Assembly (NCBI GenBank): GCA_965203985.1
Contig: CBDBDS010000002.1
Location: 38,945 to 102,944 of the forward strand
Source of the DNA: Dehalococcoidia bacterium
Lineage (GTDB): Bacteria; Chloroflexota; Dehalococcoidia; Lucifugimonadales; UBA3495
DNA length: 64,000 nt
Direction of reading: 5' to 3'
The notes under the pieces were generated by a model, which ran no database searches, was not told where the DNA came from, and was given only the letters and a program-made list of their open reading frames with translations. Position 1 is the first letter of the stretch. The number at the start of each line of letters is the position of its first letter. Of the stretch, positions 1-64,000 are shown piece by piece. A program made the position numbers and the translations under genes.

Positions 1-459
1 GCCGGAACGGGTGAAGGCGCCGAGGCCCTCTCCGCGGGCGCGCAGGTAGGAGACGCCCTGGGAAAACACCAGACCCAGCAAGACCGATAACATGCTCAGG
101 ATCATCTCCGGCGTGGATAGATCCGACAAAAGGTAATAAAGCCCCAACCCCACGAACAGGGCAGCCTCTCCCAACCGGTCGAAGACGGAATCGAGCAGGG
201 CACCGAAGGGGGAAGCCCGGCCGGTTAGCCGCGCCAGCCCGCCGTCGAACAGATCCAGAATGCTTCCGGCCAGGAACACGATCCCGCCGTACAGGGGCCA
301 ACCCAGAGCCACCAGCGCCGCCCCGGCCACGCACACCGCGAAACCGAAGATGGTGATCACGTTGGGAGTCAACCCCACCGCGTGCAGAGCACGCGCTCCG
401 GGCAACTCGACATAGCGCAGCATCGCCGCGCGCAGTTCCTCTCTACCGGGCATTGCCAC
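1..459 (-). CDS. CDP-alcohol phosphatidyltransferase (PgsA/phosphatidylinositol-phosphate synthase-like); runs off the window start
   Basis: Read manually on the minus strand: TPNVITIFG...DLFDGGLARLTGRASPFGALLDSVFDRLGE matches the CDP-OH transferase motif. GTG at 459 is preceded by GGAGG. Downstream of ino1 and a GT4. Confidence 0.85.
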   Translation of the reverse strand, partial: MAMPGREELRAAMLRYVELPGARALHAVGLTPNVITIFGFAVCVAGAALVALGWPLYGGIVFLAGSILDLFDGGLARLTGRASPFGALLDSVFDRLGEAALFVGLGLYYLLSDLSTPEMILSMLSVLLGLVFSQGVSYLRARGEGLGAFTRSG

Positions 460-1597
460 CGTGGTTGGCCTCCTCCATGCAATGTTGGTAATAATCTTCG
501 ACTTCCGCCGCCACGTGCTGCCAGCGGTGTTCGTGCGCCACCTGTTTGCCGCCTCCCGACAATCTTTTAGCCAGGTCGGGGTTGTCGATCAAACGGGCGA
601 TGGCATCGGCTATGGTCCAAGGTTCGCGTGGCGACACGAGCAGTCCATTCAATTGGCCGGTCACCACGTCGCGATAGCCGTCAATGTCCGACGCGACCAC
701 CGGAGCGCCGGCAGCCATCGCTTCCAACAACACTATCCCGAAGCTCTCCCCCCCGGTGGCCGGGCTGCAAAAGACATCGGCGCTGGCGTAATAGCGGGGC
801 AGGTCGTCATCAGGAACCGTCCCGGCCAGTCTCAACAGGTCCCGACCCGAATCGTTTATGGCGCTTATCAAAGACGAACACATCCGGTCCGGTTCCCCAG
901 GACCCACGATTATCAGACGAACGTCGCGCCTGCGTTCGAGCAAGAGCAGGCACGCTTCCAACAGGTAACGCAGGCCCTTTCGTTCGTCCTTGCGCCCGAC
1001 AAACAGGACGTTCTTCTTGCCGTCTCGCAACTCCGGGAAAGGCATGGCGCCGGCAAAACGTTGGTAGTCGATACCGTTGGGGATCACGCGGTACGCCCGC
1101 TGCGGGAAATGCGGCGCCACAAATGTCCGCGCCGCCTCGGAAACCGCAATCCGGCCGTGCAATCGACTGTGCCACGACCGCAGCGCAAAACGCGACCACC
1201 GGTACAACTGCTGCTTGTCCGAAAACGCGTGAAATGTCCCCACGTTCACCGCCCTCGAATGCTGAAGTATCATCAGGGGCAGAATGGGCGCCAAGGGCTC
1301 GTGTACGTGCACCAGATCGAATTGCTCTCGAGCCATTAGCTGTCTGATCCGGGGCCACAACCACCACGAAAGGGTAACCCGGGCTGTGGAACCACCCGCT
1401 GACAGCGGAACGGACCGGCCCATGGGAATAAAACCGTCGGAATGCCCGCACTGCCGTTCGTCACCGGCCGACGTTTGCGGTGCGATAACCGTCACTTCGT
1501 GCCCACGCTGCCGCAGTTCGGACGACAGCTGGGACACGTGGGCGTTGACGCCTCCGGGCCACGCGAAATCGTAAGGGGAGACCATAGCTATCTTCAT
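443..1597 (-). CDS. GT4 glycosyltransferase, PimA-like (phosphatidyl-myo-inositol mannosyltransferase family)
   Basis: MKIAMVSPYDFAWPGGVNAHV, HVHEPLAP, GESFGIVLLEAMA (EX7E). True start taken as ATG 1597, not the ORF-track start at 1966. Confidence 0.8.
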   Translation of the reverse strand: MKIAMVSPYDFAWPGGVNAHVSQLSSELRQRGHEVTVIAPQTSAGDERQCGHSDGFIPMGRSVPLSAGGSTARVTLSWWLWPRIRQLMAREQFDLVHVHEPLAPILPLMILQHSRAVNVGTFHAFSDKQQLYRWSRFALRSWHSRLHGRIAVSEAARTFVAPHFPQRAYRVIPNGIDYQRFAGAMPFPELRDGKKNVLFVGRKDERKGLRYLLEACLLLLERRRDVRLIIVGPGEPDRMCSSLISAINDSGRDLLRLAGTVPDDDLPRYYASADVFCSPATGGESFGIVLLEAMAAGAPVVASDIDGYRDVVTGQLNGLLVSPREPWTIADAIARLIDNPDLAKRLSGGGKQVAHEHRWQHVAAEVEDYYQHCMEEANHGGNAR

Positions 1598-1650
1598 AGC
1601 CGGCTCCCCTCGATGATCTCCGTCTCCGGAACCCAGGGCCCTGGCGCGGG

Positions 1651-2763
<1,113 letters not shown>

Positions 2764-2946
2764 TTGTGTACTCCTTGAGGCCCGCCCCAGCGCGCAAATC
2801 CCACTAAAACGGGACCGGAAATTAACGAGGCCAACCTGCGTCAAACTGCCAAACAGTCTAACACACGCGGAATCCAAGTGCCTTTTGGCAGTCGCTAATC
2901 GCCAGCCGTGGGCAATCGGTGAAGTGAATCGACCAAATTGTCCCGG

Positions 2947-3627
2947 CTAGTTCTCAGCGAAAAACCGGAAAATCGCCGTCTCGTCGTCGTGGCGGAACCT
3001 GCCGCCTCGGAACCGGATGTCCCGCCCCTGCTCGATATGCTGATCCACTAATTCCTTGACCCGACCCGAAGCGTCCTCGGCGTTGGCGGAACCACGCACA
3101 ATTTCCATCAGTTCGTCGCCAAGCAGGTTGTCGCTGACACCGTCAGTGCAGCACACCAGGCGATCCTCGGGGGACAGATCGATAGTGGTTTGAAACACCG
3201 ACAGGGTCGCTTCCGCGCCTATGGCCTTGGAGACGCCAAGGCGTATCAACCCGCCCATGCGGCCGCTGTACTGTTCGTATCCGTCCGGGCGGATCACGTA
3301 GATGGGGCTGTCTCCGGCAGAGATGATGTGGAGTTGGCCGCCCAGATACAGTGCTGCCGAGGCGGTGGTCAGCAGGAAACGCCCTCCACCGACCTGGTGG
3401 AACTCGGCGTTCTGCTCGTCCAGGACAGCAACGATATCCTCCGGGCCGGCGATGTCGATTGCGTTCAGGGCATCGGCAACGGAACCACTGGCCTCGTCGC
3501 CACCGTGACCGGTGACGCCGTCCAGCACCACGTCCAGGAAGTTCCCGCCGCCCAAATCCCGGGTCAGGTAGTTGTCCTCGCCGTGGGCGGCATTATCGTG
3601 AAGAATTGCCAACGAACTGGTGAGCAT
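2947..3627 (-). CDS. PP2C/PPM-family protein phosphatase
   Basis: Metal-binding motifs VLDGVTGHGG, AGDSPIY, CCTDGVSD, RHDDETA. Confidence 0.8.
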   Translation of the reverse strand: MLTSSLAILHDNAAHGEDNYLTRDLGGGNFLDVVLDGVTGHGGDEASGSVADALNAIDIAGPEDIVAVLDEQNAEFHQVGGGRFLLTTASAALYLGGQLHIISAGDSPIYVIRPDGYEQYSGRMGGLIRLGVSKAIGAEATLSVFQTTIDLSPEDRLVCCTDGVSDNLLGDELMEIVRGSANAEDASGRVKELVDQHIEQGRDIRFRGGRFRHDDETAIFRFFAEN

Positions 3628-3665
3628 AGTTCCTGCTTCCTCGCAAGAGATTGGTTAGCGGCGGA

Positions 3666-4685
3666 TCAGCCGGCCAGTTGGGCCAGCTCGGTATTCGCGT
3701 CGAATCGGTAACGGGTCCAATGATCCTCGGAGAGCCGGTGCAGCGCGGTGCGCCATGCTTCCAAAGCGGTCTGCGGCTCCGGCATCTGCTCGTTTCGGAT
3801 GGTAATCAGCCGCAGGCATTCGCGCAAGTCCGATGCAAAATCGGCTACGGATGCGTACCCGCGCTGTCGGACCTTGCCCAGGCACGCTGTCGCGGCGTCC
3901 CGCAGCGCATCGTCCGCTGACGCGAACGCGCTGATCAAGCTGTCGCATTCGTCCTCGATCGATATAACCGGGCGTTGGTTGTGCGGGTCGAAGTAGCCCG
4001 CTGCATCGGTGGGCGGCAGGTCCGGAGCCAGGTAGAACTTCACCATTTCGATGTAGAAGTCGTGGACATCCTGGGGGCCGCGGTTGCCTTGGGCTCGCTC
4101 TACGCCGTGTCCGACCAGTGCGGTTGCGTCCACCAGCGAGATCCGGCCGGTGCCCGGGGAATAGAACACGTTGTGCGGACCGAGATCCAACAGCGCGTAC
4201 CCGGCATCGGCGTAAATTTCCTGGGCCTCCAGCAGTTGCGACTGGACCGGCCAAGTGGCGACACCATCGGGCAGCGCAAGTGGATGCAGGGCGAAGAGGT
4301 TTTGTCCCAAGCCGATGGGGACCCGCAGGATACGGCTCCTGGGGTCTCCCACCAGGGGAATGCCCGCTGCGCGTTCCTCTACTCTCACCGAGTAGGGTTG
4401 ACCCAGGTCTTCGCCGAAATACGCGTCGTGAAGGGCTACATTGGTAACCCCGATCACGCGGGGCACGACGGCGGAAAATTGGCCAGCCCGCTCGTAAGCC
4501 TCAAGGGCTCGAGCGGTGCGCTCTTCGACGGGTCTGTGCATTTGACGACTGACCGTCTGCGGAGACGGCCGCTTCAGCACCACGGGTTCACCAGTCTCCC
4601 GATCCACCGCGGCGCGCACGTCGTAGTCGGCGCCGCTGCCCAGCGGCCCGACAAGTTCGAAGCGATCCAGCGTGACAGTTTCCAT
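3666..4685 (-). CDS. atypical protein-kinase-fold protein
   Basis: Gly loop LGSGADYDV, VVLK lysine, catalytic-loop-like LLDLGPHN, DFG-like VDAT. Confidence 0.6.
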   Translation of the reverse strand: METVTLDRFELVGPLGSGADYDVRAAVDRETGEPVVLKRPSPQTVSRQMHRPVEERTARALEAYERAGQFSAVVPRVIGVTNVALHDAYFGEDLGQPYSVRVEERAAGIPLVGDPRSRILRVPIGLGQNLFALHPLALPDGVATWPVQSQLLEAQEIYADAGYALLDLGPHNVFYSPGTGRISLVDATALVGHGVERAQGNRGPQDVHDFYIEMVKFYLAPDLPPTDAAGYFDPHNQRPVISIEDECDSLISAFASADDALRDAATACLGKVRQRGYASVADFASDLRECLRLITIRNEQMPEPQTALEAWRTALHRLSEDHWTRYRFDANTELAQLAG

Positions 4686-4701
4686 GATCGACGCCCGCGG
4701 A

Positions 4702-5562
4702 CTAGTGGTGTCCGCTCAGGATGGTGATCCAGTCTTCCTTCTGCCGAATTTCGCCGATGACCAACCCGGCCTCGTTGATCGCCGAAACCGCTTCGTCGTG
4801 CTGGTCCACAATAATCCCGGATGCGATGAACACGCCGTCATCGGCGAGAAGCTCGGGGATCGCCGGCGAGACCAGTCGGATGCCCCGGGCGCTGATGTTG
4901 GCCACGGCGATGTCGTATTTCTCGCCTCGAGTCGCGGCGCTGGGGATGCTGCCCGATTGGGCGTTGACGCGGTCGGCGATGCCGGTGCGACGGAAATTGC
5001 GTTGGGCGGCGCGTACCGCGTGCCCGTCGATGTCCACTGCGGTGATCCGTGTTGCGCCCAGCTTGGCCGCGGCGATGGTGAGTATTCCCGAGCCGGTTCC
5101 CACGTCAAGAACCGTGCTTCCGGGCCGAATCATCTCTTCCATGGCCTCCAGGCAAGAATAAGTTGTTGGATGATATCCCGTACCGAAAGCCAATCCCGGA
5201 TCCAGCTCCACCAGGACATCGCCGGGTTGTGCTTCATAGTCGATCCAAGAAGGCTTGATCACCAAATTCTGACCGACACGCAGCAGCGTAAAGTGCTGCT
5301 TCCAATTATCGCGCCAGTCCTCATTATCATCCAGGGGTCGGATCTGCAACTCGCCCAGGTCCGCGACGCTGGACGCCAGCTTGATACCCACCTCGATGTG
5401 GGCCAACCGCTGCCGGGAAAGACTGGGCAGATAGGAACGGAGCACCGCGTGCTCGCCGGGTCTGGTTTCAACACTCAACCCGTACCCGTACCGCTCAAAG
5501 AGGTAGGACACGGGCTCGACGTATTCGAAGGGAACGTTGATGCTCAGTTCGTGCCAGGACAT
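4702..5562 (-). CDS. prmA: ribosomal protein L11 methyltransferase
   Basis: DPGLAFGTGYHPTT, VLDVGTGSGIL; directly downstream of dnaJ. Confidence 0.92.
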   Translation of the reverse strand: MSWHELSINVPFEYVEPVSYLFERYGYGLSVETRPGEHAVLRSYLPSLSRQRLAHIEVGIKLASSVADLGELQIRPLDDNEDWRDNWKQHFTLLRVGQNLVIKPSWIDYEAQPGDVLVELDPGLAFGTGYHPTTYSCLEAMEEMIRPGSTVLDVGTGSGILTIAAAKLGATRITAVDIDGHAVRAAQRNFRRTGIADRVNAQSGSIPSAATRGEKYDIAVANISARGIRLVSPAIPELLADDGVFIASGIIVDQHDEAVSAINEAGLVIGEIRQKEDWITILSGHH

Positions 5563-5617
5563 CGCAGCGTCAGGGTAAGTGGAGGGAGCGCGACATCGGG
5601 CCGCCGAGCGAGCCCAA

Positions 5618-6874
5618 CTATTCGCCGCCCGAGGTCAGGGTGTCCTTGATGCGGTCAAACAGCCCGCGCTGCTTGTCGTCTTGTGGTGGCTCTTGGGTCT
5701 CGGCGCTGGCGTCAATTGCCGCCTCTTCCGGTTCCGTGGCTTCGTTTTCGACGGGTTTCCGGTTGCTGGCGCGTTTCTTTCGTGGGGGCGCGGGCGGCCT
5801 CTTGCCGTTGTTGGCCAGCGAATATGCCAGGTCTTCCACCAGTTTGCGCTGGTACTTGTTCAGCTTGGAAGGAATGTCCACGTCCACCAGGATACGGATG
5901 TCCCCCCGTCGGTCCGTGGGCCGGCCGTCGCGCCGGATGCGTGGTACGCCCCGCGAGCGCACGCGAAACTCGCTCCCGGCCTGGGTACCCGCCGGTATGT
6001 CGAGGTCGATGTCGTCGCCTTCGAGGGTAGGGATGGGTTTGGTCACGCCCAGGGCCGCTTCGGCCATATTGAGCGATGTCCGGTACACAAGGTCGGAATC
6101 GTCTCGCATGAACAACGGGTGCTCCCGAACGCGCAACTGAACGTAAAGGTTCCCGGGCGGCCCGCCGTTGGAACCAGCGTCACCCTCCCCGGTGATGCGG
6201 ACCTGCATACCGTCGTCGACGCCGGCGGGGATGGTAACGGTGCGGGTCCGGCGACGCCGTTCGAACCCGCGGGCGCGGCAATTGGAGCAGGGAGTTTCTA
6301 TGGACCGGCCATTACCATTGCAACTGGAACACGGGGTGGTGACGGCAAACTGGCCGAATACGCTGCGTTGAGCGCGACGCACCTGGCCGCTGCCATTGCA
6401 CGTCCGGCAGGTATTTATCGCCGTACCAGGCTCATTTCCCGCTCCGGAACAGTGGTGGCAAGGCTCCACCCGATTGATCTCGATGTCCTTGTCGCAACCG
6501 AACACAGCCTCTTCGAAAGTCAGGTTGACCCGTTGGCTGATGTCCTCCCCGCTGCGCGGCTGGTTGGCGGTACGGCCGCCGCCCCCGAAAAAGGTATCGA
6601 AGATGTCGCCGAAGCCACCGAACGGATCGAAACCGTCGAATGGGCGATCGCCGCCGTTTACGCCGGCGTGCCCGAAACGGTCATAACGGGTGCGCTTCTC
6701 CTGGTCGCTGAGGACCTGGTAGGCCTCGTTGATTTCCTTGAACTTGTCCTCAGCGCCGGGGGTTTTGTTCCGGTCGGGATGGAATTCCATCGCCTTCCTG
6801 CGGAAGGCGCGACGGATCTCCTCTTCGTTGGCGCCCCGGTCGACGCCGAGGGTCTCGTAATAGTCCACTGGCAT
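5618..6874 (-). CDS. dnaJ: chaperone DnaJ
   Basis: J-domain with HPD, G/F-rich region, four CxxCxGxG-type zinc motifs. Confidence 0.95.
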   Translation of the reverse strand: MPVDYYETLGVDRGANEEEIRRAFRRKAMEFHPDRNKTPGAEDKFKEINEAYQVLSDQEKRTRYDRFGHAGVNGGDRPFDGFDPFGGFGDIFDTFFGGGGRTANQPRSGEDISQRVNLTFEEAVFGCDKDIEINRVEPCHHCSGAGNEPGTAINTCRTCNGSGQVRRAQRSVFGQFAVTTPCSSCNGNGRSIETPCSNCRARGFERRRRTRTVTIPAGVDDGMQVRITGEGDAGSNGGPPGNLYVQLRVREHPLFMRDDSDLVYRTSLNMAEAALGVTKPIPTLEGDDIDLDIPAGTQAGSEFRVRSRGVPRIRRDGRPTDRRGDIRILVDVDIPSKLNKYQRKLVEDLAYSLANNGKRPPAPPRKKRASNRKPVENEATEPEEAAIDASAETQEPPQDDKQRGLFDRIKDTLTSGGE

Positions 6875-6946
6875 AATATTCTGGCGATTTCACAGACTGC
6901 TTTGATTATAGCGGACGCCGCGCACAATGCTCAACTGCCAGCGATT

Positions 6947-7321
6947 TCATGACAACGACCGACCGACCAGCACGCCGGCGTAGGCGGCCGCCAGGCCGAC
7001 TGCCAGGTTGGCGGCAATGGAAATGCCGGCGCGACCAAGCTCGCCGCCGGATATGAGCCTGACCCCGTCGTAGGCCAGTGTGGAAAAGGTAGTGAAACCG
7101 CCAAGCAACCCGACAGCGAGCATGGCGCGCAGTTCCAGCGGCCATTCTGCTCGCGCGATGAAAATCGTAGCCAGCACGCCCAGGGCGAATGACCCGACAA
7201 CGTTGACCGCAAATGTCCCCACTACCGTGTCCGCCCCGAAATATTGGGCCGCCAGCCGACCGGCGCCGAAGCGCAACACGGATCCGGCGGCGCCACCCGC
7301 CGCCACCAACAGCCAGATCAC
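6947..7321 (-). CDS. crcB: fluoride channel Fluc/CrcB
   Basis: GGAAGSVLR, GTFAVNVVGSF, GLLGGFTTFST; four hydrophobic helices. Confidence 0.92.
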   Translation of the reverse strand: MIWLLVAAGGAAGSVLRFGAGRLAAQYFGADTVVGTFAVNVVGSFALGVLATIFIARAEWPLELRAMLAVGLLGGFTTFSTLAYDGVRLISGGELGRAGISIAANLAVGLAAAYAGVLVGRSLS

Positions 7322-7322
7322 G

Positions 7323-8498
7323 TTACGCCCAGGCGCCCCGCCGTTCCAGGGTCCGCTCGTCCAGCTCGATACCCCAGCCGGGGCGATCCGACAACGTTAT
7401 CTTGCCGGCGACGATCTCAGGCCGGACGGTGAAGAGCTCGTCCCAAATCGGATCGCGGTCCGCCGAAGGGAAGGTCTCGCAGATTTCGCCGACGGACAGG
7501 CCGGCCACCAAGTGACCGTGAACCTGCGGGTCGTGATGAGGAGCCAGGCGCACGTTCTCAGCCGCGCACAGCCCTGCGATGCGCAGGCACTCGGTGACGC
7601 CGCCGTTGCGGGTACTGTCGTACTGCATGACGCGCACGCCTCCCCGTCGGATGAGGTCGCGGGCGTCCCACCTGGTCACCGCATTTTCACCCGACGCGAT
7701 GGGGATGGTAGTCGAGGCGGCCACCTTGCCCAAGCCCTCGACCCGGTCGTACCAGTGAACCGGTTCCTCCAGCCAGCGGATGTTGAGCGGCTCCAGCATC
7801 CGCGCGCCTCGAATGGCGGTGTCGACGTCCCATCCTTCGTTGACGTCGACCATTATGTCAATGTCCTCGCCCACTGAGTTGCGAACGGCGCTGACCCGCT
7901 CGTAGTCCTCGGCCAGGCTAACGTGGCCGATCTTCAGCTTGATGGCCTCGTAACCCATTTCGATGTAGGACTCACACTCCCGTACCAGATCGTGAACCGT
8001 TTTTCCGTCCTGGTAGTACCCACCGGTGACATAGCACGGCGCGGTGTTGGAGTGGCCGCCCAGCAATTTGTACAACGGCAGGTCGGCGGCTTTGCCCTTG
8101 ATGTCCCAAAGGGCGATGTCAACTGCCGCCAACGCAGTGAGAATCTGGGGTCGTCCGAACCCGGCTGCTGCCCAACCGATTTGATGACACAAACCGAACA
8201 TCTCGTCCCAAAGCTGTTCGTGGTCAACAGGGTCCCGGCCCAGGAGCATCGGCTTGAGCAGATCGACCACCGCGCGAGAAGCGCCGTCGGCGTGGATGGC
8301 TCCGTCGCTGTCCTGGCGATAGATACCAGCGAACCCCTGTCCAGCGCCGTGCGCCTCGCCAATGCCGTAATAGCCGGCATCAGTGTGGACGCGCACCAGC
8401 AGTTCGCTCACGCGCCCGATAGGTCGGAGCGCCGTCCAGTATTCGCGGTCGGGCGCGGGCCAGACCAACGCGATGGCCTCAACGTCGGTGATTTTCAT
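7323..8498 (-). CDS. mandelate racemase/muconate lactonizing enzyme (enolase superfamily)
   Basis: AVDIALWDIKGK, KLKIG, MVDVN, WLEEP, SGEN, PGWGIE. Confidence 0.88.
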   Translation of the reverse strand: MKITDVEAIALVWPAPDREYWTALRPIGRVSELLVRVHTDAGYYGIGEAHGAGQGFAGIYRQDSDGAIHADGASRAVVDLLKPMLLGRDPVDHEQLWDEMFGLCHQIGWAAAGFGRPQILTALAAVDIALWDIKGKAADLPLYKLLGGHSNTAPCYVTGGYYQDGKTVHDLVRECESYIEMGYEAIKLKIGHVSLAEDYERVSAVRNSVGEDIDIMVDVNEGWDVDTAIRGARMLEPLNIRWLEEPVHWYDRVEGLGKVAASTTIPIASGENAVTRWDARDLIRRGGVRVMQYDSTRNGGVTECLRIAGLCAAENVRLAPHHDPQVHGHLVAGLSVGEICETFPSADRDPIWDELFTVRPEIVAGKITLSDRPGWGIELDERTLERRGAWA

Positions 8499-8543
8499 TA
8501 CGGTGTTCCTCGTCCGGTGGTGTTGGACTGCGAACGGTGTGGG

Positions 8544-9341
8544 TCAGCGACGCAACCCCGTTTCCCGAAGCCGTCGGTCAATCCATTCTCGGTCGCCGGG
8601 AGATAACGGGCCTTCAGGATCGTTATTGTAATTGCTGTATCGTTCGTAATGACCACGCAGGTAGAGGTCGTTGAAGATTTCACCTAGAACGATGGTGGGC
8701 TCATCTTCCTTGTTTAGCAGCGGAACTGGAAATGCAGGAATAGCCGACTGAATACCGAATGGATACAGCGTAGCCTGAGGACGCATACGGCTGCGGCTAA
8801 CCATTATGCGATAAGGAGCAACTCCATCGTAACCGTGGGACGGCATCGGAACGTTGGCGCGCAACAAGTCGATTTCAACCAGATGGGTGGCGCTTTCCAG
8901 AATTCGTCGCCTTTTCTCCAGGTAGTCCCGACGCCCCTGTCCGCCCCGCTTGTTGCTGTGGGAAAGCACTTCCACAATCGCTACGGACGGCAAACGGCCC
9001 GGCGTTCTGATTTCAATGAACCGCTCACGCACCGGACGCAGTTCCGGCAAAAGTATGGGAACGGCTCCGGCATCCGGGGTCGTGACAGACGCTACAGTTT
9101 GGGCCCCATCCCCGGCAATGTTGATGTCGGGGATAGCGTAACGCTGGCTCACAGCATCGTCGATTGTCTCCTCTACGATTACCCGCTCCTCCATCGTGAC
9201 CGTGTATTGCGGCGGCAGAGCCTCCCGCAAGAAGTAATGCATCTCGCTGATTATCTTGGTATGCACTTCCGGCCAGAGGTGGCGCGCTTCCAGATAGGGG
9301 TTCATTCCCGGAAAGGGCAGGATCTCGTCGGATTCAGCCAT
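8544..9341 (-). CDS. DUF4058-like protein (PD-(D/E)XK-like)
   Basis: N-terminal PFPGMNPYLE, PD...EVLSHSNK, HLVEIDLLR; start overlaps the end of the upstream oxidase. Confidence 0.75.
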   Translation of the reverse strand: MAESDEILPFPGMNPYLEARHLWPEVHTKIISEMHYFLREALPPQYTVTMEERVIVEETIDDAVSQRYAIPDINIAGDGAQTVASVTTPDAGAVPILLPELRPVRERFIEIRTPGRLPSVAIVEVLSHSNKRGGQGRRDYLEKRRRILESATHLVEIDLLRANVPMPSHGYDGVAPYRIMVSRSRMRPQATLYPFGIQSAIPAFPVPLLNKEDEPTIVLGEIFNDLYLRGHYERYSNYNNDPEGPLSPGDREWIDRRLRETGLRR

Positions 9342-10497
9342 GATTTCCACCCTTTGGCGCCGTGGCATTGTCGAATCTGCCCAGCCGGAAAAGCCCAATG
9401 TCGTGTTCGGTCTGGCCATGCTCCGCCAGATCGGCCATAATTTCGCCTACCACGCTGGTGAATTTAAACCCGTGCCCGGAGAACCCGGCGGCCACGGAGA
9501 CCTGAGGATGATCGGGCAGCGTGTCGATGATGAAGTGCTCGTCAGGGGTGTTGGTGAACATGCAGGTCTTCAACGCCAGGGTCGGGCCGGCTGCTTCCGG
9601 GAAGTAACGCTCGGTGAACTGCCGCAGTGCCGCCTCGTCTCGGGCGTTGGGCTCCCGGTCCATGGTGTCCGGGTCCACCTGTTCGCGGAAGTGGTTGAAC
9701 ATGCCCAGCTTGAAGCCTGGTATGCCGTAGGACGGGAATCCGTAGAAACGACCCTCCTCGACCTCCATGCCGAAGCACGGGAAATTCTCCGGGCGGAAAA
9801 GCTCCGGGCGATAGGGCGCGAACCATCCCAGCACCTGCCGCTCGGGAATAGCGTGAGCAGCGACCTCGGGAGCGACCTTGCCGGCCCAGGCCCCGGCGGT
9901 GACCACCAGACGACGGGCTGAATAGGTGTCCTTGTCCGTGGCGACGACCACTCCGCCGCCCGCGGTGGGTTCCCAGCTGAGCGCGGCCTCGCGGCCGTGT
10001 ACCGCGGCGCCGATCTCCAGTGCCGCAGAGACGTGACCGACAATGCACCGCTCGGAAAGCACGAAGCCGCCCTGCTGCTCGTAGAGCATTTCCGCTTCCT
10101 CAGGGAGTTGGTAACCGGGCCACTCCCGGTTCACCTCGGGACCACTGAGCATCCGGTAGGGGAGGTGGTGCTGCTTGACCGTTTCCAGGGACCCCTCAAG
10201 CAGTTGGCTGGCCCCGACGCCTCCCCGCACGCAGCCGGTGGTAATCAGCAGCTTTTCGCCGGTCACGTTCTCCATTTGATGCCAAAGCTCGTAGGCCCGG
10301 TAGAGCAACGGCACGTAAGACGGATCCTCGTGATAGGCCAGGCGGATCATCCGGCTGACACCATGGGAGGAGCCCATCTCGTTGGGGATGTCATACTGTT
10401 CGAGACCCAGCACCTTCCAGCCGCGCCGGGCCAGGTGATAAACGGCGGCACTCCCCATGCCGCCGACACCGATCACTATTGCGTCAAACTCGCGCAT
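9334..10497 (-). CDS. solA: monomeric sarcosine oxidase / N-methyl-L-tryptophan oxidase family
   Basis: GVGGMG Rossmann motif, GSSHGVSRMIR, flavinylation Cys in TCMFTNTPD, GFSGHGFKF. Confidence 0.85.
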   Translation of the reverse strand: MREFDAIVIGVGGMGSAAVYHLARRGWKVLGLEQYDIPNEMGSSHGVSRMIRLAYHEDPSYVPLLYRAYELWHQMENVTGEKLLITTGCVRGGVGASQLLEGSLETVKQHHLPYRMLSGPEVNREWPGYQLPEEAEMLYEQQGGFVLSERCIVGHVSAALEIGAAVHGREAALSWEPTAGGGVVVATDKDTYSARRLVVTAGAWAGKVAPEVAAHAIPERQVLGWFAPYRPELFRPENFPCFGMEVEEGRFYGFPSYGIPGFKLGMFNHFREQVDPDTMDREPNARDEAALRQFTERYFPEAAGPTLALKTCMFTNTPDEHFIIDTLPDHPQVSVAAGFSGHGFKFTSVVGEIMADLAEHGQTEHDIGLFRLGRFDNATAPKGGNHG

Positions 10498-10518
10498 TGC
10501 TTTTCCTGCCTGTTTTCC

Positions 10519-10543
10519 GGATTCCCGCTTTCGCAGGAATGAC
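10519..10543. repeat. short palindromic REP/dRS3-like element
   Basis: GGATTCCCGCTTTCGCAGGAATGAC forms an ATTCC-N10-GGAAT hairpin in the intergenic gap. Confidence 0.55.
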
Positions 10544-10560
10544 TCGGTGGGTTGCGGAAC

Positions 10561-11478
10561 CTACGCCCGGGGCAGCGGATTGCCCGGCGTGGTCATGCGC
10601 AGGCTGTACACTGAGGTACGCGCCGTGAACAGCATGGTGCGGAAGTCCGGGCCGCCGAAAGCGCAGTTGGCCGGTATCTCCGGGACCCGGATGATGCCCA
10701 GATGCTCGCCGGCTGGGGAGAAGACCCACACGCCGCCGGAACCGGTGCAATACACCCGGCCTTCCGCGTCCACCTTCATGCCGTCGGGCACTCCGTCCTC
10801 GGCGGAGGCCATGCTACCGAACATGCGACTATTGCTCAGGGAGCCGTCGGCCGCCACGTCGTAGGCCTGGATGAACTGGTTCTGCTTGACCTCGCCGTCC
10901 CAATACTGGTCGGGCCGTTCGCCCAGCTTGCGGGTGTTGGACGCGTACAGCACCGTCTCGTCGGGAGAGAAAGCGATGCCGTTGGGGAAATCGATGTCGT
11001 GGGCGCATAGGTCAACGGTGCCGTCCGGATCGATCCGGTGGATGGTGCCGGGCCACTCGATCTCCTGCTCCGCTTCCGGAACGCGGCCGCTCGGATTGGT
11101 GAAGTAGATGCTGCCGTCGCTGCGACAGACGATGTCGTTGGGGCGGTGGAAGCGCTTGCCGTCCCATCGATCAGCCACCACGTTGATGGTGCCGTCAGGC
11201 TCCATGCGCGTGATGCGCCGGTTGTCGCCCTCGCACATGAGCAGGCGACCCTGCAGGTCCAGGGTCATGCCGTTGGTGCCGCCGCTGGGCTCGCGAATGA
11301 TGTCGGGCGTTCCACCGGCGGGAGACATGCGGTGGATCACGGGCGGTTCGCGCCGCAAGTCAACAAACAGCCAGTAGCCGTCGGGGTGCCACAGCGGCCC
11401 CTCAGTGAACACGAAGTCGGTGGCCAACTGCTGTGCTTCCTGGTCGGGTTCTACGATTCCGGGCAGATATTCGGGCAT
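10561..11478 (-). CDS. SMP-30/gluconolactonase/LRE family protein
   Basis: FTEGPLW, PNDIV, FPNGIAFSPD, PDGMKVD, NCAFGG. Confidence 0.9.
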   Translation of the reverse strand: MPEYLPGIVEPDQEAQQLATDFVFTEGPLWHPDGYWLFVDLRREPPVIHRMSPAGGTPDIIREPSGGTNGMTLDLQGRLLMCEGDNRRITRMEPDGTINVVADRWDGKRFHRPNDIVCRSDGSIYFTNPSGRVPEAEQEIEWPGTIHRIDPDGTVDLCAHDIDFPNGIAFSPDETVLYASNTRKLGERPDQYWDGEVKQNQFIQAYDVAADGSLSNSRMFGSMASAEDGVPDGMKVDAEGRVYCTGSGGVWVFSPAGEHLGIIRVPEIPANCAFGGPDFRTMLFTARTSVYSLRMTTPGNPLPRA

Positions 11479-11515
11479 GATGTGCCTCCTTGGCGAGGTG
11501 TAGGAGTGGCTGAGT

Positions 11516-12433
11516 TTAAGACGGCAGGTGAGCCAGGTACTGCTCGGCGAAGTCCATGCCGACCAGGTCGCTGAACGCCGTCATCAGGCGCTCGGTCACC
11601 GGGCCCGGGACGCTGCCGTCGCCGACGGTGGCTCCATTGATCGCCGACACCGGGCAGATGCACAGGCTGGTGGAGGTCAGGAATGCTTCATCGGCGGTGT
11701 AGGCGTCGTACAAATCCAGGTCGCATTCGGCGGTGGCGAGGCCCAAACCGTCGGCCAACTCCAGGGTCTGGTTGCGGGTAACCCCCTCCAACACGTACTG
11801 GGACTTGGGCGTCATCACCGCGCCGTCCTTGACCAGGAACACGTTGCTGCCGCGACCCTCGGTGAGGTTGCCGAACTCGTCCAGCAGGATGGCCCAGGCG
11901 TCGGGATCCTCACCATGCACCTCAAGCTCGCCCATGATGAGGTTGAGGTAGTTGTGGGTCTTGGCGCGGGGGCTGAGGAACCGGGGAGGGATGCGGGCCA
12001 CCGACGGGGTGCTAATGCGGGCGCCGTCCCGATACAGCGGAGCGCGGGCGGCGAAGGGTATGGCGTGGCTCTCGATGATGATGGTGGGCCGAGGGCCACC
12101 GGAGCGATTCGCTCCCTCCACGCCGCGACTGATGCGCTGCATCACCCACATGTCCTGACCGGCCGGAAGCATCGGGTGATTGTGCGCGACCACGGCCTCG
12201 GTGGCCTCGGTCATCTCCTCCTTGCTCATGCCCACGTCGATGCGCAGGTAGCGGAGGGAGTTGTACAGGCGGTCGATGTGGCGGTCCAGCCGGAAGGTCT
12301 TGCCGCCAAAGGTACGGGTCGCGTCGAACACTGCGTCGCCGTACAGGAAGCCGCGGTCGTAAATCGACAGGGCAACCTGGCTGGCCGGGGTCATTTCACC
12401 GTTGAAATAGACGATCATTTCGTCTGCCATCAT
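11516..12433 (-). CDS. PLP-dependent class IV aminotransferase (IlvE/Dat/PabC-like)
   Basis: DRGFLYGDAVFD, KTHNY (PLP lysine), EGRGSNVF, LEGVTR. Confidence 0.88.
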   Translation of the reverse strand: MMADEMIVYFNGEMTPASQVALSIYDRGFLYGDAVFDATRTFGGKTFRLDRHIDRLYNSLRYLRIDVGMSKEEMTEATEAVVAHNHPMLPAGQDMWVMQRISRGVEGANRSGGPRPTIIIESHAIPFAARAPLYRDGARISTPSVARIPPRFLSPRAKTHNYLNLIMGELEVHGEDPDAWAILLDEFGNLTEGRGSNVFLVKDGAVMTPKSQYVLEGVTRNQTLELADGLGLATAECDLDLYDAYTADEAFLTSTSLCICPVSAINGATVGDGSVPGPVTERLMTAFSDLVGMDFAEQYLAHLPS

Positions 12434-12477
12434 CAGAACTCCCAATTCATCCTGTCAATGCTGTGCATCGATGTAAG

Positions 12478-13380
12478 TCAGGCATCTTTCCGCTGTACCT
12501 GGAACCCGGCTTCCTCTTCCATCGGCAATACGATGGCCGCGCTATCCAGGTCTCCCAGTCCCTGCTCAACCGCTTCCGACAGAAGACGGTAGGCCAGATC
12601 ACCGGCGGCGATCGGTGTCCCCAGGTCGCGGGCCATCTCCTGGATGAGCCCCAGATCTTTGAGGAATACCCGAAGTTGAGTGCGTACGCCTTCGAAGTCG
12701 CGGTCAAGCATGGCCGGGGCGTTTCGTCCCAGGAGAAAGCTCTGACCCCACCCCGAATTGACCAGCTCGAAAACCAGCGCCGGGTCCGCGCCGGACTTCG
12801 CCCCCAACAGCATCGCCTCGGCGGCGGCGACCATGTGCACGCCGACCAGCAGTTGGTTCACCAGCTTGGCGGCGGTGCCGGAACCCGTGGGACCTACATG
12901 CCGCACAACTGCGCCCATCACATCGAACAGAGGCTGGGCTGCCGCGTAGGCTTCGGCCGGGCCGCCGACCATGATGGTCAGGGTGCCATCGGTAGCCCGC
13001 TCGGTGCCGCCGCTGATGGGAGCGTCGAGGAACATGGCGCCACGCTTTTCAGCAGCTTCGGCGCAGGCCTTCGAGGTCGCAGCGCCAACGGTGCTGTGAT
13101 CGACTATGATCTGCCCGGGGCGGGCGTTGGGCAGCGCGCCATCGTTTCCGAGAAGAACCGCCTCGCAGGTCGCCACGTCGGGCAGGCAGGCCAGCACGAT
13201 ATCACAATTGGCCATGACCTCCACGGTGGAAGTCGCAGCAGTGGCCCCGGCGTCAGCAATCTGGCGCACCTTCTCCTGGCTCCGGTTATGAACCGTCAGG
13301 TCATAGCCCGCGCGCAGCAGGTTGTAGGACATGGGGAGCCCCATGCGCCCCAGGCCGATAAAACCGATTTTTTCAGCCAA
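12478..13380 (-). CDS. 3-hydroxyisobutyrate dehydrogenase / tartronate semialdehyde reductase family
   Basis: IGFIGLGRMG, LDAPISGG, KLVNQ, KDL. Confidence 0.88.
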   Translation of the reverse strand: MAEKIGFIGLGRMGLPMSYNLLRAGYDLTVHNRSQEKVRQIADAGATAATSTVEVMANCDIVLACLPDVATCEAVLLGNDGALPNARPGQIIVDHSTVGAATSKACAEAAEKRGAMFLDAPISGGTERATDGTLTIMVGGPAEAYAAAQPLFDVMGAVVRHVGPTGSGTAAKLVNQLLVGVHMVAAAEAMLLGAKSGADPALVFELVNSGWGQSFLLGRNAPAMLDRDFEGVRTQLRVFLKDLGLIQEMARDLGTPIAAGDLAYRLLSEAVEQGLGDLDSAAIVLPMEEEAGFQVQRKDA

Positions 13381-13384
13381 GTTG

Positions 13385-13771
13385 TCAGCTCCTCAAACGG
13401 GGTTCGTTGGCTACGGCAAGCAGGCGGGCAACAAAACCGCGCGCTCTTGGCCGGTATCTGGCTATCCTGCCGTCACTCATCTGACCGTGGTAAAAATGGT
13501 TGTGAAACCGTTCCATAACGTCAAATTCGGTGAGCCAATGAGACGCGCCGGGAGCGTTAGGCAGTCGCTTGGCAACCCTCTTCAGCGCGCCATGACTATC
13601 GTAAGGCCATCCGTTTCGCAAGGCGACGGCTATCAGAGCGTGAGCGACCGCGCCCCACAGCATTTCCGCTCCTTTCATCGGTTTACCAGCGGCGAATTCG
13701 ACATCCGCTTCGTCCAGCAATTCCGGCGCCAGTTCAACGTGTTCCCGCAGCGACAACGTTGGAGTAGTCAT
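13385..13771 (-). CDS. PaREP1/HEPN-like small helical protein
   Basis: LLDEADVEFAAGKPMKGAEMLWGAVAHALIAVA...GW...ERFHNHFY pattern. Confidence 0.65.
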   Translation of the reverse strand: MTTPTLSLREHVELAPELLDEADVEFAAGKPMKGAEMLWGAVAHALIAVALRNGWPYDSHGALKRVAKRLPNAPGASHWLTEFDVMERFHNHFYHGQMSDGRIARYRPRARGFVARLLAVANEPRLRS

Positions 13772-13775
13772 CGGG

Positions 13776-14138
13776 TCACTCCGTCAGACGCTCCACTTCG
13801 CTGACGAACTCCCGCACCACCCGAAGCATACGGTGGCTGTCGCCATCCTCCCAGACGAAACGGCCATAGTGAACCTTCTCGGGATAGCCTTCTGCGGCAG
13901 CGTATGAACTCAGCAGAATATCGCCGACATGCTCATCCATTTTGGCAATTTTCTCCACCACCGGGTAGAGGTCATCGCCGTCATAATCCCAGCCCTTTTT
14001 GGCGGCGACGGACTTCAGAGCATGGAGCATTGCCGCCCGCAGGTTTTCGGTAGCCGCCAGCGCGTTGGCGTTCTCAAACTCCCGGTCGGCGGCGTCCAGG
14101 TAGTCCTGAGCGGTTTTCAATTGCTTTTCCGTTTGCAT
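13776..14138 (-). CDS. PaREP1/HEPN-like small helical protein (divergent paralog)
   Basis: YLDAADREFENANALAATENLRAAMLHALKSVAAKKGW resembles the adjacent gene. Confidence 0.55.
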   Translation of the reverse strand: MQTEKQLKTAQDYLDAADREFENANALAATENLRAAMLHALKSVAAKKGWDYDGDDLYPVVEKIAKMDEHVGDILLSSYAAAEGYPEKVHYGRFVWEDGDSHRMLRVVREFVSEVERLTE

Positions 14139-14205
14139 CCCAACATTCCTTCTGAACTATGCCGTGTGATCAGCATAGCGCAAGGATATAACCGGGGCAA
14201 CGCGG

Positions 14206-15000
14206 TTACCAGATCAGCCCCTCTGCGATTGCGGCCGCTTCCACCAGGTCCCATCCGTCTTCGATGCCGGGCAGCAGGCGGTCACAAGCCTCGGCCTTGA
14301 GCACCGCCCGACCGACCTCGTCGCTGTCGTCCACCGACACCAACGCCGCCGTCACCTGGGCAGCCTCAGCAGGATCCACTTCGGGCCGGGCGGTGAAGCA
14401 GCAGTGGCTGTAGCCGGGGCTGCTCCAGAACACTTTCAGTTCGTCGGTGTTGATGCCGTGCCGCTCGCCCAGGGTTTCAAATGAACGGGCGCTGATGGCC
14501 CCCGCGTCGTAGTTACGGTTCAGCACCTGGAGGGCCACGTCAACCTGGTCCGAGCCGTGCTGCTGGTTGCGTTGATCGTAAAAGTCTGCGGCCGCCAGCG
14601 TGCGGTTCGGATGGATTCCCATCTGCTTGAGGAAATAGACCGGCAGCAGACCGGCTTCCACCGAGTCCCGGGCCGCAAAAGCAAAACGGGTGCCGGGCAG
14701 GTCTTCCACGGTGTCAATCGCGGAATCGGCGCGGCTGATGAACCTGGTGGTGAAACCGATGTCAACATCGCGCAGAGCTAGCACCGGCGCTCCGTCGGGC
14801 AGGGCGCGGCGCATCTTGACGTGGGACAGCGGGCCGTTCCACGCTAGGTTGATTTCCCCGCGTGTAAAGGCGTCCACCATCTCGTCGTAGCCGGAATAGA
14901 GCACCCAATCGAACTCAACGCCGTTGCGGCGGAACACCGTTTCCAGCGCGCGGCAAAGGTCGAGGTGTGCCGGGGAACCTGTTGCGCCCATTCGGATCAT
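14206..15000 (-). CDS. PhnD-like substrate-binding-fold protein, no signal peptide seen
   Basis: YDEMVDAF...INLAWNGP, FAFAARDSVEAG, YDAGAIS; ATG follows AGGAGGT. Confidence 0.7.
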   Translation of the reverse strand: MIRMGATGSPAHLDLCRALETVFRRNGVEFDWVLYSGYDEMVDAFTRGEINLAWNGPLSHVKMRRALPDGAPVLALRDVDIGFTTRFISRADSAIDTVEDLPGTRFAFAARDSVEAGLLPVYFLKQMGIHPNRTLAAADFYDQRNQQHGSDQVDVALQVLNRNYDAGAISARSFETLGERHGINTDELKVFWSSPGYSHCCFTARPEVDPAEAAQVTAALVSVDDSDEVGRAVLKAEACDRLLPGIEDGWDLVEAAAIAEGLIW

Positions 15001-15114
15001 CGGATCACCTCCTGTGTTGGTGAGTTCTTCCGGGCCTGCCGCCAGATTCGGCCTATGGTTGAGGCGCAGTCTATCACCGGCCCCCGGCGTCGCCAATCAT
15101 CGGCGCCGGCGTGC

Positions 15115-16650
15115 TCACTTTCCTAGCTCGGCCCGCTCCCGCGCGCTGGCCCGCATAAGCACGGCAGGCACGATGGCCGCCAAGGCGATAATCCCGGCAA
15201 CGCGGTAGAAAGAGTGGAACAGGTCGAGGCTGGCGTTTTGCAGCGTCTGCTGATACTCGGCGAAAGCCTGCGCCCGTGCCGCCGCGTCCAGGCCGGGCGT
15301 CACCAGCGGTGAGGGAGTCGCCGTGATAATAGCGAGCATTTCGTTGATGCCCCAGGCGGACAGCGCCGCCATCCCCAGGGTCATTCCCAGCATACGGGCC
15401 ACGACAATCATCGACGCGGCCACGGCCCGGTAGTCCGGCGGCGCGGCGGCGATGGCCCGGTGCATCAGCGGCGCGATTACCAGGCCGAACCCGGCGCCGG
15501 CGATTACCATATCCACCGTCAAGAGTGGCTCCGCGATCTCAATTTGCCACCCACTGAGGCGGAACATACCCAACGCAACCAGGCCCAGACCGGGAAGGGC
15601 GATCCAGCGAGCATCCAGCCAGCGCAGCAGCAATCCGCCCAACGCGGCGCACACGGGGATGGTTGCCGTCATGCGGAGCAGCCACAAGGCGGCGGTAAAG
15701 GAGTCCACCGGCCGACCCGGGACATCCATTACGGTATTGGCCATAATCACCGTGGTGGCCATGGCGATGATCAGAGCAATTCCCACCAGCAGTTGGGATA
15801 CGTTGGCAGTCACGAACGCGCCGGCTCCAAACAGCGCGGCGGATAAAAGCGGCTGCGCCGTCCGCCGATGCAGAAGGATCAGGCCGCCAACCGACAGCCC
15901 AACCCCGCCGAGCAGCCACCAGGGTGTCCAGGAAGAGAGCCGGACCAGCCCTTCGTGCGCTGCGGCAAGACACAGTAGCGCCAGCGCGACAGTGAGAACC
16001 ATCGCTCCCCGGTAGTCCATGCGCGCGCCGTCAAACCGACGCTCGGAGAGGAAGATCAGCGCCGCCGCAATCGTCGCCGCCTGCGGCACGTTCAGCCAGA
16101 ATATGGCGCGCCATCCCCACAGTTCGATCACCGCTCCGCCGTAGGCCGGCCCAAGCATGCTTCCGGCCTCCGCGGCGCCAGCCACGATGCCCAGGGCCAG
16201 ACCCCGTTGGGCTGGGGTGACCAAAGTGGCGGCGATGGCCAGGCTCACCGGCACCACCCCTCCACCCCCGATGGCCTGGATCACGCGGGCGGCGATTATC
16301 TGGTGCAGAGGCTCCAGGTTCCCGTTGAGCCACTCCCATTGTCCTGACAACGCCACCAGCGTTGTGCCGACCCCGAAAATTGCCAGGGAGACCAAGTACA
16401 GGCGCCGGTAGCCGTGCACATCGGCCAACCGGCCCAACAGCGGCATTGCCGCGGTGTAACCCAGCAGGTAAGCGGTTACCACCCAGATCACCGATTCCAG
16501 CCTAAGAATCGGGATCTTGAGATCGGCCATGATCGCGGGCAGCGCCGTGATCACCACCGTTTGGTCCAGCGCCGTCACGAACGTGCCCGCCGCAACGACT
16601 CCTACCAGGACCCACGGCGACAACCTTGGTCGAGTGAACGCCGCGAACAC
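15115..16650 (-). CDS. 14-TM MFS transporter, Rv1410c/P55-like
   Basis: TALDQTVV, WVVTAYLLGYTAAMPLLGRLADVHG, AEAGSMLGPAYGG; follows an LppX/LprG-like lipoprotein. Confidence 0.8.
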   Translation of the reverse strand: MFAAFTRPRLSPWVLVGVVAAGTFVTALDQTVVITALPAIMADLKIPILRLESVIWVVTAYLLGYTAAMPLLGRLADVHGYRRLYLVSLAIFGVGTTLVALSGQWEWLNGNLEPLHQIIAARVIQAIGGGGVVPVSLAIAATLVTPAQRGLALGIVAGAAEAGSMLGPAYGGAVIELWGWRAIFWLNVPQAATIAAALIFLSERRFDGARMDYRGAMVLTVALALLCLAAAHEGLVRLSSWTPWWLLGGVGLSVGGLILLHRRTAQPLLSAALFGAGAFVTANVSQLLVGIALIIAMATTVIMANTVMDVPGRPVDSFTAALWLLRMTATIPVCAALGGLLLRWLDARWIALPGLGLVALGMFRLSGWQIEIAEPLLTVDMVIAGAGFGLVIAPLMHRAIAAAPPDYRAVAASMIVVARMLGMTLGMAALSAWGINEMLAIITATPSPLVTPGLDAAARAQAFAEYQQTLQNASLDLFHSFYRVAGIIALAAIVPAVLMRASARERAELGK

Positions 16651-16676
16651 TTGCGTCGGCAGCCCGGTCCCGAGGA

Positions 16677-17465
16677 TTATCCGCCGCTCAGGTCGATAAA
16701 CTGCTCGGGAGGAACGATGCTCACCGGCTCTCCGATGTCCGTGAGCAGAATCGTGCGTCGGGTGTCCGGAGAGTCAAACTCGCCGGCCGCGCCTGATGCG
16801 CTGAGCCGTCGCAGCAGCTTCTGATCGGTGTCGGTCCAGATCTCGATACTCAGGGATTCGTTAGCAGACGGTGCGATGGGGAGCCAGCCCATGGCGGAGG
16901 CCGGCGCGTCACCCCTAATGCGGTACGTCGCAACGTCGTCCAATATCTCCTCGCCGACCAGATCAGGGTTTTCCAAGGCGTCGACGAGATCAGCGATAAT
17001 ATGCTGAAGGCGATTTACCGACACCGGGGCCGATTGAGGTGATTGCTTGAACCACAATCCTGATATTGGCTCAGTCGAGTAATATCCCCCCGGCGTGATG
17101 ATGGCGCGCACCTGGACGTAGGAGCCGGTTTCGTAATCCGCATCGGGGCCGCTCACCAGATACGCGTCGATGGACAGTTCTGCCCCGGCGTCAGCGTCCC
17201 ACGTCCCGGAAATTTCGGTAATCCTGGCGCTGAAGGCGGGGAGGTACATGCTTCCGACTTCGTGGCGCACCCGGAACGTGGCCGACTGAACTGTACGCAG
17301 GTTGGCCGCGGTTTCCGCTAACAACGCCACAGGGTCCGGGACCGGCGTAGGCGTGGGCAATGATACGGCCGGAGCTTCGCCGCCGCACGCCGACACAGCC
17401 CAGACGATCCCGACGAGCGCAGCCAGGGACAAACTGCGTTTGGCCGCTTTCAGCGCGTGGACCAA
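16677..17465 (-). CDS. LppX/LprAFG-family lipoprotein
   Basis: Signal peptide with lipobox VSAC, Pro/Thr linker, beta-rich LolA-like pattern (GEEILDDVATYRIRG, IEIWTD, PVSIVPP). Start approximate. Confidence 0.7.
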   Translation of the reverse strand: MVHALKAAKRSLSLAALVGIVWAVSACGGEAPAVSLPTPTPVPDPVALLAETAANLRTVQSATFRVRHEVGSMYLPAFSARITEISGTWDADAGAELSIDAYLVSGPDADYETGSYVQVRAIITPGGYYSTEPISGLWFKQSPQSAPVSVNRLQHIIADLVDALENPDLVGEEILDDVATYRIRGDAPASAMGWLPIAPSANESLSIEIWTDTDQKLLRRLSASGAAGEFDSPDTRRTILLTDIGEPVSIVPPEQFIDLSGG

Positions 17466-18835
17466 ACTGCCATGCTGCCGTTGGCGATGTCGCGCAGTTG
17501 CCCGCCGTCGCCGGTTTCCACGACGTACACGCGGGAGCCGCCACCGCTGCTGCCGTTGCGCCGCTCGGACAAGTACTGTTGCGTCCCGGTAACGACCAGC
17601 GCGGATCCGTCCGGAGCCCACGGCGAGTGGCTCCGCGCGTACTGGTCGAAGAACGCCAGCATCAGGAACGTCTCCCCGCTGGGCGAGAAACGGAACCCGC
17701 CGAGGGCTTCGTCGGTCTCATTACCGGCGTCATCCGAGGTCAAACCCTCGGCGATTCTCCACTCCATGGTGCGCTCTTCTGGGTTCAGGGCGACCCAGGC
17801 CAAACGGTCTCCCCGGGGCTCCCAGAAGAATCCAAGGACCCAATCGTCCTCCTTGACCGTCCGCTCGGCGCTGCCGTCGACGGCCAACAGGCGCAGACGG
17901 CGGTACGCCGGCGAGCCGGCGATCTGCCGATCCGCCACGGCGATAACCTCGCCATTGGCCGACCACAGGAAGGCGCACGCGCCTTCGACTTCAGCCAACC
18001 GCAGGGCGGCGTCATCGGGCTGGTCGGGGCGTCCGATCCACAGCGCCTCGCTGTCGCCGCCGGGTGCTGACCAGGCCAGCCGGGCGCCGTTGGGAGACCA
18101 GGCCGGCGTGCGGAACGAACGGGACTGGGCCAACGGCTGGACACTGAACCGCTGGGCGTCGTAGTCCGGCCGAACGAGCAGGACATCCTCGTTGCTGTGC
18201 ACCGCCAGCGAAGCGCTGTCGGGAGCCCAGTTGAAATACAGCGGCGCGCCCCGTTGCACCGCCAATGGTTCACGGGGCGGCCCGGACTGGAGCGCCGGGG
18301 TGGCATCCACGAGGAACAGGGTCAGCCCTTCCGGGGTTGCGGCCGTGATTCCCAGCTTTTGCCCGTCCGGAGACCATTGGACATAGTGAGGCGTACCCTC
18401 CGCGATGGTCAGCGGGGCCTCGTTCACAAAAGCCGCTCCGCCGACGCCGGTGGAAGATTCCAGCGTGTGCAGGCTGATCTGGGCGTCGCTGGGAGATTCG
18501 CCCCGCAGGAGAGAAACGGCGATACGGGACCCATCCGGAGACCACACGGGCCAGCTGTACATGGCCTCACGGCGCTGGGGCTGGGCCAGGATTCCGCCAG
18601 CGCGAGCAACCGCGCCGGTCGTCAGCAGGCTGCGGCCCGAACCGTCGGGATCGGAGGTTACCAGTTGGCCGTCGTTGTCGATGTATGCAATGCGGTTGAT
18701 ATGCATAGGGGCTTCATTATTCGCGTTGCCACGCGGATTTGACGCGCACGCCACTGTCGCCAGCAGCACGGCTACCGCCGCGACGGTAAGGCACCAGTGG
18801 ACGTACACCGGCATCCAGGGAGCCGTCGTACCCAT
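17450..18835 (-). CDS. TolB-like beta-propeller lipoprotein (PD40 repeats)
   Basis: Lipobox TVAC; repeated WSPDG/WAPD/WSPNG motifs. Start approximate. Confidence 0.7.
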   Translation of the reverse strand: MGTTAPWMPVYVHWCLTVAAVAVLLATVACASNPRGNANNEAPMHINRIAYIDNDGQLVTSDPDGSGRSLLTTGAVARAGGILAQPQRREAMYSWPVWSPDGSRIAVSLLRGESPSDAQISLHTLESSTGVGGAAFVNEAPLTIAEGTPHYVQWSPDGQKLGITAATPEGLTLFLVDATPALQSGPPREPLAVQRGAPLYFNWAPDSASLAVHSNEDVLLVRPDYDAQRFSVQPLAQSRSFRTPAWSPNGARLAWSAPGGDSEALWIGRPDQPDDAALRLAEVEGACAFLWSANGEVIAVADRQIAGSPAYRRLRLLAVDGSAERTVKEDDWVLGFFWEPRGDRLAWVALNPEERTMEWRIAEGLTSDDAGNETDEALGGFRFSPSGETFLMLAFFDQYARSHSPWAPDGSALVVTGTQQYLSERRNGSSGGGSRVYVVETGDGGQLRDIANGSMAVWSTR

Positions 18836-19065
18836 GGGCCACGGGATCAATTTCGAGCGCACGCGCGTAACGGTAGCATCCAACATCCCAATAAGCAACG
18901 GAGGGCGACCGCGCCGTTCACCGGCGGCTCGGCTCAAACACGGATCAGATGGCACAGGGCGAAGTGGACGGCCCCGATTAGCGCTCGCCGTCACCAAAAC
19001 TGTGGTTTAATGCCGGGTATCCCAGGGCCGATGCACGGGCAATTGAGCGAGTCGAAATCACTACG

Positions 19066-20631
19066 ATGACAACACAAAACACCCCCCCGGCCGGCCGAGT
19101 GATAATGGTGCAAGGCACGGCCTCCCACGTCGGCAAGAGCGTGCTGGTATCGGCGCTGTGTCGCATATTCCGGCAGGACGGGCTCCGAGTCGCGCCGTTC
19201 AAGGCGCAGAACATGTCGAATAACTCCTACGTTACGCCGGATGGCGGCGAAATCGGCCGCGCCCAGGCCGTCCAGGCCGAGGCCGCCGGCGTTGAAGCCC
19301 GGGTGGAAATGAACCCGGTCCTGCTCAAACCGGAAGCGGACAGCCACGCCCAGGTCGTCCTGATGGGCCGTCCCCTGACCTCCGCCCGCGCTCGCGATTA
19401 TTTCGACCTGAAAGCCACCCTGTGGGAATCCGTATCCAATTCGCTGGACGTTTTGCGCAGCCAGCACGATGTGGTCGTTATCGAGGGGGCGGGCAGCCCG
19501 GCGGAGATCAACCTGAAAGCCACCGAGATCGTGAATATGCGGGTCGCGCTCCATGCTAACGCGCCGGTGCTCCTGTGCGGCGACATCGACCGGGGCGGCG
19601 TGTTCGCATCGTTGGTGGGTACGTTGCAACTGCTGGATGATGCAGAGCGAGATCGGGTCAAGGGCCTCCTGATCAACAAGTTCCGCGGGGACGTCTCGCT
19701 CTTGACCGATGGGTTGACCTGGCTGGAAGACTACACGAGCAAACCCGTGGTTGGCGTGGTTCACCACTTCCGGGACATACACATTCCCGAAGAGGATTCG
19801 GTGGCGCTGGACATTACGCCGCCACACGCCTCCTCGCCTGACGTGCTGGACGTGGCGGTGGTGCAGGTCCCCCACATTTCAAACTTCGACGACTTCGACC
19901 CGCTGGCCCGGGAGCCGGGTGTCTCGCTCCGGTACGTCCAGAACGGCGACCGGCTGGGCCGGCCGGACCTGGTGATCCTTCCGGGCAGCAAGACAACCAT
20001 TCCCGACCTGATATGGATGGAACGGCAGGGATTGTCCCAAGCCGTGATGGGAGCTAAGGAGCACGGCTCCGCGATCATCGGCATCTGCGGCGGCTACCAG
20101 ATGTTGGGCAAAACCCTGCTGGACCCGGAACACATCGAGTCGTCAATCGGGGCTGCGGACGGCCTCGGGCTGCTCCCGCTGGTGACGACCTTCGCCGGAA
20201 CCAAGGAAACCCACCGGGTGGAAGCAACCGTCCGGCAAGAGGCGTCCACACGCGGCCACCTGATGTCGGGCGCCGACGGTGAAACGGTGGTTGGCTACGA
20301 GATACACATGGGCCGAACCACGGGCGAGGGCGTCATACCGCCGTTCACCGTAGTTGACCGGGCCGATGCCGCCGTCACCCCGGAGACGGCGTTTGATGGG
20401 GCGCTGGACGCCAGCGGTCGCGTGATGGGAACGTACATCCACGGGCTGTTCCACAACGCTGGCGTAAGGAGAGCCATCCTCGGAGAATTGGCGCGGCGGA
20501 AAGGCGTCGGGTTGCCCGAGGGGGTCGACGTGGCACGTGACCGGGAGTACGACCGGCTCGCCGATTGGGTGCGAGACAGCCTGCGCATGGACCTGGTATA
20601 CGACATGGCGGGGCTGACACCGGCGCTATGA
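19066..20631 (+). CDS. cobQ: cobyric acid synthase
   Basis: QGTASHVGKS, PFKAQNMSNNS, EGAGSPAEIN, GICGGYQMLG, GTYIHGLF. Confidence 0.95.
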   Translation: MTTQNTPPAGRVIMVQGTASHVGKSVLVSALCRIFRQDGLRVAPFKAQNMSNNSYVTPDGGEIGRAQAVQAEAAGVEARVEMNPVLLKPEADSHAQVVLMGRPLTSARARDYFDLKATLWESVSNSLDVLRSQHDVVVIEGAGSPAEINLKATEIVNMRVALHANAPVLLCGDIDRGGVFASLVGTLQLLDDAERDRVKGLLINKFRGDVSLLTDGLTWLEDYTSKPVVGVVHHFRDIHIPEEDSVALDITPPHASSPDVLDVAVVQVPHISNFDDFDPLAREPGVSLRYVQNGDRLGRPDLVILPGSKTTIPDLIWMERQGLSQAVMGAKEHGSAIIGICGGYQMLGKTLLDPEHIESSIGAADGLGLLPLVTTFAGTKETHRVEATVRQEASTRGHLMSGADGETVVGYEIHMGRTTGEGVIPPFTVVDRADAAVTPETAFDGALDASGRVMGTYIHGLFHNAGVRRAILGELARRKGVGLPEGVDVARDREYDRLADWVRDSLRMDLVYDMAGLTPAL

Positions 20632-21197
20632 GCTCGATACACCTGGTATTGGGCGGTATTCGGTCGGGGAAAAGCGCTTACGCGGAGCGGCTGACAGCCG
20701 AAATCGCCGGCTCGCATCCGGCGCTGTACGTCGCCACGGGTATCGCCGTCGACGCGGAGATGGAGGAGCGCATCCAACGACACCGGCAGCGGCGGCCCCA
20801 AAATTGGCAAACTCTTGAAGCTCCCCTGAATCCGGTTGGCGCGCTGCAGGGTCAGTCGCGCGCCATGGACCCTCCCACCGTCCTGCTGCTCGACTCAATG
20901 GACGTTTGGGTGTCGAATTTGATGCTGGAGCACGAGGGCACGGCGCGATTGGAATTGGAAGCCCGCATCGTGGGCGCGGCGCGGCGCTTTGCGGAATACA
21001 TCCGCGAGACGGATCGCCAGGCGGTGATCGTCAGCAGCGAAGTCGGGCATTCGTTGGTTGCCACGACCGCGATGGGCCGCCAATTCCAGGATCTGCTGGG
21101 AACGGTGAACCAGGCGATGGCGGAGGAAGCGGACCAAGTCACCATGGTAGTAGCCGGGTTGCCCGTTCCGATCAAGCCCGCGGGAACCGCCCGCTGA
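20628..21197 (+). CDS. cobU: adenosylcobinamide kinase/guanylyltransferase
   Basis: LVLGGIRSGKS, EMEERIQRHRQRRP, SSEVG, VAGLP; ATGA overlap with cobQ. Confidence 0.9.
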   Translation: MSSIHLVLGGIRSGKSAYAERLTAEIAGSHPALYVATGIAVDAEMEERIQRHRQRRPQNWQTLEAPLNPVGALQGQSRAMDPPTVLLLDSMDVWVSNLMLEHEGTARLELEARIVGAARRFAEYIRETDRQAVIVSSEVGHSLVATTAMGRQFQDLLGTVNQAMAEEADQVTMVVAGLPVPIKPAGTAR

Positions 21198-21234
21198 CCA
21201 GCGGTGGGCCGGCGCAAGGCGATGCGGCGACGCG

Positions 21235-22146
21235 ATGGCTGACTACACGTTGGGAACGGCTTCGGTGCTGGCGCCGGGAACCTGCGGAGAACTGGTGCAG
21301 GGAATGACCGGGGACGTGGACTTCCTGGTGACCTGCCCGATCAACCAATTCTCGCGAGCGACCGTCACCGTCTCCAGCTCAGATCAGCCCGGCGAGCATG
21401 TACGAGGAATCGACCACCTGCCAAAAACCCGCCAAGCCGTGGCTGACACGTTGGCACGACTCAGCCATTGCCTGGGAATGCCCGGCATCGTTGCCGACGC
21501 CACGGTGGCCAACCCGATGCCGGTGGGCAAAGGCATGGGCAGCAGCAGCGCGGACATCACGGCCGCGGTGTGCGCGACAGGAAAGGCCGTAAGTATCGAT
21601 TTGTCGCCGGATGCCATTGCAAAGATCGCGCTGGGGGTGGAGCCGACCGACGGCGTAATGTTTCCCGGCATCGCCATGTTCGATCACCGTCGCGGCAGAG
21701 TCCTTGAACTCCTGGGCCCTCCTCCACCGATGGAGGTGATAGTCATAGACCGCGGCGGTCAGGTAGATACGCTGGAGTTCAACCGGGTCGATCGCGAAGC
21801 GCACTGGCGGTCGCTCGACGATGCCACCACCGAGGCCCTGGAGTTGGTGCGCGAAGGCATCCGCCGGTGCGATCCGGAACTGGTGGGCCGGGGCGCCACC
21901 ATCTCGGCGCAAGCAGGGCGGCCGGATGACGCCGGCCCGTGGGTCGAAAAGGCGTCAGACTTCGCTGCTGAAATCGGCGCGGTGGGCGTCAACGTGGCCC
22001 ACAGCGGGACCGTGGTAGGCATCCTGTTGGACGCGCGCAAACGGCAGAGCAAGCCGGCGTTCAGGGAGGCACAACGCGCGTTTACGGCTGCGGAGAGCGT
22101 ACAGCATTACCGGATTGTTGGCGGGGGCGTGCGCCAGGCAGTTTAG
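21235..22146 (+). CDS. pduX: L-threonine kinase (GHMP family, PduX)
   Basis: PGTCGELVQG, PVGKGMGSSSAD, EPTDG, VAHSGTVVG; cobalamin context. Confidence 0.85.
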   Translation: MADYTLGTASVLAPGTCGELVQGMTGDVDFLVTCPINQFSRATVTVSSSDQPGEHVRGIDHLPKTRQAVADTLARLSHCLGMPGIVADATVANPMPVGKGMGSSSADITAAVCATGKAVSIDLSPDAIAKIALGVEPTDGVMFPGIAMFDHRRGRVLELLGPPPPMEVIVIDRGGQVDTLEFNRVDREAHWRSLDDATTEALELVREGIRRCDPELVGRGATISAQAGRPDDAGPWVEKASDFAAEIGAVGVNVAHSGTVVGILLDARKRQSKPAFREAQRAFTAAESVQHYRIVGGGVRQAV

Positions 22147-22547
22147 AACAATTCCTGTATCGCTTGCTCCGGCGCAATGGCCGGGATTGGGGAGTTGGTG
22201 AAATCCCTGGCGTCCCGAGTGACGATATACCTGACTCCGGCGGCTCGGGCGGCGGCAACCTGCATGGCGTCCTCGAAATCAGCCATCGGCAAGGATAGTG
22301 CGTAGCGGATGGACTCCGTGCCGGTTGGCACAACTTCGGCCAAGCCGGTAATGAAAACCACAAGCCCACGCGCCCGGTAGTCACTCAACTCTTTTGACAC
22401 CACGTAATGAAAAGTGGCTATGGTGTGCCAGGCAACGAACGCTCGCCCCGGTTCATTTGACAGGCGGTCAACCAACTCGGTAGAGGCTATTGAATGTGGA
22501 CGCCTGTCGAGCGCCACGTCGACGAGCACGTTAGTGTCAAGCAGCAT
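22143..22547 (-). CDS. PIN-domain (VapC-like) ribonuclease
   Basis: MLLDTNVLVD...DFEDAMQ...IVTRD..DF acidic PIN residues; ATG overlaps the upstream stop (TAATG). Confidence 0.88.
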   Translation of the reverse strand: MLLDTNVLVDVALDRRPHSIASTELVDRLSNEPGRAFVAWHTIATFHYVVSKELSDYRARGLVVFITGLAEVVPTGTESIRYALSLPMADFEDAMQVAAARAAGVRYIVTRDARDFTNSPIPAIAPEQAIQELF

Positions 22548-23536
22548 TATGACAAATACTTGCGCGCCAAGTATTCGTAGCGGTGATCGTACACTGGCTC
22601 CGTACCGAATCTCTCGCTTGGCCGTGTGTCGAGAGGTTGCAACTTGTCGCTGTATTCGCGCCGCCAGTGGAAAAGGTACTGGCTTGCATATCCGGCGTGC
22701 TCGCCGAACTCGCTGCGCGCTCGTTTCGCAACCGCCGCCAATTCCCATTCGTCAGGGGCAGCTTGCTCTTGCGAACCTAATTCCGGGCAAATTCCTGACA
22801 TTGCAAGCCATACCCAGATGTCCACCGGGAACGCTTCCAGCCGGTCCAGCGCAAATAGAGCAATGCAGTCGGCGATTCTGTCGTCAACGCCGGGACATTG
22901 CAACAACCGCCGATTAACCTCACCGTAAGGCTGTCGCCCCAGGGCGTCCCAATCCGGCCCGGCACCGCAAACCCATTGAGCGGCGGCGATGATATCAGAC
23001 GCATTATCCTGTCCCTTTTGCATCGCCTGCAACTTGGCCAGCGCCCTCTTGCGATCAGCCATCAATTGCTCCGCTGTCGGAAAGGAATAGCGGACTTCGC
23101 CGGCCAATTCTATTGCGGACCCGAAGTTATTTGCGATGTTCGACACCATCCCTATGGTATGGCCAATACTGGTTCGCGCCACGCAAATCTGGGACACCAA
23201 GCATTCCCAGGGATCTTGCCGGAGCAGGCGCAAGCCCGGCAACTCACGCATGATCGTGGACACTTTCGGGTCGCGGGCGATACTGGCGTAGATGACGTCG
23301 ATATCATCGTCCAGCCGGAAATAGCGGCGCAGGCATTCGTCAGGGTCGTCCATGTGCCCCGGCAAGCTGGCGGCTTCGTACTCGATGCCTCCATCAATCT
23401 GCCGGACGTGAAACAGGTGCGGCCCCACCACGCCGGAAAACCAGCCGTCGCCAAAGGGACGCCAGCGAAACGCTTGGCCCATGGTAAGAGTCAGGGCCAG
23501 GTTAAAGTGGTTAGGAATGAGGAGTTGGCGCGTCAT
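22547..23536 (-). CDS. OGG1-type 8-oxoguanine DNA glycosylase paralog 3 (catalytic Lys->Arg, C-terminal extension)
   Basis: MGQAFRW, LRQDPWECL, HhH PGVDDRIADC, FPVDIW, GYASQYLF, plus about 30 extra residues ending RYEYLARKYLS. Confidence 0.82.
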   Translation of the reverse strand: MTRQLLIPNHFNLALTLTMGQAFRWRPFGDGWFSGVVGPHLFHVRQIDGGIEYEAASLPGHMDDPDECLRRYFRLDDDIDVIYASIARDPKVSTIMRELPGLRLLRQDPWECLVSQICVARTSIGHTIGMVSNIANNFGSAIELAGEVRYSFPTAEQLMADRKRALAKLQAMQKGQDNASDIIAAAQWVCGAGPDWDALGRQPYGEVNRRLLQCPGVDDRIADCIALFALDRLEAFPVDIWVWLAMSGICPELGSQEQAAPDEWELAAVAKRARSEFGEHAGYASQYLFHWRREYSDKLQPLDTRPSERFGTEPVYDHRYEYLARKYLS

Positions 23537-23573
23537 AGCAAGCCCTCTTGGCCCCCGCGTCCGCTGTGGTTAT

Positions 23574-24485
23574 TCATTTAGGCTGGTCACAGAACATGAA
23601 CTGACCGGCGTAGCCGGCATACTGGCCAAACTTGTCCTGGGCCCACAATCTGATCGCCGCGTCATTTTTCGGCGCAGCGGGGTAATTTTGGGTCACGAAG
23701 CTCCGTATGTGCCTATCAATAGGGAAAGCCTCGGTTTTGTCCAGCGAAAACAGTGAAATGCAGTCGGCGATTTTGTCGCCTATGCCCTCCAGCCGTTTAA
23801 CCGCCCGTTTGGCGTGAGGGTAGGACTCGCTCCGCAGTGCATACAGGTTCAAGTCGCCATTGCACACTTCGCGCGCCGCCCCGGCGATTTTCCGGTCGCG
23901 TTGGAGACCGAACTGCATCCCCTGGAGGCTCGCGGCTGCGGTTTCCGTTATCAGAAGTTCGGGTGCCGGGAAAGTGTGACGCGCTTTGCCGCACATTTCA
24001 ATGGTGTCGCCAAACGCTGCGGAGATGCGTTCAACGATGCTTGAAATACGGGGGATGTTGTTGTTGGCAGAGCACAAGTATGCAACGGTGCATTCCCACG
24101 GATCCTGCCGCAGCAAACGCATGCCACCGTAGCTTTCGATTAGCCTGGCAATGCTGGCGTCGCGGTTGGTCAGATCGCTGTAGATGCGCGAAACATCGTC
24201 ATCCAACCTGAAGTAGCCTTGCAGCAGTGTCCGAACGTCCTCGTCGTCAGCCGGTCCACCGAATTTAGATGCGCGGTATTCGACGCGTGAACCGACCTGG
24301 CGCAAATGGATCAGAAAACTCCCGAGCACTCCGGAGTGCCACTCGCTGTCTGGATGGCGCCCACCATCTTCCAATTTGTCCACGCTGCCGTCCAACCTGC
24401 GCCACCGAAACGCCTGCCCCATGTACAAAGTCAGCCTGAGGCTGAAGGGCTGGGGGATTTCCAGTTCACCTTCAACAATGTTCAT
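23574..24485 (-). CDS. OGG1-type 8-oxoguanine DNA glycosylase/AP lyase paralog 2
   Basis: MGQAFRW, CSANNNIPRI, GIGDKIADC, FPIDRH, GYAGQFMF; start MNIVEG follows GGAGG. Confidence 0.85.
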   Translation of the reverse strand: MNIVEGELEIPQPFSLRLTLYMGQAFRWRRLDGSVDKLEDGGRHPDSEWHSGVLGSFLIHLRQVGSRVEYRASKFGGPADDEDVRTLLQGYFRLDDDVSRIYSDLTNRDASIARLIESYGGMRLLRQDPWECTVAYLCSANNNIPRISSIVERISAAFGDTIEMCGKARHTFPAPELLITETAAASLQGMQFGLQRDRKIAGAAREVCNGDLNLYALRSESYPHAKRAVKRLEGIGDKIADCISLFSLDKTEAFPIDRHIRSFVTQNYPAAPKNDAAIRLWAQDKFGQYAGYAGQFMFCDQPK

Positions 24486-24543
24486 CTCACAACCTCCACA
24501 GCGGAATCGCTCGGATCTATAGCGTTCAGAGAAGTGTGGGCAG

Positions 24544-25425
24544 TCACCGCCCCTCGCGCCGGCGCCCGTGGAACAGGTACTGCTGGGAATAGCCCGCGTA
24601 TTGACCGAAGTGCTCCTGCGCCCACTCCACCATTGCTCGGTCGGGTGGTTTTTTTTGCATCGGGAAATACCACTCCGCAAGCGCGCGGCGCACCCACACG
24701 TCCACCGGGAACGCCTGTAGCTTTTCCAACGAGAACACCGCGATGCAATCGGCGATCTTGGCGCCGATGCCGTAGCACTCCATGAGCCTGGACTTGGTTT
24801 CCGGATAGGGCAGCCGGACCAGTTCGTCCAGGTCCAGTTCGCCGCCGCAGACCCGCTGGGCCGCCGCGACGACGTAAGGAGCACGGAACCCCAGGCCCAG
24901 TTCTCGAAGAAACCCCTCTCCGGCGGAGGCCAGTTGCTCGGCGGACGCGAAGGTGTGCCGGACTTCCCCGTCCAGTTCCAGCGGGTCGCCCAGGCTGTCG
25001 GCCATGGCCTCCATGTTCTGGTGAATGCGAGGGATGTTGGACGTGGCGGAGCAGATGAACGCCACCGTGCACTCCCAGGGTTCCTGGCGCAGAATACGCA
25101 GTCCCGGATAACGGGCCACCATTTCCGCGACCCGCCGGTCTCGGCAAATGTCGGCGTATATCGTGTCGATGTCGTCATCGAGACGGAAATAGAAGCGCAG
25201 CAAGTCCGGCAGCGCGCCCGGGCCCACGGCATCGCCAGAGCCCGTGGCGCTATATTCCACACCTTCGGGCACCTGCCGGATGTGAATGAGCCACGGGCCC
25301 AACACGCCTGAATACCAGCCGTCCCCCAGATTCTTCCAGCGATGGGCCTGCCCGCTTTCGAGGCTCTCCGCCAGGTCAAAGGGCTGGTCTATCGCCAGTT
25401 GCCCCGTCCGTTCCAGCGCCGCCAA
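24544..25425 (-). CDS. OGG1-type 8-oxoguanine DNA glycosylase/AP lyase paralog 1
   Basis: SGQAHRW, CSATSNIPRI, LGLGFRA, GIGAKIADC, FPVDVW, GYSQQYLF. Confidence 0.88.
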   Translation of the reverse strand: MAALERTGQLAIDQPFDLAESLESGQAHRWKNLGDGWYSGVLGPWLIHIRQVPEGVEYSATGSGDAVGPGALPDLLRFYFRLDDDIDTIYADICRDRRVAEMVARYPGLRILRQEPWECTVAFICSATSNIPRIHQNMEAMADSLGDPLELDGEVRHTFASAEQLASAGEGFLRELGLGFRAPYVVAAAQRVCGGELDLDELVRLPYPETKSRLMECYGIGAKIADCIAVFSLEKLQAFPVDVWVRRALAEWYFPMQKKPPDRAMVEWAQEHFGQYAGYSQQYLFHGRRREGR

Positions 25426-25451
25426 CCCCTCACCTCCCTTGGAGACGCCGA

Positions 25452-28295
25452 CTAACCGGTTCGAGGACGGTCGAGTTGCAGCCAGCGGGCCGCCTGCTCG
25501 CCAACGGTGTTGACGCTGGAGCGTTCGACCGTGCAGGGCGGCAGCGCATTCAGGAAGCGGTCACCGTAGTTGGCGGTCTGGATGCGACGGTCCAGGATGA
25601 CCACCGCCCCCCGGTCCACCTTGTTGCGGATCAACCGGCCGAACCCCTGCCGGAAACGGAGGACGGCGGAAGGCACCTGGTATTCGTTGAACGGGTTGTT
25701 GAACAGGTTCCCCCGGGCCTTGACGATGGGATCGGTAGGCACCGGGAAAGGCAGGCGGCACAGCAACAGCCCACGCAGGATGCCCGACTCCATGTCGACA
25801 CCCTCCCAGAAACTGGCGGTGCCGAGCAGGACGGCGCGCGGGTCGGCGTGGAGCCGGTCCACCAGTTGCCGCGGCGTGCCGTCGATCCCCTGGGCCAGGA
25901 CGTTGATGCCCGACGCGCGCAAGGGCCCCCGGACGTGGAAGGAAGCGTCTCGCAGCGCACTGTGGGAAGTGAACAGCGCCATGACGTGTCCGTCCAATGC
26001 CTGCGCCATGTTGAGGATCACCTGGGCCGTCCCGCGGGCGTGGTCAGCGCCGCGACGCGGATCGGGGAGGTCATCGGGAACCATCAGCAGGGTATTGCGC
26101 CGGTAGTTGAACGGGCTATCGACCAGCAGTTCGTCGCAATCGTCGGGGAATCCCAAACGCTGGCGCAGGAAACCAAAGTTGCTGTCCGTCGCCAGGGTCG
26201 CGCTGGTCAAAACCACCGTCTCTTTCTGCTGGAACAGCATCTCAGACAGGATGGGGCCGACCGACAACGGAGTGGAATGCAGCGTCAAGTTGCGCCGCAC
26301 CATGTCGATCCATTGGATCTGTTCCTCATCGTAACGGCCAAAGACCGAAGTCAGACGGTTATTGAACTCGGAGACGGTGTCTACCGCGCTGATCAGTTCG
26401 TTTGCCTGGCTGTCGTCGGAGAGATCGAATATCCCCTGGTCCACCAGCCTCCAGACGTCGTTCAGGCGGTTCACGCTATCCGCCATAAAGGTCGAGAACG
26501 ATTCCCATTCGCGGGCGGCGGCGCCCCATTCCCGGCTCTGCCGCACCGAGGGCTCCAGGGAGACCGGCTGACGGTCATTGTCACCCCGGGTGTGTGATTG
26601 ATAGAGGCTGGTGATCGCCGCCCACAGCTGTTGCCATGCCTGCAGGGCCTGGTTGCAACTGGCCGTGGCGTTGGTGAGGGCGTCCCGCGCCCGCCCGAGG
26701 TTTTCGTCCTCCGGCGACTGGTTGGCGATGGAGGTCAGGTGCCGGAACAAGCGGTAAACGGCGTCCATTTCCTGGGCCAGATCGTCCTCGGCCATCTCAA
26801 AACCCAACTGCCGGCTTGCCTCTTCCTCCAGGTGGTGGGCTTCGTCGACTATGAGGTGCTGGTAGTCCTGCAACACGGTGCCGCCGACGGCAAGGTCAGC
26901 AAGCAGCAGGGCGTGGTTCACCACCAGGATGTTGGCCTCCTCGGCTCGTTGGCGGGCCTGGCGCAGGAAGCAGGGCGCGCCGCCGCGGAACGACTGGCAC
27001 ACGCCCTGGTTGTCGGCGCACACCCGCAACCAGGCTCGATGGTCTCCAAAGTTCAGGTTGAGGTCGGTTCGGTCGCCATTCTGCGTATCGTCCAGCCAGA
27101 CTGCCGTTTTCCCGAGAACCCTGGCCTCATCCTCAGTCAAGGTGTCCGACGTGCCCAGGCTGGTCCACCGGCGGAGGCACACGTAATTGGATCGACCTTT
27201 GAGTTGAGCCGCTCGAACGGCCCCCGGTTCCAGTATGCCGGCCTCTTCCAGGATGGAGATAACCGCCGGTATGTCCTTATCCATCAGCTGCTCCTGCAAG
27301 CTGATGGTGTTGGTGGAGATCACCACCCGGTGCCCATGAGTGGCCGAGTAAAGAACCGCCGGGAGCAGATAGGCGATGCTCTTGCCGATACCGGTGCCAC
27401 CTTCAACGATGAGCTTTCTGCCCTGATAGATGGCGCGGGTGACGGCCTTCAGCATCTCGGCCTGTTGGGGCCTGTTTTCAAATCCGGGGAACGAGTTGGC
27501 GAACACGCCGTGGGGGGCCAGAAGGTCCTCCACCTGCTGCTCGGTGAGCTCGCGTCGTATGGCCTTGCCGTTTTTGTCTCCGGCCTCGCTGGACAGTCTC
27601 CGGGCCAGGCTGTCCAGGTTCAATCCATTGAGGCCGACGGCGCCGGGGGTCCCCGGAACCGCGTTGGCGCCGGGAGCGTGGGGCACAAGCGCTTCGAGCA
27701 AGTCCGCCACGGAGGCATTGGCGGCACGGGCGGAGCGGGCAATAAACGCAACCTTTGCCGCCGGGTAGGACGCACCAAGCTTCAGCAGATGATGGAACAC
27801 CAGCGCGGTGGTTTCGGCGTCGGCCACAGCGCGATGGGCCTGGTTATGGTCTAGGTCCAGGTGCCTGGCCAGCGCGCTAAGATTGTATTCCGGCAGGGTG
27901 GGAAGGAATATCGACGCCAGGTCCCAGGTGTTGTAACTCCGGTTCGTGAGGTGAAGTCCGTGCGATGACAAGAATGACAGGTCGAAGGCGATGTTGTGCC
28001 CGACGATGGGCAGGTCGCCAACGAACGTGGCGAACTGTGCTGCGATTTGTTGGAATCGCGGCGCCCGTTCGATTTGCGCCGGGCTGATGGACGTCAGTTG
28101 CTGGATGAAAGTGGGTATCTGACGGCCCGGGTTGACGAACGTTTGGTACCGGTCGGTAACCTCACCGCCACGGAACTTGACCGCTCCTACTTCGATAATG
28201 GCATCGGAATGTGCATTCAGACCCGTGGTCTCCAGGTCCACGCACACGAATTCACGTTCGAATATGTCGCTTTGAGGCAGCAGCGTCGGCGTCAT
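25452..28295 (-). CDS. dinG: DnaQ-like DEDDh exonuclease fused to DinG-family helicase
   Basis: VDLETTG, GHNIAFD, HRAVADA; EGGTGIGKS, DEAH, SATL, FWEGVD, QGFGRLIR. Confidence 0.9.
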   Translation of the reverse strand: MTPTLLPQSDIFEREFVCVDLETTGLNAHSDAIIEVGAVKFRGGEVTDRYQTFVNPGRQIPTFIQQLTSISPAQIERAPRFQQIAAQFATFVGDLPIVGHNIAFDLSFLSSHGLHLTNRSYNTWDLASIFLPTLPEYNLSALARHLDLDHNQAHRAVADAETTALVFHHLLKLGASYPAAKVAFIARSARAANASVADLLEALVPHAPGANAVPGTPGAVGLNGLNLDSLARRLSSEAGDKNGKAIRRELTEQQVEDLLAPHGVFANSFPGFENRPQQAEMLKAVTRAIYQGRKLIVEGGTGIGKSIAYLLPAVLYSATHGHRVVISTNTISLQEQLMDKDIPAVISILEEAGILEPGAVRAAQLKGRSNYVCLRRWTSLGTSDTLTEDEARVLGKTAVWLDDTQNGDRTDLNLNFGDHRAWLRVCADNQGVCQSFRGGAPCFLRQARQRAEEANILVVNHALLLADLAVGGTVLQDYQHLIVDEAHHLEEEASRQLGFEMAEDDLAQEMDAVYRLFRHLTSIANQSPEDENLGRARDALTNATASCNQALQAWQQLWAAITSLYQSHTRGDNDRQPVSLEPSVRQSREWGAAAREWESFSTFMADSVNRLNDVWRLVDQGIFDLSDDSQANELISAVDTVSEFNNRLTSVFGRYDEEQIQWIDMVRRNLTLHSTPLSVGPILSEMLFQQKETVVLTSATLATDSNFGFLRQRLGFPDDCDELLVDSPFNYRRNTLLMVPDDLPDPRRGADHARGTAQVILNMAQALDGHVMALFTSHSALRDASFHVRGPLRASGINVLAQGIDGTPRQLVDRLHADPRAVLLGTASFWEGVDMESGILRGLLLCRLPFPVPTDPIVKARGNLFNNPFNEYQVPSAVLRFRQGFGRLIRNKVDRGAVVILDRRIQTANYGDRFLNALPPCTVERSSVNTVGEQAARWLQLDRPRTG

Positions 28296-28327
28296 CGCGA
28301 TGAATTACACTCGAAGCGGAACCGCGC

Positions 28328-29032
28328 TTACGCCGAGCGCAAGCGGTACGGCCGCAAGGATCCCTGCCGCAGCCCTTCTAACGGGCGGAAGTCCCCGCGA
28401 TGCAGTGCCGTGAGGAATTGGGCCTCGTCAAAGACTTCGTCGGGGAATTCGGTCACGAATTTGCCCAGCCCGTGGGTGCTGTGAGCGTCGCTGCCACCGG
28501 TCACCGGCAGGTCCAATCGTTGGGCGACCTCGGCAGCAAAGCGGTTTTCCTCGTCCGACGTGCCGCCGTTGGCAACCTCGATGGCGTCGGCCAGCTGGAA
28601 CACCGGATGCGTCATGGCAGTGTCGACATCCTGGGGGATCGGCTCCTTGGGGTCGGGATAGAGTAGAGGACGGGTTCGGTGATGTCGCCCCAGGACTCCC
28701 CGGAATGGGTGCGCCGACACGACGAAACCGCCGACGGCGTGGGCCGCTTTGCTCAGCTCCTCCGCGCGGTGGAACCCACTCTGGTACCGGTCCACGCCGA
28801 AAGCCAGGATGTGACCCATGTCGGTGTCGGCTTCCATGGCGCGTATGAGCACGACGTTGTGTAGGGCGGCAAAGGCGGCGAATTCGTGACGGTCCCAGGG
28901 GCCGGAATGCTCGGTGATGCACAGGCCGCGCAGTCCCAGACGTTCTGCCTCCAAGATGAGTTCTTCGGGCGTCAGGCTGGAATCGGCGCTGCCTTTGGTC
29001 GTATGGATGTGTAAGTCGAAAATGCGTGACAT
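28328..29032 (-). CDS. PHP-domain phosphoesterase
   Basis: DLHIHT, ITEH, AHPFR, GGSDAH. Confidence 0.85.
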   Translation of the reverse strand: MSRIFDLHIHTTKGSADSSLTPEELILEAERLGLRGLCITEHSGPWDRHEFAAFAALHNVVLIRAMEADTDMGHILAFGVDRYQSGFHRAEELSKAAHAVGGFVVSAHPFRGVLGRHHRTRPLLYPDPKEPIPQDVDTAMTHPVFQLADAIEVANGGTSDEENRFAAEVAQRLDLPVTGGSDAHSTHGLGKFVTEFPDEVFDEAQFLTALHRGDFRPLEGLRQGSLRPYRLRSA

Positions 29033-29160
29033 AAGCCCTACCAGTCTATGCGTAGCCCGGAACCGCGTCAACGCCGGCGCGTCGTTCCGCGCCCTGAGCC
29101 TCTGATAAAATGCCCGCGAATCCCCTACCCGAAGGGCAAGATTTCCAGGAGATGAGAGAT

Positions 29161-30097
29161 ATGGCGAAAGTTGGCTTTATAGGACTCGGAACCATGGGCG
29201 CCAGCATGGCGTACAACTGCCTTCGCGGCGGCAACGATATGGTGGTCCACGACATCCGCCGCGAGGCCGCGACCCAACACCTGGAAGCGGGAGCCCAATG
29301 GGCTGACAATCCCCGCGAGGTGGCCGAGGCCACCGACGTTGTATTCACATCCCTGCCCGGACCGGTGGAGGTGGAAGCGGTTTCGCTGGGCGAAGACGGG
29401 ATCATGTCCGGCATGTCGGCGGGCAAGACCTACTTCGACCTGAGCACCAGTTCGCCCACGCTGATCCGGCAGATCCACGACCGCGTGGCAGCGCAGGGTA
29501 TCAACGTGCTGGACGCCCCGGTGAGTGGCGGCCCGGCCGGCGCCGCCAGCGGCCGGTTGGCCATCTGGGTCGGCGGCGACAAGGCGGTGTTCGATCAGCA
29601 TAAAGCGGTCCTCGACTCCATCGGCGACGCCGCCTATTACGTCGGTCCCATCGGCAGCGGGTCCGTTGCCAAGCTCGTGCACAACTGTGCCGGCTATATC
29701 GTCCAGACCGCGCTGGCCGAGGTGTTCACCATGGGCATCAAGGCGGGCGTCGACCCGCTGGCGTTGTGGCTGGCCGTACGCAAGGGCGCCGGCGGACGCC
29801 GGGGGATGTTCGAGGGGCTGGCCCAGCATTTCCTGATCAACGACTTTGATCCGCCGGATTTCGCGTTGCGGCTCGCGCGCAAGGACGTGGACCTGGCCGT
29901 AGCGGTCGGCCGCGAGTTCGATGTGCCCCATGAAGTTGGCCAACACCACGCTGGCGGAGATGACCGAAGCCATCAACCGGGGTTGGGCCGGTCGCGACTC
30001 TCGCGTGGCGATGCTGCTGCAGGAGGAACGGGCGGGCATCGAAGTCCACGTTGATCCCGAGGATTTGCGGCGGGCGCTGGAGGAGCAGGGTGGGTGA
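29161..30097 (+). pseudogene. 3-hydroxyisobutyrate dehydrogenase-family oxidoreductase with a one-base frameshift (or sequencing error)
   Basis: GFIGLGTMG, LDAPVSGG, KLVHN, KDV. After CCCC at 29926-29929 the natural C-terminus (MKLANTTLAEMTEAINRGWAGRDSR...) continues in another frame to TGA 30097. Confidence 0.75.
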
Positions 30098-30150
30098 AAA
30101 CAGTTCATGGTAGAGTCAAGGAAACCTGAGCGACAGCTTGGGATGGCGTT

Positions 30151-31338
30151 ATGATCATCAACCGTCTAAAACTAGCAAACTGGCGCAACTTCACGGAAGT
30201 TGACATTCCTTTGGGCGAACGCGCCTTCATCATAGGGCCGAATGCTTCCGGAAAATCCAATTTGCTCGATGCTATCCGGTTTTTGCGGGACGTCGCCAAG
30301 AGAGAAGGCGGTGGATTGCAAGTAGCTATCCGTCAACGCGGAGGAGTGCGCCGCCTACGCAGTTTAGCGGCGCACTCCGGCTCTGGAGTTTGCATTGAGG
30401 CGCATCTGATCAGTGATACCGAAGAACCCATCGAATGGATCTATCGTTTGGCTTTCACTGTAGAACGTTCTGGCAATCATCGCATTTTGGTTCAAGAAGA
30501 AACCGTCTCAAGGAATGGTGAAGTTCTCCTGAACCGGCCGGATGAAGAAGACAGGCGCGATTCAGAAAGGCTTACCGCCACTGCATTAGAGCAAATCAAT
30601 GTTAACCGGCCATTCAGGGAAATTGCAGAGTTTTTTAACGAGGTTAAGTACCTGCATCTAGTGCCGCAACTGCTGAGGCATGGCGCTGAAATAGGCGGCA
30701 ATCGGTTGGAAAACGATCCCTTCGGCCAAGGATTCCTGGAAAGGATAGCCAACACCAATAGCAACACCAGGAAAAGTCGGCTAAACAAGATCGCTACCGC
30801 CTTGTCGTACATCGTTCCAGAATTGGTGGAAATCGCGTTTGAACGCGATAGCAGTGGACAACCTCATTTGAAAGCGCGGTTTGAAAATTGGCGGTTGAAT
30901 GACGTATGGCAACAAGAGGATCAATTCTCGGACGGAACTTTGCGGCTAATCGGGCTGTTTTGGTCCTTGTTGGATCGGGGAGGCCTGTTGCTTCTGGAGG
31001 AGCCTGAAATATCCCTTAACCGTGACATCATCTTGAGATTAGCTGGGCTTATTTATGAGTTGAGCCGTCCTAGCCGGCGACGCCGGGATGGTGAACGCCA
31101 TAGCGAACGCCGGCAGGTGATCCTCACCACTCACAGTTCCGACCTGCTCTGCGACCAAGGTATCGACGGATGGGAGGTTTTTTACATTACGCCGGGCAAG
31201 GACGGGTCAGAAGTCACTGCCATGGCAGAGGACCCGGGGACGCGAGAGTTACTGAAGGCGGGGGTAATGCCCGGCGAGATCGCACCTTTCCGAAACAAAG
31301 GATACCAACTTCCCTTAGGCCTGGGGCTGGCAGGTTAG
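30151..31338 (+). CDS. ABC-type ATPase (AAA_21/AAA_15-like), putative defence/TA component
   Basis: Walker A GPNASGKSN, signature FSDGTLR, Walker B LLLEEPE, H-loop TTHS; visibly more AT-rich than the flanks. Confidence 0.85.
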   Translation: MIINRLKLANWRNFTEVDIPLGERAFIIGPNASGKSNLLDAIRFLRDVAKREGGGLQVAIRQRGGVRRLRSLAAHSGSGVCIEAHLISDTEEPIEWIYRLAFTVERSGNHRILVQEETVSRNGEVLLNRPDEEDRRDSERLTATALEQINVNRPFREIAEFFNEVKYLHLVPQLLRHGAEIGGNRLENDPFGQGFLERIANTNSNTRKSRLNKIATALSYIVPELVEIAFERDSSGQPHLKARFENWRLNDVWQQEDQFSDGTLRLIGLFWSLLDRGGLLLLEEPEISLNRDIILRLAGLIYELSRPSRRRRDGERHSERRQVILTTHSSDLLCDQGIDGWEVFYITPGKDGSEVTAMAEDPGTRELLKAGVMPGEIAPFRNKGYQLPLGLGLAG

Positions 31339-31345
31339 TGATCCG

Positions 31346-31942
31346 ATGGTTGCAATCGGTGTCGAGGATGTTGTATCTGAAGCGGTCGCGAAGCGCCTCA
31401 TATTCCAGTATGCTCCGCAACTGGAATATACGCGAACCTACGGGCTCACTGGGTACGGCCAGCTAAAGGTCAGTATGCCCACGTACGACAAAATCTCCCT
31501 CTACAGTGAGCCGATGTTGGTGATTACCGATTTGGACAACCCGAATTTGTGCCTTGTCCATGTGCTACGCGAGTGGTGTCGGGGCTTGCAAATGCCTCCA
31601 ACGTTTGTGTTCCGTATTGCTGTCACTGAGATAGAGTCCTGGCTCCTGGCAGACCGAGACCGGATGGCGCAGTGGTTGGGAGTATCAAAGGTTCGTGTGC
31701 CACGTACACCGGAAGACTTGGAACGACCCAAAGAGTGTCTGGTCCGGTTAGCGAGCGGGAGCCGCTATCGCAGGATCAGAGAGGCCATGGTCCCGGCTAC
31801 ACGAAGCGCCAGAAGCACCGGTCCAGGTTACAATCAATACGTGAGCACGTTTGCTGCTGATCTATGGGATCCCGAAACCGCTCGTGTCGCCGCGCCCAGC
31901 CTTGATCGTGCAATTGACCGGATAGCTGAACTGACCCATTAA
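31346..31942 (+). CDS. DUF4276-like TOPRIM-type partner protein
   Basis: IGVED, ITDLD, EIESWLLAD, PKE; immediately follows the ATPase. Confidence 0.7.
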   Translation: MVAIGVEDVVSEAVAKRLIFQYAPQLEYTRTYGLTGYGQLKVSMPTYDKISLYSEPMLVITDLDNPNLCLVHVLREWCRGLQMPPTFVFRIAVTEIESWLLADRDRMAQWLGVSKVRVPRTPEDLERPKECLVRLASGSRYRRIREAMVPATRSARSTGPGYNQYVSTFAADLWDPETARVAAPSLDRAIDRIAELTH

Positions 31943-33492
31943 TTCGCGGCCGCCTCCCAGCGCAACACGGGACGGCGTGCGGCCGTCGCCTCGTCGAGCC
32001 GCGAGACCGGCGTGGTGTGTGGAGCGTGCTGGACCAATTCAGGCTCAGCGGTCGCCTCGGAATCGATGACGCGCAGGGCGTCGATGAATGCGTCCAGCGT
32101 TTCCTTCGTTTCCGACTCCGTGGGCTCAATCATCAGGGCTTCGTGCACGATCAGCGGGAAGTACATGGTCGGAGCGTGGAAACCGTAGTCCAGGAGACGC
32201 TTGGCCACTTCCAAACCGCTGACGCCGCGCTCCCGCTGCCGGTCGGCGGAGAAAACGACCTCGTGCATGCACGTGCGGTCGTAGGGCAACTCGTAGATGT
32301 CCTTGAGCGATTCCATGATGTAGTTGGCGTTGAGGACCGCGTTGCCGCTGATGGAAAGCAGGCCGGCCGCGCCGAGGGTTCGGATGTAAGTGTAGGCGCG
32401 GACCAGGACGCCGAAGTTGCCGTGGAATCCGCTGATCTTGCCGATACTGTGCTCCGGCTCCGAGAGGGCATATTCGCCGCCGCCGTTCACCGTCACCATC
32501 GGGGCGGCCAGATAGGGAGCAAGGTTTTCACCACAGCAGACGGGACCGGCGCCGGGGCCGCCGCCACCGTGCGGTGTGCTGAAGGTCTTGTGCAGGTTCA
32601 GGTGGCAGACGTCGAAGCCCAGTTCGCCGAGCTTGGCGCGCCCGAGCAACGCGTTCATGTTCGCGCCGTCGCCGTAGACCAGGCCGCCGCAATCGTGGAC
32701 GATCCGGCAGACCTCCAGGATGTTGGTGTCGAACAGGCCCAGGGTGCTGGGCAGCGTGATCATCACCCCGGCCAGGTCGTCGCTTGCAATTTCCCTCAAA
32801 GCTGCAAGATCCGTATTCCCGTCGGCGTCAGACGGGATCGTCACCACGTCGAAGCCGGCCATCGCGGCCGATGCGGGGTTGGTGCCGTGGGCGCTGTCCG
32901 GGATACCCATCTTGGTGCGGCCGGAGTCGCCGCGGGCCAGGTGGTACGCCCGCATCATCAGCACACCCCCCAGTTCGCCGTGGGCGCCGGCGAGGGTAGC
33001 CAGGCTGGTCGCCGCCATGCCGGTGACCTCGGTCAAGAAGTCCTGCAACCGATAGAGCAACTCCAACGCGCCCTGCGACTGTTCCGCCGGCTGCTGCGGG
33101 TGGATGCCGGCGAACCCGGGAAGAAACGCGACCTCATCGTTGATCTTGGGGTTGTACTTCATCGTACACGACCCCAACGGATAGAAATGCGTATCGATGC
33201 TGAAGTTCAACTGGCTCAGGGAGGTGAAATACTGGACGACCTCGGGCTCCGATACCTCGGGTAATGGCAGATCGTCCCGCAGGTAGGCCGCGTTCGGCAG
33301 GGGTGCGGGCGGAACATCAAGGCCCGGCGTGATCACTCCGACGCGGCCGGGCACGCTGCGGTCCATCAACAGGCTGGTGGTGTCTCGGTTGCCGCCTTTG
33401 TTCAACATCGTCCGAAGTCTCCTGGTTTTCTCAAAGTTTCTGCCACCGCCGGCCCGGGGTGATGGGGTTGCGGTTTGGAAACGTTGATCCAT
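31939..33492 (-). CDS. gcvPB: glycine dehydrogenase (decarboxylating) subunit 2
   Basis: YPLGSCTMKYNP, SAHGTNPAS, HLNLHKTFSTPHGGGGPG, EPTESE. Confidence 0.95.
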   Translation of the reverse strand: MDQRFQTATPSPRAGGGRNFEKTRRLRTMLNKGGNRDTTSLLMDRSVPGRVGVITPGLDVPPAPLPNAAYLRDDLPLPEVSEPEVVQYFTSLSQLNFSIDTHFYPLGSCTMKYNPKINDEVAFLPGFAGIHPQQPAEQSQGALELLYRLQDFLTEVTGMAATSLATLAGAHGELGGVLMMRAYHLARGDSGRTKMGIPDSAHGTNPASAAMAGFDVVTIPSDADGNTDLAALREIASDDLAGVMITLPSTLGLFDTNILEVCRIVHDCGGLVYGDGANMNALLGRAKLGELGFDVCHLNLHKTFSTPHGGGGPGAGPVCCGENLAPYLAAPMVTVNGGGEYALSEPEHSIGKISGFHGNFGVLVRAYTYIRTLGAAGLLSISGNAVLNANYIMESLKDIYELPYDRTCMHEVVFSADRQRERGVSGLEVAKRLLDYGFHAPTMYFPLIVHEALMIEPTESETKETLDAFIDALRVIDSEATAEPELVQHAPHTTPVSRLDEATAARRPVLRWEAAAN

Positions 33493-33528
33493 TGATTGTT
33501 CAGTGTTTGATCGCCGCCGGGTCTGCCG

Positions 33529-34152
33529 TCACGATGATCGTTTCATCCAACGATTTACAAGGGGCACGATCCGGTAGGCTCGCGAACCCCACGCCAAGAT
33601 GACCGCCACGACGGCCAACGTGCTCACTATGAAGGCCGGCAGCCCTCCCCAAGCAAACAGCCAAGTGGTTCCGAATATCACGAACAGCGCGGCCATGGCG
33701 ATCATCCAGCAAACGGTGCGCCAAAGGATGCGCCGGTTAATTCTCCGGTCTGCTGCGCGTACGATCTCCTCGACCTCTTCCGGCGTCGCGTCGTCCCAAC
33801 GGGCCATCTGGGCGTTCATGTGGCGGATCTGCCGCCGGACCGCGATGGACCCGCACACGAACATGCTGCAGGCAACGAAGGTCAGGGTCACGATGGACGC
33901 CAAGAAGGCAATGTTGAACCACAATGCGCCCGTGGGCAGCCAGGTGGTGAAACTGGCGAGTGCTGTCCGAACAATTACCAGGGCCAGCATGAGACCGGCA
34001 AGCCCGAATCCCACAGCGAACAGCGTGGGTTCCCTGACCCACAGGCCGAACCATTTGACGTATCCCTCGTGCTCCGACGAAGTATCTTCGTCTTCGAAGG
34101 GATCCGGGTAATGCCGCAGCCGTCTCAAATTGCGCAGGTTTCGGTCAATCAT
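33529..34152 (-). CDS. hypothetical membrane protein (about 4 TM)
   Basis: 207-aa ORF with two pairs of hydrophobic helices; co-oriented between gcvPA and gcvPB. Confidence 0.6.
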   Translation of the reverse strand: MIDRNLRNLRRLRHYPDPFEDEDTSSEHEGYVKWFGLWVREPTLFAVGFGLAGLMLALVIVRTALASFTTWLPTGALWFNIAFLASIVTLTFVACSMFVCGSIAVRRQIRHMNAQMARWDDATPEEVEEIVRAADRRINRRILWRTVCWMIAMAALFVIFGTTWLFAWGGLPAFIVSTLAVVAVILAWGSRAYRIVPLVNRWMKRSS

Positions 34153-34229
34153 GGCGGGTCGCTGGCACTGTGAAGATAGCCCGATTACAACCGGTGGCTA
34201 GTCCTGGACGAGAGTCAGAAAGGGTCTGA

Positions 34230-35555
34230 TCATTTCCCGGCGGACAACGCGTCCACCAGGAGGTCGATATCTTCCCGGGAGTTCATCTCGGTGACGCACA
34301 GCAGCATCCCGTTCTCGAAGCGGTCGCTGACATCGAGGCCGCCCAGTATGTTGCGTTCCATGAGCCGGCGATTGATCTTTGCCGGAGCCTCGGGACAGGT
34401 GACGACAAACTCCTGGAAGAACTCGCCGGACTGGGGCAGAGAGTACCCATCCAGATCGCTGATGGCCGAGGCCGCGTAGTGGGATTTGTGATAGCAAAGC
34501 TCTGCCACCTGGCGCAGCCCCTGCCGTCCCATCGCTGCCAGGTAAATGGTCGACGCCAGGGCGTAAAGCGCCTCGTTGGTGCAGATGTTGGATGTAGCCC
34601 GCTCACGCCTGATGTGTTGCTCCCGTGTCTGTAGTGTCAGGACGTAGCCGGTGCGACCCTGGGTATCGGTGGTACGACCCACGAGTCGGCTGGGCATCTG
34701 GCGGATGTACTGCTGCTTGCAACTGAACAGGCCCAGGTACGGGCCGCCGAAGGACGGTGGAATGCCGATGGGCTGGCCCTCGCCGGTCACGATGTCCGCG
34801 CCGAATTCACCCGGAGGTTTGAGCATCCCCATGGCCAGGGGATCCGCCGACGCCACCAACAGGGCGCCGTCGTCGTGGGCGGTCGCGGCCAGGGCGGCAA
34901 GGTCGTCCAGGCCGCCGTAGAAGTTGGGGTACTGCGCCACCACTCCGGCGGTCGCTTCGGTCACGCTGGCGCCGATGTCCGCGGTCGGCACAATGTCGAT
35001 GGCAATTCCCTGGGCCTGGCAGTAGGTCGCGATGACCTGGCGATAGGCGGGAGCCACGGTGTCGCTGACGACCACCTGCTGCCGACGGGTAACCCGACAG
35101 GCCATGAGCACCGCCTCCGCAAGGCTGGTGGCGCCGTCGTACATGCCGGCGTTAGCGACTTCCATCCCGAACAGTGCGCTGATCATCGTCTGGAACTCGA
35201 AGATGACCTGAAGGGTTCCCTGGGACACCTCCGGCTGGTAGGGCGTGTAGGCGGTCAGAAATTCGCCTCGGGTCATGACCGCTTTCACGATGGAGGGGAT
35301 GAAGTGATAGTAACTGCCGGCTCCCAGAAAAGACGGACCACTGGACAAGGGCCGGTTGCGGCCGGCCATCGCGCCAAGTTCCCGCTGGATCTCCAACTCC
35401 GACATGGGGTCAGGGAGGCGGAGCGGAGGGTTACGGTAATCGTCCGGGATATCGGCGAACAGGTCGTCGACGCTGCTCAGGCCAACTGCGGCCAGCAACT
35501 CGTCCTGCTCGGCGATGGTGTTCGGGATGTAGTGCGATTGAAAATTCGTGACCAT
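34230..35555 (-). CDS. gcvPA: glycine dehydrogenase (decarboxylating) subunit 1
   Basis: TAYTPYQPEVSQG, MYDGATS, TLQTREQHIRRERATSNICTN. Confidence 0.95.
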   Translation of the reverse strand: MVTNFQSHYIPNTIAEQDELLAAVGLSSVDDLFADIPDDYRNPPLRLPDPMSELEIQRELGAMAGRNRPLSSGPSFLGAGSYYHFIPSIVKAVMTRGEFLTAYTPYQPEVSQGTLQVIFEFQTMISALFGMEVANAGMYDGATSLAEAVLMACRVTRRQQVVVSDTVAPAYRQVIATYCQAQGIAIDIVPTADIGASVTEATAGVVAQYPNFYGGLDDLAALAATAHDDGALLVASADPLAMGMLKPPGEFGADIVTGEGQPIGIPPSFGGPYLGLFSCKQQYIRQMPSRLVGRTTDTQGRTGYVLTLQTREQHIRRERATSNICTNEALYALASTIYLAAMGRQGLRQVAELCYHKSHYAASAISDLDGYSLPQSGEFFQEFVVTCPEAPAKINRRLMERNILGGLDVSDRFENGMLLCVTEMNSREDIDLLVDALSAGK

Positions 35556-35674
35556 TCGGGATTGCTCCGTTTGGCTGATGATGGTTCAGGACGGCAAATT
35601 ACGCGGTTCGCGTGGGAAATTCTGGATGGTCTGCCACAGTCGTTGGAGGCGCTGACCGGTGGCACGGCAGAAGA

Positions 35675-36862
35675 TCAGGCCAACACCCGATAACGATAGC
35701 TCGATTCCATGAGGTCGCCCTCGGCGAAGCGGCTGAAGCGCAGGGGCGAGAGGTCCACGTCGCGGGCCTTGCCCTCGGCGACCAGCTCGGCGACCGCCTT
35801 CCCGATGGCCGGCGAGAGCTTGAACCCATGCCCGCTGAACCCGACGGCGCAGAACAGGCCCTCGACGCCGGGCACGCGGTCCAAAATCGGATGCCAGTCC
35901 GGCGTGGTGGTGAACAGGCCGGACCATCCGCCGCGGTAGTAGGAGTCGGACATGCCGGGGACACGTCGGGCCAGTTTCGCCCGCGCCGAAGCGGCAGACT
36001 GCAAATCGATGCCCTGTGGGTACATCTCCGGGTCCGGCTGCTCTTCGTCATCGCCAAACCCCATAGTCGTGAAGTTAGAACCGTCGGGACGGAAGGAGAA
36101 GGACTGGCTGATGTCGCCGACGGTGGGATGATGCGGCACGAGTTCAACCGGCCGGGCCACGGTGGCGACCTGGTGGCGCACGGGCAGCAACGGCACATCG
36201 ACTCCCACGCCTTCCAGGACCTGTTTGGACCATGGGCCGGCCGCAACGACCACCGTATCGGTGGCGATGCGTTCTCCGCCCGCCGTGACGACGGCCTGCA
36301 CACGCCCGTCGGCGGTTTCGATTCTGGACGCGGGATTGCGGGAGGCGATCACGGCGCCAGCCTCGCGGGCGCGGGCAGCATAGGACACGGTGGTCTGGTA
36401 TGGGTCGGCGTAGCCGGATTGGGGTTCCCAAGCGGCACGTTCGTCGTCATACAGCGTGACCATGGGGGCCAATCGCGCAAGGTCGTCCTGGGATACCAAG
36501 GCGGTGGGCACGCCCAGTTCCTGGTGCATGGCGACGTTACGCTCCAAACCTCCCTGGTCCACCTCGTTGACCACCACCAGGTAGCCGGTCTGCACAAACC
36601 CGGATCGTCCGCCCACCCGCGCGTCGAAGTCGGCGAATACCTGGAGGCTTTGCCAGGCGAGCTGCGTGGTAACGCGGTTGGAGTAGTGCATGCGGCAGAT
36701 GGCCTGTGAACGGCCGGTGCTGCCGGAACCGAGCACGTCGCGCTCCAGCAGAACGGTATTCGGGATCCCCAGTTGCGCCAGGTGATACTGGATGGCGCAA
36801 CCGATGACGCCGCCGCCGATGATTACCGCGTCGGCCACGTTGGGGAGAGTGCTACTGGTCAA
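35675..36862 (-). CDS. FAD-dependent oxidoreductase (DAO/sarcosine oxidase beta-like)
   Basis: IIGGGVIG, GSTGRS, TPDWHP, GFSGHGFK. Confidence 0.85.
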   Translation of the reverse strand: MTSSTLPNVADAVIIGGGVIGCAIQYHLAQLGIPNTVLLERDVLGSGSTGRSQAICRMHYSNRVTTQLAWQSLQVFADFDARVGGRSGFVQTGYLVVVNEVDQGGLERNVAMHQELGVPTALVSQDDLARLAPMVTLYDDERAAWEPQSGYADPYQTTVSYAARAREAGAVIASRNPASRIETADGRVQAVVTAGGERIATDTVVVAAGPWSKQVLEGVGVDVPLLPVRHQVATVARPVELVPHHPTVGDISQSFSFRPDGSNFTTMGFGDDEEQPDPEMYPQGIDLQSAASARAKLARRVPGMSDSYYRGGWSGLFTTTPDWHPILDRVPGVEGLFCAVGFSGHGFKLSPAIGKAVAELVAEGKARDVDLSPLRFSRFAEGDLMESSYRYRVLA

Positions 36863-37274
36863 TGCCCTTCCACGACATGACGCGGCTCACGTCAATCTCG
36901 ATGGCAACCAGCTTCTGGTCGCCCTCGGCCAGGTCGGCGGCGTCCTGCTCGCCTCGTTCCTCGCCTTCGTACCGGGAGAAAATCCGGCGAACCGCGTCCT
37001 TGAGGTTATCGCTGCTAACCGTGGCGTCGCCCTCGAGAATGACGTATTGATACGGCCATTCGTCGGTGGCAACCGATAGGGCCACCTTGGGGTTGCGCCG
37101 CACGTTCCTTGTCTTCACCGCCGCATCGCCGGAGACTACGGTGATCTTGCCGTCTTCCCACTGGTACCAAACCGGCGAAACATGTGGAGAACCGTCCTCG
37201 CGGATGGACGCGAAGTGGGCAACGTGCGGGCCTGCGAGGTAGGCGTCGATCTCTTGTGGCGTCAGTCGCGGCAT
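36852..37274 (-). CDS. pyridoxamine 5'-phosphate oxidase-like (PPOX class, probably F420-binding) protein
   Basis: DGSPHVSPVWY, KTRNVRRNPKVAL, YVILEG. Confidence 0.8.
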   Translation of the reverse strand: MPRLTPQEIDAYLAGPHVAHFASIREDGSPHVSPVWYQWEDGKITVVSGDAAVKTRNVRRNPKVALSVATDEWPYQYVILEGDATVSSDNLKDAVRRIFSRYEGEERGEQDAADLAEGDQKLVAIEIDVSRVMSWKGIDQ

Positions 37275-37566
37275 CGGTACCTCTGATTACGGCCGGCTAC
37301 CTCGCACGTTTCAATGCGTGCGCGGTCCGGGATGCGAATATCATACCATAATCACCTCATTAGCCTATGGGGCGGATCAGTGATCGAGCGTCCCGCCAAG
37401 CCGTGCGAATCCTGTTGCGGCAGGCACGATTTTCGCATCGGGTTCCGGGGAATGCGGCCTACAAGTCACCCGCGCTGCCGCCCTGTGGTACAATCCGGCC
37501 GAACAGCGGGGCGCGGGTGTTTGACCGCGCCCCCGAATTACGTTCGTTGAACGCGCGACCCGGACA

Positions 37567-39046
37567 ATGGCATCCAATATTCCATCCGACCCATCCGAGA
37601 CCGATGCGTCTCAAACCGGTCAGAGGCCACGGCTAATGCGCCGGCCCAGGATCTTCTACGGGTGGTGGATCGTCATCGTCAGCCTAGTTGCCGACGGGAT
37701 GAAGCACGGCAGTTTCAACCGCGGTTTCACCGTTTTGTACGTGCCGGTCGAGAGCGAGATCATCTTCCCGAAGAGCGTCCTCGGCTTCAGCCCGCAGTCC
37801 CGCACCATGCTGGGACTGGCGGAAGGACTGGGCCGGTTCATCATGCGGCGTTCAGGGCCCGTTGATGGGATATTGCACCGACCGGTTTGGTCCGCGCGTG
37901 ATGCTGGCGTTCGGTGGGCTCATGTCCGGCCTGGGGTTCATTCTACTGGCGCGCACCACCAATTTCTGGTGGTTCCTGCTGGTGTTCGTGGTGTTCCTCT
38001 CCGTGGGCTTCCGGTCGGGCTACAACAACGCGTCGATAGCGGCCGTGAACAACTGGTTCCGGCGGCGGCGGGGCTTGGCCATGTCGGTGGTCAGTATGGG
38101 CAACGGGTTGGGCGGCGCGTCCGCCTATCTGGTTGGCCTGCTGGTTTTCCTGGTGGGATGGCGGGATGCCTGCACCATCCTCGGGGTAGCAATCCTGGCG
38201 GTGGTCATACCATTGTCGTATTTCCTGCGCCGTTCCCCAGAGGACATGGGTCAACTGCCGGACGGGGACCCGCCGGAACTGGCCGAGACGAACGCATCGG
38301 AGCGCAACGCGATGGCGCGCCGCCGTTCCACGAACGTGGGGGATACGGATTTCACCGCCCGCGAAGCGATGCGAACACCCTCGTACTGGCTGCTGGTCAT
38401 GTCAACCGGTTTCCGCAACATCGTCCATGCCGGCGCTTCTTTCCTGATGGCCCCGCTGATCATTTGGTTCATGGAGGCCGGAGTGCCGGTCGACCCAGCC
38501 TCGGAACAGGGCCAGAGACACATCATCGTGGCCGCCGCATTCGTGAGCGCCTTCTCCCTTGCGAATATGGTGTTCAATCCGTGCATGGGCTGGATTGGGG
38601 ACAAGGTGGACCGGCGCAAACTCAGCGCACTATGCATGCTCGCCGGCGCGGCGGCGCTGGGATCACTGCTCACCCAGAGCGGACACCTCTGGCAGGTCGT
38701 CGTGTTTGTCCTGTTGCTGGCCTTCGCGGAGAGCGCAAACCCACTGAACTGGGCCATCATGGGCGACTTCTTCGGCCGCCGGGCCTATGCTACCCTGCGG
38801 GGATGGCAACACCTGCCCGACCAGTTGGCCTCAATGTGGACCGCCATGTGGATGGGCGCCATATACGACTACACCAACAGTTTCTATTGGGCGCTGTTCC
38901 CGCTGGTCTTGTTGTACATCGCGGCGGCCATCGGCTACTGGTTCCTGCCGCGACCTCCGCTGCCGAGGCGGCTGCAATTGGAGCAGGAACGCAGCACCGG
39001 CCGCCGCAGGCGAGCGATTCGCACCGCGCCGGAGCCCGCTGGCTAG
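37567..39046 (+). pseudogene. MFS transporter split by a frameshift near 37845 (or sequencing error)
   Basis: The N-terminus IFYGWWIV...AEGLGRF is in one frame and GVQGPLMGYCTDRFGPR (MFS motif A) onward is in another. Confidence 0.7.
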
Positions 39047-39083
39047 CATACCCTGGATCAGCAGCCAAAGCACAACTACCGCC

Positions 39084-39920
39084 ATGCCAGAAGCGATGCT
39101 GCTTGCCGAACGGCGCAAATTTTACGATAGTCTGGTGGCCAATCGGTGCCTCGTCACGGATAACGGGGTACCCAGCGTCGCGGACGGGTCCAGCGCTCAA
39201 AGTTGTGCTATAGCTGCAAGGCTATTTTCCAACCTTGGCATCACGTCTTCCGGAAGACGGCTTTCGGGACAACGCGCAGGAGCCCAGTTCGAGGCAGCCT
39301 GCACCGAGTTCCTGAAGAATACGTTCCTTCGGTTGACTGACTACCGTCCTGGAAATTGGCAGATAGCTCGTAAACTGCCAATCACTCGATTTGAGCAATA
39401 TGGTCATCTACTCACGCTGTCGGATTTGGCGAAGGACAACATGGACCTGGCTGCGGCAATGGTCAGTGATTATTTGGTCGAACCAGACATAGTGATCGCT
39501 CGTTTTCCGATTGCTGATCAAGAATTGGACACGATAGTAGACGATACAGTAGGGCTTCGCACGCCGCTACGCGCCGCTAATGGCGGTAAGCCCATACTCC
39601 ATGCCAGTGTTTCGTGCAAATGGACAATTCGCAGCGATAGGTCACAAAATACAAGATCAGAAGCGTTGAGCCTGGTCAGAAACCGCAAAGGCCCATTGCC
39701 ACACGTTGTCGCCATCACCGCAGAACCGTTACCCCAACGCATCGCGTCCGTCGCACTAGGGACAGGGGATATGGACTGCGTGTACCACATCGCGCTTCCT
39801 GAATTGGAACAATCAGTGATGTCAGTAGGTTCGGCCGCTTCGCAAAAATCGTTGGCCACGATGATTTCCGGTAAACTTCTACGCGACATCGCTGATTTGC
39901 CGCTGGATTTAGCGATCTGA
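39084..39920 (+). CDS. NgoMIV-family type II restriction endonuclease
   Basis: FEQYGHL, EPDIVIAR, HASVSCKWTIRSDRSQN, RNRKG, VYHIAL; lower GC than the flanks. Confidence 0.88.
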   Translation: MPEAMLLAERRKFYDSLVANRCLVTDNGVPSVADGSSAQSCAIAARLFSNLGITSSGRRLSGQRAGAQFEAACTEFLKNTFLRLTDYRPGNWQIARKLPITRFEQYGHLLTLSDLAKDNMDLAAAMVSDYLVEPDIVIARFPIADQELDTIVDDTVGLRTPLRAANGGKPILHASVSCKWTIRSDRSQNTRSEALSLVRNRKGPLPHVVAITAEPLPQRIASVALGTGDMDCVYHIALPELEQSVMSVGSAASQKSLATMISGKLLRDIADLPLDLAI

Positions 39921-39937
39921 TTTTGAGCTCGAGGATT

Positions 39938-41263
39938 ATGCTTACCAACGAAAAGACAGGTCCTTGTCAACAGCTCGATTCGTTGCTGCAAGGCGACCTG
40001 TCATTTCAGACGCCAGCTCGGCTCGCCCATCCGCTGTACGCGTTGCACCCGTTTGCGGCACGGTTTCCGTACGGCTTGCCCGGGTATTTCATCGACGCTC
40101 TGACGGAGCCCGGCGACATGGTGCTGGACCCCATGTGCGGGTCGGGTATCACGCTCCTGGAAGGGTGGGCGGCCGGCCGGGCGGTTATCGGTGTGGACTT
40201 GGACCCGCTGGCGCGACGGCAAGCAAAGGCACGCACCACGGCTCTGGATGACGCAGAGGTACTGGAGGCTGGTCAGGCGGCGCTCCGCCGGACGGCGGAT
40301 CTCATGGCCGGTCTGGGTCCGCAACGGGACCCTTTAGAGGCAGTAAAAGCAGTTATGGACCCGCCAACGCGGGAATTCCTGGACTATTGGTTCTTCCCGG
40401 AAACGCAACATGAGCTAGCCTGCCTGACCCTCGCAATCCGGGCAGAGCCCGATGCGGACCTGCGCAACCTGCTGGAAGTGATCTTTTCTTCCACGATTGT
40501 CACCAAGTCGGGTGGTGTGTCCCGGGCCCGGGACTTGGCCCACACTCGCCCGCATCGCGTATCCGACAAGGTGCCCAGGAACCCGATCCCCCTGTTCGCG
40601 AACCTGGTCGAACGGGCTGCTGGTGCCTACGGGAGCATAAACCGGGACGCGGTCGGAGAGTGTCGGATCATGGACGGAGATGCGCGTTCGCTGCCGTTGC
40701 CGGATCGCAGCGTGGACCTGGTCGTGACGTCGCCTCCTTACGCCAACGCGCTTGACTACATGCGTGCGCACAAGTTCTCCCTGGCCTGGCTGGGCGACCC
40801 CATTCCGTCCCTGACCAAGCTACGGCGCGAGTATATTGGATCGGAGGCTTCCGGCAACCAGGCGGCGACGTCGGTTGATTCGCTGCCGGCAAAGGTCGAA
40901 GCTGTCGTTGAGCGCGTCGGCGAGGCGGATGCCACGAAATCCCGCGTCCTGCGGCGGTACTTTGCTGATATGTCGGCGTCGATCTCCGAGATGCAGAGAG
41001 TGCTCCGGCCCGGGTCGGCGGCGGTGATCGTGGTGGGTCCTTCCACCATGCGCGGGATATTGGTGCCTACCCACGAATGCCTGGCGAATCTAGCCACGCA
41101 AGCGGGATTGGACATGGTTGCGGTCGCTCCGCGTAACCTGGACCGCGACCGGCGGATGATGCCGGCGCGGAATGCCGTACGTACCGGCAGCGGCAACAGT
41201 GACACGACCGGCATCGAGCGGCGGATGCACACCGAGTACGTCATCGGCGCGGTGAAGCCCTGA
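39938..41263 (+). CDS. DNA amino-methyltransferase (probably N4-cytosine)
   Basis: Motif I VLDPMCGSG precedes motif IV VTSPPY; no C5-MTase PCQ/ENV motifs seen. Confidence 0.8.
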   Translation: MLTNEKTGPCQQLDSLLQGDLSFQTPARLAHPLYALHPFAARFPYGLPGYFIDALTEPGDMVLDPMCGSGITLLEGWAAGRAVIGVDLDPLARRQAKARTTALDDAEVLEAGQAALRRTADLMAGLGPQRDPLEAVKAVMDPPTREFLDYWFFPETQHELACLTLAIRAEPDADLRNLLEVIFSSTIVTKSGGVSRARDLAHTRPHRVSDKVPRNPIPLFANLVERAAGAYGSINRDAVGECRIMDGDARSLPLPDRSVDLVVTSPPYANALDYMRAHKFSLAWLGDPIPSLTKLRREYIGSEASGNQAATSVDSLPAKVEAVVERVGEADATKSRVLRRYFADMSASISEMQRVLRPGSAAVIVVGPSTMRGILVPTHECLANLATQAGLDMVAVAPRNLDRDRRMMPARNAVRTGSGNSDTTGIERRMHTEYVIGAVKP

Positions 41264-41636
41264 CGGCACGGGCGAAGTCCGCCAAATGGTCAGGGCAGAG
41301 CACCCGGACGGTGCCCGGCAATCTAGTCTCAAACTGCAACCCGGTTCCACCCGGCGCGGTTTTCTACCAGATGTTGTTATCGGCGGTCGGACGGGACGGC
41401 TCGCCGCCGCCATCCCGCGCCCCCGGCTGAATCAAAACGAATATTCCATTGCCGCGGTAACCAGCCGAGCGCACGATTGGAATTCATCATACTTTTTGTT
41501 GTGCGGCCAATAGCGTTGATTTTTTCAATTGCGGGCAAAACATTACATCTACATATCCGTCTAGCGGGGCTGCCGGCGGCCCCATTACCATTGTCTGCCA
41601 CACGATCATGGTCACTTGGAATCAGGAACGCAGACG

Positions 41637-43073
41637 ATGCAAGATCGACCCGACCCCGTATCAGCGTGGCAAGCAGCCCTCGGCCGCCTGCAGCTGGAAA
41701 TACCCCAGGAGCAATTCAACACTTTCCTCCGGCCCTGCTCCGGCCTCCGATGGGAAGATGATTGCCTGGTGGTCAGCGCAGCAACCGCGTTCGCGGTGTC
41801 GTGGTTGGAATTGCCGTTGCACCTGGAAATGGTTCGGGAGGCAGTAGCCAAAACGACGGGCGCACAATCAAGCGTCCGTTACCTGGCGACCCCGGCGGGT
41901 GACTACAACCCGGCGCCGCAACGCGAAGTCTCGGTGTATTCGGTAGTCGCGGAACCGGCGACGCGGCTTCCCGACCGGATGGATCCAGAGGGCGACCCAT
42001 CGCAACGCGAAGCTGTGGATGCATGGCAGGTCCGCCAATCCAACCAGGCGGTTGGGATCAACCCGCGGTATACCTTCGACAATTTCGTGGTCGGCGAAAG
42101 CAACCAGTTGGCCTACCACGCCGCGCGAGCCGTCAACTCGGATGGGCAAGATGCTGCCCCCGGTTACAATCCGTTGTTGCTGTACGCCGGTTCCGGGATG
42201 GGCAAGACCCACCTGCTGCACGCTATCGGGAACCTGGCCCGTCAGCGGCGTGTATCGGTCCGCTACGTAACTTCCGAACAGTTCACCAACGAGTTCGTAT
42301 CAGCGATCAACCGCCGCGCCATGCCCGAATTTCGCGAACGCTACCGGGGCGTCGACCTGCTGCTGCTGGACGACGTGCAGTTCCTGGTGGGAAAAGAGCA
42401 AACTCAGGAAGCGCTGTTCCACACCTTCAACGACCTGCACCAGGCGGGGTCTCAGATCGTTCTGACCAGCGACCGCCCGCCCGAGACCATCACGCCGTTA
42501 GAAGACCGGTTGCGCTCGCGTTTTCAATGGGGACTGGTGGCCGATATCCGTCCTCCCTCTCTGGAAACGCGGTTGGCGATGCTCCATTCCTGGGCTTCGG
42601 ACAACGGATCAGAGGTGCCGCCTCCGGTGCTGGACCTCATCGCGCAACGCGTCAGCCGAAACGTGCGCCAACTCCTGGGCGCGTTCAATCGCGTTCTGGC
42701 AACGTCACAGCTCTTGGGTGCTCCACTGACCGCAGAAAGCGTAGCCGTACAACTGGACGCCATCGTGGGGCCAGATGCGCGCGCTGACGTAACACCACAA
42801 GAGGTGCTGGGCAAGGTCGCGCGTCACTATGGGCTTGCGGCGGAGCAGATTTTGGGCCGCAATCGCACGGCTGTGGTGGCCCTGGCGAGACAGGTTACGA
42901 TGTACCTGTTAATGTCAGAACTCGGCATGACTCCGACCGGCGCCGGACGTTTCCTGGCGGGTCGGAACCACAGCACGGTGATCCACGGGGTTGCCCGGGT
43001 GCGCCAAGCAATGGAAACCGATAGCCGGCTGAGGCATGCGGTTCTGGCAATCACTGAAACACTAACCGACTGA
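41637..43073 (+). CDS. dnaA: chromosomal replication initiator DnaA (possibly a paralog)
   Basis: YTFDNFVVGESN, YNPLLLY, GMGKTHL, LLDDVQF, RLRSRF, NVRQL, ARQVTMYL, RNHSTV. Confidence 0.9.
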   Translation: MQDRPDPVSAWQAALGRLQLEIPQEQFNTFLRPCSGLRWEDDCLVVSAATAFAVSWLELPLHLEMVREAVAKTTGAQSSVRYLATPAGDYNPAPQREVSVYSVVAEPATRLPDRMDPEGDPSQREAVDAWQVRQSNQAVGINPRYTFDNFVVGESNQLAYHAARAVNSDGQDAAPGYNPLLLYAGSGMGKTHLLHAIGNLARQRRVSVRYVTSEQFTNEFVSAINRRAMPEFRERYRGVDLLLLDDVQFLVGKEQTQEALFHTFNDLHQAGSQIVLTSDRPPETITPLEDRLRSRFQWGLVADIRPPSLETRLAMLHSWASDNGSEVPPPVLDLIAQRVSRNVRQLLGAFNRVLATSQLLGAPLTAESVAVQLDAIVGPDARADVTPQEVLGKVARHYGLAAEQILGRNRTAVVALARQVTMYLLMSELGMTPTGAGRFLAGRNHSTVIHGVARVRQAMETDSRLRHAVLAITETLTD

Positions 43074-43108
43074 ACACTCCACTCCACAAGCGGATCCAGG
43101 AGGCATAC

Positions 43109-44143
43109 ATGACGACAGAGAGCAGCCAGACCATCCGAACCGTCGTTGGCACCGGCGAGGCGGGCTACAGCGGAGACGGCGGCCCGGCGACGTCCGCGAC
43201 GCTTCGCGAGCCTTTCATGTGCACGTTCGACCGCGCGGGCAACATGTTCTTCTGCGAGGCGAAAAATCATGCCGTCCGGCGGGTTGACGCATCCTCCGGC
43301 CACGTGACCACCCTGGCCGGCACGGGCGAGGTCGGCTACACGGGAGACGGCGGGCCAGCGACGGCGGCAACCATGAACGAGCCCTATTCACTGGAAGTCG
43401 ACGGCGACGGGAACGTATACATCGTCGACCGCCTCAACGCCGCAGTGCGCCGGGTCGACGGCGTCACCGGAGTCATTACTACGGTGGCGGGCACCGGCGA
43501 GCCGGGATATTCAGGCGATGACGGTCCCGGCGACGCGGCGCAACTGCGGGAGCCCAACGACTGCTTCCTGGACGGACGGGGTGGACTGCTCATCGCCGAC
43601 ATCCAGGACCAGCGTATCCGCCGGCTGGATCTGGCGACAGGCATCATCGATACCTTCGCCGGCAACGGCGAAAAGACCCGCGGGGGCGACGGTATGCCGG
43701 CGCGACAGGCAAGTTTCCTGGGGTCACGGGCGGTATGCATGGACCAGCACGGCAACACGTACATCGCAGAGCGCGAGGGCAACGGCGTCCGCGTGGTCAC
43801 CGCGGGCGGGATCATGGGAACTGTTGCCGGCGCGGCGGCGGAACGGGGATACACCGGCGACGGCGGGTCCGCGCTGGCCGCCACCTGGGGCGCGCCCAAG
43901 GCGCTGCGCTGCGACGCCGCGGGCAATGTCATCGTGGTTGACACGGAGAACCATGCCATCCGTAAGATCGACGTCACCAACGGAGTGGTGACCACCATTG
44001 CCGGCGGGCAATTGGGCGGGCACGGAGATGGCGGCCCGGCCACTGATGCCGGACTGGACCGGCCACACGGGTGCGGCATTGCGGCCGACGGACAGATCTA
44101 CATTGCGGACAGCAACAACCATCGGATACGGGTGGTGGGTTAG
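43109..44143 (+). CDS. NHL-repeat beta-propeller protein
   Basis: About six repeats of T(V/I)AGTGExGYxGDGGPA...YIAD..NH.IR; no signal peptide. Confidence 0.85.
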   Translation: MTTESSQTIRTVVGTGEAGYSGDGGPATSATLREPFMCTFDRAGNMFFCEAKNHAVRRVDASSGHVTTLAGTGEVGYTGDGGPATAATMNEPYSLEVDGDGNVYIVDRLNAAVRRVDGVTGVITTVAGTGEPGYSGDDGPGDAAQLREPNDCFLDGRGGLLIADIQDQRIRRLDLATGIIDTFAGNGEKTRGGDGMPARQASFLGSRAVCMDQHGNTYIAEREGNGVRVVTAGGIMGTVAGAAAERGYTGDGGSALAATWGAPKALRCDAAGNVIVVDTENHAIRKIDVTNGVVTTIAGGQLGGHGDGGPATDAGLDRPHGCGIAADGQIYIADSNNHRIRVVG

Positions 44144-44177
44144 GAAGTCCAAGGGGCATTCGAATCCTCTTGGTTCC

Positions 44178-44207
44178 TTGACACTACCGGCACCCGTTGG
44201 CTACGAT
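44178..44207 (+). promoter_or_regulatory. sigma70-like promoter for the tRNA pair
   Basis: TTGACA-N18-TACGAT, about 45 nt upstream of tRNA-Ala. Confidence 0.55.
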
Positions 44208-44253
44208 TGATTCATCGTCGGCAACGAGACGGTCGTGGGCCGATGGCAGAAGT

Positions 44254-44329
44254 GGGGATATAGCTCAACTGGGAGAGCGCGGCGTTCGCAATGCCGAGGT
44301 TGCGGGTTCGAGCCCCGCTATCTCCACCA
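44254..44329 (+). tRNA. tRNA-Ala(CGC)
   Basis: Acceptor GGGGATA/TATCTCC with G3:U70, anticodon loop TTCGCAA, GTTCGAG T-loop, encoded CCA. Confidence 0.95.
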
Positions 44330-44339
44330 CTTCGCTTCT

Positions 44340-44413
44340 GCCCCTGTAGCTCAGTTGGACAGAGCGGCGGCGTCCTAAGTCGCGCGTCGGGGGTTCGAGT
44401 CCCTCCAGGGGTA
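44340..44413 (+). tRNA. tRNA-Arg(CCT)
   Basis: Acceptor GCCCCTG/CAGGGGT, A20, anticodon loop GTCCTAA, TTCGAGT T-loop; no encoded CCA. Confidence 0.88.
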
Positions 44414-44445
44414 CTTTTTCTTGCCCATTTTCCTGCTCAAAAACC

Positions 44446-45813
44446 TCAGGTCCGGAGCAGGTCCGCCAGGCTGCTGACCGGTTTTCCTTCCTCCAACAGG
44501 TCCAGGCGAGACAGGACTTCGGCCGTCGTCGCTTCGGACAGCGCCGGCGAGGCGCAGTCGCGGAATTTCTCGCGGACGTCCTCCATCGTAACGCCGCGCA
44601 GGGCCCCGCTGTTAGCGCGGTGCGCCTGTTGTCGAAGGGTGCTGCCGTCCTTCAGTTGGACGTCAACCTGGTGGAAGCCTTCGGTCCAACTGGGCTGCCC
44701 CTCGTTGCCCGGGATGCGGCGCATGTCGATGCGTGGAATCAGCGCCTGGGCTTCGGGACGCATCACCTGATCGTCAGTGAAGGACTGTAATCCGACCCGT
44801 TGGTCCAGCAAGGCCGCTGCCAGGCAATATTGCATGCTGAACTTTCCCTCCAGCGACGACACCGGGCGGGAATGGATCAGTGACCGCGGCGGGTCGAAGT
44901 CCACCATCACGTCGATCCGGTCCACCGCCGCAGGGTCTATGCTGCCCTGAGACAGCAATTCAAAGGTGGCATCCAGCGCCAGGTGGGCGCTGCCGCAGCA
45001 GGGGTATTTCTTGATCTCGATTCCCGACTCCACCAGGTAGCACTTGTCACCTAGGTTCTGGACCACCTGGTCGCCGTCGAAACCCTGGCCGCCGGAGAAA
45101 GCGCGGATGAACCCGAACCGACCTTCCAGGGCGTCGGCGCTGGCGGTGAAGCCTTCCCTCACCAGCCTGGCCGCGACGACCCCGGCGCGGGCGGCGTCTC
45201 CGGCGTGAAACGGCTTGGTCATGGTGCCGAAGTTCTGTCGCAATCCCGACGCCTGGGAGGCCGCCAGGGAGACGGCCATGGCCGTCTGTTCCGGGTCCAG
45301 GCCCATGATCCTGCTGGCTGATGCCGCCGCGCCTACCGCTCCCAGGGGACCCGTCGGGTGCCATCCCAGATCATCGTAATATGCTTCACTCAGAGACTCC
45401 CCCACGGCGCAGGCGACCTCGAAGCCCGACATGTATCCCAGCAGCATGTCCTTGCCGGTGGCGCCGCACTCCTCAGCCACCGCAAGGGATGCGGGCAGCA
45501 GAACTGCGGTGGGATGTGTCTTGGTGATCTGGGTGATGTCGTCGTAGTCCAGAGCGTGGGCCATGGCGCCGTTGACGAGGGCAGCGTTGGCCGCGGAGGT
45601 CCGGAATCCCCGTCCAACGACGCCGGCGGTGGGGGAAGCGGCTTCCGCCGCAACGTAGCGACATAGAATGTCCGACAGGGCTTCGCGGGAGCCGGCCAGC
45701 ATACACGCCAAACAGTCCATGATCGCTCCTTTGGCCGCTTCAATGGCGTCGGGCGGGAAGTCCTCAATGTCAGTTGCGGTGACGTATTGCGCGATCCGCT
45801 GCGTGATGTTCAT
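44446..45813 (-). CDS. MmgE/PrpD family protein
   Basis: NGAMAHALDYDD, THPT, GWHPTG, TKPFHAG, KKYPCC, KFSMQY. Confidence 0.9.
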   Translation of the reverse strand: MNITQRIAQYVTATDIEDFPPDAIEAAKGAIMDCLACMLAGSREALSDILCRYVAAEAASPTAGVVGRGFRTSAANAALVNGAMAHALDYDDITQITKTHPTAVLLPASLAVAEECGATGKDMLLGYMSGFEVACAVGESLSEAYYDDLGWHPTGPLGAVGAAASASRIMGLDPEQTAMAVSLAASQASGLRQNFGTMTKPFHAGDAARAGVVAARLVREGFTASADALEGRFGFIRAFSGGQGFDGDQVVQNLGDKCYLVESGIEIKKYPCCGSAHLALDATFELLSQGSIDPAAVDRIDVMVDFDPPRSLIHSRPVSSLEGKFSMQYCLAAALLDQRVGLQSFTDDQVMRPEAQALIPRIDMRRIPGNEGQPSWTEGFHQVDVQLKDGSTLRQQAHRANSGALRGVTMEDVREKFRDCASPALSEATTAEVLSRLDLLEEGKPVSSLADLLRT

Positions 45814-45872
45814 GGATTAACTCCTGGCGCGCGGGCTTGCTGCCTGATTGTCGCACCCCTGATGGTAACGCG

Positions 45873-45900
45873 AATGTATGCCATTTTGGTGCGGTGTCAA
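45873..45900 (-). promoter_or_regulatory. sigma70-like promoter for the MmgE/PrpD gene
   Basis: Minus strand TTGACA-N16-TACATT. Confidence 0.4.
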
Positions 45901-46030
45901 GTGTCCGGGTGGCGGGCTGCTGAGACGCCGGCGGGTTTGCTGGCGAGTCATCCCGTCTGATGTCGGCCCCCGTGCTATCATGGGCCGCGCGTTGACTCAA
46001 ATCTGCCGGACACGAAGGAGGGCATGGCAA

Positions 46031-46831
46031 ATGGCGACAGGCACCCAGACATGGACTGAAGAGTTCGCGGAGGTAGCTGGCACCAAGCTCCAGTTGGTCA
46101 GGGGCGGCTCGGGTGAGCCCTTGGTGATCCTGCATGACGAAATGGGCCACCACGGGCAGGTGCGCTACCAGAACGAACTGGCCGGGGACTTCGCCGTCCA
46201 CATACCCTCCCATCCTGGATTCGGCGCCACCGAAGGCCAGGAATGGATCATGAACATGCGGGACATGGCCGGCTGGTACCTGGAAGCCCTGGATGATCTG
46301 AATCTTGGGCCGGTCAACCTGCTGGGGTTCTCGCTGGGGGGCTGGCTGGCCGCGGAAATGGCGTCGATGTCGCCCGACCTGGTCCGCAAACTCGTGCTGG
46401 TGGCGCCGGCCGGAATTCGCCCGCCCGCCGGAGAGATCTTCGACATGTTCCTGGTAGTGCCGAGAGACTACATCGTCGCCGGATTCCTGGACCCCGAGGC
46501 GACCCCCGAGTTCGGCGAGGTCTGCCCGGAGGAACCCTCGGCTGAGTTGAACGAAGCCTGGGCCGTGGCCCGTGAGGAAGCATGCCGGCTCAGCTGGCGT
46601 CCATACATGCACAACTTGGCCATGCCCCATCTGGTCCGCCGGCTCAAGCGAGTGCCCACCCAGATCATCTGGGGACGCGAAGACAACATCGTCCCCGTGT
46701 CCGCTGGTCAGGTGTACCACGACTCCATCCCCGGATCTCGGCTCGACATCCTGGACGGCTGCGGCCATCGCCCCGAGTTGGAGAAGACCGACAAATTCCT
46801 GAGCCTGGTCAAGGGTTTCCTGGCGGCATAA
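46031..46831 (+). CDS. alpha/beta hydrolase
   Basis: HPGFG, GFSLGG nucleophile elbow, WGRED, CGH. Confidence 0.85.
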   Translation: MATGTQTWTEEFAEVAGTKLQLVRGGSGEPLVILHDEMGHHGQVRYQNELAGDFAVHIPSHPGFGATEGQEWIMNMRDMAGWYLEALDDLNLGPVNLLGFSLGGWLAAEMASMSPDLVRKLVLVAPAGIRPPAGEIFDMFLVVPRDYIVAGFLDPEATPEFGEVCPEEPSAELNEAWAVAREEACRLSWRPYMHNLAMPHLVRRLKRVPTQIIWGREDNIVPVSAGQVYHDSIPGSRLDILDGCGHRPELEKTDKFLSLVKGFLAA

Positions 46832-46851
46832 CTCCTGGGAGGAGGAGACAC

Positions 46852-47238
46852 GTGGCAACCACTTCAATTCAGGACCGCGTGGACGAGCTTTTTACCGACG
46901 CCCGTGACATGCAAGCCCAAGCCATCAACTGCTTTGACCGGGGCGGCGTCCGTGATGCAGCGGAGAAAGCCTGGTGCGCCACCAAGCGAGCCACCGACGG
47001 CCTCATCCTGGCTCGCACCGGCGAAGAGCCCGTGACGACCGCACGCACCACTGACGAGTTGGACGGACTTGCCGACCGGGAGCCATCCGCTGAAAGTCTC
47101 CTGGGTCGCTATTACAGCCGCCTGGGGCAACTCCACGGTGCCTGCTTCTACGACAAACGCTGCAATCCCCAGACCGAACGGCGTATCAGAGAAACCGCCC
47201 AGTACATCAGCGACGCCGAAGTTCTGGCAACCCAATAA
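46852..47238 (+). CDS. PaREP1/HEPN-like small helical protein
   Basis: GTG start after GGAGGAG; GGVRDAAEKAWCAT...LHGACFY. Confidence 0.7.
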   Translation: MATTSIQDRVDELFTDARDMQAQAINCFDRGGVRDAAEKAWCATKRATDGLILARTGEEPVTTARTTDELDGLADREPSAESLLGRYYSRLGQLHGACFYDKRCNPQTERRIRETAQYISDAEVLATQ

Positions 47239-47294
47239 GCGCATCCTCGCTATGGTAAAATCCGGCCGTACCCGGAAGCGCAAGGAGAAGCGAC

Positions 47295-48584
47295 ATGTTT
47301 ATCGGATACTTTACGGAAAGGCCGTACCAGGACCCCAAATCCGGGTACTTTGGCGCCACCGGCAAGTCCATCATGGACCTGAACGTGAGCAACGAGATCT
47401 ACGATGCCGAACTGGGCGCCGGTCTCTACAACCGCTATTTGGACGAGAAAATCTACGCCGAGGAGATGGGCTTCGACGGCCTGATGCTCAACGAGCACCA
47501 CAGCACGCCCTTCTGCATGGGCGGCGCGATGAACGTTGAAGCATCCATCCTGGCCCGCATCACCAACCGGGCCAAGATCGTCCTACTGGGCAACATCCTG
47601 CCCCTCTGGGACGACCCGCTCTGGCTGGTGGAACAGCTGGCCATGATCGACATGATCTCGCACGGGCGGCTGGTATCCGGCTGGGTACGCGGCACCGGGC
47701 GCGAGAGCGTGGCGCACAACATTGAGCCCCACTATAACTGGGAGCGTTTCAAGGAAGCCCACGAGCTCATCGTCAAGGCGTGGACGACCCCCGGCCCCTT
47801 CCGCTGGGAGGGCAAGCACTTCCACTTCCGCCACGTCAACCCCTGGGTGCGCCCCTACCAGAAGCCGCACCCGCCCATCTGGCTGCCGGGCGTGGTCTCT
47901 CGCGACTCCCTGGTGTGGGCCGCCGAGCAGCGCATCCCCTACATCATGCTGGCCACCGAGATGGAACCCACCAAGCAGGCGTTCCAGATCTACCACGACA
48001 CGGCGGCGGAACTCGGCTACGAATCCGGACCGCAGAACATCGGCTACCTGTGGAAGGTCCACGTCGACGAGACTGAGGAACTGGCGGAGCAGACCGGACG
48101 CAAGTACGTCCAGGGTCCGAGCAACCCCTTCCTGGCCGGAAATGAGGGAACCACCAACCAGGCCCTGCTGCATCTCCCCGGCCTGACCTCCCGGCGCCGC
48201 GTCCTGCCCACCACCGAGGTTGCCACCGCCGCGCGCGGCGGCAGCGCCGGCCCTGGCGGCGTGCTGTCCCGCCCCTACGAGCAGCAGGTCAACGACTACA
48301 CGATCATCTCCGGCACGCCGGACAGCGTGATCCCGAAGATCCGCCACGTCCTGGAGACCATCCGCCCCGGCAGCATCTTCTTCTGGGACGGCGACGGCGC
48401 GATGACCCACGACGACGCCATGCGCAGCCTGCGTCTCATGGGCCAGGAGGTCCTCCCCGCTGTCCGCGAGATGGCCAAGGAGCTCGATCTCCCTGGTCCA
48501 TTCGAGGTTGATCCCGCCACCAATCAACCCTACGAGGCACAGACGTACTCAGCGCAGCCCGCCGAGGTCACCGCAGACGATTAG
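47295..48584 (+). CDS. luciferase-like (LLM class) flavin-dependent oxidoreductase
   Basis: AEEMGFDGLMLNEHH, PYQKPHPPIW, ISGTPDSV, EVLPAVR. Confidence 0.9.
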   Translation: MFIGYFTERPYQDPKSGYFGATGKSIMDLNVSNEIYDAELGAGLYNRYLDEKIYAEEMGFDGLMLNEHHSTPFCMGGAMNVEASILARITNRAKIVLLGNILPLWDDPLWLVEQLAMIDMISHGRLVSGWVRGTGRESVAHNIEPHYNWERFKEAHELIVKAWTTPGPFRWEGKHFHFRHVNPWVRPYQKPHPPIWLPGVVSRDSLVWAAEQRIPYIMLATEMEPTKQAFQIYHDTAAELGYESGPQNIGYLWKVHVDETEELAEQTGRKYVQGPSNPFLAGNEGTTNQALLHLPGLTSRRRVLPTTEVATAARGGSAGPGGVLSRPYEQQVNDYTIISGTPDSVIPKIRHVLETIRPGSIFFWDGDGAMTHDDAMRSLRLMGQEVLPAVREMAKELDLPGPFEVDPATNQPYEAQTYSAQPAEVTADD

Positions 48585-48685
48585 GACGAAGCCATACCCT
48601 TTGCATACGCGCCTCTCCCAAACCGGGGGAGGCCGTTTGCTATATTGCACACACTTTCCGGTCACACCCCACACGGAGCGCAACC

Positions 48686-49702
48686 ATGCCTTACGGAGAC
48701 AATGACTGGCTGGCCCTGACCGCCGAACCTTCCCTCGAACCGGACCTGCCCATCTGCGACGCGCACCACCACTTCTGGGACTTTCGCATGGACCGCGTCC
48801 CCTACCATCGCTACCTGCTGGATGAACTGGCCGCGGACGTGAACAGCGGGCACAACGTTCGATCCACGGTGTTTCTTGAGGCCCGATCCATGTATCGACC
48901 GGACGGGCCCGAAGAGTTGCGACCGGTAGGCGAGGTCGAATTCGTCCAGGGCATCGCCGCCGCCAGCGCCACCGGCCTCTACGGCCCGACCAAGGCCGCC
49001 GCTGCCATCATCGGCGCCGCGGACCTCGCCCTGGGCGCCGACGTGGCTCGCGTCCTGGACGCCCTCCAGGCGGCCAGCCCCAACCGTTTTCGCGGCATCC
49101 GCTACAACACCGGATGGGATCCGCACCCCGAACTGGATAGCCGTTCGACCGAGCACAAGCTGGCCGACCCGCAGGTGCACGCCGGGGCCAAGGTGCTGTC
49201 CGACCGCGGGTTGGTATACGAGAACGTGGTGTTCTTCCCGCAGCTTTCTGACCTGGTTGATTTCGCCAACGCCCTCCCTGACCTGACCATCGTGTCTAAT
49301 CATATCGGCGGGTTGATCCGCGTCGGCCCCTACGGCAATCGGGACGACGAGGTGATGCCGGCCTGGCGCGAGGGCGTGGCTGCGCTGGCGCAATGTCCCA
49401 ACGTGGTGATGAAGCTCGGCGGCGTGGGCCAGCCGCGATACGGTTTCGACTGGCACACGCGGGCCACGCCCATCGGTTCCGAACAACTGGCCGAGGAGAT
49501 GGGGCCGCTGATCACCTACTGCATCGACCAGTTCGGACCCGACCGCTGCCTGTTCGAGAGCAACTTCCCGCCGGACAAGGTGTCCTTCTCGTACAACGTG
49601 ATGTACAACGCGTTCAAGCGCATGACGGCGGGCTACTCGGCCAGCGAGCGCGCCGCCATGTTCCACGACAACTCCGCCAGGATCTACAGCATCGAGTACT
49701 AG
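48686..49702 (+). CDS. amidohydrolase-2 family protein (lactonase-like)
   Basis: DAHHHFW, FRGIR, NHIGG, FESNFPPD. Confidence 0.85.
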   Translation: MPYGDNDWLALTAEPSLEPDLPICDAHHHFWDFRMDRVPYHRYLLDELAADVNSGHNVRSTVFLEARSMYRPDGPEELRPVGEVEFVQGIAAASATGLYGPTKAAAAIIGAADLALGADVARVLDALQAASPNRFRGIRYNTGWDPHPELDSRSTEHKLADPQVHAGAKVLSDRGLVYENVVFFPQLSDLVDFANALPDLTIVSNHIGGLIRVGPYGNRDDEVMPAWREGVAALAQCPNVVMKLGGVGQPRYGFDWHTRATPIGSEQLAEEMGPLITYCIDQFGPDRCLFESNFPPDKVSFSYNVMYNAFKRMTAGYSASERAAMFHDNSARIYSIEY

Positions 49703-49705
49703 CGG

Positions 49706-51061
49706 CTACGTGGCGGACAGCAACGCGGTCAGTTCGCCCACGTCCGACAATCGGTCCAGACGACTGACCGCCTCAACAACCTGCTGCACCTTGCCGGCGC
49801 CAAGGGTTTCCCGCGACAGCAGATCGAACTTGCCCAGCATTTCCTCCCGGCCGGCGGGGTTGGAGAAGTCGCCGCGCTGAGACGTGACCTCCGCGCGGCG
49901 GAGACGGCCGTCGGCGAGTTGCACGGCGACCCGCGCCGCCGGGTAGTCGTACCGGCGCAGGTTCATCTCGGGGTCCGATTCCAGCGAAACGCGCTCCGCC
50001 AGCGCACGGATGTCGGCGCTGTCCACCCGCTCCGGCACGAATGCGGTGACATCGGTGCGGCCGTAGCAGATTGCGGCGGCGACCGCATAAGGGATCGAAA
50101 ACTTGGCGGCCAGCATGTTCTCCGGATGCGGGTCGGCCATGATGCCGGCGATGGGCGGCACGGTGACCGCGATGCTTCTCACGTCCGACGGCGCAAACGT
50201 CTCCTCGCGGAGCAGATCCTGCACGGCATCCAGCACCGGGTGATTGTACAGGCAGCAGGCGTGCAGCTTGAAATAGTTCTGCTGGATGCGCAGGTTGCCG
50301 CCAGTCCCGAGGCCATCGGTCACCGCCTCCGGGTCGAAGCCGTCCCCCAGGAATGTGCGGTAGAGGTCCGCCGGCCCGTCGGCGATGGCAGTGTACCCAC
50401 ATTGCGACAGGTGGGCGGCCATAATTCCCTGGAAACCCGACCGTCCGGGGTACAGGTTACGCACGGTGGCCCCTTCTATGCAGGGAGTCCACGTATTGGC
50501 CGGGCTCATGGACATGGCGAGGTTCATCGCCGTCCTGGTCTGACCGGTGTCGAAGCCCATCAGTCGCGCCGCCGCCGCCGCCGTGCCGATGGTGCCCCAG
50601 GTGCCGTGGGAGTGCACCTCGGCCTTGACCGTAGTCGCCGTGCCGATGCGAGAGATGACCTCGTAGCCCACGATGATGCTCGCCAGGACCTCGCGGCCGC
50701 TGCTTCCCAGTTCCTCGCCGACGGCGATGGCCCCGGGCGTGACGTGGATGGACGGGTGCCCTCCGCCCAGGCGATTGCCCTCGTCCATCTCCAGCGACAC
50801 GCCGGCAGTGGCGTTCACCATGGTGGCCCAGACCGGCTGCACCCGATGACCATGGCCCAGGACGGTCGCCCTGCCGGGTCCGCTCATGGTCGCGGCTAGA
50901 CCGGCAAAGTTGGCGTTGTCCGACAGGCGGCTGCCGGCCAGGATCGCGCCGATGGTGTCCAGCACCACGTCCTTGGCGGCGGCAATGGCGGTCGGATGCA
51001 AATCCTCCCAGCGCGTTTCGGCAACGAACTCGGCTAGAAGGTCGAGGTAGTCCTGGGCCAT
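49706..51061 (-). CDS. MmgE/PrpD family protein
   Basis: NATAGVSLEMDEG, GHPS, HSHG, KLHACC, KFSIPY; start MAQDYLD. Confidence 0.85.
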   Translation of the reverse strand: MAQDYLDLLAEFVAETRWEDLHPTAIAAAKDVVLDTIGAILAGSRLSDNANFAGLAATMSGPGRATVLGHGHRVQPVWATMVNATAGVSLEMDEGNRLGGGHPSIHVTPGAIAVGEELGSSGREVLASIIVGYEVISRIGTATTVKAEVHSHGTWGTIGTAAAAARLMGFDTGQTRTAMNLAMSMSPANTWTPCIEGATVRNLYPGRSGFQGIMAAHLSQCGYTAIADGPADLYRTFLGDGFDPEAVTDGLGTGGNLRIQQNYFKLHACCLYNHPVLDAVQDLLREETFAPSDVRSIAVTVPPIAGIMADPHPENMLAAKFSIPYAVAAAICYGRTDVTAFVPERVDSADIRALAERVSLESDPEMNLRRYDYPAARVAVQLADGRLRRAEVTSQRGDFSNPAGREEMLGKFDLLSRETLGAGKVQQVVEAVSRLDRLSDVGELTALLSAT

Positions 51062-51069
51062 GATCGCAC

Positions 51070-51951
51070 CTACCGGGTGAAGAATTCGTGGAGCAGACGG
51101 TACGCGTCGTCGGGCAGTTCCTCCGCAATGTAATGTCCGCAGGGGAGCGACTGCCCCTCGACGTTGTTGGAATAGTTGCGCCACACGCCGAGAACGTCCT
51201 GGGTGCGGCCCACGAAACCCCGGTCGCTCCACAGCGCGAGATGCGGGCAGTTCACCTTGTTCTCGAAGTCGGCCTCATCGTGCTCCAGGTCGATGCTGGC
51301 GCCGGCACGGTAGTCCTCGCACGCCCCGTGGATGGCGTCGGGGTTGCTGAAGCAGCGCACGTATTCCTCGACGGCCTCGGACGGGAACACCTCCTCGGCG
51401 TTGCGCTCCCGCATGAACCGCGAGCGGATGTAATAATCGGGATCGGCGCCAATCACCCGCTCCGGAAAGTCGTAGGGCTGGATCAGGAAGAACCAGTGGT
51501 GGGTATTGGTCGCCATCTCCTTGTCCACGATGCTGAACATGTGGCGCGTGGGCACGATGTCCAGCGTCGCCAGCCGCAAAACGCGTTCAGGATGGTCCTT
51601 GGTCAACCGGTGGGCGACGCGGGCGCCCCGGTCGTGACTCCCCAGGAAGAAGGTGTCGAACCCGAGGTGGCCCATCGCGTCCACCAGGTCCTGCGCCTGC
51701 GCCCGCTTGCAGTGGTTGAAGTGGTCGGGGCTGCCCTGGGGCTTGCCGCTGTCGCCGTAGCCCCGCAGGTCAGCGGCGACCACCGTGAAATCCTCCGCCA
51801 GCCTCGGCGCGATCTTGTGCCACATGGTATGGGTCTGCGGGTAACCGTGCAGCAGCAGGAGCGGTGGGCCGCTGCCACCCTTCACCAAGTTGACTATCTC
51901 GCCACTGCCGGCGGTAACTTGCATCCGGTCGAATCCTTCGAATAGGGGCAT
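51070..51951 (-). CDS. haloacetate/fluoroacetate dehalogenase-like alpha/beta hydrolase
   Basis: LHGYPQ, SHDRGARV, LDIVP, HW, CEDYRA, CGHY. Confidence 0.85.
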   Translation of the reverse strand: MPLFEGFDRMQVTAGSGEIVNLVKGGSGPPLLLLHGYPQTHTMWHKIAPRLAEDFTVVAADLRGYGDSGKPQGSPDHFNHCKRAQAQDLVDAMGHLGFDTFFLGSHDRGARVAHRLTKDHPERVLRLATLDIVPTRHMFSIVDKEMATNTHHWFFLIQPYDFPERVIGADPDYYIRSRFMRERNAEEVFPSEAVEEYVRCFSNPDAIHGACEDYRAGASIDLEHDEADFENKVNCPHLALWSDRGFVGRTQDVLGVWRNYSNNVEGQSLPCGHYIAEELPDDAYRLLHEFFTR

Positions 51952-52036
51952 GGTCGTTGGTCTCCTGCGGTTTGCTGGTTCTGGCGGGATTGTAGCCTGA
52001 TTGGTAAGGGCCGGCTACCGTTTTACTGACCCGCAA

Positions 52037-52186
52037 GAGTTCAAGATCCGGATGCTTGTCATTGCGAGCGCAGCGCGGCAATCTCGTTGGCGCAGTGGAA
52101 TCCTTCGGGACAGACGCTGCCACTGCGGCGTTGAGATTGCCACAGTGCAAGCGCCTCGCAACGACAACTGTCTGAATTCTGAACAC
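52037..52186. repeat. nested palindromic (REP/RPE-like) element
   Basis: TTGTCATTGCGAG...CTCGCAACGACAA, GGCAATCTC...GAGATTGCC, CGCAGTGG...CCACTGCG, internal TCC-TTCG-GGA hairpin. Confidence 0.75.
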
Positions 52187-52305
52187 TTACAACCGCGGAC
52201 GTGCCAGGTGCGCAGGCATTCCGTTATTCGCGAGAACCTCCGTGAGCGCGCCGGTCGTCGAATGTCCCCGGCGCAGTGCTAGAATGACGGCGGAGGCTGA
52301 GCGTT

Positions 52306-52572
52306 ATGGCATTCAACCAAGAAAGCGCGCCGGCCATCGGCCGCGCCATCTACCTCGAAAAGATACGTCCCACCCTGGGGCCGGAGCACAAGGGCAAGAT
52401 TGTGGTCATTGACGTTAAAACCGGCGACTATGAGATTGCCGACCGGCACTTTGACGCCGACTCGGCGTTGCGGAAGCGGCGCCCGGACGCTTTCACCTGG
52501 GAGGAGAGGGTGGATATGCCGATAACTTATCGGGTGCATCCCAGCGTCGTCACTAGACCCTTGCGTCTATGA
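52306..52572 (+). CDS. small hypothetical protein, copy 1 (type found upstream of clan AA aspartic proteases)
   Basis: GRAIY.EKI.PTL...KGK.VVIDV..GDYEI; strong RBS; near-duplicate of the next gene. Confidence 0.75.
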   Translation: MAFNQESAPAIGRAIYLEKIRPTLGPEHKGKIVVIDVKTGDYEIADRHFDADSALRKRRPDAFTWEERVDMPITYRVHPSVVTRPLRL

Positions 52573-52618
52573 TCAGGGGCGCGGTCACGCGGAACTTGGG
52601 AGGCGGAGGCTGAGCGTT

Positions 52619-52888
52619 ATGGAGTTCAACGGAGGCAATGCGCCGGCCATCGGGCGCGCCATCTACAACGAAAAGATACTCCCCACCCTGGGGCCGGGGC
52701 ACAAGGGCAAGGTGGTGGTCATCGACGTGAAAAGCGGTGACTACGAGATTGCCAAAAACACCCTGACCGCTGACTTGCGCTTGCGAAAGCGGCGTCCCAA
52801 CGCCTTCACCTGGGCGGAACGGGTCGGGTATCCGGCGGTGTACCGTACGGGTTCGCGCTATCGGCCCCGCAGCCAGCGCCGTGATTAG
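52619..52888 (+). CDS. small hypothetical protein, copy 2
   Basis: Clear paralog of 52306-52572; shares an identical 21-bp upstream/start segment. Confidence 0.75.
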   Translation: MEFNGGNAPAIGRAIYNEKILPTLGPGHKGKVVVIDVKSGDYEIAKNTLTADLRLRKRRPNAFTWAERVGYPAVYRTGSRYRPRSQRRD

Positions 52889-53267
52889 GGGACAAGTCGT
52901 CGAAAACGCGGACGGCGAGCTGGAACCCTGGCTCATCGTATCCGTCGAGTACGCCAACGAGGGATTGCGTCAGTGTGACGTTATCGTCGATACCGGCTTC
53001 ACCGGATGGTTGATGCTGCCCGAAGCAGTCATTCGGGAGCTGGGGCTGATCAAAATCGGCAGCCTACCCGCCACGGTGGCCAGCGGTGAAATGGAGCATT
53101 TCGCCTATTATAGAACACGCATAGTATGGCACGGACGGTTCCACTGGGTGGAAGTTCTCGAGTCAGTTGACCAACCCCTGCTGGGCATGGAGTTGTTGCG
53201 CGATAACTGGGTTACCATGGGCGCCTGGGACGGCGGCTACGTAATCATCGAGGAAGCTCGACTCTGA
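52881..53267 (+). CDS. clan AA (retropepsin-like) aspartic protease
   Basis: IVDTGFTG catalytic motif and PLLGM motif; 128 aa. Confidence 0.82.
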   Translation: MIRGQVVENADGELEPWLIVSVEYANEGLRQCDVIVDTGFTGWLMLPEAVIRELGLIKIGSLPATVASGEMEHFAYYRTRIVWHGRFHWVEVLESVDQPLLGMELLRDNWVTMGAWDGGYVIIEEARL

Positions 53268-53276
53268 ACGTCTCCT

Positions 53277-53305
53277 TTGACACCGTATTGCCCCCCGTGT
53301 AACGT
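53277..53305 (+). promoter_or_regulatory. sigma70-like promoter
   Basis: TTGACA-N17-TAACGT, 32 nt before ATG 53338. Confidence 0.45.
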
Positions 53306-53337
53306 AGGCGGCAATCAATCCTGCAACGAGAGACAAA

Positions 53338-54510
53338 ATGACCACCGTCGCCGTACCTACCGATATTGACCACTACCTAGCCGCCGCTCCCGACTTCGTG
53401 GCCCGCGTCGACGCGGCCGCCGACTGGATCGACGCAGAGCGGCAGATGCCGCCCGATCTGGCCGCAGACATGGCCGACGCCGGATTCTTCCGGCTGTTGC
53501 TGCCACGAGAATTGGGCGGCGCCGAGTTGGCTCATCCCGATTTCCTGAAAATTCTGGAGTTGTTTGCTGGAGCCGACGCCAGCGTGGCCTGGTGCCTCAA
53601 CCAGAACAACGTTTTTTCTACGCGGTCCACGCGCATGGCTATGGCGACCGCACGGGCAATCTGGGGCGAACAACGGGGCGTGGTGACCAACGGACCACCG
53701 GCCGCCGGGTCGAAGTCGGTTCCGGCGCCGGGAGGTTTCCGGCTGAGCGGGCATTGGAACTTCAGCAGCGGCAGCGACCACGCTACCTGGATCGCCGCGC
53801 TGGCCCCCGTCATCCCCGATAACGGAGCGGGGGTCGATGGGCAACCTCCGCAAACCCGCCTGCATCTGATGCCGATTGACCAGGTGCGCATGGTGGACCT
53901 GTGGCAGGTCGCCGGACTTCGCGGAACCGGCAGTTTCAGTTTCCAGGTGGACGACCTGTTCGTCCCCGAGGAACGCTCTTTCGTGCAGGAGGGACCGTCC
54001 TGGTGTGACCGCCCGCTCTACGGCATTCCCACCACGCTCATGTTCGCCACCGGTTTTGCCACCGTGGCCCTGGGGGTAGCGCGCAAGAGCCTGGACATCG
54101 CCATCGACGTGGGCGGCAGCAGGACACCCTATCGCTCCGGCGTCCTGCTCCGCGACCATCAGACCACGCAGCGCACCATCGGCGAGGCCCACGCGCAGCA
54201 GAGTTCGGCCCGTGCCTTCCTGAAGGACGCCCACGGTCGGCTTTGGGAGTCGGCCTGCACCACTGGCACGCTCACCACCGACGAGCGTATCCAACTCCGG
54301 GTGGCCGCGACCCATGCCATTCGCACCTCGGCTCAGATCGTGGACGCGGCGTACACCCTGTGCGGGGCCAGCGGCATCTTCCAGTCCAATCCGATCCAGC
54401 GCAGGTTCCAGGACATGCACGTCATCACCCAGCACGTGCAGGGACACCACGTACACTACGAAACCGCCGGCCAGTACCTGCTGGGATTGGATCCGCAGGG
54501 CGTTTTCTAG
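53338..54510 (+). CDS. acyl-CoA dehydrogenase-fold flavin-dependent monooxygenase (HsaA-like)
   Basis: PRELGG, WNFSSGSDHATW, WQVAGLRGTGS, QRRFQDMHVITQH. Confidence 0.82.
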   Translation: MTTVAVPTDIDHYLAAAPDFVARVDAAADWIDAERQMPPDLAADMADAGFFRLLLPRELGGAELAHPDFLKILELFAGADASVAWCLNQNNVFSTRSTRMAMATARAIWGEQRGVVTNGPPAAGSKSVPAPGGFRLSGHWNFSSGSDHATWIAALAPVIPDNGAGVDGQPPQTRLHLMPIDQVRMVDLWQVAGLRGTGSFSFQVDDLFVPEERSFVQEGPSWCDRPLYGIPTTLMFATGFATVALGVARKSLDIAIDVGGSRTPYRSGVLLRDHQTTQRTIGEAHAQQSSARAFLKDAHGRLWESACTTGTLTTDERIQLRVAATHAIRTSAQIVDAAYTLCGASGIFQSNPIQRRFQDMHVITQHVQGHHVHYETAGQYLLGLDPQGVF

Positions 54511-54520
54511 CGTTCACTTT

Positions 54521-54625
54521 TGTCATTGCGAGGAGCGCAGCGACGCGGCAATCTTGTGCAGTGCAGATGATGTGGTCACAAGATTGCTGCGTCGACGAGA
54601 TTGCCACGCTGCGCTCGCAAAGACA
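54521..54625. repeat. nested palindromic element, same family as 52037-52186
   Basis: TGTCATTGCGAG...CTCGCAAAGACA with internal CGACGCGGCAATCTTGTG/CACAAGATTGCTGCGTCG. Confidence 0.75.
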
Positions 54626-54642
54626 TTGAGGGGGGCAATATT

Positions 54643-56061
54643 ATGGCAACGAACCACGTCGATACGGTCATAGTGGGCGGGCAGATCGTAACCTCATCGC
54701 AGGTGTATGAGAGCTCCATCGCGATCTCCGGCGAGAAGATCGTGGCCATCGGCCCGGAGAATTACCTGCCGCCGGCCGACCGATACATCGACGCCAGCGG
54801 CAAATTCGTGCTTCCCGGGCTGATCGACAGTCACGTGCACCTGGACGGCCACGACGATTACGCCCTGGGTTCGCTGGCCGCAGCGCACGCCGGCCTGACC
54901 ACCCTCGTACCCTTCGGCACCTACCAGTTGGAGGGCGACGAGACGCTGCCCCAAGCCGTCCACCGCACCCGCGAAACCGTCGAACGAGCCGCTCTGACTG
55001 ACTTTGCCTTCCACTTCATCCTGCAGAACCGACCGAGCATCCTGTCCGGTCTGCCCAACGCCGTGGATCTGGGCGTCAAGTCGTTCAAGATGTTCATGAC
55101 CTACAAGAAGCGCCCCGGCCGGATGTGCGACGACGACTACATCTGCGAGGCGATGGACCTGGTGGGACGTAGCGGCGGAGTCCTGCAGCTCCACTGCGAG
55201 AGCGGCAACATCATCGAATACCTCGAAAACAAGCTCCTGGGCGAGGGCCACACGCACCCCACAGACTTTCCTGCTGCGTGTCCTGACTGGGCAGAAGAAG
55301 AGGCGATCAACCGGGCGGTCAAGATGTCTGCCGCCACCCGCTGCCCGACCTACGTCGTGCATCTCAGCACCCAACTGGGCCTGGAACGCATCAAGCAGGC
55401 CCAGAGTCTCGGGCAGCGCGTGTGGACGGAGACGTGCCCGCAATACCTGCTACTCTCCGACGCCCAGATGGCGGAGCGCGGCCCCCTGGCGAAGATCGGC
55501 CCGCCGCTGCGACCCGAGGATGGACCCGACCGTGACGCTTTGTGGGAAGGTTTGCGACAAGGTCACGTATCCATTGTGGCCAGCGACCACTCGCCGCATC
55601 CCCAGGAGCTCAAGCAGCCCGGCTGGGACAACATCTTTGTCGACGCCAACGGCATGTCGGTTCCCTTCGGCTCTCCCGGAATCGAGACCATCGTCCCGCT
55701 GATGTACAGCGAAGGGGTGGTGCAGCGGGGCCTGCCCATCTGGTGGCTGGCCCGGGTCATGGCGGAAAATCCGGCCCGCATCTTCGGCATCTACCCACGC
55801 AAGGGGGTAATCCAGGTGGGTTCCGACGCGGACTTTCTGATCCTGGACCCCAACGGCGACCGCATCGTCACCGCCAGCGACCACCACAGCAACGCCGGCT
55901 ACACCCTGTTCGAAGGCTGGCGTGTCAACGGCCGCCCCTGGATAACCATGCTCCGAGGGCAGGTGCTGCTTCAGGATGGCGAGATCCAGCAGAACCCGGG
56001 ATACGGGACCTTCATTGAGAGCGGCTCACCCGTCGCGCCCCTCGGCGGCCCGGTCGATTAG
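54643..56061 (+). CDS. cyclic amidohydrolase (dihydropyrimidinase/allantoinase-like)
   Basis: PGLIDSHVH, FKMFM, HCE, VHLS, ETCPQYL, ASDHSP. Confidence 0.87.
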   Translation: MATNHVDTVIVGGQIVTSSQVYESSIAISGEKIVAIGPENYLPPADRYIDASGKFVLPGLIDSHVHLDGHDDYALGSLAAAHAGLTTLVPFGTYQLEGDETLPQAVHRTRETVERAALTDFAFHFILQNRPSILSGLPNAVDLGVKSFKMFMTYKKRPGRMCDDDYICEAMDLVGRSGGVLQLHCESGNIIEYLENKLLGEGHTHPTDFPAACPDWAEEEAINRAVKMSAATRCPTYVVHLSTQLGLERIKQAQSLGQRVWTETCPQYLLLSDAQMAERGPLAKIGPPLRPEDGPDRDALWEGLRQGHVSIVASDHSPHPQELKQPGWDNIFVDANGMSVPFGSPGIETIVPLMYSEGVVQRGLPIWWLARVMAENPARIFGIYPRKGVIQVGSDADFLILDPNGDRIVTASDHHSNAGYTLFEGWRVNGRPWITMLRGQVLLQDGEIQQNPGYGTFIESGSPVAPLGGPVD

Positions 56062-57108
56062 ATGAAAATCACCGAGGTCCGCGCCGTATACCCCAACTAC
56101 CGGTACGTCGTCCCGTCCTGGCGCACTCACTTCTGGCAGATCGTAGTTCGCATCGAAACAGACGTTGGAGCCGTCGGTTTCGGGTACGGCGGCGGTGGGG
56201 TGGCCGGCGTGGAGATAGTCAACCGCCACTTCCGCGAGTTGTTGCTGGACCGTGAGATCAACAGCCTGGTGGACATCGCGGACACTTGGGATCATCTCTA
56301 CGAACAGTCCCTGCCCTACGGCCGCAAAGGGTTGGCGATGATGGCGCTCAGCGGCGTCGACCTCGCGCTTTACGACCTGCTGGCCAAGGCTGAACACAAG
56401 CCGGTGTACGAAGTCTTGGGCGGCGCCCTGAAACCCAGCATCCTGGCCTATGCCACCGGTCCGGATTCGGAAGCTTACCGCGACCTCGGCTTCCGCGCCC
56501 ACAAGTTTCCGCACCGTTGGGTTGGCGACGCCGACTACGAGACCGCCGCAAACGCCGCGGCGAGTGCCCGTCAACTCTATGGCCCCGACGCCCGAATCAT
56601 GGTCGATTGCTACATGTCGTGGGATGCAGAGGTCACCACCCGGATGGCGGATATCCTCTCCGAGTACAACCTCTACTGGTACGAGGACGTGCTGACACCG
56701 GACGATCTGGCCGGCCAGGCCGACCTGCGCGCGGTAGCGGGGCCCACCCTTATCGCCGGCGGCGAGCACGAGTTCACCCACTTCGGTTTTGCGGACATCG
56801 CCCGCGCCGAGGCCCTGGGCTTGTGGCAACCGGATATAACGTGGTGCGGCGGAATCACGGCCGGCTTGCGCATCATCGACCTGGCCCGGGCCGCCGGCAT
56901 TCCGGTGTCGCCTCACCGAGGAGCCGAGGTTTGGGGCCTGCATCTCATCGCCGCCTCCGACTGGGCCGATTTCGCCGAGTATCATTCCGACCACATCCGT
57001 TCGCCCCGGGACGTGCTCTGGCTCGACGAACCCGAGCCGGAGGACGGTTTTATCGCCCCATCGGATCAACCGGGCTTCGGAGTCAAACTCAACGAGGAAA
57101 TGCTTTAA
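56062..57108 (+). CDS. enolase-superfamily dehydratase (L-rhamnonate dehydratase-like)
   Basis: GVDLALYDL, YATG, MVDCYMS, WYED, GGEHEFT, QPDITWCGG. Confidence 0.82.
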   Translation: MKITEVRAVYPNYRYVVPSWRTHFWQIVVRIETDVGAVGFGYGGGGVAGVEIVNRHFRELLLDREINSLVDIADTWDHLYEQSLPYGRKGLAMMALSGVDLALYDLLAKAEHKPVYEVLGGALKPSILAYATGPDSEAYRDLGFRAHKFPHRWVGDADYETAANAAASARQLYGPDARIMVDCYMSWDAEVTTRMADILSEYNLYWYEDVLTPDDLAGQADLRAVAGPTLIAGGEHEFTHFGFADIARAEALGLWQPDITWCGGITAGLRIIDLARAAGIPVSPHRGAEVWGLHLIAASDWADFAEYHSDHIRSPRDVLWLDEPEPEDGFIAPSDQPGFGVKLNEEML

Positions 57109-57110
57109 CC

Positions 57111-58289
57111 ATGGCCGGACCGCTCAACGCCTTCGTTCCCGAAAGCAATGCGTACCTCGCCGGCGCTGACGGCGGACCGTTGTCCGGCCTCACGTTCGCG
57201 GCCAAGGACATCTTTGACATCGCCGGGCACGTCACGGGCTGCGGCAACCCCTATTGGCTGGCAACCCACGGCCCCGCCGAGGCTAACGCCTGGGTGGTAC
57301 AACGGCTGGTGGACGCCGGCGCCGCGATGGTGGGCAAGACAATCACCGACGAGCTGACTCGCGGCATCTTCGGCGAGAACATGCACTACGGCACCCCGGT
57401 CAATCCGAATGCGCCCGGCCGAGTGCCGGGCGGCTCCTCCAGCGGCTCCGCGTCGGCGGTGGCCGGCCATCTGGTGGATTTCGCGTTGGGTTCGGACACC
57501 GGAGGTTCGGTGCGTGTGCCGTCCAGCTTCTGCGGCCTGTTTGGCTTGCGGCCTACGCACGGTCGGATCCCGCTGGACGGCATGCTGCTCCAGGCTCCGT
57601 CCTTCGACACCATCGGCTGGTTCGCCCGGGACGCGGAGACCTTCGCCCGGGTCGGGTCGGTCATCATGCCGCCGGGCAATGCAACACCGCGACCCCAGCG
57701 CCTGGTCGTAGCCGAAGACGCCTGGGATCTGGCCGAGCCGGCCACGCGGCAAGCGCTGGAACCTGTCCTGGAGAAAATTGGCGCGCTTTTCGCCTCGTCG
57801 GCAACGGTTCGGTTATCCCCATCCAGCCTGGAAGAGTGGTCGGGTCACCAGCAGGTATTGCAAAGCCGTGAGGCGTGGGAGTCGGCGCGAGACTGGATCG
57901 ACCAGGTCAATCCCACTTTCAGCTTTGAGGTGTCCGACCGCTACGTTACGGCCCGTTCGGTAACCGACGAGCAGATCGTGACCGCGCAGGCCGGACGCGA
58001 CGCCGTCATCGCCCGCATGAACGAAGTGTTCGACGGCGGTGACGTTGTTGTGTGCCTGCCGACCACGGTGTCCCCGGCTCCGCTCATTGGCCAGCGCGTT
58101 TCCGAGCGACACACCCTGCGGTTGCGCAACAGCGCGCTCACCTCGATCGCCGGGAACACTGGCCGGCCGCAAATCAGCTTACCGCTAGTCCAAGTGGACG
58201 GGCTGCCCATCGGCCTGTCACTCCTGGGAGATTACGGTGCGGACGAGCAGTTGATTGCGTTGGCGCGGGAGATCGCAGCAGTGGCGTAA
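57111..58289 (+). CDS. amidase signature family enzyme
   Basis: AAKD, GGSSSGS, GSDTGGSVR (Ser-cisSer-Lys triad). Confidence 0.9.
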   Translation: MAGPLNAFVPESNAYLAGADGGPLSGLTFAAKDIFDIAGHVTGCGNPYWLATHGPAEANAWVVQRLVDAGAAMVGKTITDELTRGIFGENMHYGTPVNPNAPGRVPGGSSSGSASAVAGHLVDFALGSDTGGSVRVPSSFCGLFGLRPTHGRIPLDGMLLQAPSFDTIGWFARDAETFARVGSVIMPPGNATPRPQRLVVAEDAWDLAEPATRQALEPVLEKIGALFASSATVRLSPSSLEEWSGHQQVLQSREAWESARDWIDQVNPTFSFEVSDRYVTARSVTDEQIVTAQAGRDAVIARMNEVFDGGDVVVCLPTTVSPAPLIGQRVSERHTLRLRNSALTSIAGNTGRPQISLPLVQVDGLPIGLSLLGDYGADEQLIALAREIAAVA

Positions 58290-58306
58290 CGTCTCTCCTC
58301 TCCATA

Positions 58307-58792
58307 TCAGTCCCGCCGTGACCTGAACAAAACGTGGACGGCAAAGGCGCGCCGGTCCATGGCGGCGACGTCCTCAAAATCGGCGATGGCTGTTTCGCCT
58401 TCGTCGATTAGCTCCAATACTTGGGAGCGCGAAAAGGTCGCTTCCGGGGCATAATCCGCTTGGTGGCGATACCGTTGGATTGCGACGAAACGCCGCCCAA
58501 AATCTTGAATTTCCAACGGGAACTGCCGCATTTCGTTCTGGTTATTGCACTGGTCTTTAGCGAAAGTATGCTGTAGGGATCGGTAGGCGCGTTCCCAAGC
58601 TGGCTGCCTACGACGGGCGGGAGACGAACCCACCAGCATATCCGCGCAACAGCGGGCCAGGGCATGGAATAGCGCGTAGTACGCGGCGCTGACGGCGCGA
58701 CGCAGTTCCGCCTGGCGGGGCCGCCCGCGCCGTCCGCCAACCCCGCCGGCAGCTAAGTGCCGGGCAATCCTGATCAGGTCGTCAGGATTCAC
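58307..58792 (-). CDS. HEPN-domain protein
   Basis: RRAVSAAYYALFH and RHQADY motifs. Confidence 0.75.
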   Translation of the reverse strand: MNPDDLIRIARHLAAGGVGGRRGRPRQAELRRAVSAAYYALFHALARCCADMLVGSSPARRRQPAWERAYRSLQHTFAKDQCNNQNEMRQFPLEIQDFGRRFVAIQRYRHQADYAPEATFSRSQVLELIDEGETAIADFEDVAAMDRRAFAVHVLFRSRRD

Positions 58793-59099
58793 CGTACTTG
58801 CCCGCGAAAAGTTCTTCCCATTCGGATTTTTCCACGAACGAGATGCCGGGCACGCTTGGCACTCCTACTGCTATCGACTCCGGCCAAATGTGCCCAGAGA
58901 GCCGGACGATCCAACCTGCGTCCAGGTTCTTCTGGTCGCCGTCATACACGACGTAAATTTCCAGGTATTCATCGCCATCATGATCGATCTCATGCCGTAC
59001 CACTACCGGGTCAAAGACAAACTCGTCATGGAACCGCTCGGTCAGCAAGTTCTTGATCGTGCCGGCGATTTTGTTCTTATTTTCGGCGCTGACGGACAT
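58782..59099 (-). CDS. small acidic protein, putative degenerate MNT-like partner of the HEPN protein
   Basis: 105 aa, DHDGDEYLEIYVVYD; overlaps the HEPN start; GGAGGT RBS. Confidence 0.55.
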   Translation of the reverse strand: MSVSAENKNKIAGTIKNLLTERFHDEFVFDPVVVRHEIDHDGDEYLEIYVVYDGDQKNLDAGWIVRLSGHIWPESIAVGVPSVPGISFVEKSEWEELFAGKYGES

Positions 59100-59171
59100 G
59101 GCGCCACCTCCAACTGGACCCGCGTAGTTCATTGCAACGGAGGACTTGTGGTGTTTCCATTTTACCGCTCT

Positions 59172-60875
59172 TCACTTATTGAGGACGACGTCGATTAGCG
59201 CGACGCGCCCCTCGTTGACGGCGGCGAGGCCGTTGCGCAGAGCCTGGGCCAGATCGGCGGGATCCTCCACCCGTTCCCCGTAGCCGCCAAAGGGCTCAAC
59301 CAGTTTGGCGTAGTCCGGGCCGGGGATGTGCACGCCGTGCCAGATGTCGGAGCGCGCGGCGACTCCGTCAGGATAGTACGCCAGGTGGTTGCCGCGCATG
59401 GCCTCGTAGCCGCCGTTGTTGAACAGCACAGTCAGGAACGGCAGGTTGGCCTCACAGGCAACTCCGAAACACTGCGTAACCGGGTTGTACAGGAAACCGC
59501 CGTCGCCCATAAGCGCCACCACCGGCTGATCGGGCTTCGCCAGCTTGACCCCCAGCGCCAGCCCTAACCCCTGACCCAGGCCGCCGTTGGTCTTGTAGTA
59601 ACTCTGGGGCCGGTCCCAGACGACGTGGCGGCCGATGGCGCCCCGATGGGTGGTGACTTCCTCGGAGTAAACCACATCCTCGGGCATCACCTCACTGAGC
59701 ACAGCGCACAGCCAGGCCGGGTCGATGGGACGGCTGCTACTGGCGGCGGCTTCGGCGGCGTAGGTTGCTTCTGCCAAACGCTCGTGTTCCTCAGCCCAGC
59801 GCTGGCGTCGCACCTCTATCTCGTCGCGGCGACCGGCCACCGCGGGTTGCAAGGCCTCGACCAGCAAACCCAGCCCGATGGTGAGATCACCCTCGACATA
59901 GCGGTCGGCGAAGAGGTTCTGGTACACCATGTATTCCTTGACCGTGGTCTCGCCCATGGCCACCACCGTCGCGTTTTGAGGCCCGGCCTGCGGTGGATAC
60001 CAGGGGGCGCGGCTGCCGGCCAGGATCACCAGGTCACTCTGCTGGAGATAACGTTCCGGCTGGCCACCCAGGTACAGCGGATGACCTTTGGGGAAGTTGG
60101 CGTACAGCGCCGCGCTCTCCGCCACCGGAATGGCGAACAGTTCGGCCAGGGCCACCAGGTTGTTGAATCCCTGGATCTCGCGCCCCGCGCTGTCGGTAAT
60201 GATCAGCGGCGATTTGCTGCGGGCGATCAGATCGGCCAACTCGGCAATGTCCTGATCCGATGGGCGGATTTTGGGCGCGGACGGAACGGTTCGCAGCTTT
60301 TCCGGCCGCCTCCAAGAATGCACCATAGTCTCGATGGGGATGTTCATGAAGGACGGCCCCTGGGGAACCCGCTGGGCCAGTTCGCCAGCCCGAACCAATT
60401 GCTCGTAGACGGTATGGGGGCTGGTGGCTCGGCCGCTCCACTTGGTGAAGGCGTCGGCAAACCGGTCCGGGCCACCCACCACGCTGAGGTTGCGGTACCA
60501 CTGGCCTTGAGGGTCGATCTCCGGGTCCTCGCCGTAGCTTGTGGCCTCGCCGGAGCACACCAGCATGGGCACCTCGCCGATCATCGCGCCGTGCACGCCC
60601 ATGCTGCCCTGGAGCAAACCGACGCCGGCGTGCAGCAGGACCGCCTGCATCCGGCCTGTGACCCGCGTGTAGCCGCTGGCCATGTTCACTGCCAGAGTCT
60701 CGTGCCAGCAGTTGATGTACTGCGGCCCCGGCGTCTCGTTGACTTTCTGACGGGCCAGGGCTTCCCACACCGGCGCCCATTCCGACCCGGGAGAGGAGAT
60801 TATGTAATCAATGCCAAGATTGCGAAATGCTTCGAGGATACCTTCGCCGCAATCCTGAGTGGTCGTGCTGGTCAT
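59172..60875 (-). CDS. thiamine pyrophosphate-dependent enzyme (acetolactate synthase/benzoylformate decarboxylase-like)
   Basis: HETLA, GDGGFLY...FNN TPP motif. Confidence 0.88.
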   Translation of the reverse strand: MTSTTTQDCGEGILEAFRNLGIDYIISSPGSEWAPVWEALARQKVNETPGPQYINCWHETLAVNMASGYTRVTGRMQAVLLHAGVGLLQGSMGVHGAMIGEVPMLVCSGEATSYGEDPEIDPQGQWYRNLSVVGGPDRFADAFTKWSGRATSPHTVYEQLVRAGELAQRVPQGPSFMNIPIETMVHSWRRPEKLRTVPSAPKIRPSDQDIAELADLIARSKSPLIITDSAGREIQGFNNLVALAELFAIPVAESAALYANFPKGHPLYLGGQPERYLQQSDLVILAGSRAPWYPPQAGPQNATVVAMGETTVKEYMVYQNLFADRYVEGDLTIGLGLLVEALQPAVAGRRDEIEVRRQRWAEEHERLAEATYAAEAAASSSRPIDPAWLCAVLSEVMPEDVVYSEEVTTHRGAIGRHVVWDRPQSYYKTNGGLGQGLGLALGVKLAKPDQPVVALMGDGGFLYNPVTQCFGVACEANLPFLTVLFNNGGYEAMRGNHLAYYPDGVAARSDIWHGVHIPGPDYAKLVEPFGGYGERVEDPADLAQALRNGLAAVNEGRVALIDVVLNK

Positions 60876-60878
60876 ACT

Positions 60879-62396
60879 TCAGTCCTCCTGTGCCGGGCTC
60901 GCCGCCGGGCGGAGTGCGGGTTCAGGCCGAGTGCTGGCCGGTACAGCCTGATCCTCACGGTGGGTGGGCAGCGCCGACAAAAAGAGCGCCACCGACAATG
61001 CTCCGATCATGGTGAAGAATGCGTATCTCATTCCCACGGTGAACGCGGTTCCCACTCCCGATGCTGCGCCGTGGCGCACCGCGTCCAGGCTGGGCTCGTA
61101 GCCCATGGAACCCATGGTGGCGGTTACGATGGCGGTGGCAACGGCGACGCTGACCACGTTGCCGGCGTTGCGGATCAGGTTGACCAACGCCGAAACCACG
61201 CCGTGGCTTTCCCGTTCCACCGCGCTCAGTATGGAGCTTGAATTGGGGGAGTAGAAGGTGCCCATGCCGCTGCTGGTCAGCATCAGGCCGGGGATCACCT
61301 GGAATAGCGAAGATTCGGCAGTCGCTTGGGAGAGAATGGTGATGCCTGTGGTCGACAGGATCAGTCCGGTCACGGTGAACTTGCGCCAGCCATAACGGTC
61401 CGAAAGCCGGCCGCTGATCGGACCCAGCATCGCCATGCAAAGCGCTCCCGGAACCACGCAAAGACCCGCCACCGACGGGCTGTAGCCAAGAACGTTCTGC
61501 AGGTAGAACGGCGTCATGAACAGGATCGCCGAGCTGCCGATGAACATGAGGTAGTTGGCAGTGACACCCAGGAAAAAGTTGCGCCGGCGGAACAATCGCA
61601 GGTTCAGCATTGGGTTGGCGATTCGGAGCTCCCACCAGATGAACCCCGCCAGGAGCACAACGAAAGCCACGGCGGCCCCCAGTATCGGCGGGGAAGTCCA
61701 GCCGGTGCGGTGGGCGTTGGTGATGCCAAGCAGCAACGCCAGCAGGGCGCTGGAGGACAAAAATGCTCCCAGCCAGTCAAAGGCCCCCTGCCCCGGGCCC
61801 CGAACCGGGCGCGATTGGTCCGTGCTGGTCAGTACCGCAACGCACATGCCGATGCTGATGGCAACCATGGGGACCGTGGCGAAGAAAACGGAGCGCCATC
61901 CGAATGCGTCGACCAGGAAGCCGCCCATGGCCGGGCCGGCGACCGCGCCGGTTCCCACCATCGTCATGATCAGGCCGATGGCCTTCCCGCGCTCGTTGGG
62001 CGGGAAGGCGCCTATCATGATGGCCATGCCGGTGCCCTGGGTCATGGCCGCGCCGGTGCCCTGCACGATGCGGGAGATGATCAGTATCCCCAGATCGGAG
62101 GACGTTCCGGCCGCGATGGAGCCAGCGATGGTCACCGCCGAGCCGATGATATACACCCGCTTGGAGGTGATGATATCCGCCAGCCGACCCATGGGCAGCA
62201 GCAGAGCGATGATCGTCATGGCATAGCCGATCACCAGCCACTGCACGCTGGGGATATCGGTTTGGAAATAGGTCGCTATGGTCGGCAGGGCAACCCCTAC
62301 GCTGCCGTGGTCGACCACGGAGGCGAAGATGCCTACCGCCAGGGTCGCGAAGGCGTACCACTTGTAGTGGCGGCCTCGCGCGAGCGAAGATATCAC
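60879..62396 (-). CDS. DHA2-type 14-TM MFS transporter
   Basis: VALPTI, GRLADI, RIVQGTG, GPAMGG, GRLSDRYG. Confidence 0.88.
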   Translation of the reverse strand: MISSLARGRHYKWYAFATLAVGIFASVVDHGSVGVALPTIATYFQTDIPSVQWLVIGYAMTIIALLLPMGRLADIITSKRVYIIGSAVTIAGSIAAGTSSDLGILIISRIVQGTGAAMTQGTGMAIMIGAFPPNERGKAIGLIMTMVGTGAVAGPAMGGFLVDAFGWRSVFFATVPMVAISIGMCVAVLTSTDQSRPVRGPGQGAFDWLGAFLSSSALLALLLGITNAHRTGWTSPPILGAAVAFVVLLAGFIWWELRIANPMLNLRLFRRRNFFLGVTANYLMFIGSSAILFMTPFYLQNVLGYSPSVAGLCVVPGALCMAMLGPISGRLSDRYGWRKFTVTGLILSTTGITILSQATAESSLFQVIPGLMLTSSGMGTFYSPNSSSILSAVERESHGVVSALVNLIRNAGNVVSVAVATAIVTATMGSMGYEPSLDAVRHGAASGVGTAFTVGMRYAFFTMIGALSVALFLSALPTHREDQAVPASTRPEPALRPAASPAQED

Positions 62397-62428
62397 GACT
62401 GCGTTACCGGGACTGTAGAAGCCAAGCG

Positions 62429-63388
62429 CTACTCGCCGGCGAAGAACCGTCGAGGGTTCTCCACTGTGATCTGGTGAATGTCCTCGTCGGACGCTCCCAT
62501 TTCCTTCAGGCGGGGCAGCACGTAACGGGGGATGAAGTTGTAGCCATCCGGGTTGGCCCGTCGCCGTTGCTCCTGCACCTCTGCGCCGTGGCGAGCCTTG
62601 GGCACAGAGTAGTCGTGGGAAAGGAAAATGCGGTGGGTGAACCCGGCATCCATCAGCGCCTTGGCGACTTCGGTCCGCTGTTCCCAGTCGGGAGTGCCGG
62701 GGCGGAATCCGCCCGGGTAGCGGTCCAGGCCCAACCAGACGCCTTTGTTGAGGAGACCCAGGAGGTACTCCAGATCGGTGTCGTCGTTGCTATGGCCGAT
62801 GTACACCCGGTCCAAGTCAACGCCTTCTTCCTCGAGAACACGCACTTGCGCCTCGCCGATGCGCTCCGGCGACCAGGTGTGCGTCGAGATGGGTACGCCG
62901 GTGGCTTTCTGCGCGCGCGCGGCGGCCCGCAGCACGTTCTCCTGTGGAGCCGTGATCCCACCCTCGTCGCTGGCCACCTTGATGATGCCAGCCTTGATCC
63001 CCGTGCCCTCGATGCCCTCCTCGATTTCACGAACGTAAAGTTCGGCGATGACGTCGGGAGAGATTTCGCCGAAGGGTCGGGGCACGGCCAGGTGGTTGCC
63101 GGTGGCGACGACCACCTGCATGTCGCTGCCCAACGCCACCTCGCGGATCAGCTGGACGTCCCGTCCCAGGTCGAAGGTGCTCACGTCGATTATGGTCCGG
63201 ACTCCATCTTCCCTGACGGCACGCATGGCGGCGATGGATTGTTCGCGGATGCCGTCACGGTCGATGATCTCCGGGTAGGTGTGGCGGAGGCCGGCGGCGT
63301 TGGTTCCAACGTGCTCGTGGCTCAGAGTGAACCCCAGGTCGTCGGTATCTATGGGCCCCATCACGCTGTTCACGGTTGCCATTGCCAT
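62429..63388 (-). CDS. phosphotriesterase-related protein
   Basis: TLSHEH, GIIKVA, STHT, IGHS, LSHD. Confidence 0.9.
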   Translation of the reverse strand: MAMATVNSVMGPIDTDDLGFTLSHEHVGTNAAGLRHTYPEIIDRDGIREQSIAAMRAVREDGVRTIIDVSTFDLGRDVQLIREVALGSDMQVVVATGNHLAVPRPFGEISPDVIAELYVREIEEGIEGTGIKAGIIKVASDEGGITAPQENVLRAAARAQKATGVPISTHTWSPERIGEAQVRVLEEEGVDLDRVYIGHSNDDTDLEYLLGLLNKGVWLGLDRYPGGFRPGTPDWEQRTEVAKALMDAGFTHRIFLSHDYSVPKARHGAEVQEQRRRANPDGYNFIPRYVLPRLKEMGASDEDIHQITVENPRRFFAGE

Positions 63389-63500
63389 CCCTCCTGGCCG
63401 TGGGCGAATGCGGGTATTCTATTACGAATTCCGCTGGGACGATACGAGACGTTGGTCACCGGAAGGCGCGGTTCGCCACCCCGGTCTGCGGCGAAGTAAC

Positions 63501-63612
63501 GTCAGAAGCAGGATTTGCGGGATTTTACGAATTGGCAGGATTGGGAGGATTCCATCACGGAATGCTTTCCCAATCCTGATAATCCCCAAATCTTGAAAAT
63601 CCTGCTTCTGAC
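63501..63612. repeat. palindromic element with 16-bp perfect terminal inverted repeats and about 9-bp internal periodicity
   Basis: GTCAGAAGCAGGATTT...AAATCCTGCTTCTGAC; repeated GGATT units on the left and AATCC units on the right. Confidence 0.8.
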
Positions 63613-63705
63613 CATTTGCGAAAGCGGGTGAGCGTGAGCGCGAACCCCACTTGCTGAGCAATCGCTGCCCCGTCTATATTGACCGAAAAGCACTGGGAGG
63701 CAAAC

Positions 63706-64000
63706 ATGCGAACCCCCATTTTGACCCGTGACCAGGTCCCCGCGGAACTGCGAGAGGCATTCGACCATGAGACCGCCAACTCCGGCGGCGTGGTTTCCAG
63801 CGGCCCAGGTTCCGCCATGATCAACAGCCCCGAGATGCGGAAGCGGGCAAACCATCTGGTCAACTACCTGCGGGACGAGTCGTCCCTGCCCAAGAAGATC
63901 CAGGAACTGGCCATGATCCTGACGGCACGCAACATGGACTGCCAGTACATCTGGTTCGCTCACTCCGTCCGAGCCAAGGAACAGGGCATCAGCGCGGAGT
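63706..64000 (+). CDS. carboxymuconolactone decarboxylase/AhpD-like protein; runs off the window end
   Basis: Read manually: MRTPILTRDQVP...NSPE...YLRDESSLPKKIQELAMILTARNMDCQYIWFAH; GGAGG RBS. Confidence 0.75.
   Translation, partial: MRTPILTRDQVPAELREAFDHETANSGGVVSSGPGSAMINSPEMRKRANHLVNYLRDESSLPKKIQELAMILTARNMDCQYIWFAHSVRAKEQGISAE

Follow-up and report, generated by a model that had tools for sequence, protein, structure and literature searches.

A probable chimeric VapBC-like module pairing a VapC-like PIN protein with an OGG1-like protein that carries an antitoxin-type tail in a Dehalococcoidia bacterium

The usual picture of a type II antitoxin is a small protein that binds operator DNA and holds its toxin with a disordered tail. 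In a 64,000-nucleotide stretch of DNA from a Dehalococcoidia bacterium (the window), an antitoxin-type tail is borne instead by a full-size DNA-repair enzyme fold, the third of three OGG-like paralogs (copy 3), and the gene that follows codes for a VapC-like PIN protein. We consider it probable that copy 3 and the PIN form a chimeric type II (VapBC-like) toxin-antitoxin module, with an OGG domain replacing the DNA-binding domain of the antitoxin. The tailed OGG family comprises at least 74 protein clusters at 90% identity. The features of the locus are as follows.

22146..22547 (stop codon 22143-22145), minus strand, gene for the PIN_3/VapC-like putative toxin, 134 aa (Pfam PIN_3, PF13470, E 2.3e-18)
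22545..22549, minus strand, TAATG stop/start overlap of OGG-like copy 3 and PIN, read directly, with presumed translational coupling
22550..23536, minus strand, whole gene of OGG-like copy 3, core plus tail
22550..22657, minus strand, antitoxin-type tail of copy 3 (residues 294-329), homologous by profile to the C-terminal half of DUF6364 antitoxins
22658..23536, minus strand, OGG1-like core, residues 1-293 of copy 3, its active site degenerate (OGG_N E 1.7e-20)
22865..22891, minus strand, HhH motif GVDDRIADC of copy 3, the R220 codon AGA (22877-22879) lying at the position of human OGG1 K249
23156..23185, minus strand, loop CVARTSIGHT of copy 3, which replaces the CS(A/S)NNNI(P/A)RI loop of OGG1 enzymes
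about 23577..24485, minus strand, OGG-like copy 2, without a tail (OGG_N E 2e-19), with the lysine, NNN loop and aspartate retained
24547..25425, minus strand, OGG-like copy 1, a canonical-looking paralog without a tail (OGG_N E 2.7e-18 and HhH-GPD above cut-off)
25455..28295, minus strand, gene for a fusion of a DnaQ-type exonuclease with a DinG-type helicase (domains RNase_T, DEAD and Helicase_C_2)

The three OGG-like paralogs lie in tandem on the minus strand in the order copy 1, copy 2, copy 3, followed by the PIN gene. The gene for the DnaQ-DinG fusion is encoded on the same strand 26 nt upstream of copy 1 and possibly belongs to the same operon; a promoter and terminator scan of 21800-28800 gave nothing above shuffles bearing on the operon. 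At 22545-22549 the plus strand reads CATTA, and thus TAATG on the minus strand, where the last A of the copy 3 TAA is the first A of the PIN ATG. Copy 3 adjoins the PIN gene upstream without a gap and a convergent GHMP-kinase-like gene lies downstream. Inspection of both flanks found no separate antitoxin ORF beside the PIN gene. Reading the locus therefore confirmed both the overlap and the missing antitoxin gene of the original prediction. A 201-aa ORF at 22143-22748 was rejected as the true PIN because every homolog starts with MLLDT or MLIDT immediately behind the antitoxin stop codon; the N-terminal 67 residues of the ORF come from reading copy 3 out of frame.

The PIN protein resembles VapC toxins in its predicted structure. 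Its AF2 model (pLDDT 95.9) has as best Foldseek matches the VapC toxins of VapBC complexes (TM 0.70-0.75), while a PIN profile gave no matches among PDB sequences at E<=0.01. Residues D4, D90, E92, D93 and D115 show no variation across 30 homologs. After strand 2, where PIN domains canonically have their second acidic residue, none is apparent and W40-H41 occupies the place. The protein is 46-58% identical to the PINs of DUF6364-linked loci; in the tree, the OGG-linked PINs group in a single clade (9 rows, SH-aLRT 99) that branches from within the DUF6364-linked ones. The genome, which is 97% complete, codes for a single PIN of this family and that one is OGG-linked. The same is true of five other genomes with the fusion, each having exactly one PIN of the family next to an OGG.

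Only copy 3 among the three paralogs has a C-terminal extension, of about 36 aa. The original prediction had noted this extra tail and had pointed to similar ends on DUF6364-type antitoxins. That link is real: the closest relatives of the PIN are mostly preceded by DUF6364 ribbon-helix-helix (RHH) antitoxins of 73-80 aa that end in ...SF..RWRGKF...RY.ALARKYL, as does the copy 3 tail in its RY..LA.KYL part, and the three small antitoxins scanned all matched Pfam DUF6364 (PF19891, E 2e-13 to 8e-13). A tail profile built solely from 63 non-OGG antitoxin C-termini was compared with 80,293 six-frame ORFs of the genome. The copy 3 ORF was the sole significant match (E 7.2e-4, 21.3 bits), with the next-best ORF at E 0.069 and no second tail in the genome. 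Among the matches listed, the profile matched the C-terminus of 74 of 123 OGG homologs at 12.8-49 bits. An hhalign comparison of 72 tailed OGGs with 24 DUF6364 antitoxins gave 97.5% probability and E 8e-12, aligned over the tail only, with OGG columns 309-350 against columns 37-74, the C-terminal half, of the antitoxins. These results support the earlier proposal that a pseudo-glycosylase stands in place of the DNA-binding domain of an antitoxin. With Pfam, five isolated tails matched no family at E<=10, the DUF6364 model included; PF19891 did not match full-length copy 3 either, which by the Pfam cut-off lies outside DUF6364. As the Pfam model is silent on isolated tails, the tail homology rests on profiles built in the present analysis. 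Judged by these profiles, the copy 3 tail and the C-terminal half of DUF6364 antitoxins are homologous.

Good conservation of the tail in the closest relatives of the window is limited to its distal half (...RYEYLARKYLS), and the RWRGKF motif reads RPSERF. The tail is predicted to be disordered with a terminal helix, AF2 giving a pLDDT below 50 for residues 301-329 and a helix at 318-328. N-terminal domains of the RHH, Phd-like, OGG-like and Dam-like kinds all carry this tail, the last being the Dam-like methyltransferase domain of P0152. A word-based search with the L015 tail, a weak method that also missed the OGG fusions, scored no longer proteins. Residue pairs between tail and PIN were also compared. 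The residue after RY. in the tail (Y or A) and PIN residues 44-45 (AT or SN) pair as Y-AT in 10, A-SN in 44 and Y-SN in 5 cases, a suggestive raw pattern for which only 2-3 phylogenetically independent pairs exist. Co-folding of the PIN with copy 3 residues 283-329, run without controls, scored 0.01 against a mark of 0.32 and was counted neither way.

To place the fusion among its relatives, we surveyed the gene upstream of the closest PIN homologs. Of 80 loci, 59 have a small KLTI/V-type antitoxin, two a Phd-like antitoxin, and nine an OGG with the tail, with 10 left unassigned. A tailed OGG followed by the PIN is thus found in nine other genomes, all nine having been found by way of the PIN. 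Within the 80 loci, the upstream stop begins 2 nt before the PIN start in most DUF6364-PIN loci and in seven of the nine OGG-tail-PIN loci. Neither this PIN nor the tail occurs at loci with untailed OGGs (0 of 109 and 0 of 29); the 80 metagenome loci found with the OGG alignment were all untailed and serve as controls only. In a sample of the class (401 genomes), 83 have an OGG-like match and the tail is reached only in the genome of the window. In a sample of the order around G401 (301 genomes), 49 have such a match and the tail is reached in G401 only. Contigs from four runs of four studies bridge the junction between copy 3 and the PIN gene; the 22 runs listed include no RNA run holding the sequence. 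The fusion is therefore present in many assemblies and is not confined to this one.

A dN/dS check for relaxed selection returned purifying selection. In comparisons of 4-5 genomes, in which dS reaches about 1-2, the copy 3 core has a dN/dS of 0.13-0.32, the tail 0-0.44 and the PIN 0.11-0.19; copy 1 has values of 0.06-0.13. The copy 3 core is under purifying selection. Values well below 1 for all three parts count against the module being a functionless leftover of evolution, in which a deletion joined an OGG to half an antitoxin, the PIN is inactive and copy 3 is drifting. The degenerate catalytic motifs of copy 3 and the eroded proximal tail motif in the clade of the window are what such a leftover might look like, as is the frameshifted PIN of L007. 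There the OGG with its tail is intact, and either the PIN is dispensable in that genome or the frameshift is an assembly error. The last 11 tail residues, however, are identical in the window, L005, L006 and L007, with one difference in L008. The invariant acidic residues of the PIN and the size of the tailed family also argue against decay, and we regard this explanation as extremely unlikely.

Copy 3 has the two-domain OGG_N plus HhH-GPD fold of the OGG1 family, as indicated by its OGG_N match, by Foldseek (TM 0.76-0.79 for the core against OGG1 structures) and by its AF2 model (pLDDT 84.8). Unlike copy 1, copy 3 was not matched by the HhH-GPD Pfam model at E<=0.1. With TIGR00588, copy 3 scored 147.7 bits, copy 1 187.5 and copy 2 165.8, all below the 397.85 cut-off. 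In a HMMER alignment to human OGG1 (PDB 1ko9), R220 lies opposite K249 and D239 opposite D268, so of the catalytic Lys-Asp pair only the aspartate is present and Arg220 replaces the lysine. The substitution had been predicted from the HhH motif, which reads GVDDRIADC in copy 3 versus GIGDKIADC and GIGAKIADC in its paralogs, turning the G-x-G of the hairpin into G-V-D. Loss of the intercalation loop, also predicted, was borne out, with CVARTSIGHT in copy 3 versus CSANNNIPRI and CSATSNIPRI in the paralogs. The arginine of GxRA is indeed missing from copy 3, but its loss is not specific as copy 2, which has a long terminal branch in the OGG tree, also lacks it.

A subclade of 27 rows in the OGG alignment, to which copy 3 of the window belongs, is degenerate at the active site. 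At the position of the HhH glycine it has Ser in 16, Asp in seven, Asn in three and Gly in one. The lysine position is occupied by Glu in 12, Arg in six, Lys in five, Thr in two and Ile or Pro in one each, and the position equivalent to Cys253 by Arg in 18, Cys in seven and Tyr in two. The subclade also lacks the lesion-strand loop of OGG1, which touches the DNA strand facing the lesion. All of the remaining 93 rows have G, K and C at these three positions. The claim that the 8-oxoG pocket is kept is thus true of some residues (GQ, the Asp and Q..F are retained in copy 3) but not of the pocket as a whole in the subclade, with the Cys253 equivalent replaced in 20 of the 27 and the glycine in 26. 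Given the lost lysine, HhH glycine, loop and, mostly, Cys253 equivalent, the copy 3 core is very probably no longer a DNA glycosylase and is probably a poor DNA binder.

The original prediction had suggested looking for a conserved change of Lys to Arg in the same fusion elsewhere. Among tailed OGGs the lysine position holds K, R, E, T, I or P, with K kept in 51 of 74 and R found in only six; the change is lineage-specific and not general to the fusion family. As 51 of the 74 keep the catalytic lysine, loss of enzyme activity is no requirement of the fusion itself. The catalytic positions of the 46 tailed OGGs outside the degenerate subclade are occupied by G, K, C and D, and from their sequences these proteins look catalytically intact. 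In evolution, the tailed OGGs appear to grade from cores with an intact catalytic site to cores that are catalytically dead.

These intact-looking members point to an active glycosylase having long coexisted with the tail, as would be expected if the tail were not an inhibitor but a tether bringing the PIN nuclease to an OGG-type lesion reader. In such a repair or RNA-quality-control complex, lesion recognition would be coupled to cleavage of a strand or of RNA and the PIN would be no growth toxin. The position of the window genes, after the DnaQ-DinG fusion and two other OGG paralogs, fits this as well. That tandem OGG and DinG context is absent in L011, L039, L041 and L065, however, and the OGG core in the window is without the catalytic and DNA-contact motifs. 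The PIN lineage lies among PINs of ordinary antitoxin-toxin operons, its predicted structure is nearest VapC toxins, and the tail shares homology with the half of antitoxins that neutralises the toxin. Taken with these points, a repair complex seems very improbable.

It is also conceivable that within a chimeric antitoxin the OGG-like domain is the trigger for releasing the PIN RNase. The signal could be base damage or modification, whether in DNA, in RNA or among free nucleotides, or else modified phage DNA or a phage anti-repair protein. Once changed or destabilised by it, the protein would free the tail and the PIN would arrest the cell, as a DNA-damage checkpoint or by abortive infection. 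Purifying selection on the core despite its lost catalytic residues favours a sensor, as does the conservation in the degenerate subclade of G20/Q21, D239 and Q286 (27 of 27) and F289 (24 of 27), though these residues may be structural. P0152 suggests that domains of enzymes acting on DNA bases recur on the tail. A precedent comes from END nucleases, in which an inactivated EndoIII/OGG-like domain is reported to recognise hypermodified phage DNA (PMC12191111). On the other side, the pocket is remodelled, with the Cys253 equivalent mostly replaced, and Glu at the lysine position pairs with Arg at the cysteine position in 12 of 12 full-length members, a pairing that could fill the pocket. With the hairpin glycine replaced, DNA is less likely to be engaged in the ordinary way. 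Repair genes on one side and cobalamin genes on the other border the locus, which is not a defence island; a flank of cobalamin type, with convergent ORFs of ~306, ~185 and ~490 aa, is present in six of seven relatives examined, L064 being different. In PADLOC, no model matched the PIN, any of the three OGG copies or a small antitoxin. We consider a sensor of this kind unlikely.

The chimeric toxin-antitoxin module that we favour could have arisen from an ancestral DUF6364(RHH)-PIN operon whose antitoxin lost its DNA-binding half, the ribbon-helix-helix. The leftover C-terminal half, with which VapB-type antitoxins wrap around the toxin and block it, would have become the C-terminal tail of an OGG1-type paralog, and the ancestral stop/start overlap of antitoxin and toxin would have been retained at the new junction. 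At present, copy 3 and the PIN would be produced together. The disordered tail with its terminal helix would bind the PIN and silence the RNase, and the OGG core would persist as a folded, selected carrier of the tail.

If the tail neutralises the PIN, the module illustrates two things: a toxin can make a host gene hard to lose, and a repair enzyme can end up as a pseudo-enzyme serving as a scaffold. The module would also be a testable candidate for coupling recognition of damaged or modified bases to an RNase, a theme recently demonstrated with the inactivated EndoIII/OGG domains of END nucleases. The tail, ...RWRGKF...RY..LA.KYL, offers a short, portable, putative PIN-binding peptide for experiments. 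Should the sensor reading be true, a DNA-damage checkpoint or abortive-infection switch would have been made from a repair enzyme, and the tailed Dam-like domain of P0152 would mark a wider class of 'DNA-enzyme-domain antitoxins'.

Like VapBC-type pairs of DUF6364 (PF19891) and PIN_3, copy 3 and the PIN share the PIN lineage, the C-terminal antitoxin segment, the gene order and the stop/start overlap. As in VapBC systems, the putative toxin is a PIN of the VapC kind and the gene of the putative antitoxin is directly upstream with an overlap. Copy 3 differs from DUF6364 antitoxins in having an OGG1-type fold of ~290 aa in place of their ~40-aa RHH domain for DNA binding and dimerisation, and as an antitoxin it would be about four times larger. 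It has no RHH match and lacks the small operator-binding N-terminal fold of VapB antitoxins. With the RHH domain replaced, operator binding and autoregulation are therefore not expected. In the general VapBC model, VapC is inhibited by the C-terminal part of the antitoxin, while operator DNA is bound by the N-terminal part (PMC5389673).

The literature that we searched held no report of a VapB-type antitoxin that has a DNA repair or modification enzyme fold at its N-terminus. Antitoxins are known to be modular, with N-terminal domains (RHH, Phd/YefM, AbrB and HTH) that are swapped, and CapRel is a sensor-type fused antitoxin. With the OGG1 family (human OGG1, Clostridium Ogg; TIGR00588), copy 3 has in common the two-domain fold, 28-30% identity, GQ, the Asp and Q..F. 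It departs from that family in the Arg for Lys, the G-V-D hairpin, the RTS..H in place of the NNN..R loop, and the extra antitoxin-type tail. END nucleases (bioRxiv 10.1101/2025.03.31.646159, PMC12191111) are single polypeptides in which an inactivated EndoIII/OGG-like domain is fused to a PLD nuclease, a DNase that cuts hypermodified phage DNA. Unlike the END proteins, copy 3 is a full OGG1-type protein that would be linked non-covalently, through its tail, to a separate VapC-like PIN, has no PLD domain, lies outside a defence island and is known from sequence alone. What END nucleases and the copy 3-PIN pair have in common is a glycosylase domain of the HhH superfamily, catalytically inactivated (very probably so in copy 3), that is coupled to a nuclease effector.

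The three tandem OGG-like genes of the window lie directly downstream of genes for a PHP-domain protein and a DnaQ/DinG fusion (25455-29071, minus strand), with which they form a repair-gene cluster. The genes are arranged as follows.

25455-28295, minus: DnaQ-exonuclease/DinG-helicase fusion, 947 aa, closely spaced with the OGG copies and in the same direction
24547-25425, minus: OGG-like copy 1 (Pfam OGG_N)
about 23577-24485, minus: OGG-like copy 2 (Pfam OGG_N)
22550-23536, minus: OGG-like copy 3, 329 aa (Pfam OGG_N)
22146-22547, minus: PIN gene, 134 aa (Pfam PIN_3, E 2.3e-18)
19066-22146, convergent to and downstream of PIN: GHMP-kinase-like gene, then cobU/cobQ

OGG_N matched all three copies at E about 1e-18 to 1e-20. 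The HhH-GPD model was above its cut-off in copy 1 only, and no copy reached the curated cut-off of TIGR00588. Copy 2 of the window and of its close relative L005 has diverged widely from its counterpart in relatives L006-L008, at dN about 0.5 with dS saturated, and sits on a long terminal branch (0.69). The middle gene of the three may be non-orthologous across these genomes.

Reading the strand and aligning the three copies confirmed what the original prediction had seen in copy 3: the overlap with PIN, an altered HhH motif and loop, and a tail found there alone. The plus strand at 22545-22549 is CATTA, or TAATG on the coding strand, and the TAA of copy 3 and the ATG of PIN share one base. 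The HhH motif of copy 3 is GVDDRIADC versus GIGDKIADC and GIGAKIADC in the other two copies, its loop is CVARTSIGHT versus CSANNNIPRI and CSATSNIPRI, and only copy 3 has the C-terminal extension of ~36 residues. In a HMMER alignment to human OGG1 (1ko9), R220 is opposite K249 and D239 opposite D268, with GQ and Q..F retained. The AF2 model of copy 3 (pLDDT 84.8) matched OGG1 structures at TM 0.76-0.79; pLDDT falls below 50 over residues 301-329, of which 318-328 form a terminal helix.

The PIN protein was used to search genomes at one per species, which gave 120 confirmed relatives, and in the best 80 loci we took the ORF ending at the PIN start as the upstream partner. In 59 of the 80 it is a small protein of the form MK.KLTITVD...AKRYARSRGVSLSSLIE...SF..RWRGKF....DDPRY.ALARKYL. 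The same ending is found on an OGG-like protein in nine loci and behind a Phd/YefM-like N-terminus in two (Pfam scores below cut-off). The other 10 partners are unclassed, several apparently frameshifted with the ending still visible. All three small antitoxins scanned match the ribbon-helix-helix (RHH) antitoxin family DUF6364 (E 2e-13 to 8e-13), verifying the link to this family made in the original prediction. A tail profile built from 63 C-termini, none from OGG fusions, was run against the 80,293 six-frame ORFs (>=30 aa) of the window's genome. The copy-3 ORF was the sole significant match (E 7.2e-4, 21.3 bits; next best E 0.069), with no second tail copy among these ORFs. Profile-profile comparison of 72 tailed OGGs with 24 full-length DUF6364 antitoxins gave a probability of 97.5% (E 8e-12), aligning columns 309-350 at the OGG C-terminus, and no others, with the C-terminal half of the antitoxins (columns 37-74). 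Counting against homology, the Pfam DUF6364 model detected none of five isolated tails. Also counting against it, RWRGKF, the proximal motif, is eroded to RPSERF among the nearest relatives of the window, where ...RYEYLARKYLS alone is strongly conserved. By homology, copy 3 ends in the C-terminal half of an antitoxin of the DUF6364 family. The breakpoint lies just past the RHH domain; the protein is kept from about 'E.PSF' on, as is its ancestral stop/start overlap with PIN.

Exactly one PIN of the family of the copy-3 partner is encoded in the window's genome (97% complete), after copy 3, and five other fusion genomes likewise have one each, OGG-linked. Contig 13 of the window's genome (L230:1492-2161) also carries an ordinary pair, in which the gene of an 85-aa DUF6364-like antitoxin (31 bits) overlaps that of a 140-aa PIN. 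That antitoxin has a different C-terminus, without the RY..LA.KYL ending, and its PIN is of another subfamily, giving no match to the window-PIN family profile. Loci found via untailed OGG genes had neither a PIN of the family nor a tail (0/109 and 0/29). The PIN tree groups the nine OGG-linked PINs as a single clade (SH-aLRT 99) that falls within the DUF6364-linked PINs, and on this phylogeny the OGG-linked module arose from a pair of the ordinary DUF6364-PIN kind. The PIN is VapC-like by AF2 model and fold comparison, with D4, D90, E92, D93 and D115 invariant in homologs. In the close relative L007 (2997-3110) the PIN frame is disrupted beyond about residue 26 (MLLDTNVLVDVALDRRPHSIAATELTAW*) and continues in another frame while the OGG-tail is intact, which reflects either true loss of the gene or a fault of the assembly.

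The fusion is a family and not an accident of a single assembly, as the original prediction had allowed it might be. OGG-tail followed by PIN occurs in nine other assemblies, labelled Dehalococcoidia/Chloroflexota MAGs, seven with the window's stop/start overlap, and contigs of four sequencing runs from four studies bridge the junction, one possibly from the window's own sample. All OGG-tail-PIN loci were found with PIN as query and say nothing on the share of tailed OGGs having a PIN. Among the best 120 of 4,969 matches to copy 3 plus the window's three copies, 74 of 123 end in the tail, with 12.8-49 bits against the non-OGG tail profile, and the other 49 lack it, proportions that describe the top of a match list and not a frequency in nature. 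In whole-genome samples the fusion is rare: a class-wide sample of 401 genomes and a sample of 301 from the order around G401, another fusion genome, each gave a tail-reaching match in the starting genome alone. Downstream, three convergent ORFs (~306, ~185 and ~490 aa) that correspond by size and order to the GHMP-kinase-like gene, cobU and cobQ of the window recur in L006, L008, L011, L039, L041 and L065 (about 3405-6390), including deep branches of the family; by these measures the flank is absent from L064. Upstream genes differ among loci, with Lit and Uma2 in L065. Given the recurring downstream and differing upstream genes, the module looks as if it has been inherited vertically at its place in the chromosome and not carried on a mobile island.

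In a quick LG+G4 tree of OGG cores (120 rows, tails removed), a single clade (SH-aLRT 99) unites 68 tailed proteins. P0087, P0114, P0115, P0117 and, borderline, P0121 form a small second tailed group inside an untailed clade; locus L039 is of this type. An AU test rejected the grouping of all tailed cores in a single clade (p 0.004, for a group named after seeing the tree). As the PINs are one clade and the tailed cores are not, a different OGG paralog seems to have acquired the tail-PIN cassette anew on at least one occasion, an exchange that a deletion within the tandem OGG array, or recombination there, could bring about. The untailed OGGs P0062, P0068, P0116 and P0111 have another kind of C-terminal extension, rich in paired cysteines (e.g. 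CP.CEAPIGRHCKYPSGY..AGHKAR), possibly a zinc ribbon.

All losses of the catalytic lysine, at least four changes, fall within the 27-row subclade to which the window's copy 3 belongs (SH-aLRT 100).

Residues in the 27-row degenerate subclade and in 93 other OGGs (46 other tailed, 47 untailed), human OGG1 numbering
HhH hairpin glycine: subclade G1, S16, D7, N3; others G 93/93
Lysine (K249): subclade K5, E12, R6, T2, I1, P1; others K 93/93
Cysteine (C253): subclade C7, R18, Y2; others C 93/93
N149 equivalent: subclade N 1/27; others mostly N, 60/93
G42/Q43, D268 and Q315 equivalents: subclade 27/27; others invariant
F319 equivalent: subclade 24/27; others 92/93

K->R is not conserved across the fusion: arginine is confined to the window's six closest cluster representatives, with isoleucine in P0010 and lysine in P0011 (L008). 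Glu at the lysine position pairs with Arg at the Cys253 position (GVSDETADR) in 12 of 12 full-length members of the P0013-P0043 group, and the two changes may compensate for each other within what was once the active site. Since the motif losses are confined to one tailed subclade, the order of events reads as an apparently active OGG paralog gaining the tail, with catalytic and DNA-contact motifs later decaying together in one lineage. The OGG core of this subclade would most simply serve the tail as a stable scaffold kept by selection, making it a pseudo-glycosylase. That it additionally senses something we consider unlikely, given the remodelled pocket, the lost hairpin glycine and the housekeeping gene context; the conserved GQ/D/Q..F residues are the one feature here in its favor. 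END nucleases offer a precedent: their EndoIII/OGG-like domain, which is inactivated, is reported in PMC12191111 to recognise the hypermodified DNA of phages.

Nei-Gojobori dN/dS among the window and L005-L008 was 0.13-0.32 for the copy-3 core, 0-0.44 for the tail, 0.11-0.19 for PIN (four genomes) and 0.06-0.13 for canonical copy 1, with dS up to about 1 or more. Copy 3 is under constraint, weaker than on copy 1, which excludes its free decay and, with the values for tail and PIN, the relaxed selection expected of two decaying genes. The pattern fits a functional pocket and mere fold maintenance alike; fold maintenance alone could explain it, the toxin partner selecting against a destabilised antidote carrier.

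The proposed architecture of OGG-like domain, antitoxin tail and PIN toxin is thus supported by tail homology, an inherited junction, a VapC-like PIN, a predicted disordered tail that ends in a helix and conservation under selection, all read from sequence and models. VapB-type antitoxins generally bind and block their toxin through the C-terminus. Copy 3 and PIN would be co-translated and the tail would bind and block PIN in the same manner, blocking of this kind being described in PMC5389673. Operator binding and autoregulation by copy 3 would not be expected because the RHH domain is gone, and expression of the pair would follow the upstream genes.

An exhaustive search of 1.84 billion cluster representatives with the tail profile gave 170 proteins at E<=0.001, the 150 best mostly of 35-125 aa. 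Longer carriers among the matches listed include the OGG fusion P0039, the Phd-like P0175 and the Dam-like P0152; other long matches look like mis-called ORFs. The N-terminal 144 residues of P0152 (232 aa) match the Dam methyltransferase family PF05869 (28.8 bits, cut-off 28.1) and its last 34 are a clean tail (62.8 bits, ...SFVKRWRGKFRPAERDDDPRYRYLARKYLT). Dam enzymes carry a (D/N/S)PP(Y/F) motif. P0152 has SPPR at this position, so its methyltransferase domain may also be inactive. Judged by these matches, at least four kinds of domain (RHH, Phd-like, OGG-like and Dam-like) carry the same putative PIN-binding ending. We found no description of a glycosylase-domain antitoxin in the openly accessible literature searched, and rate the system as a probable VapBC-type module with an enzyme-derived antitoxin body unprecedented in that literature.
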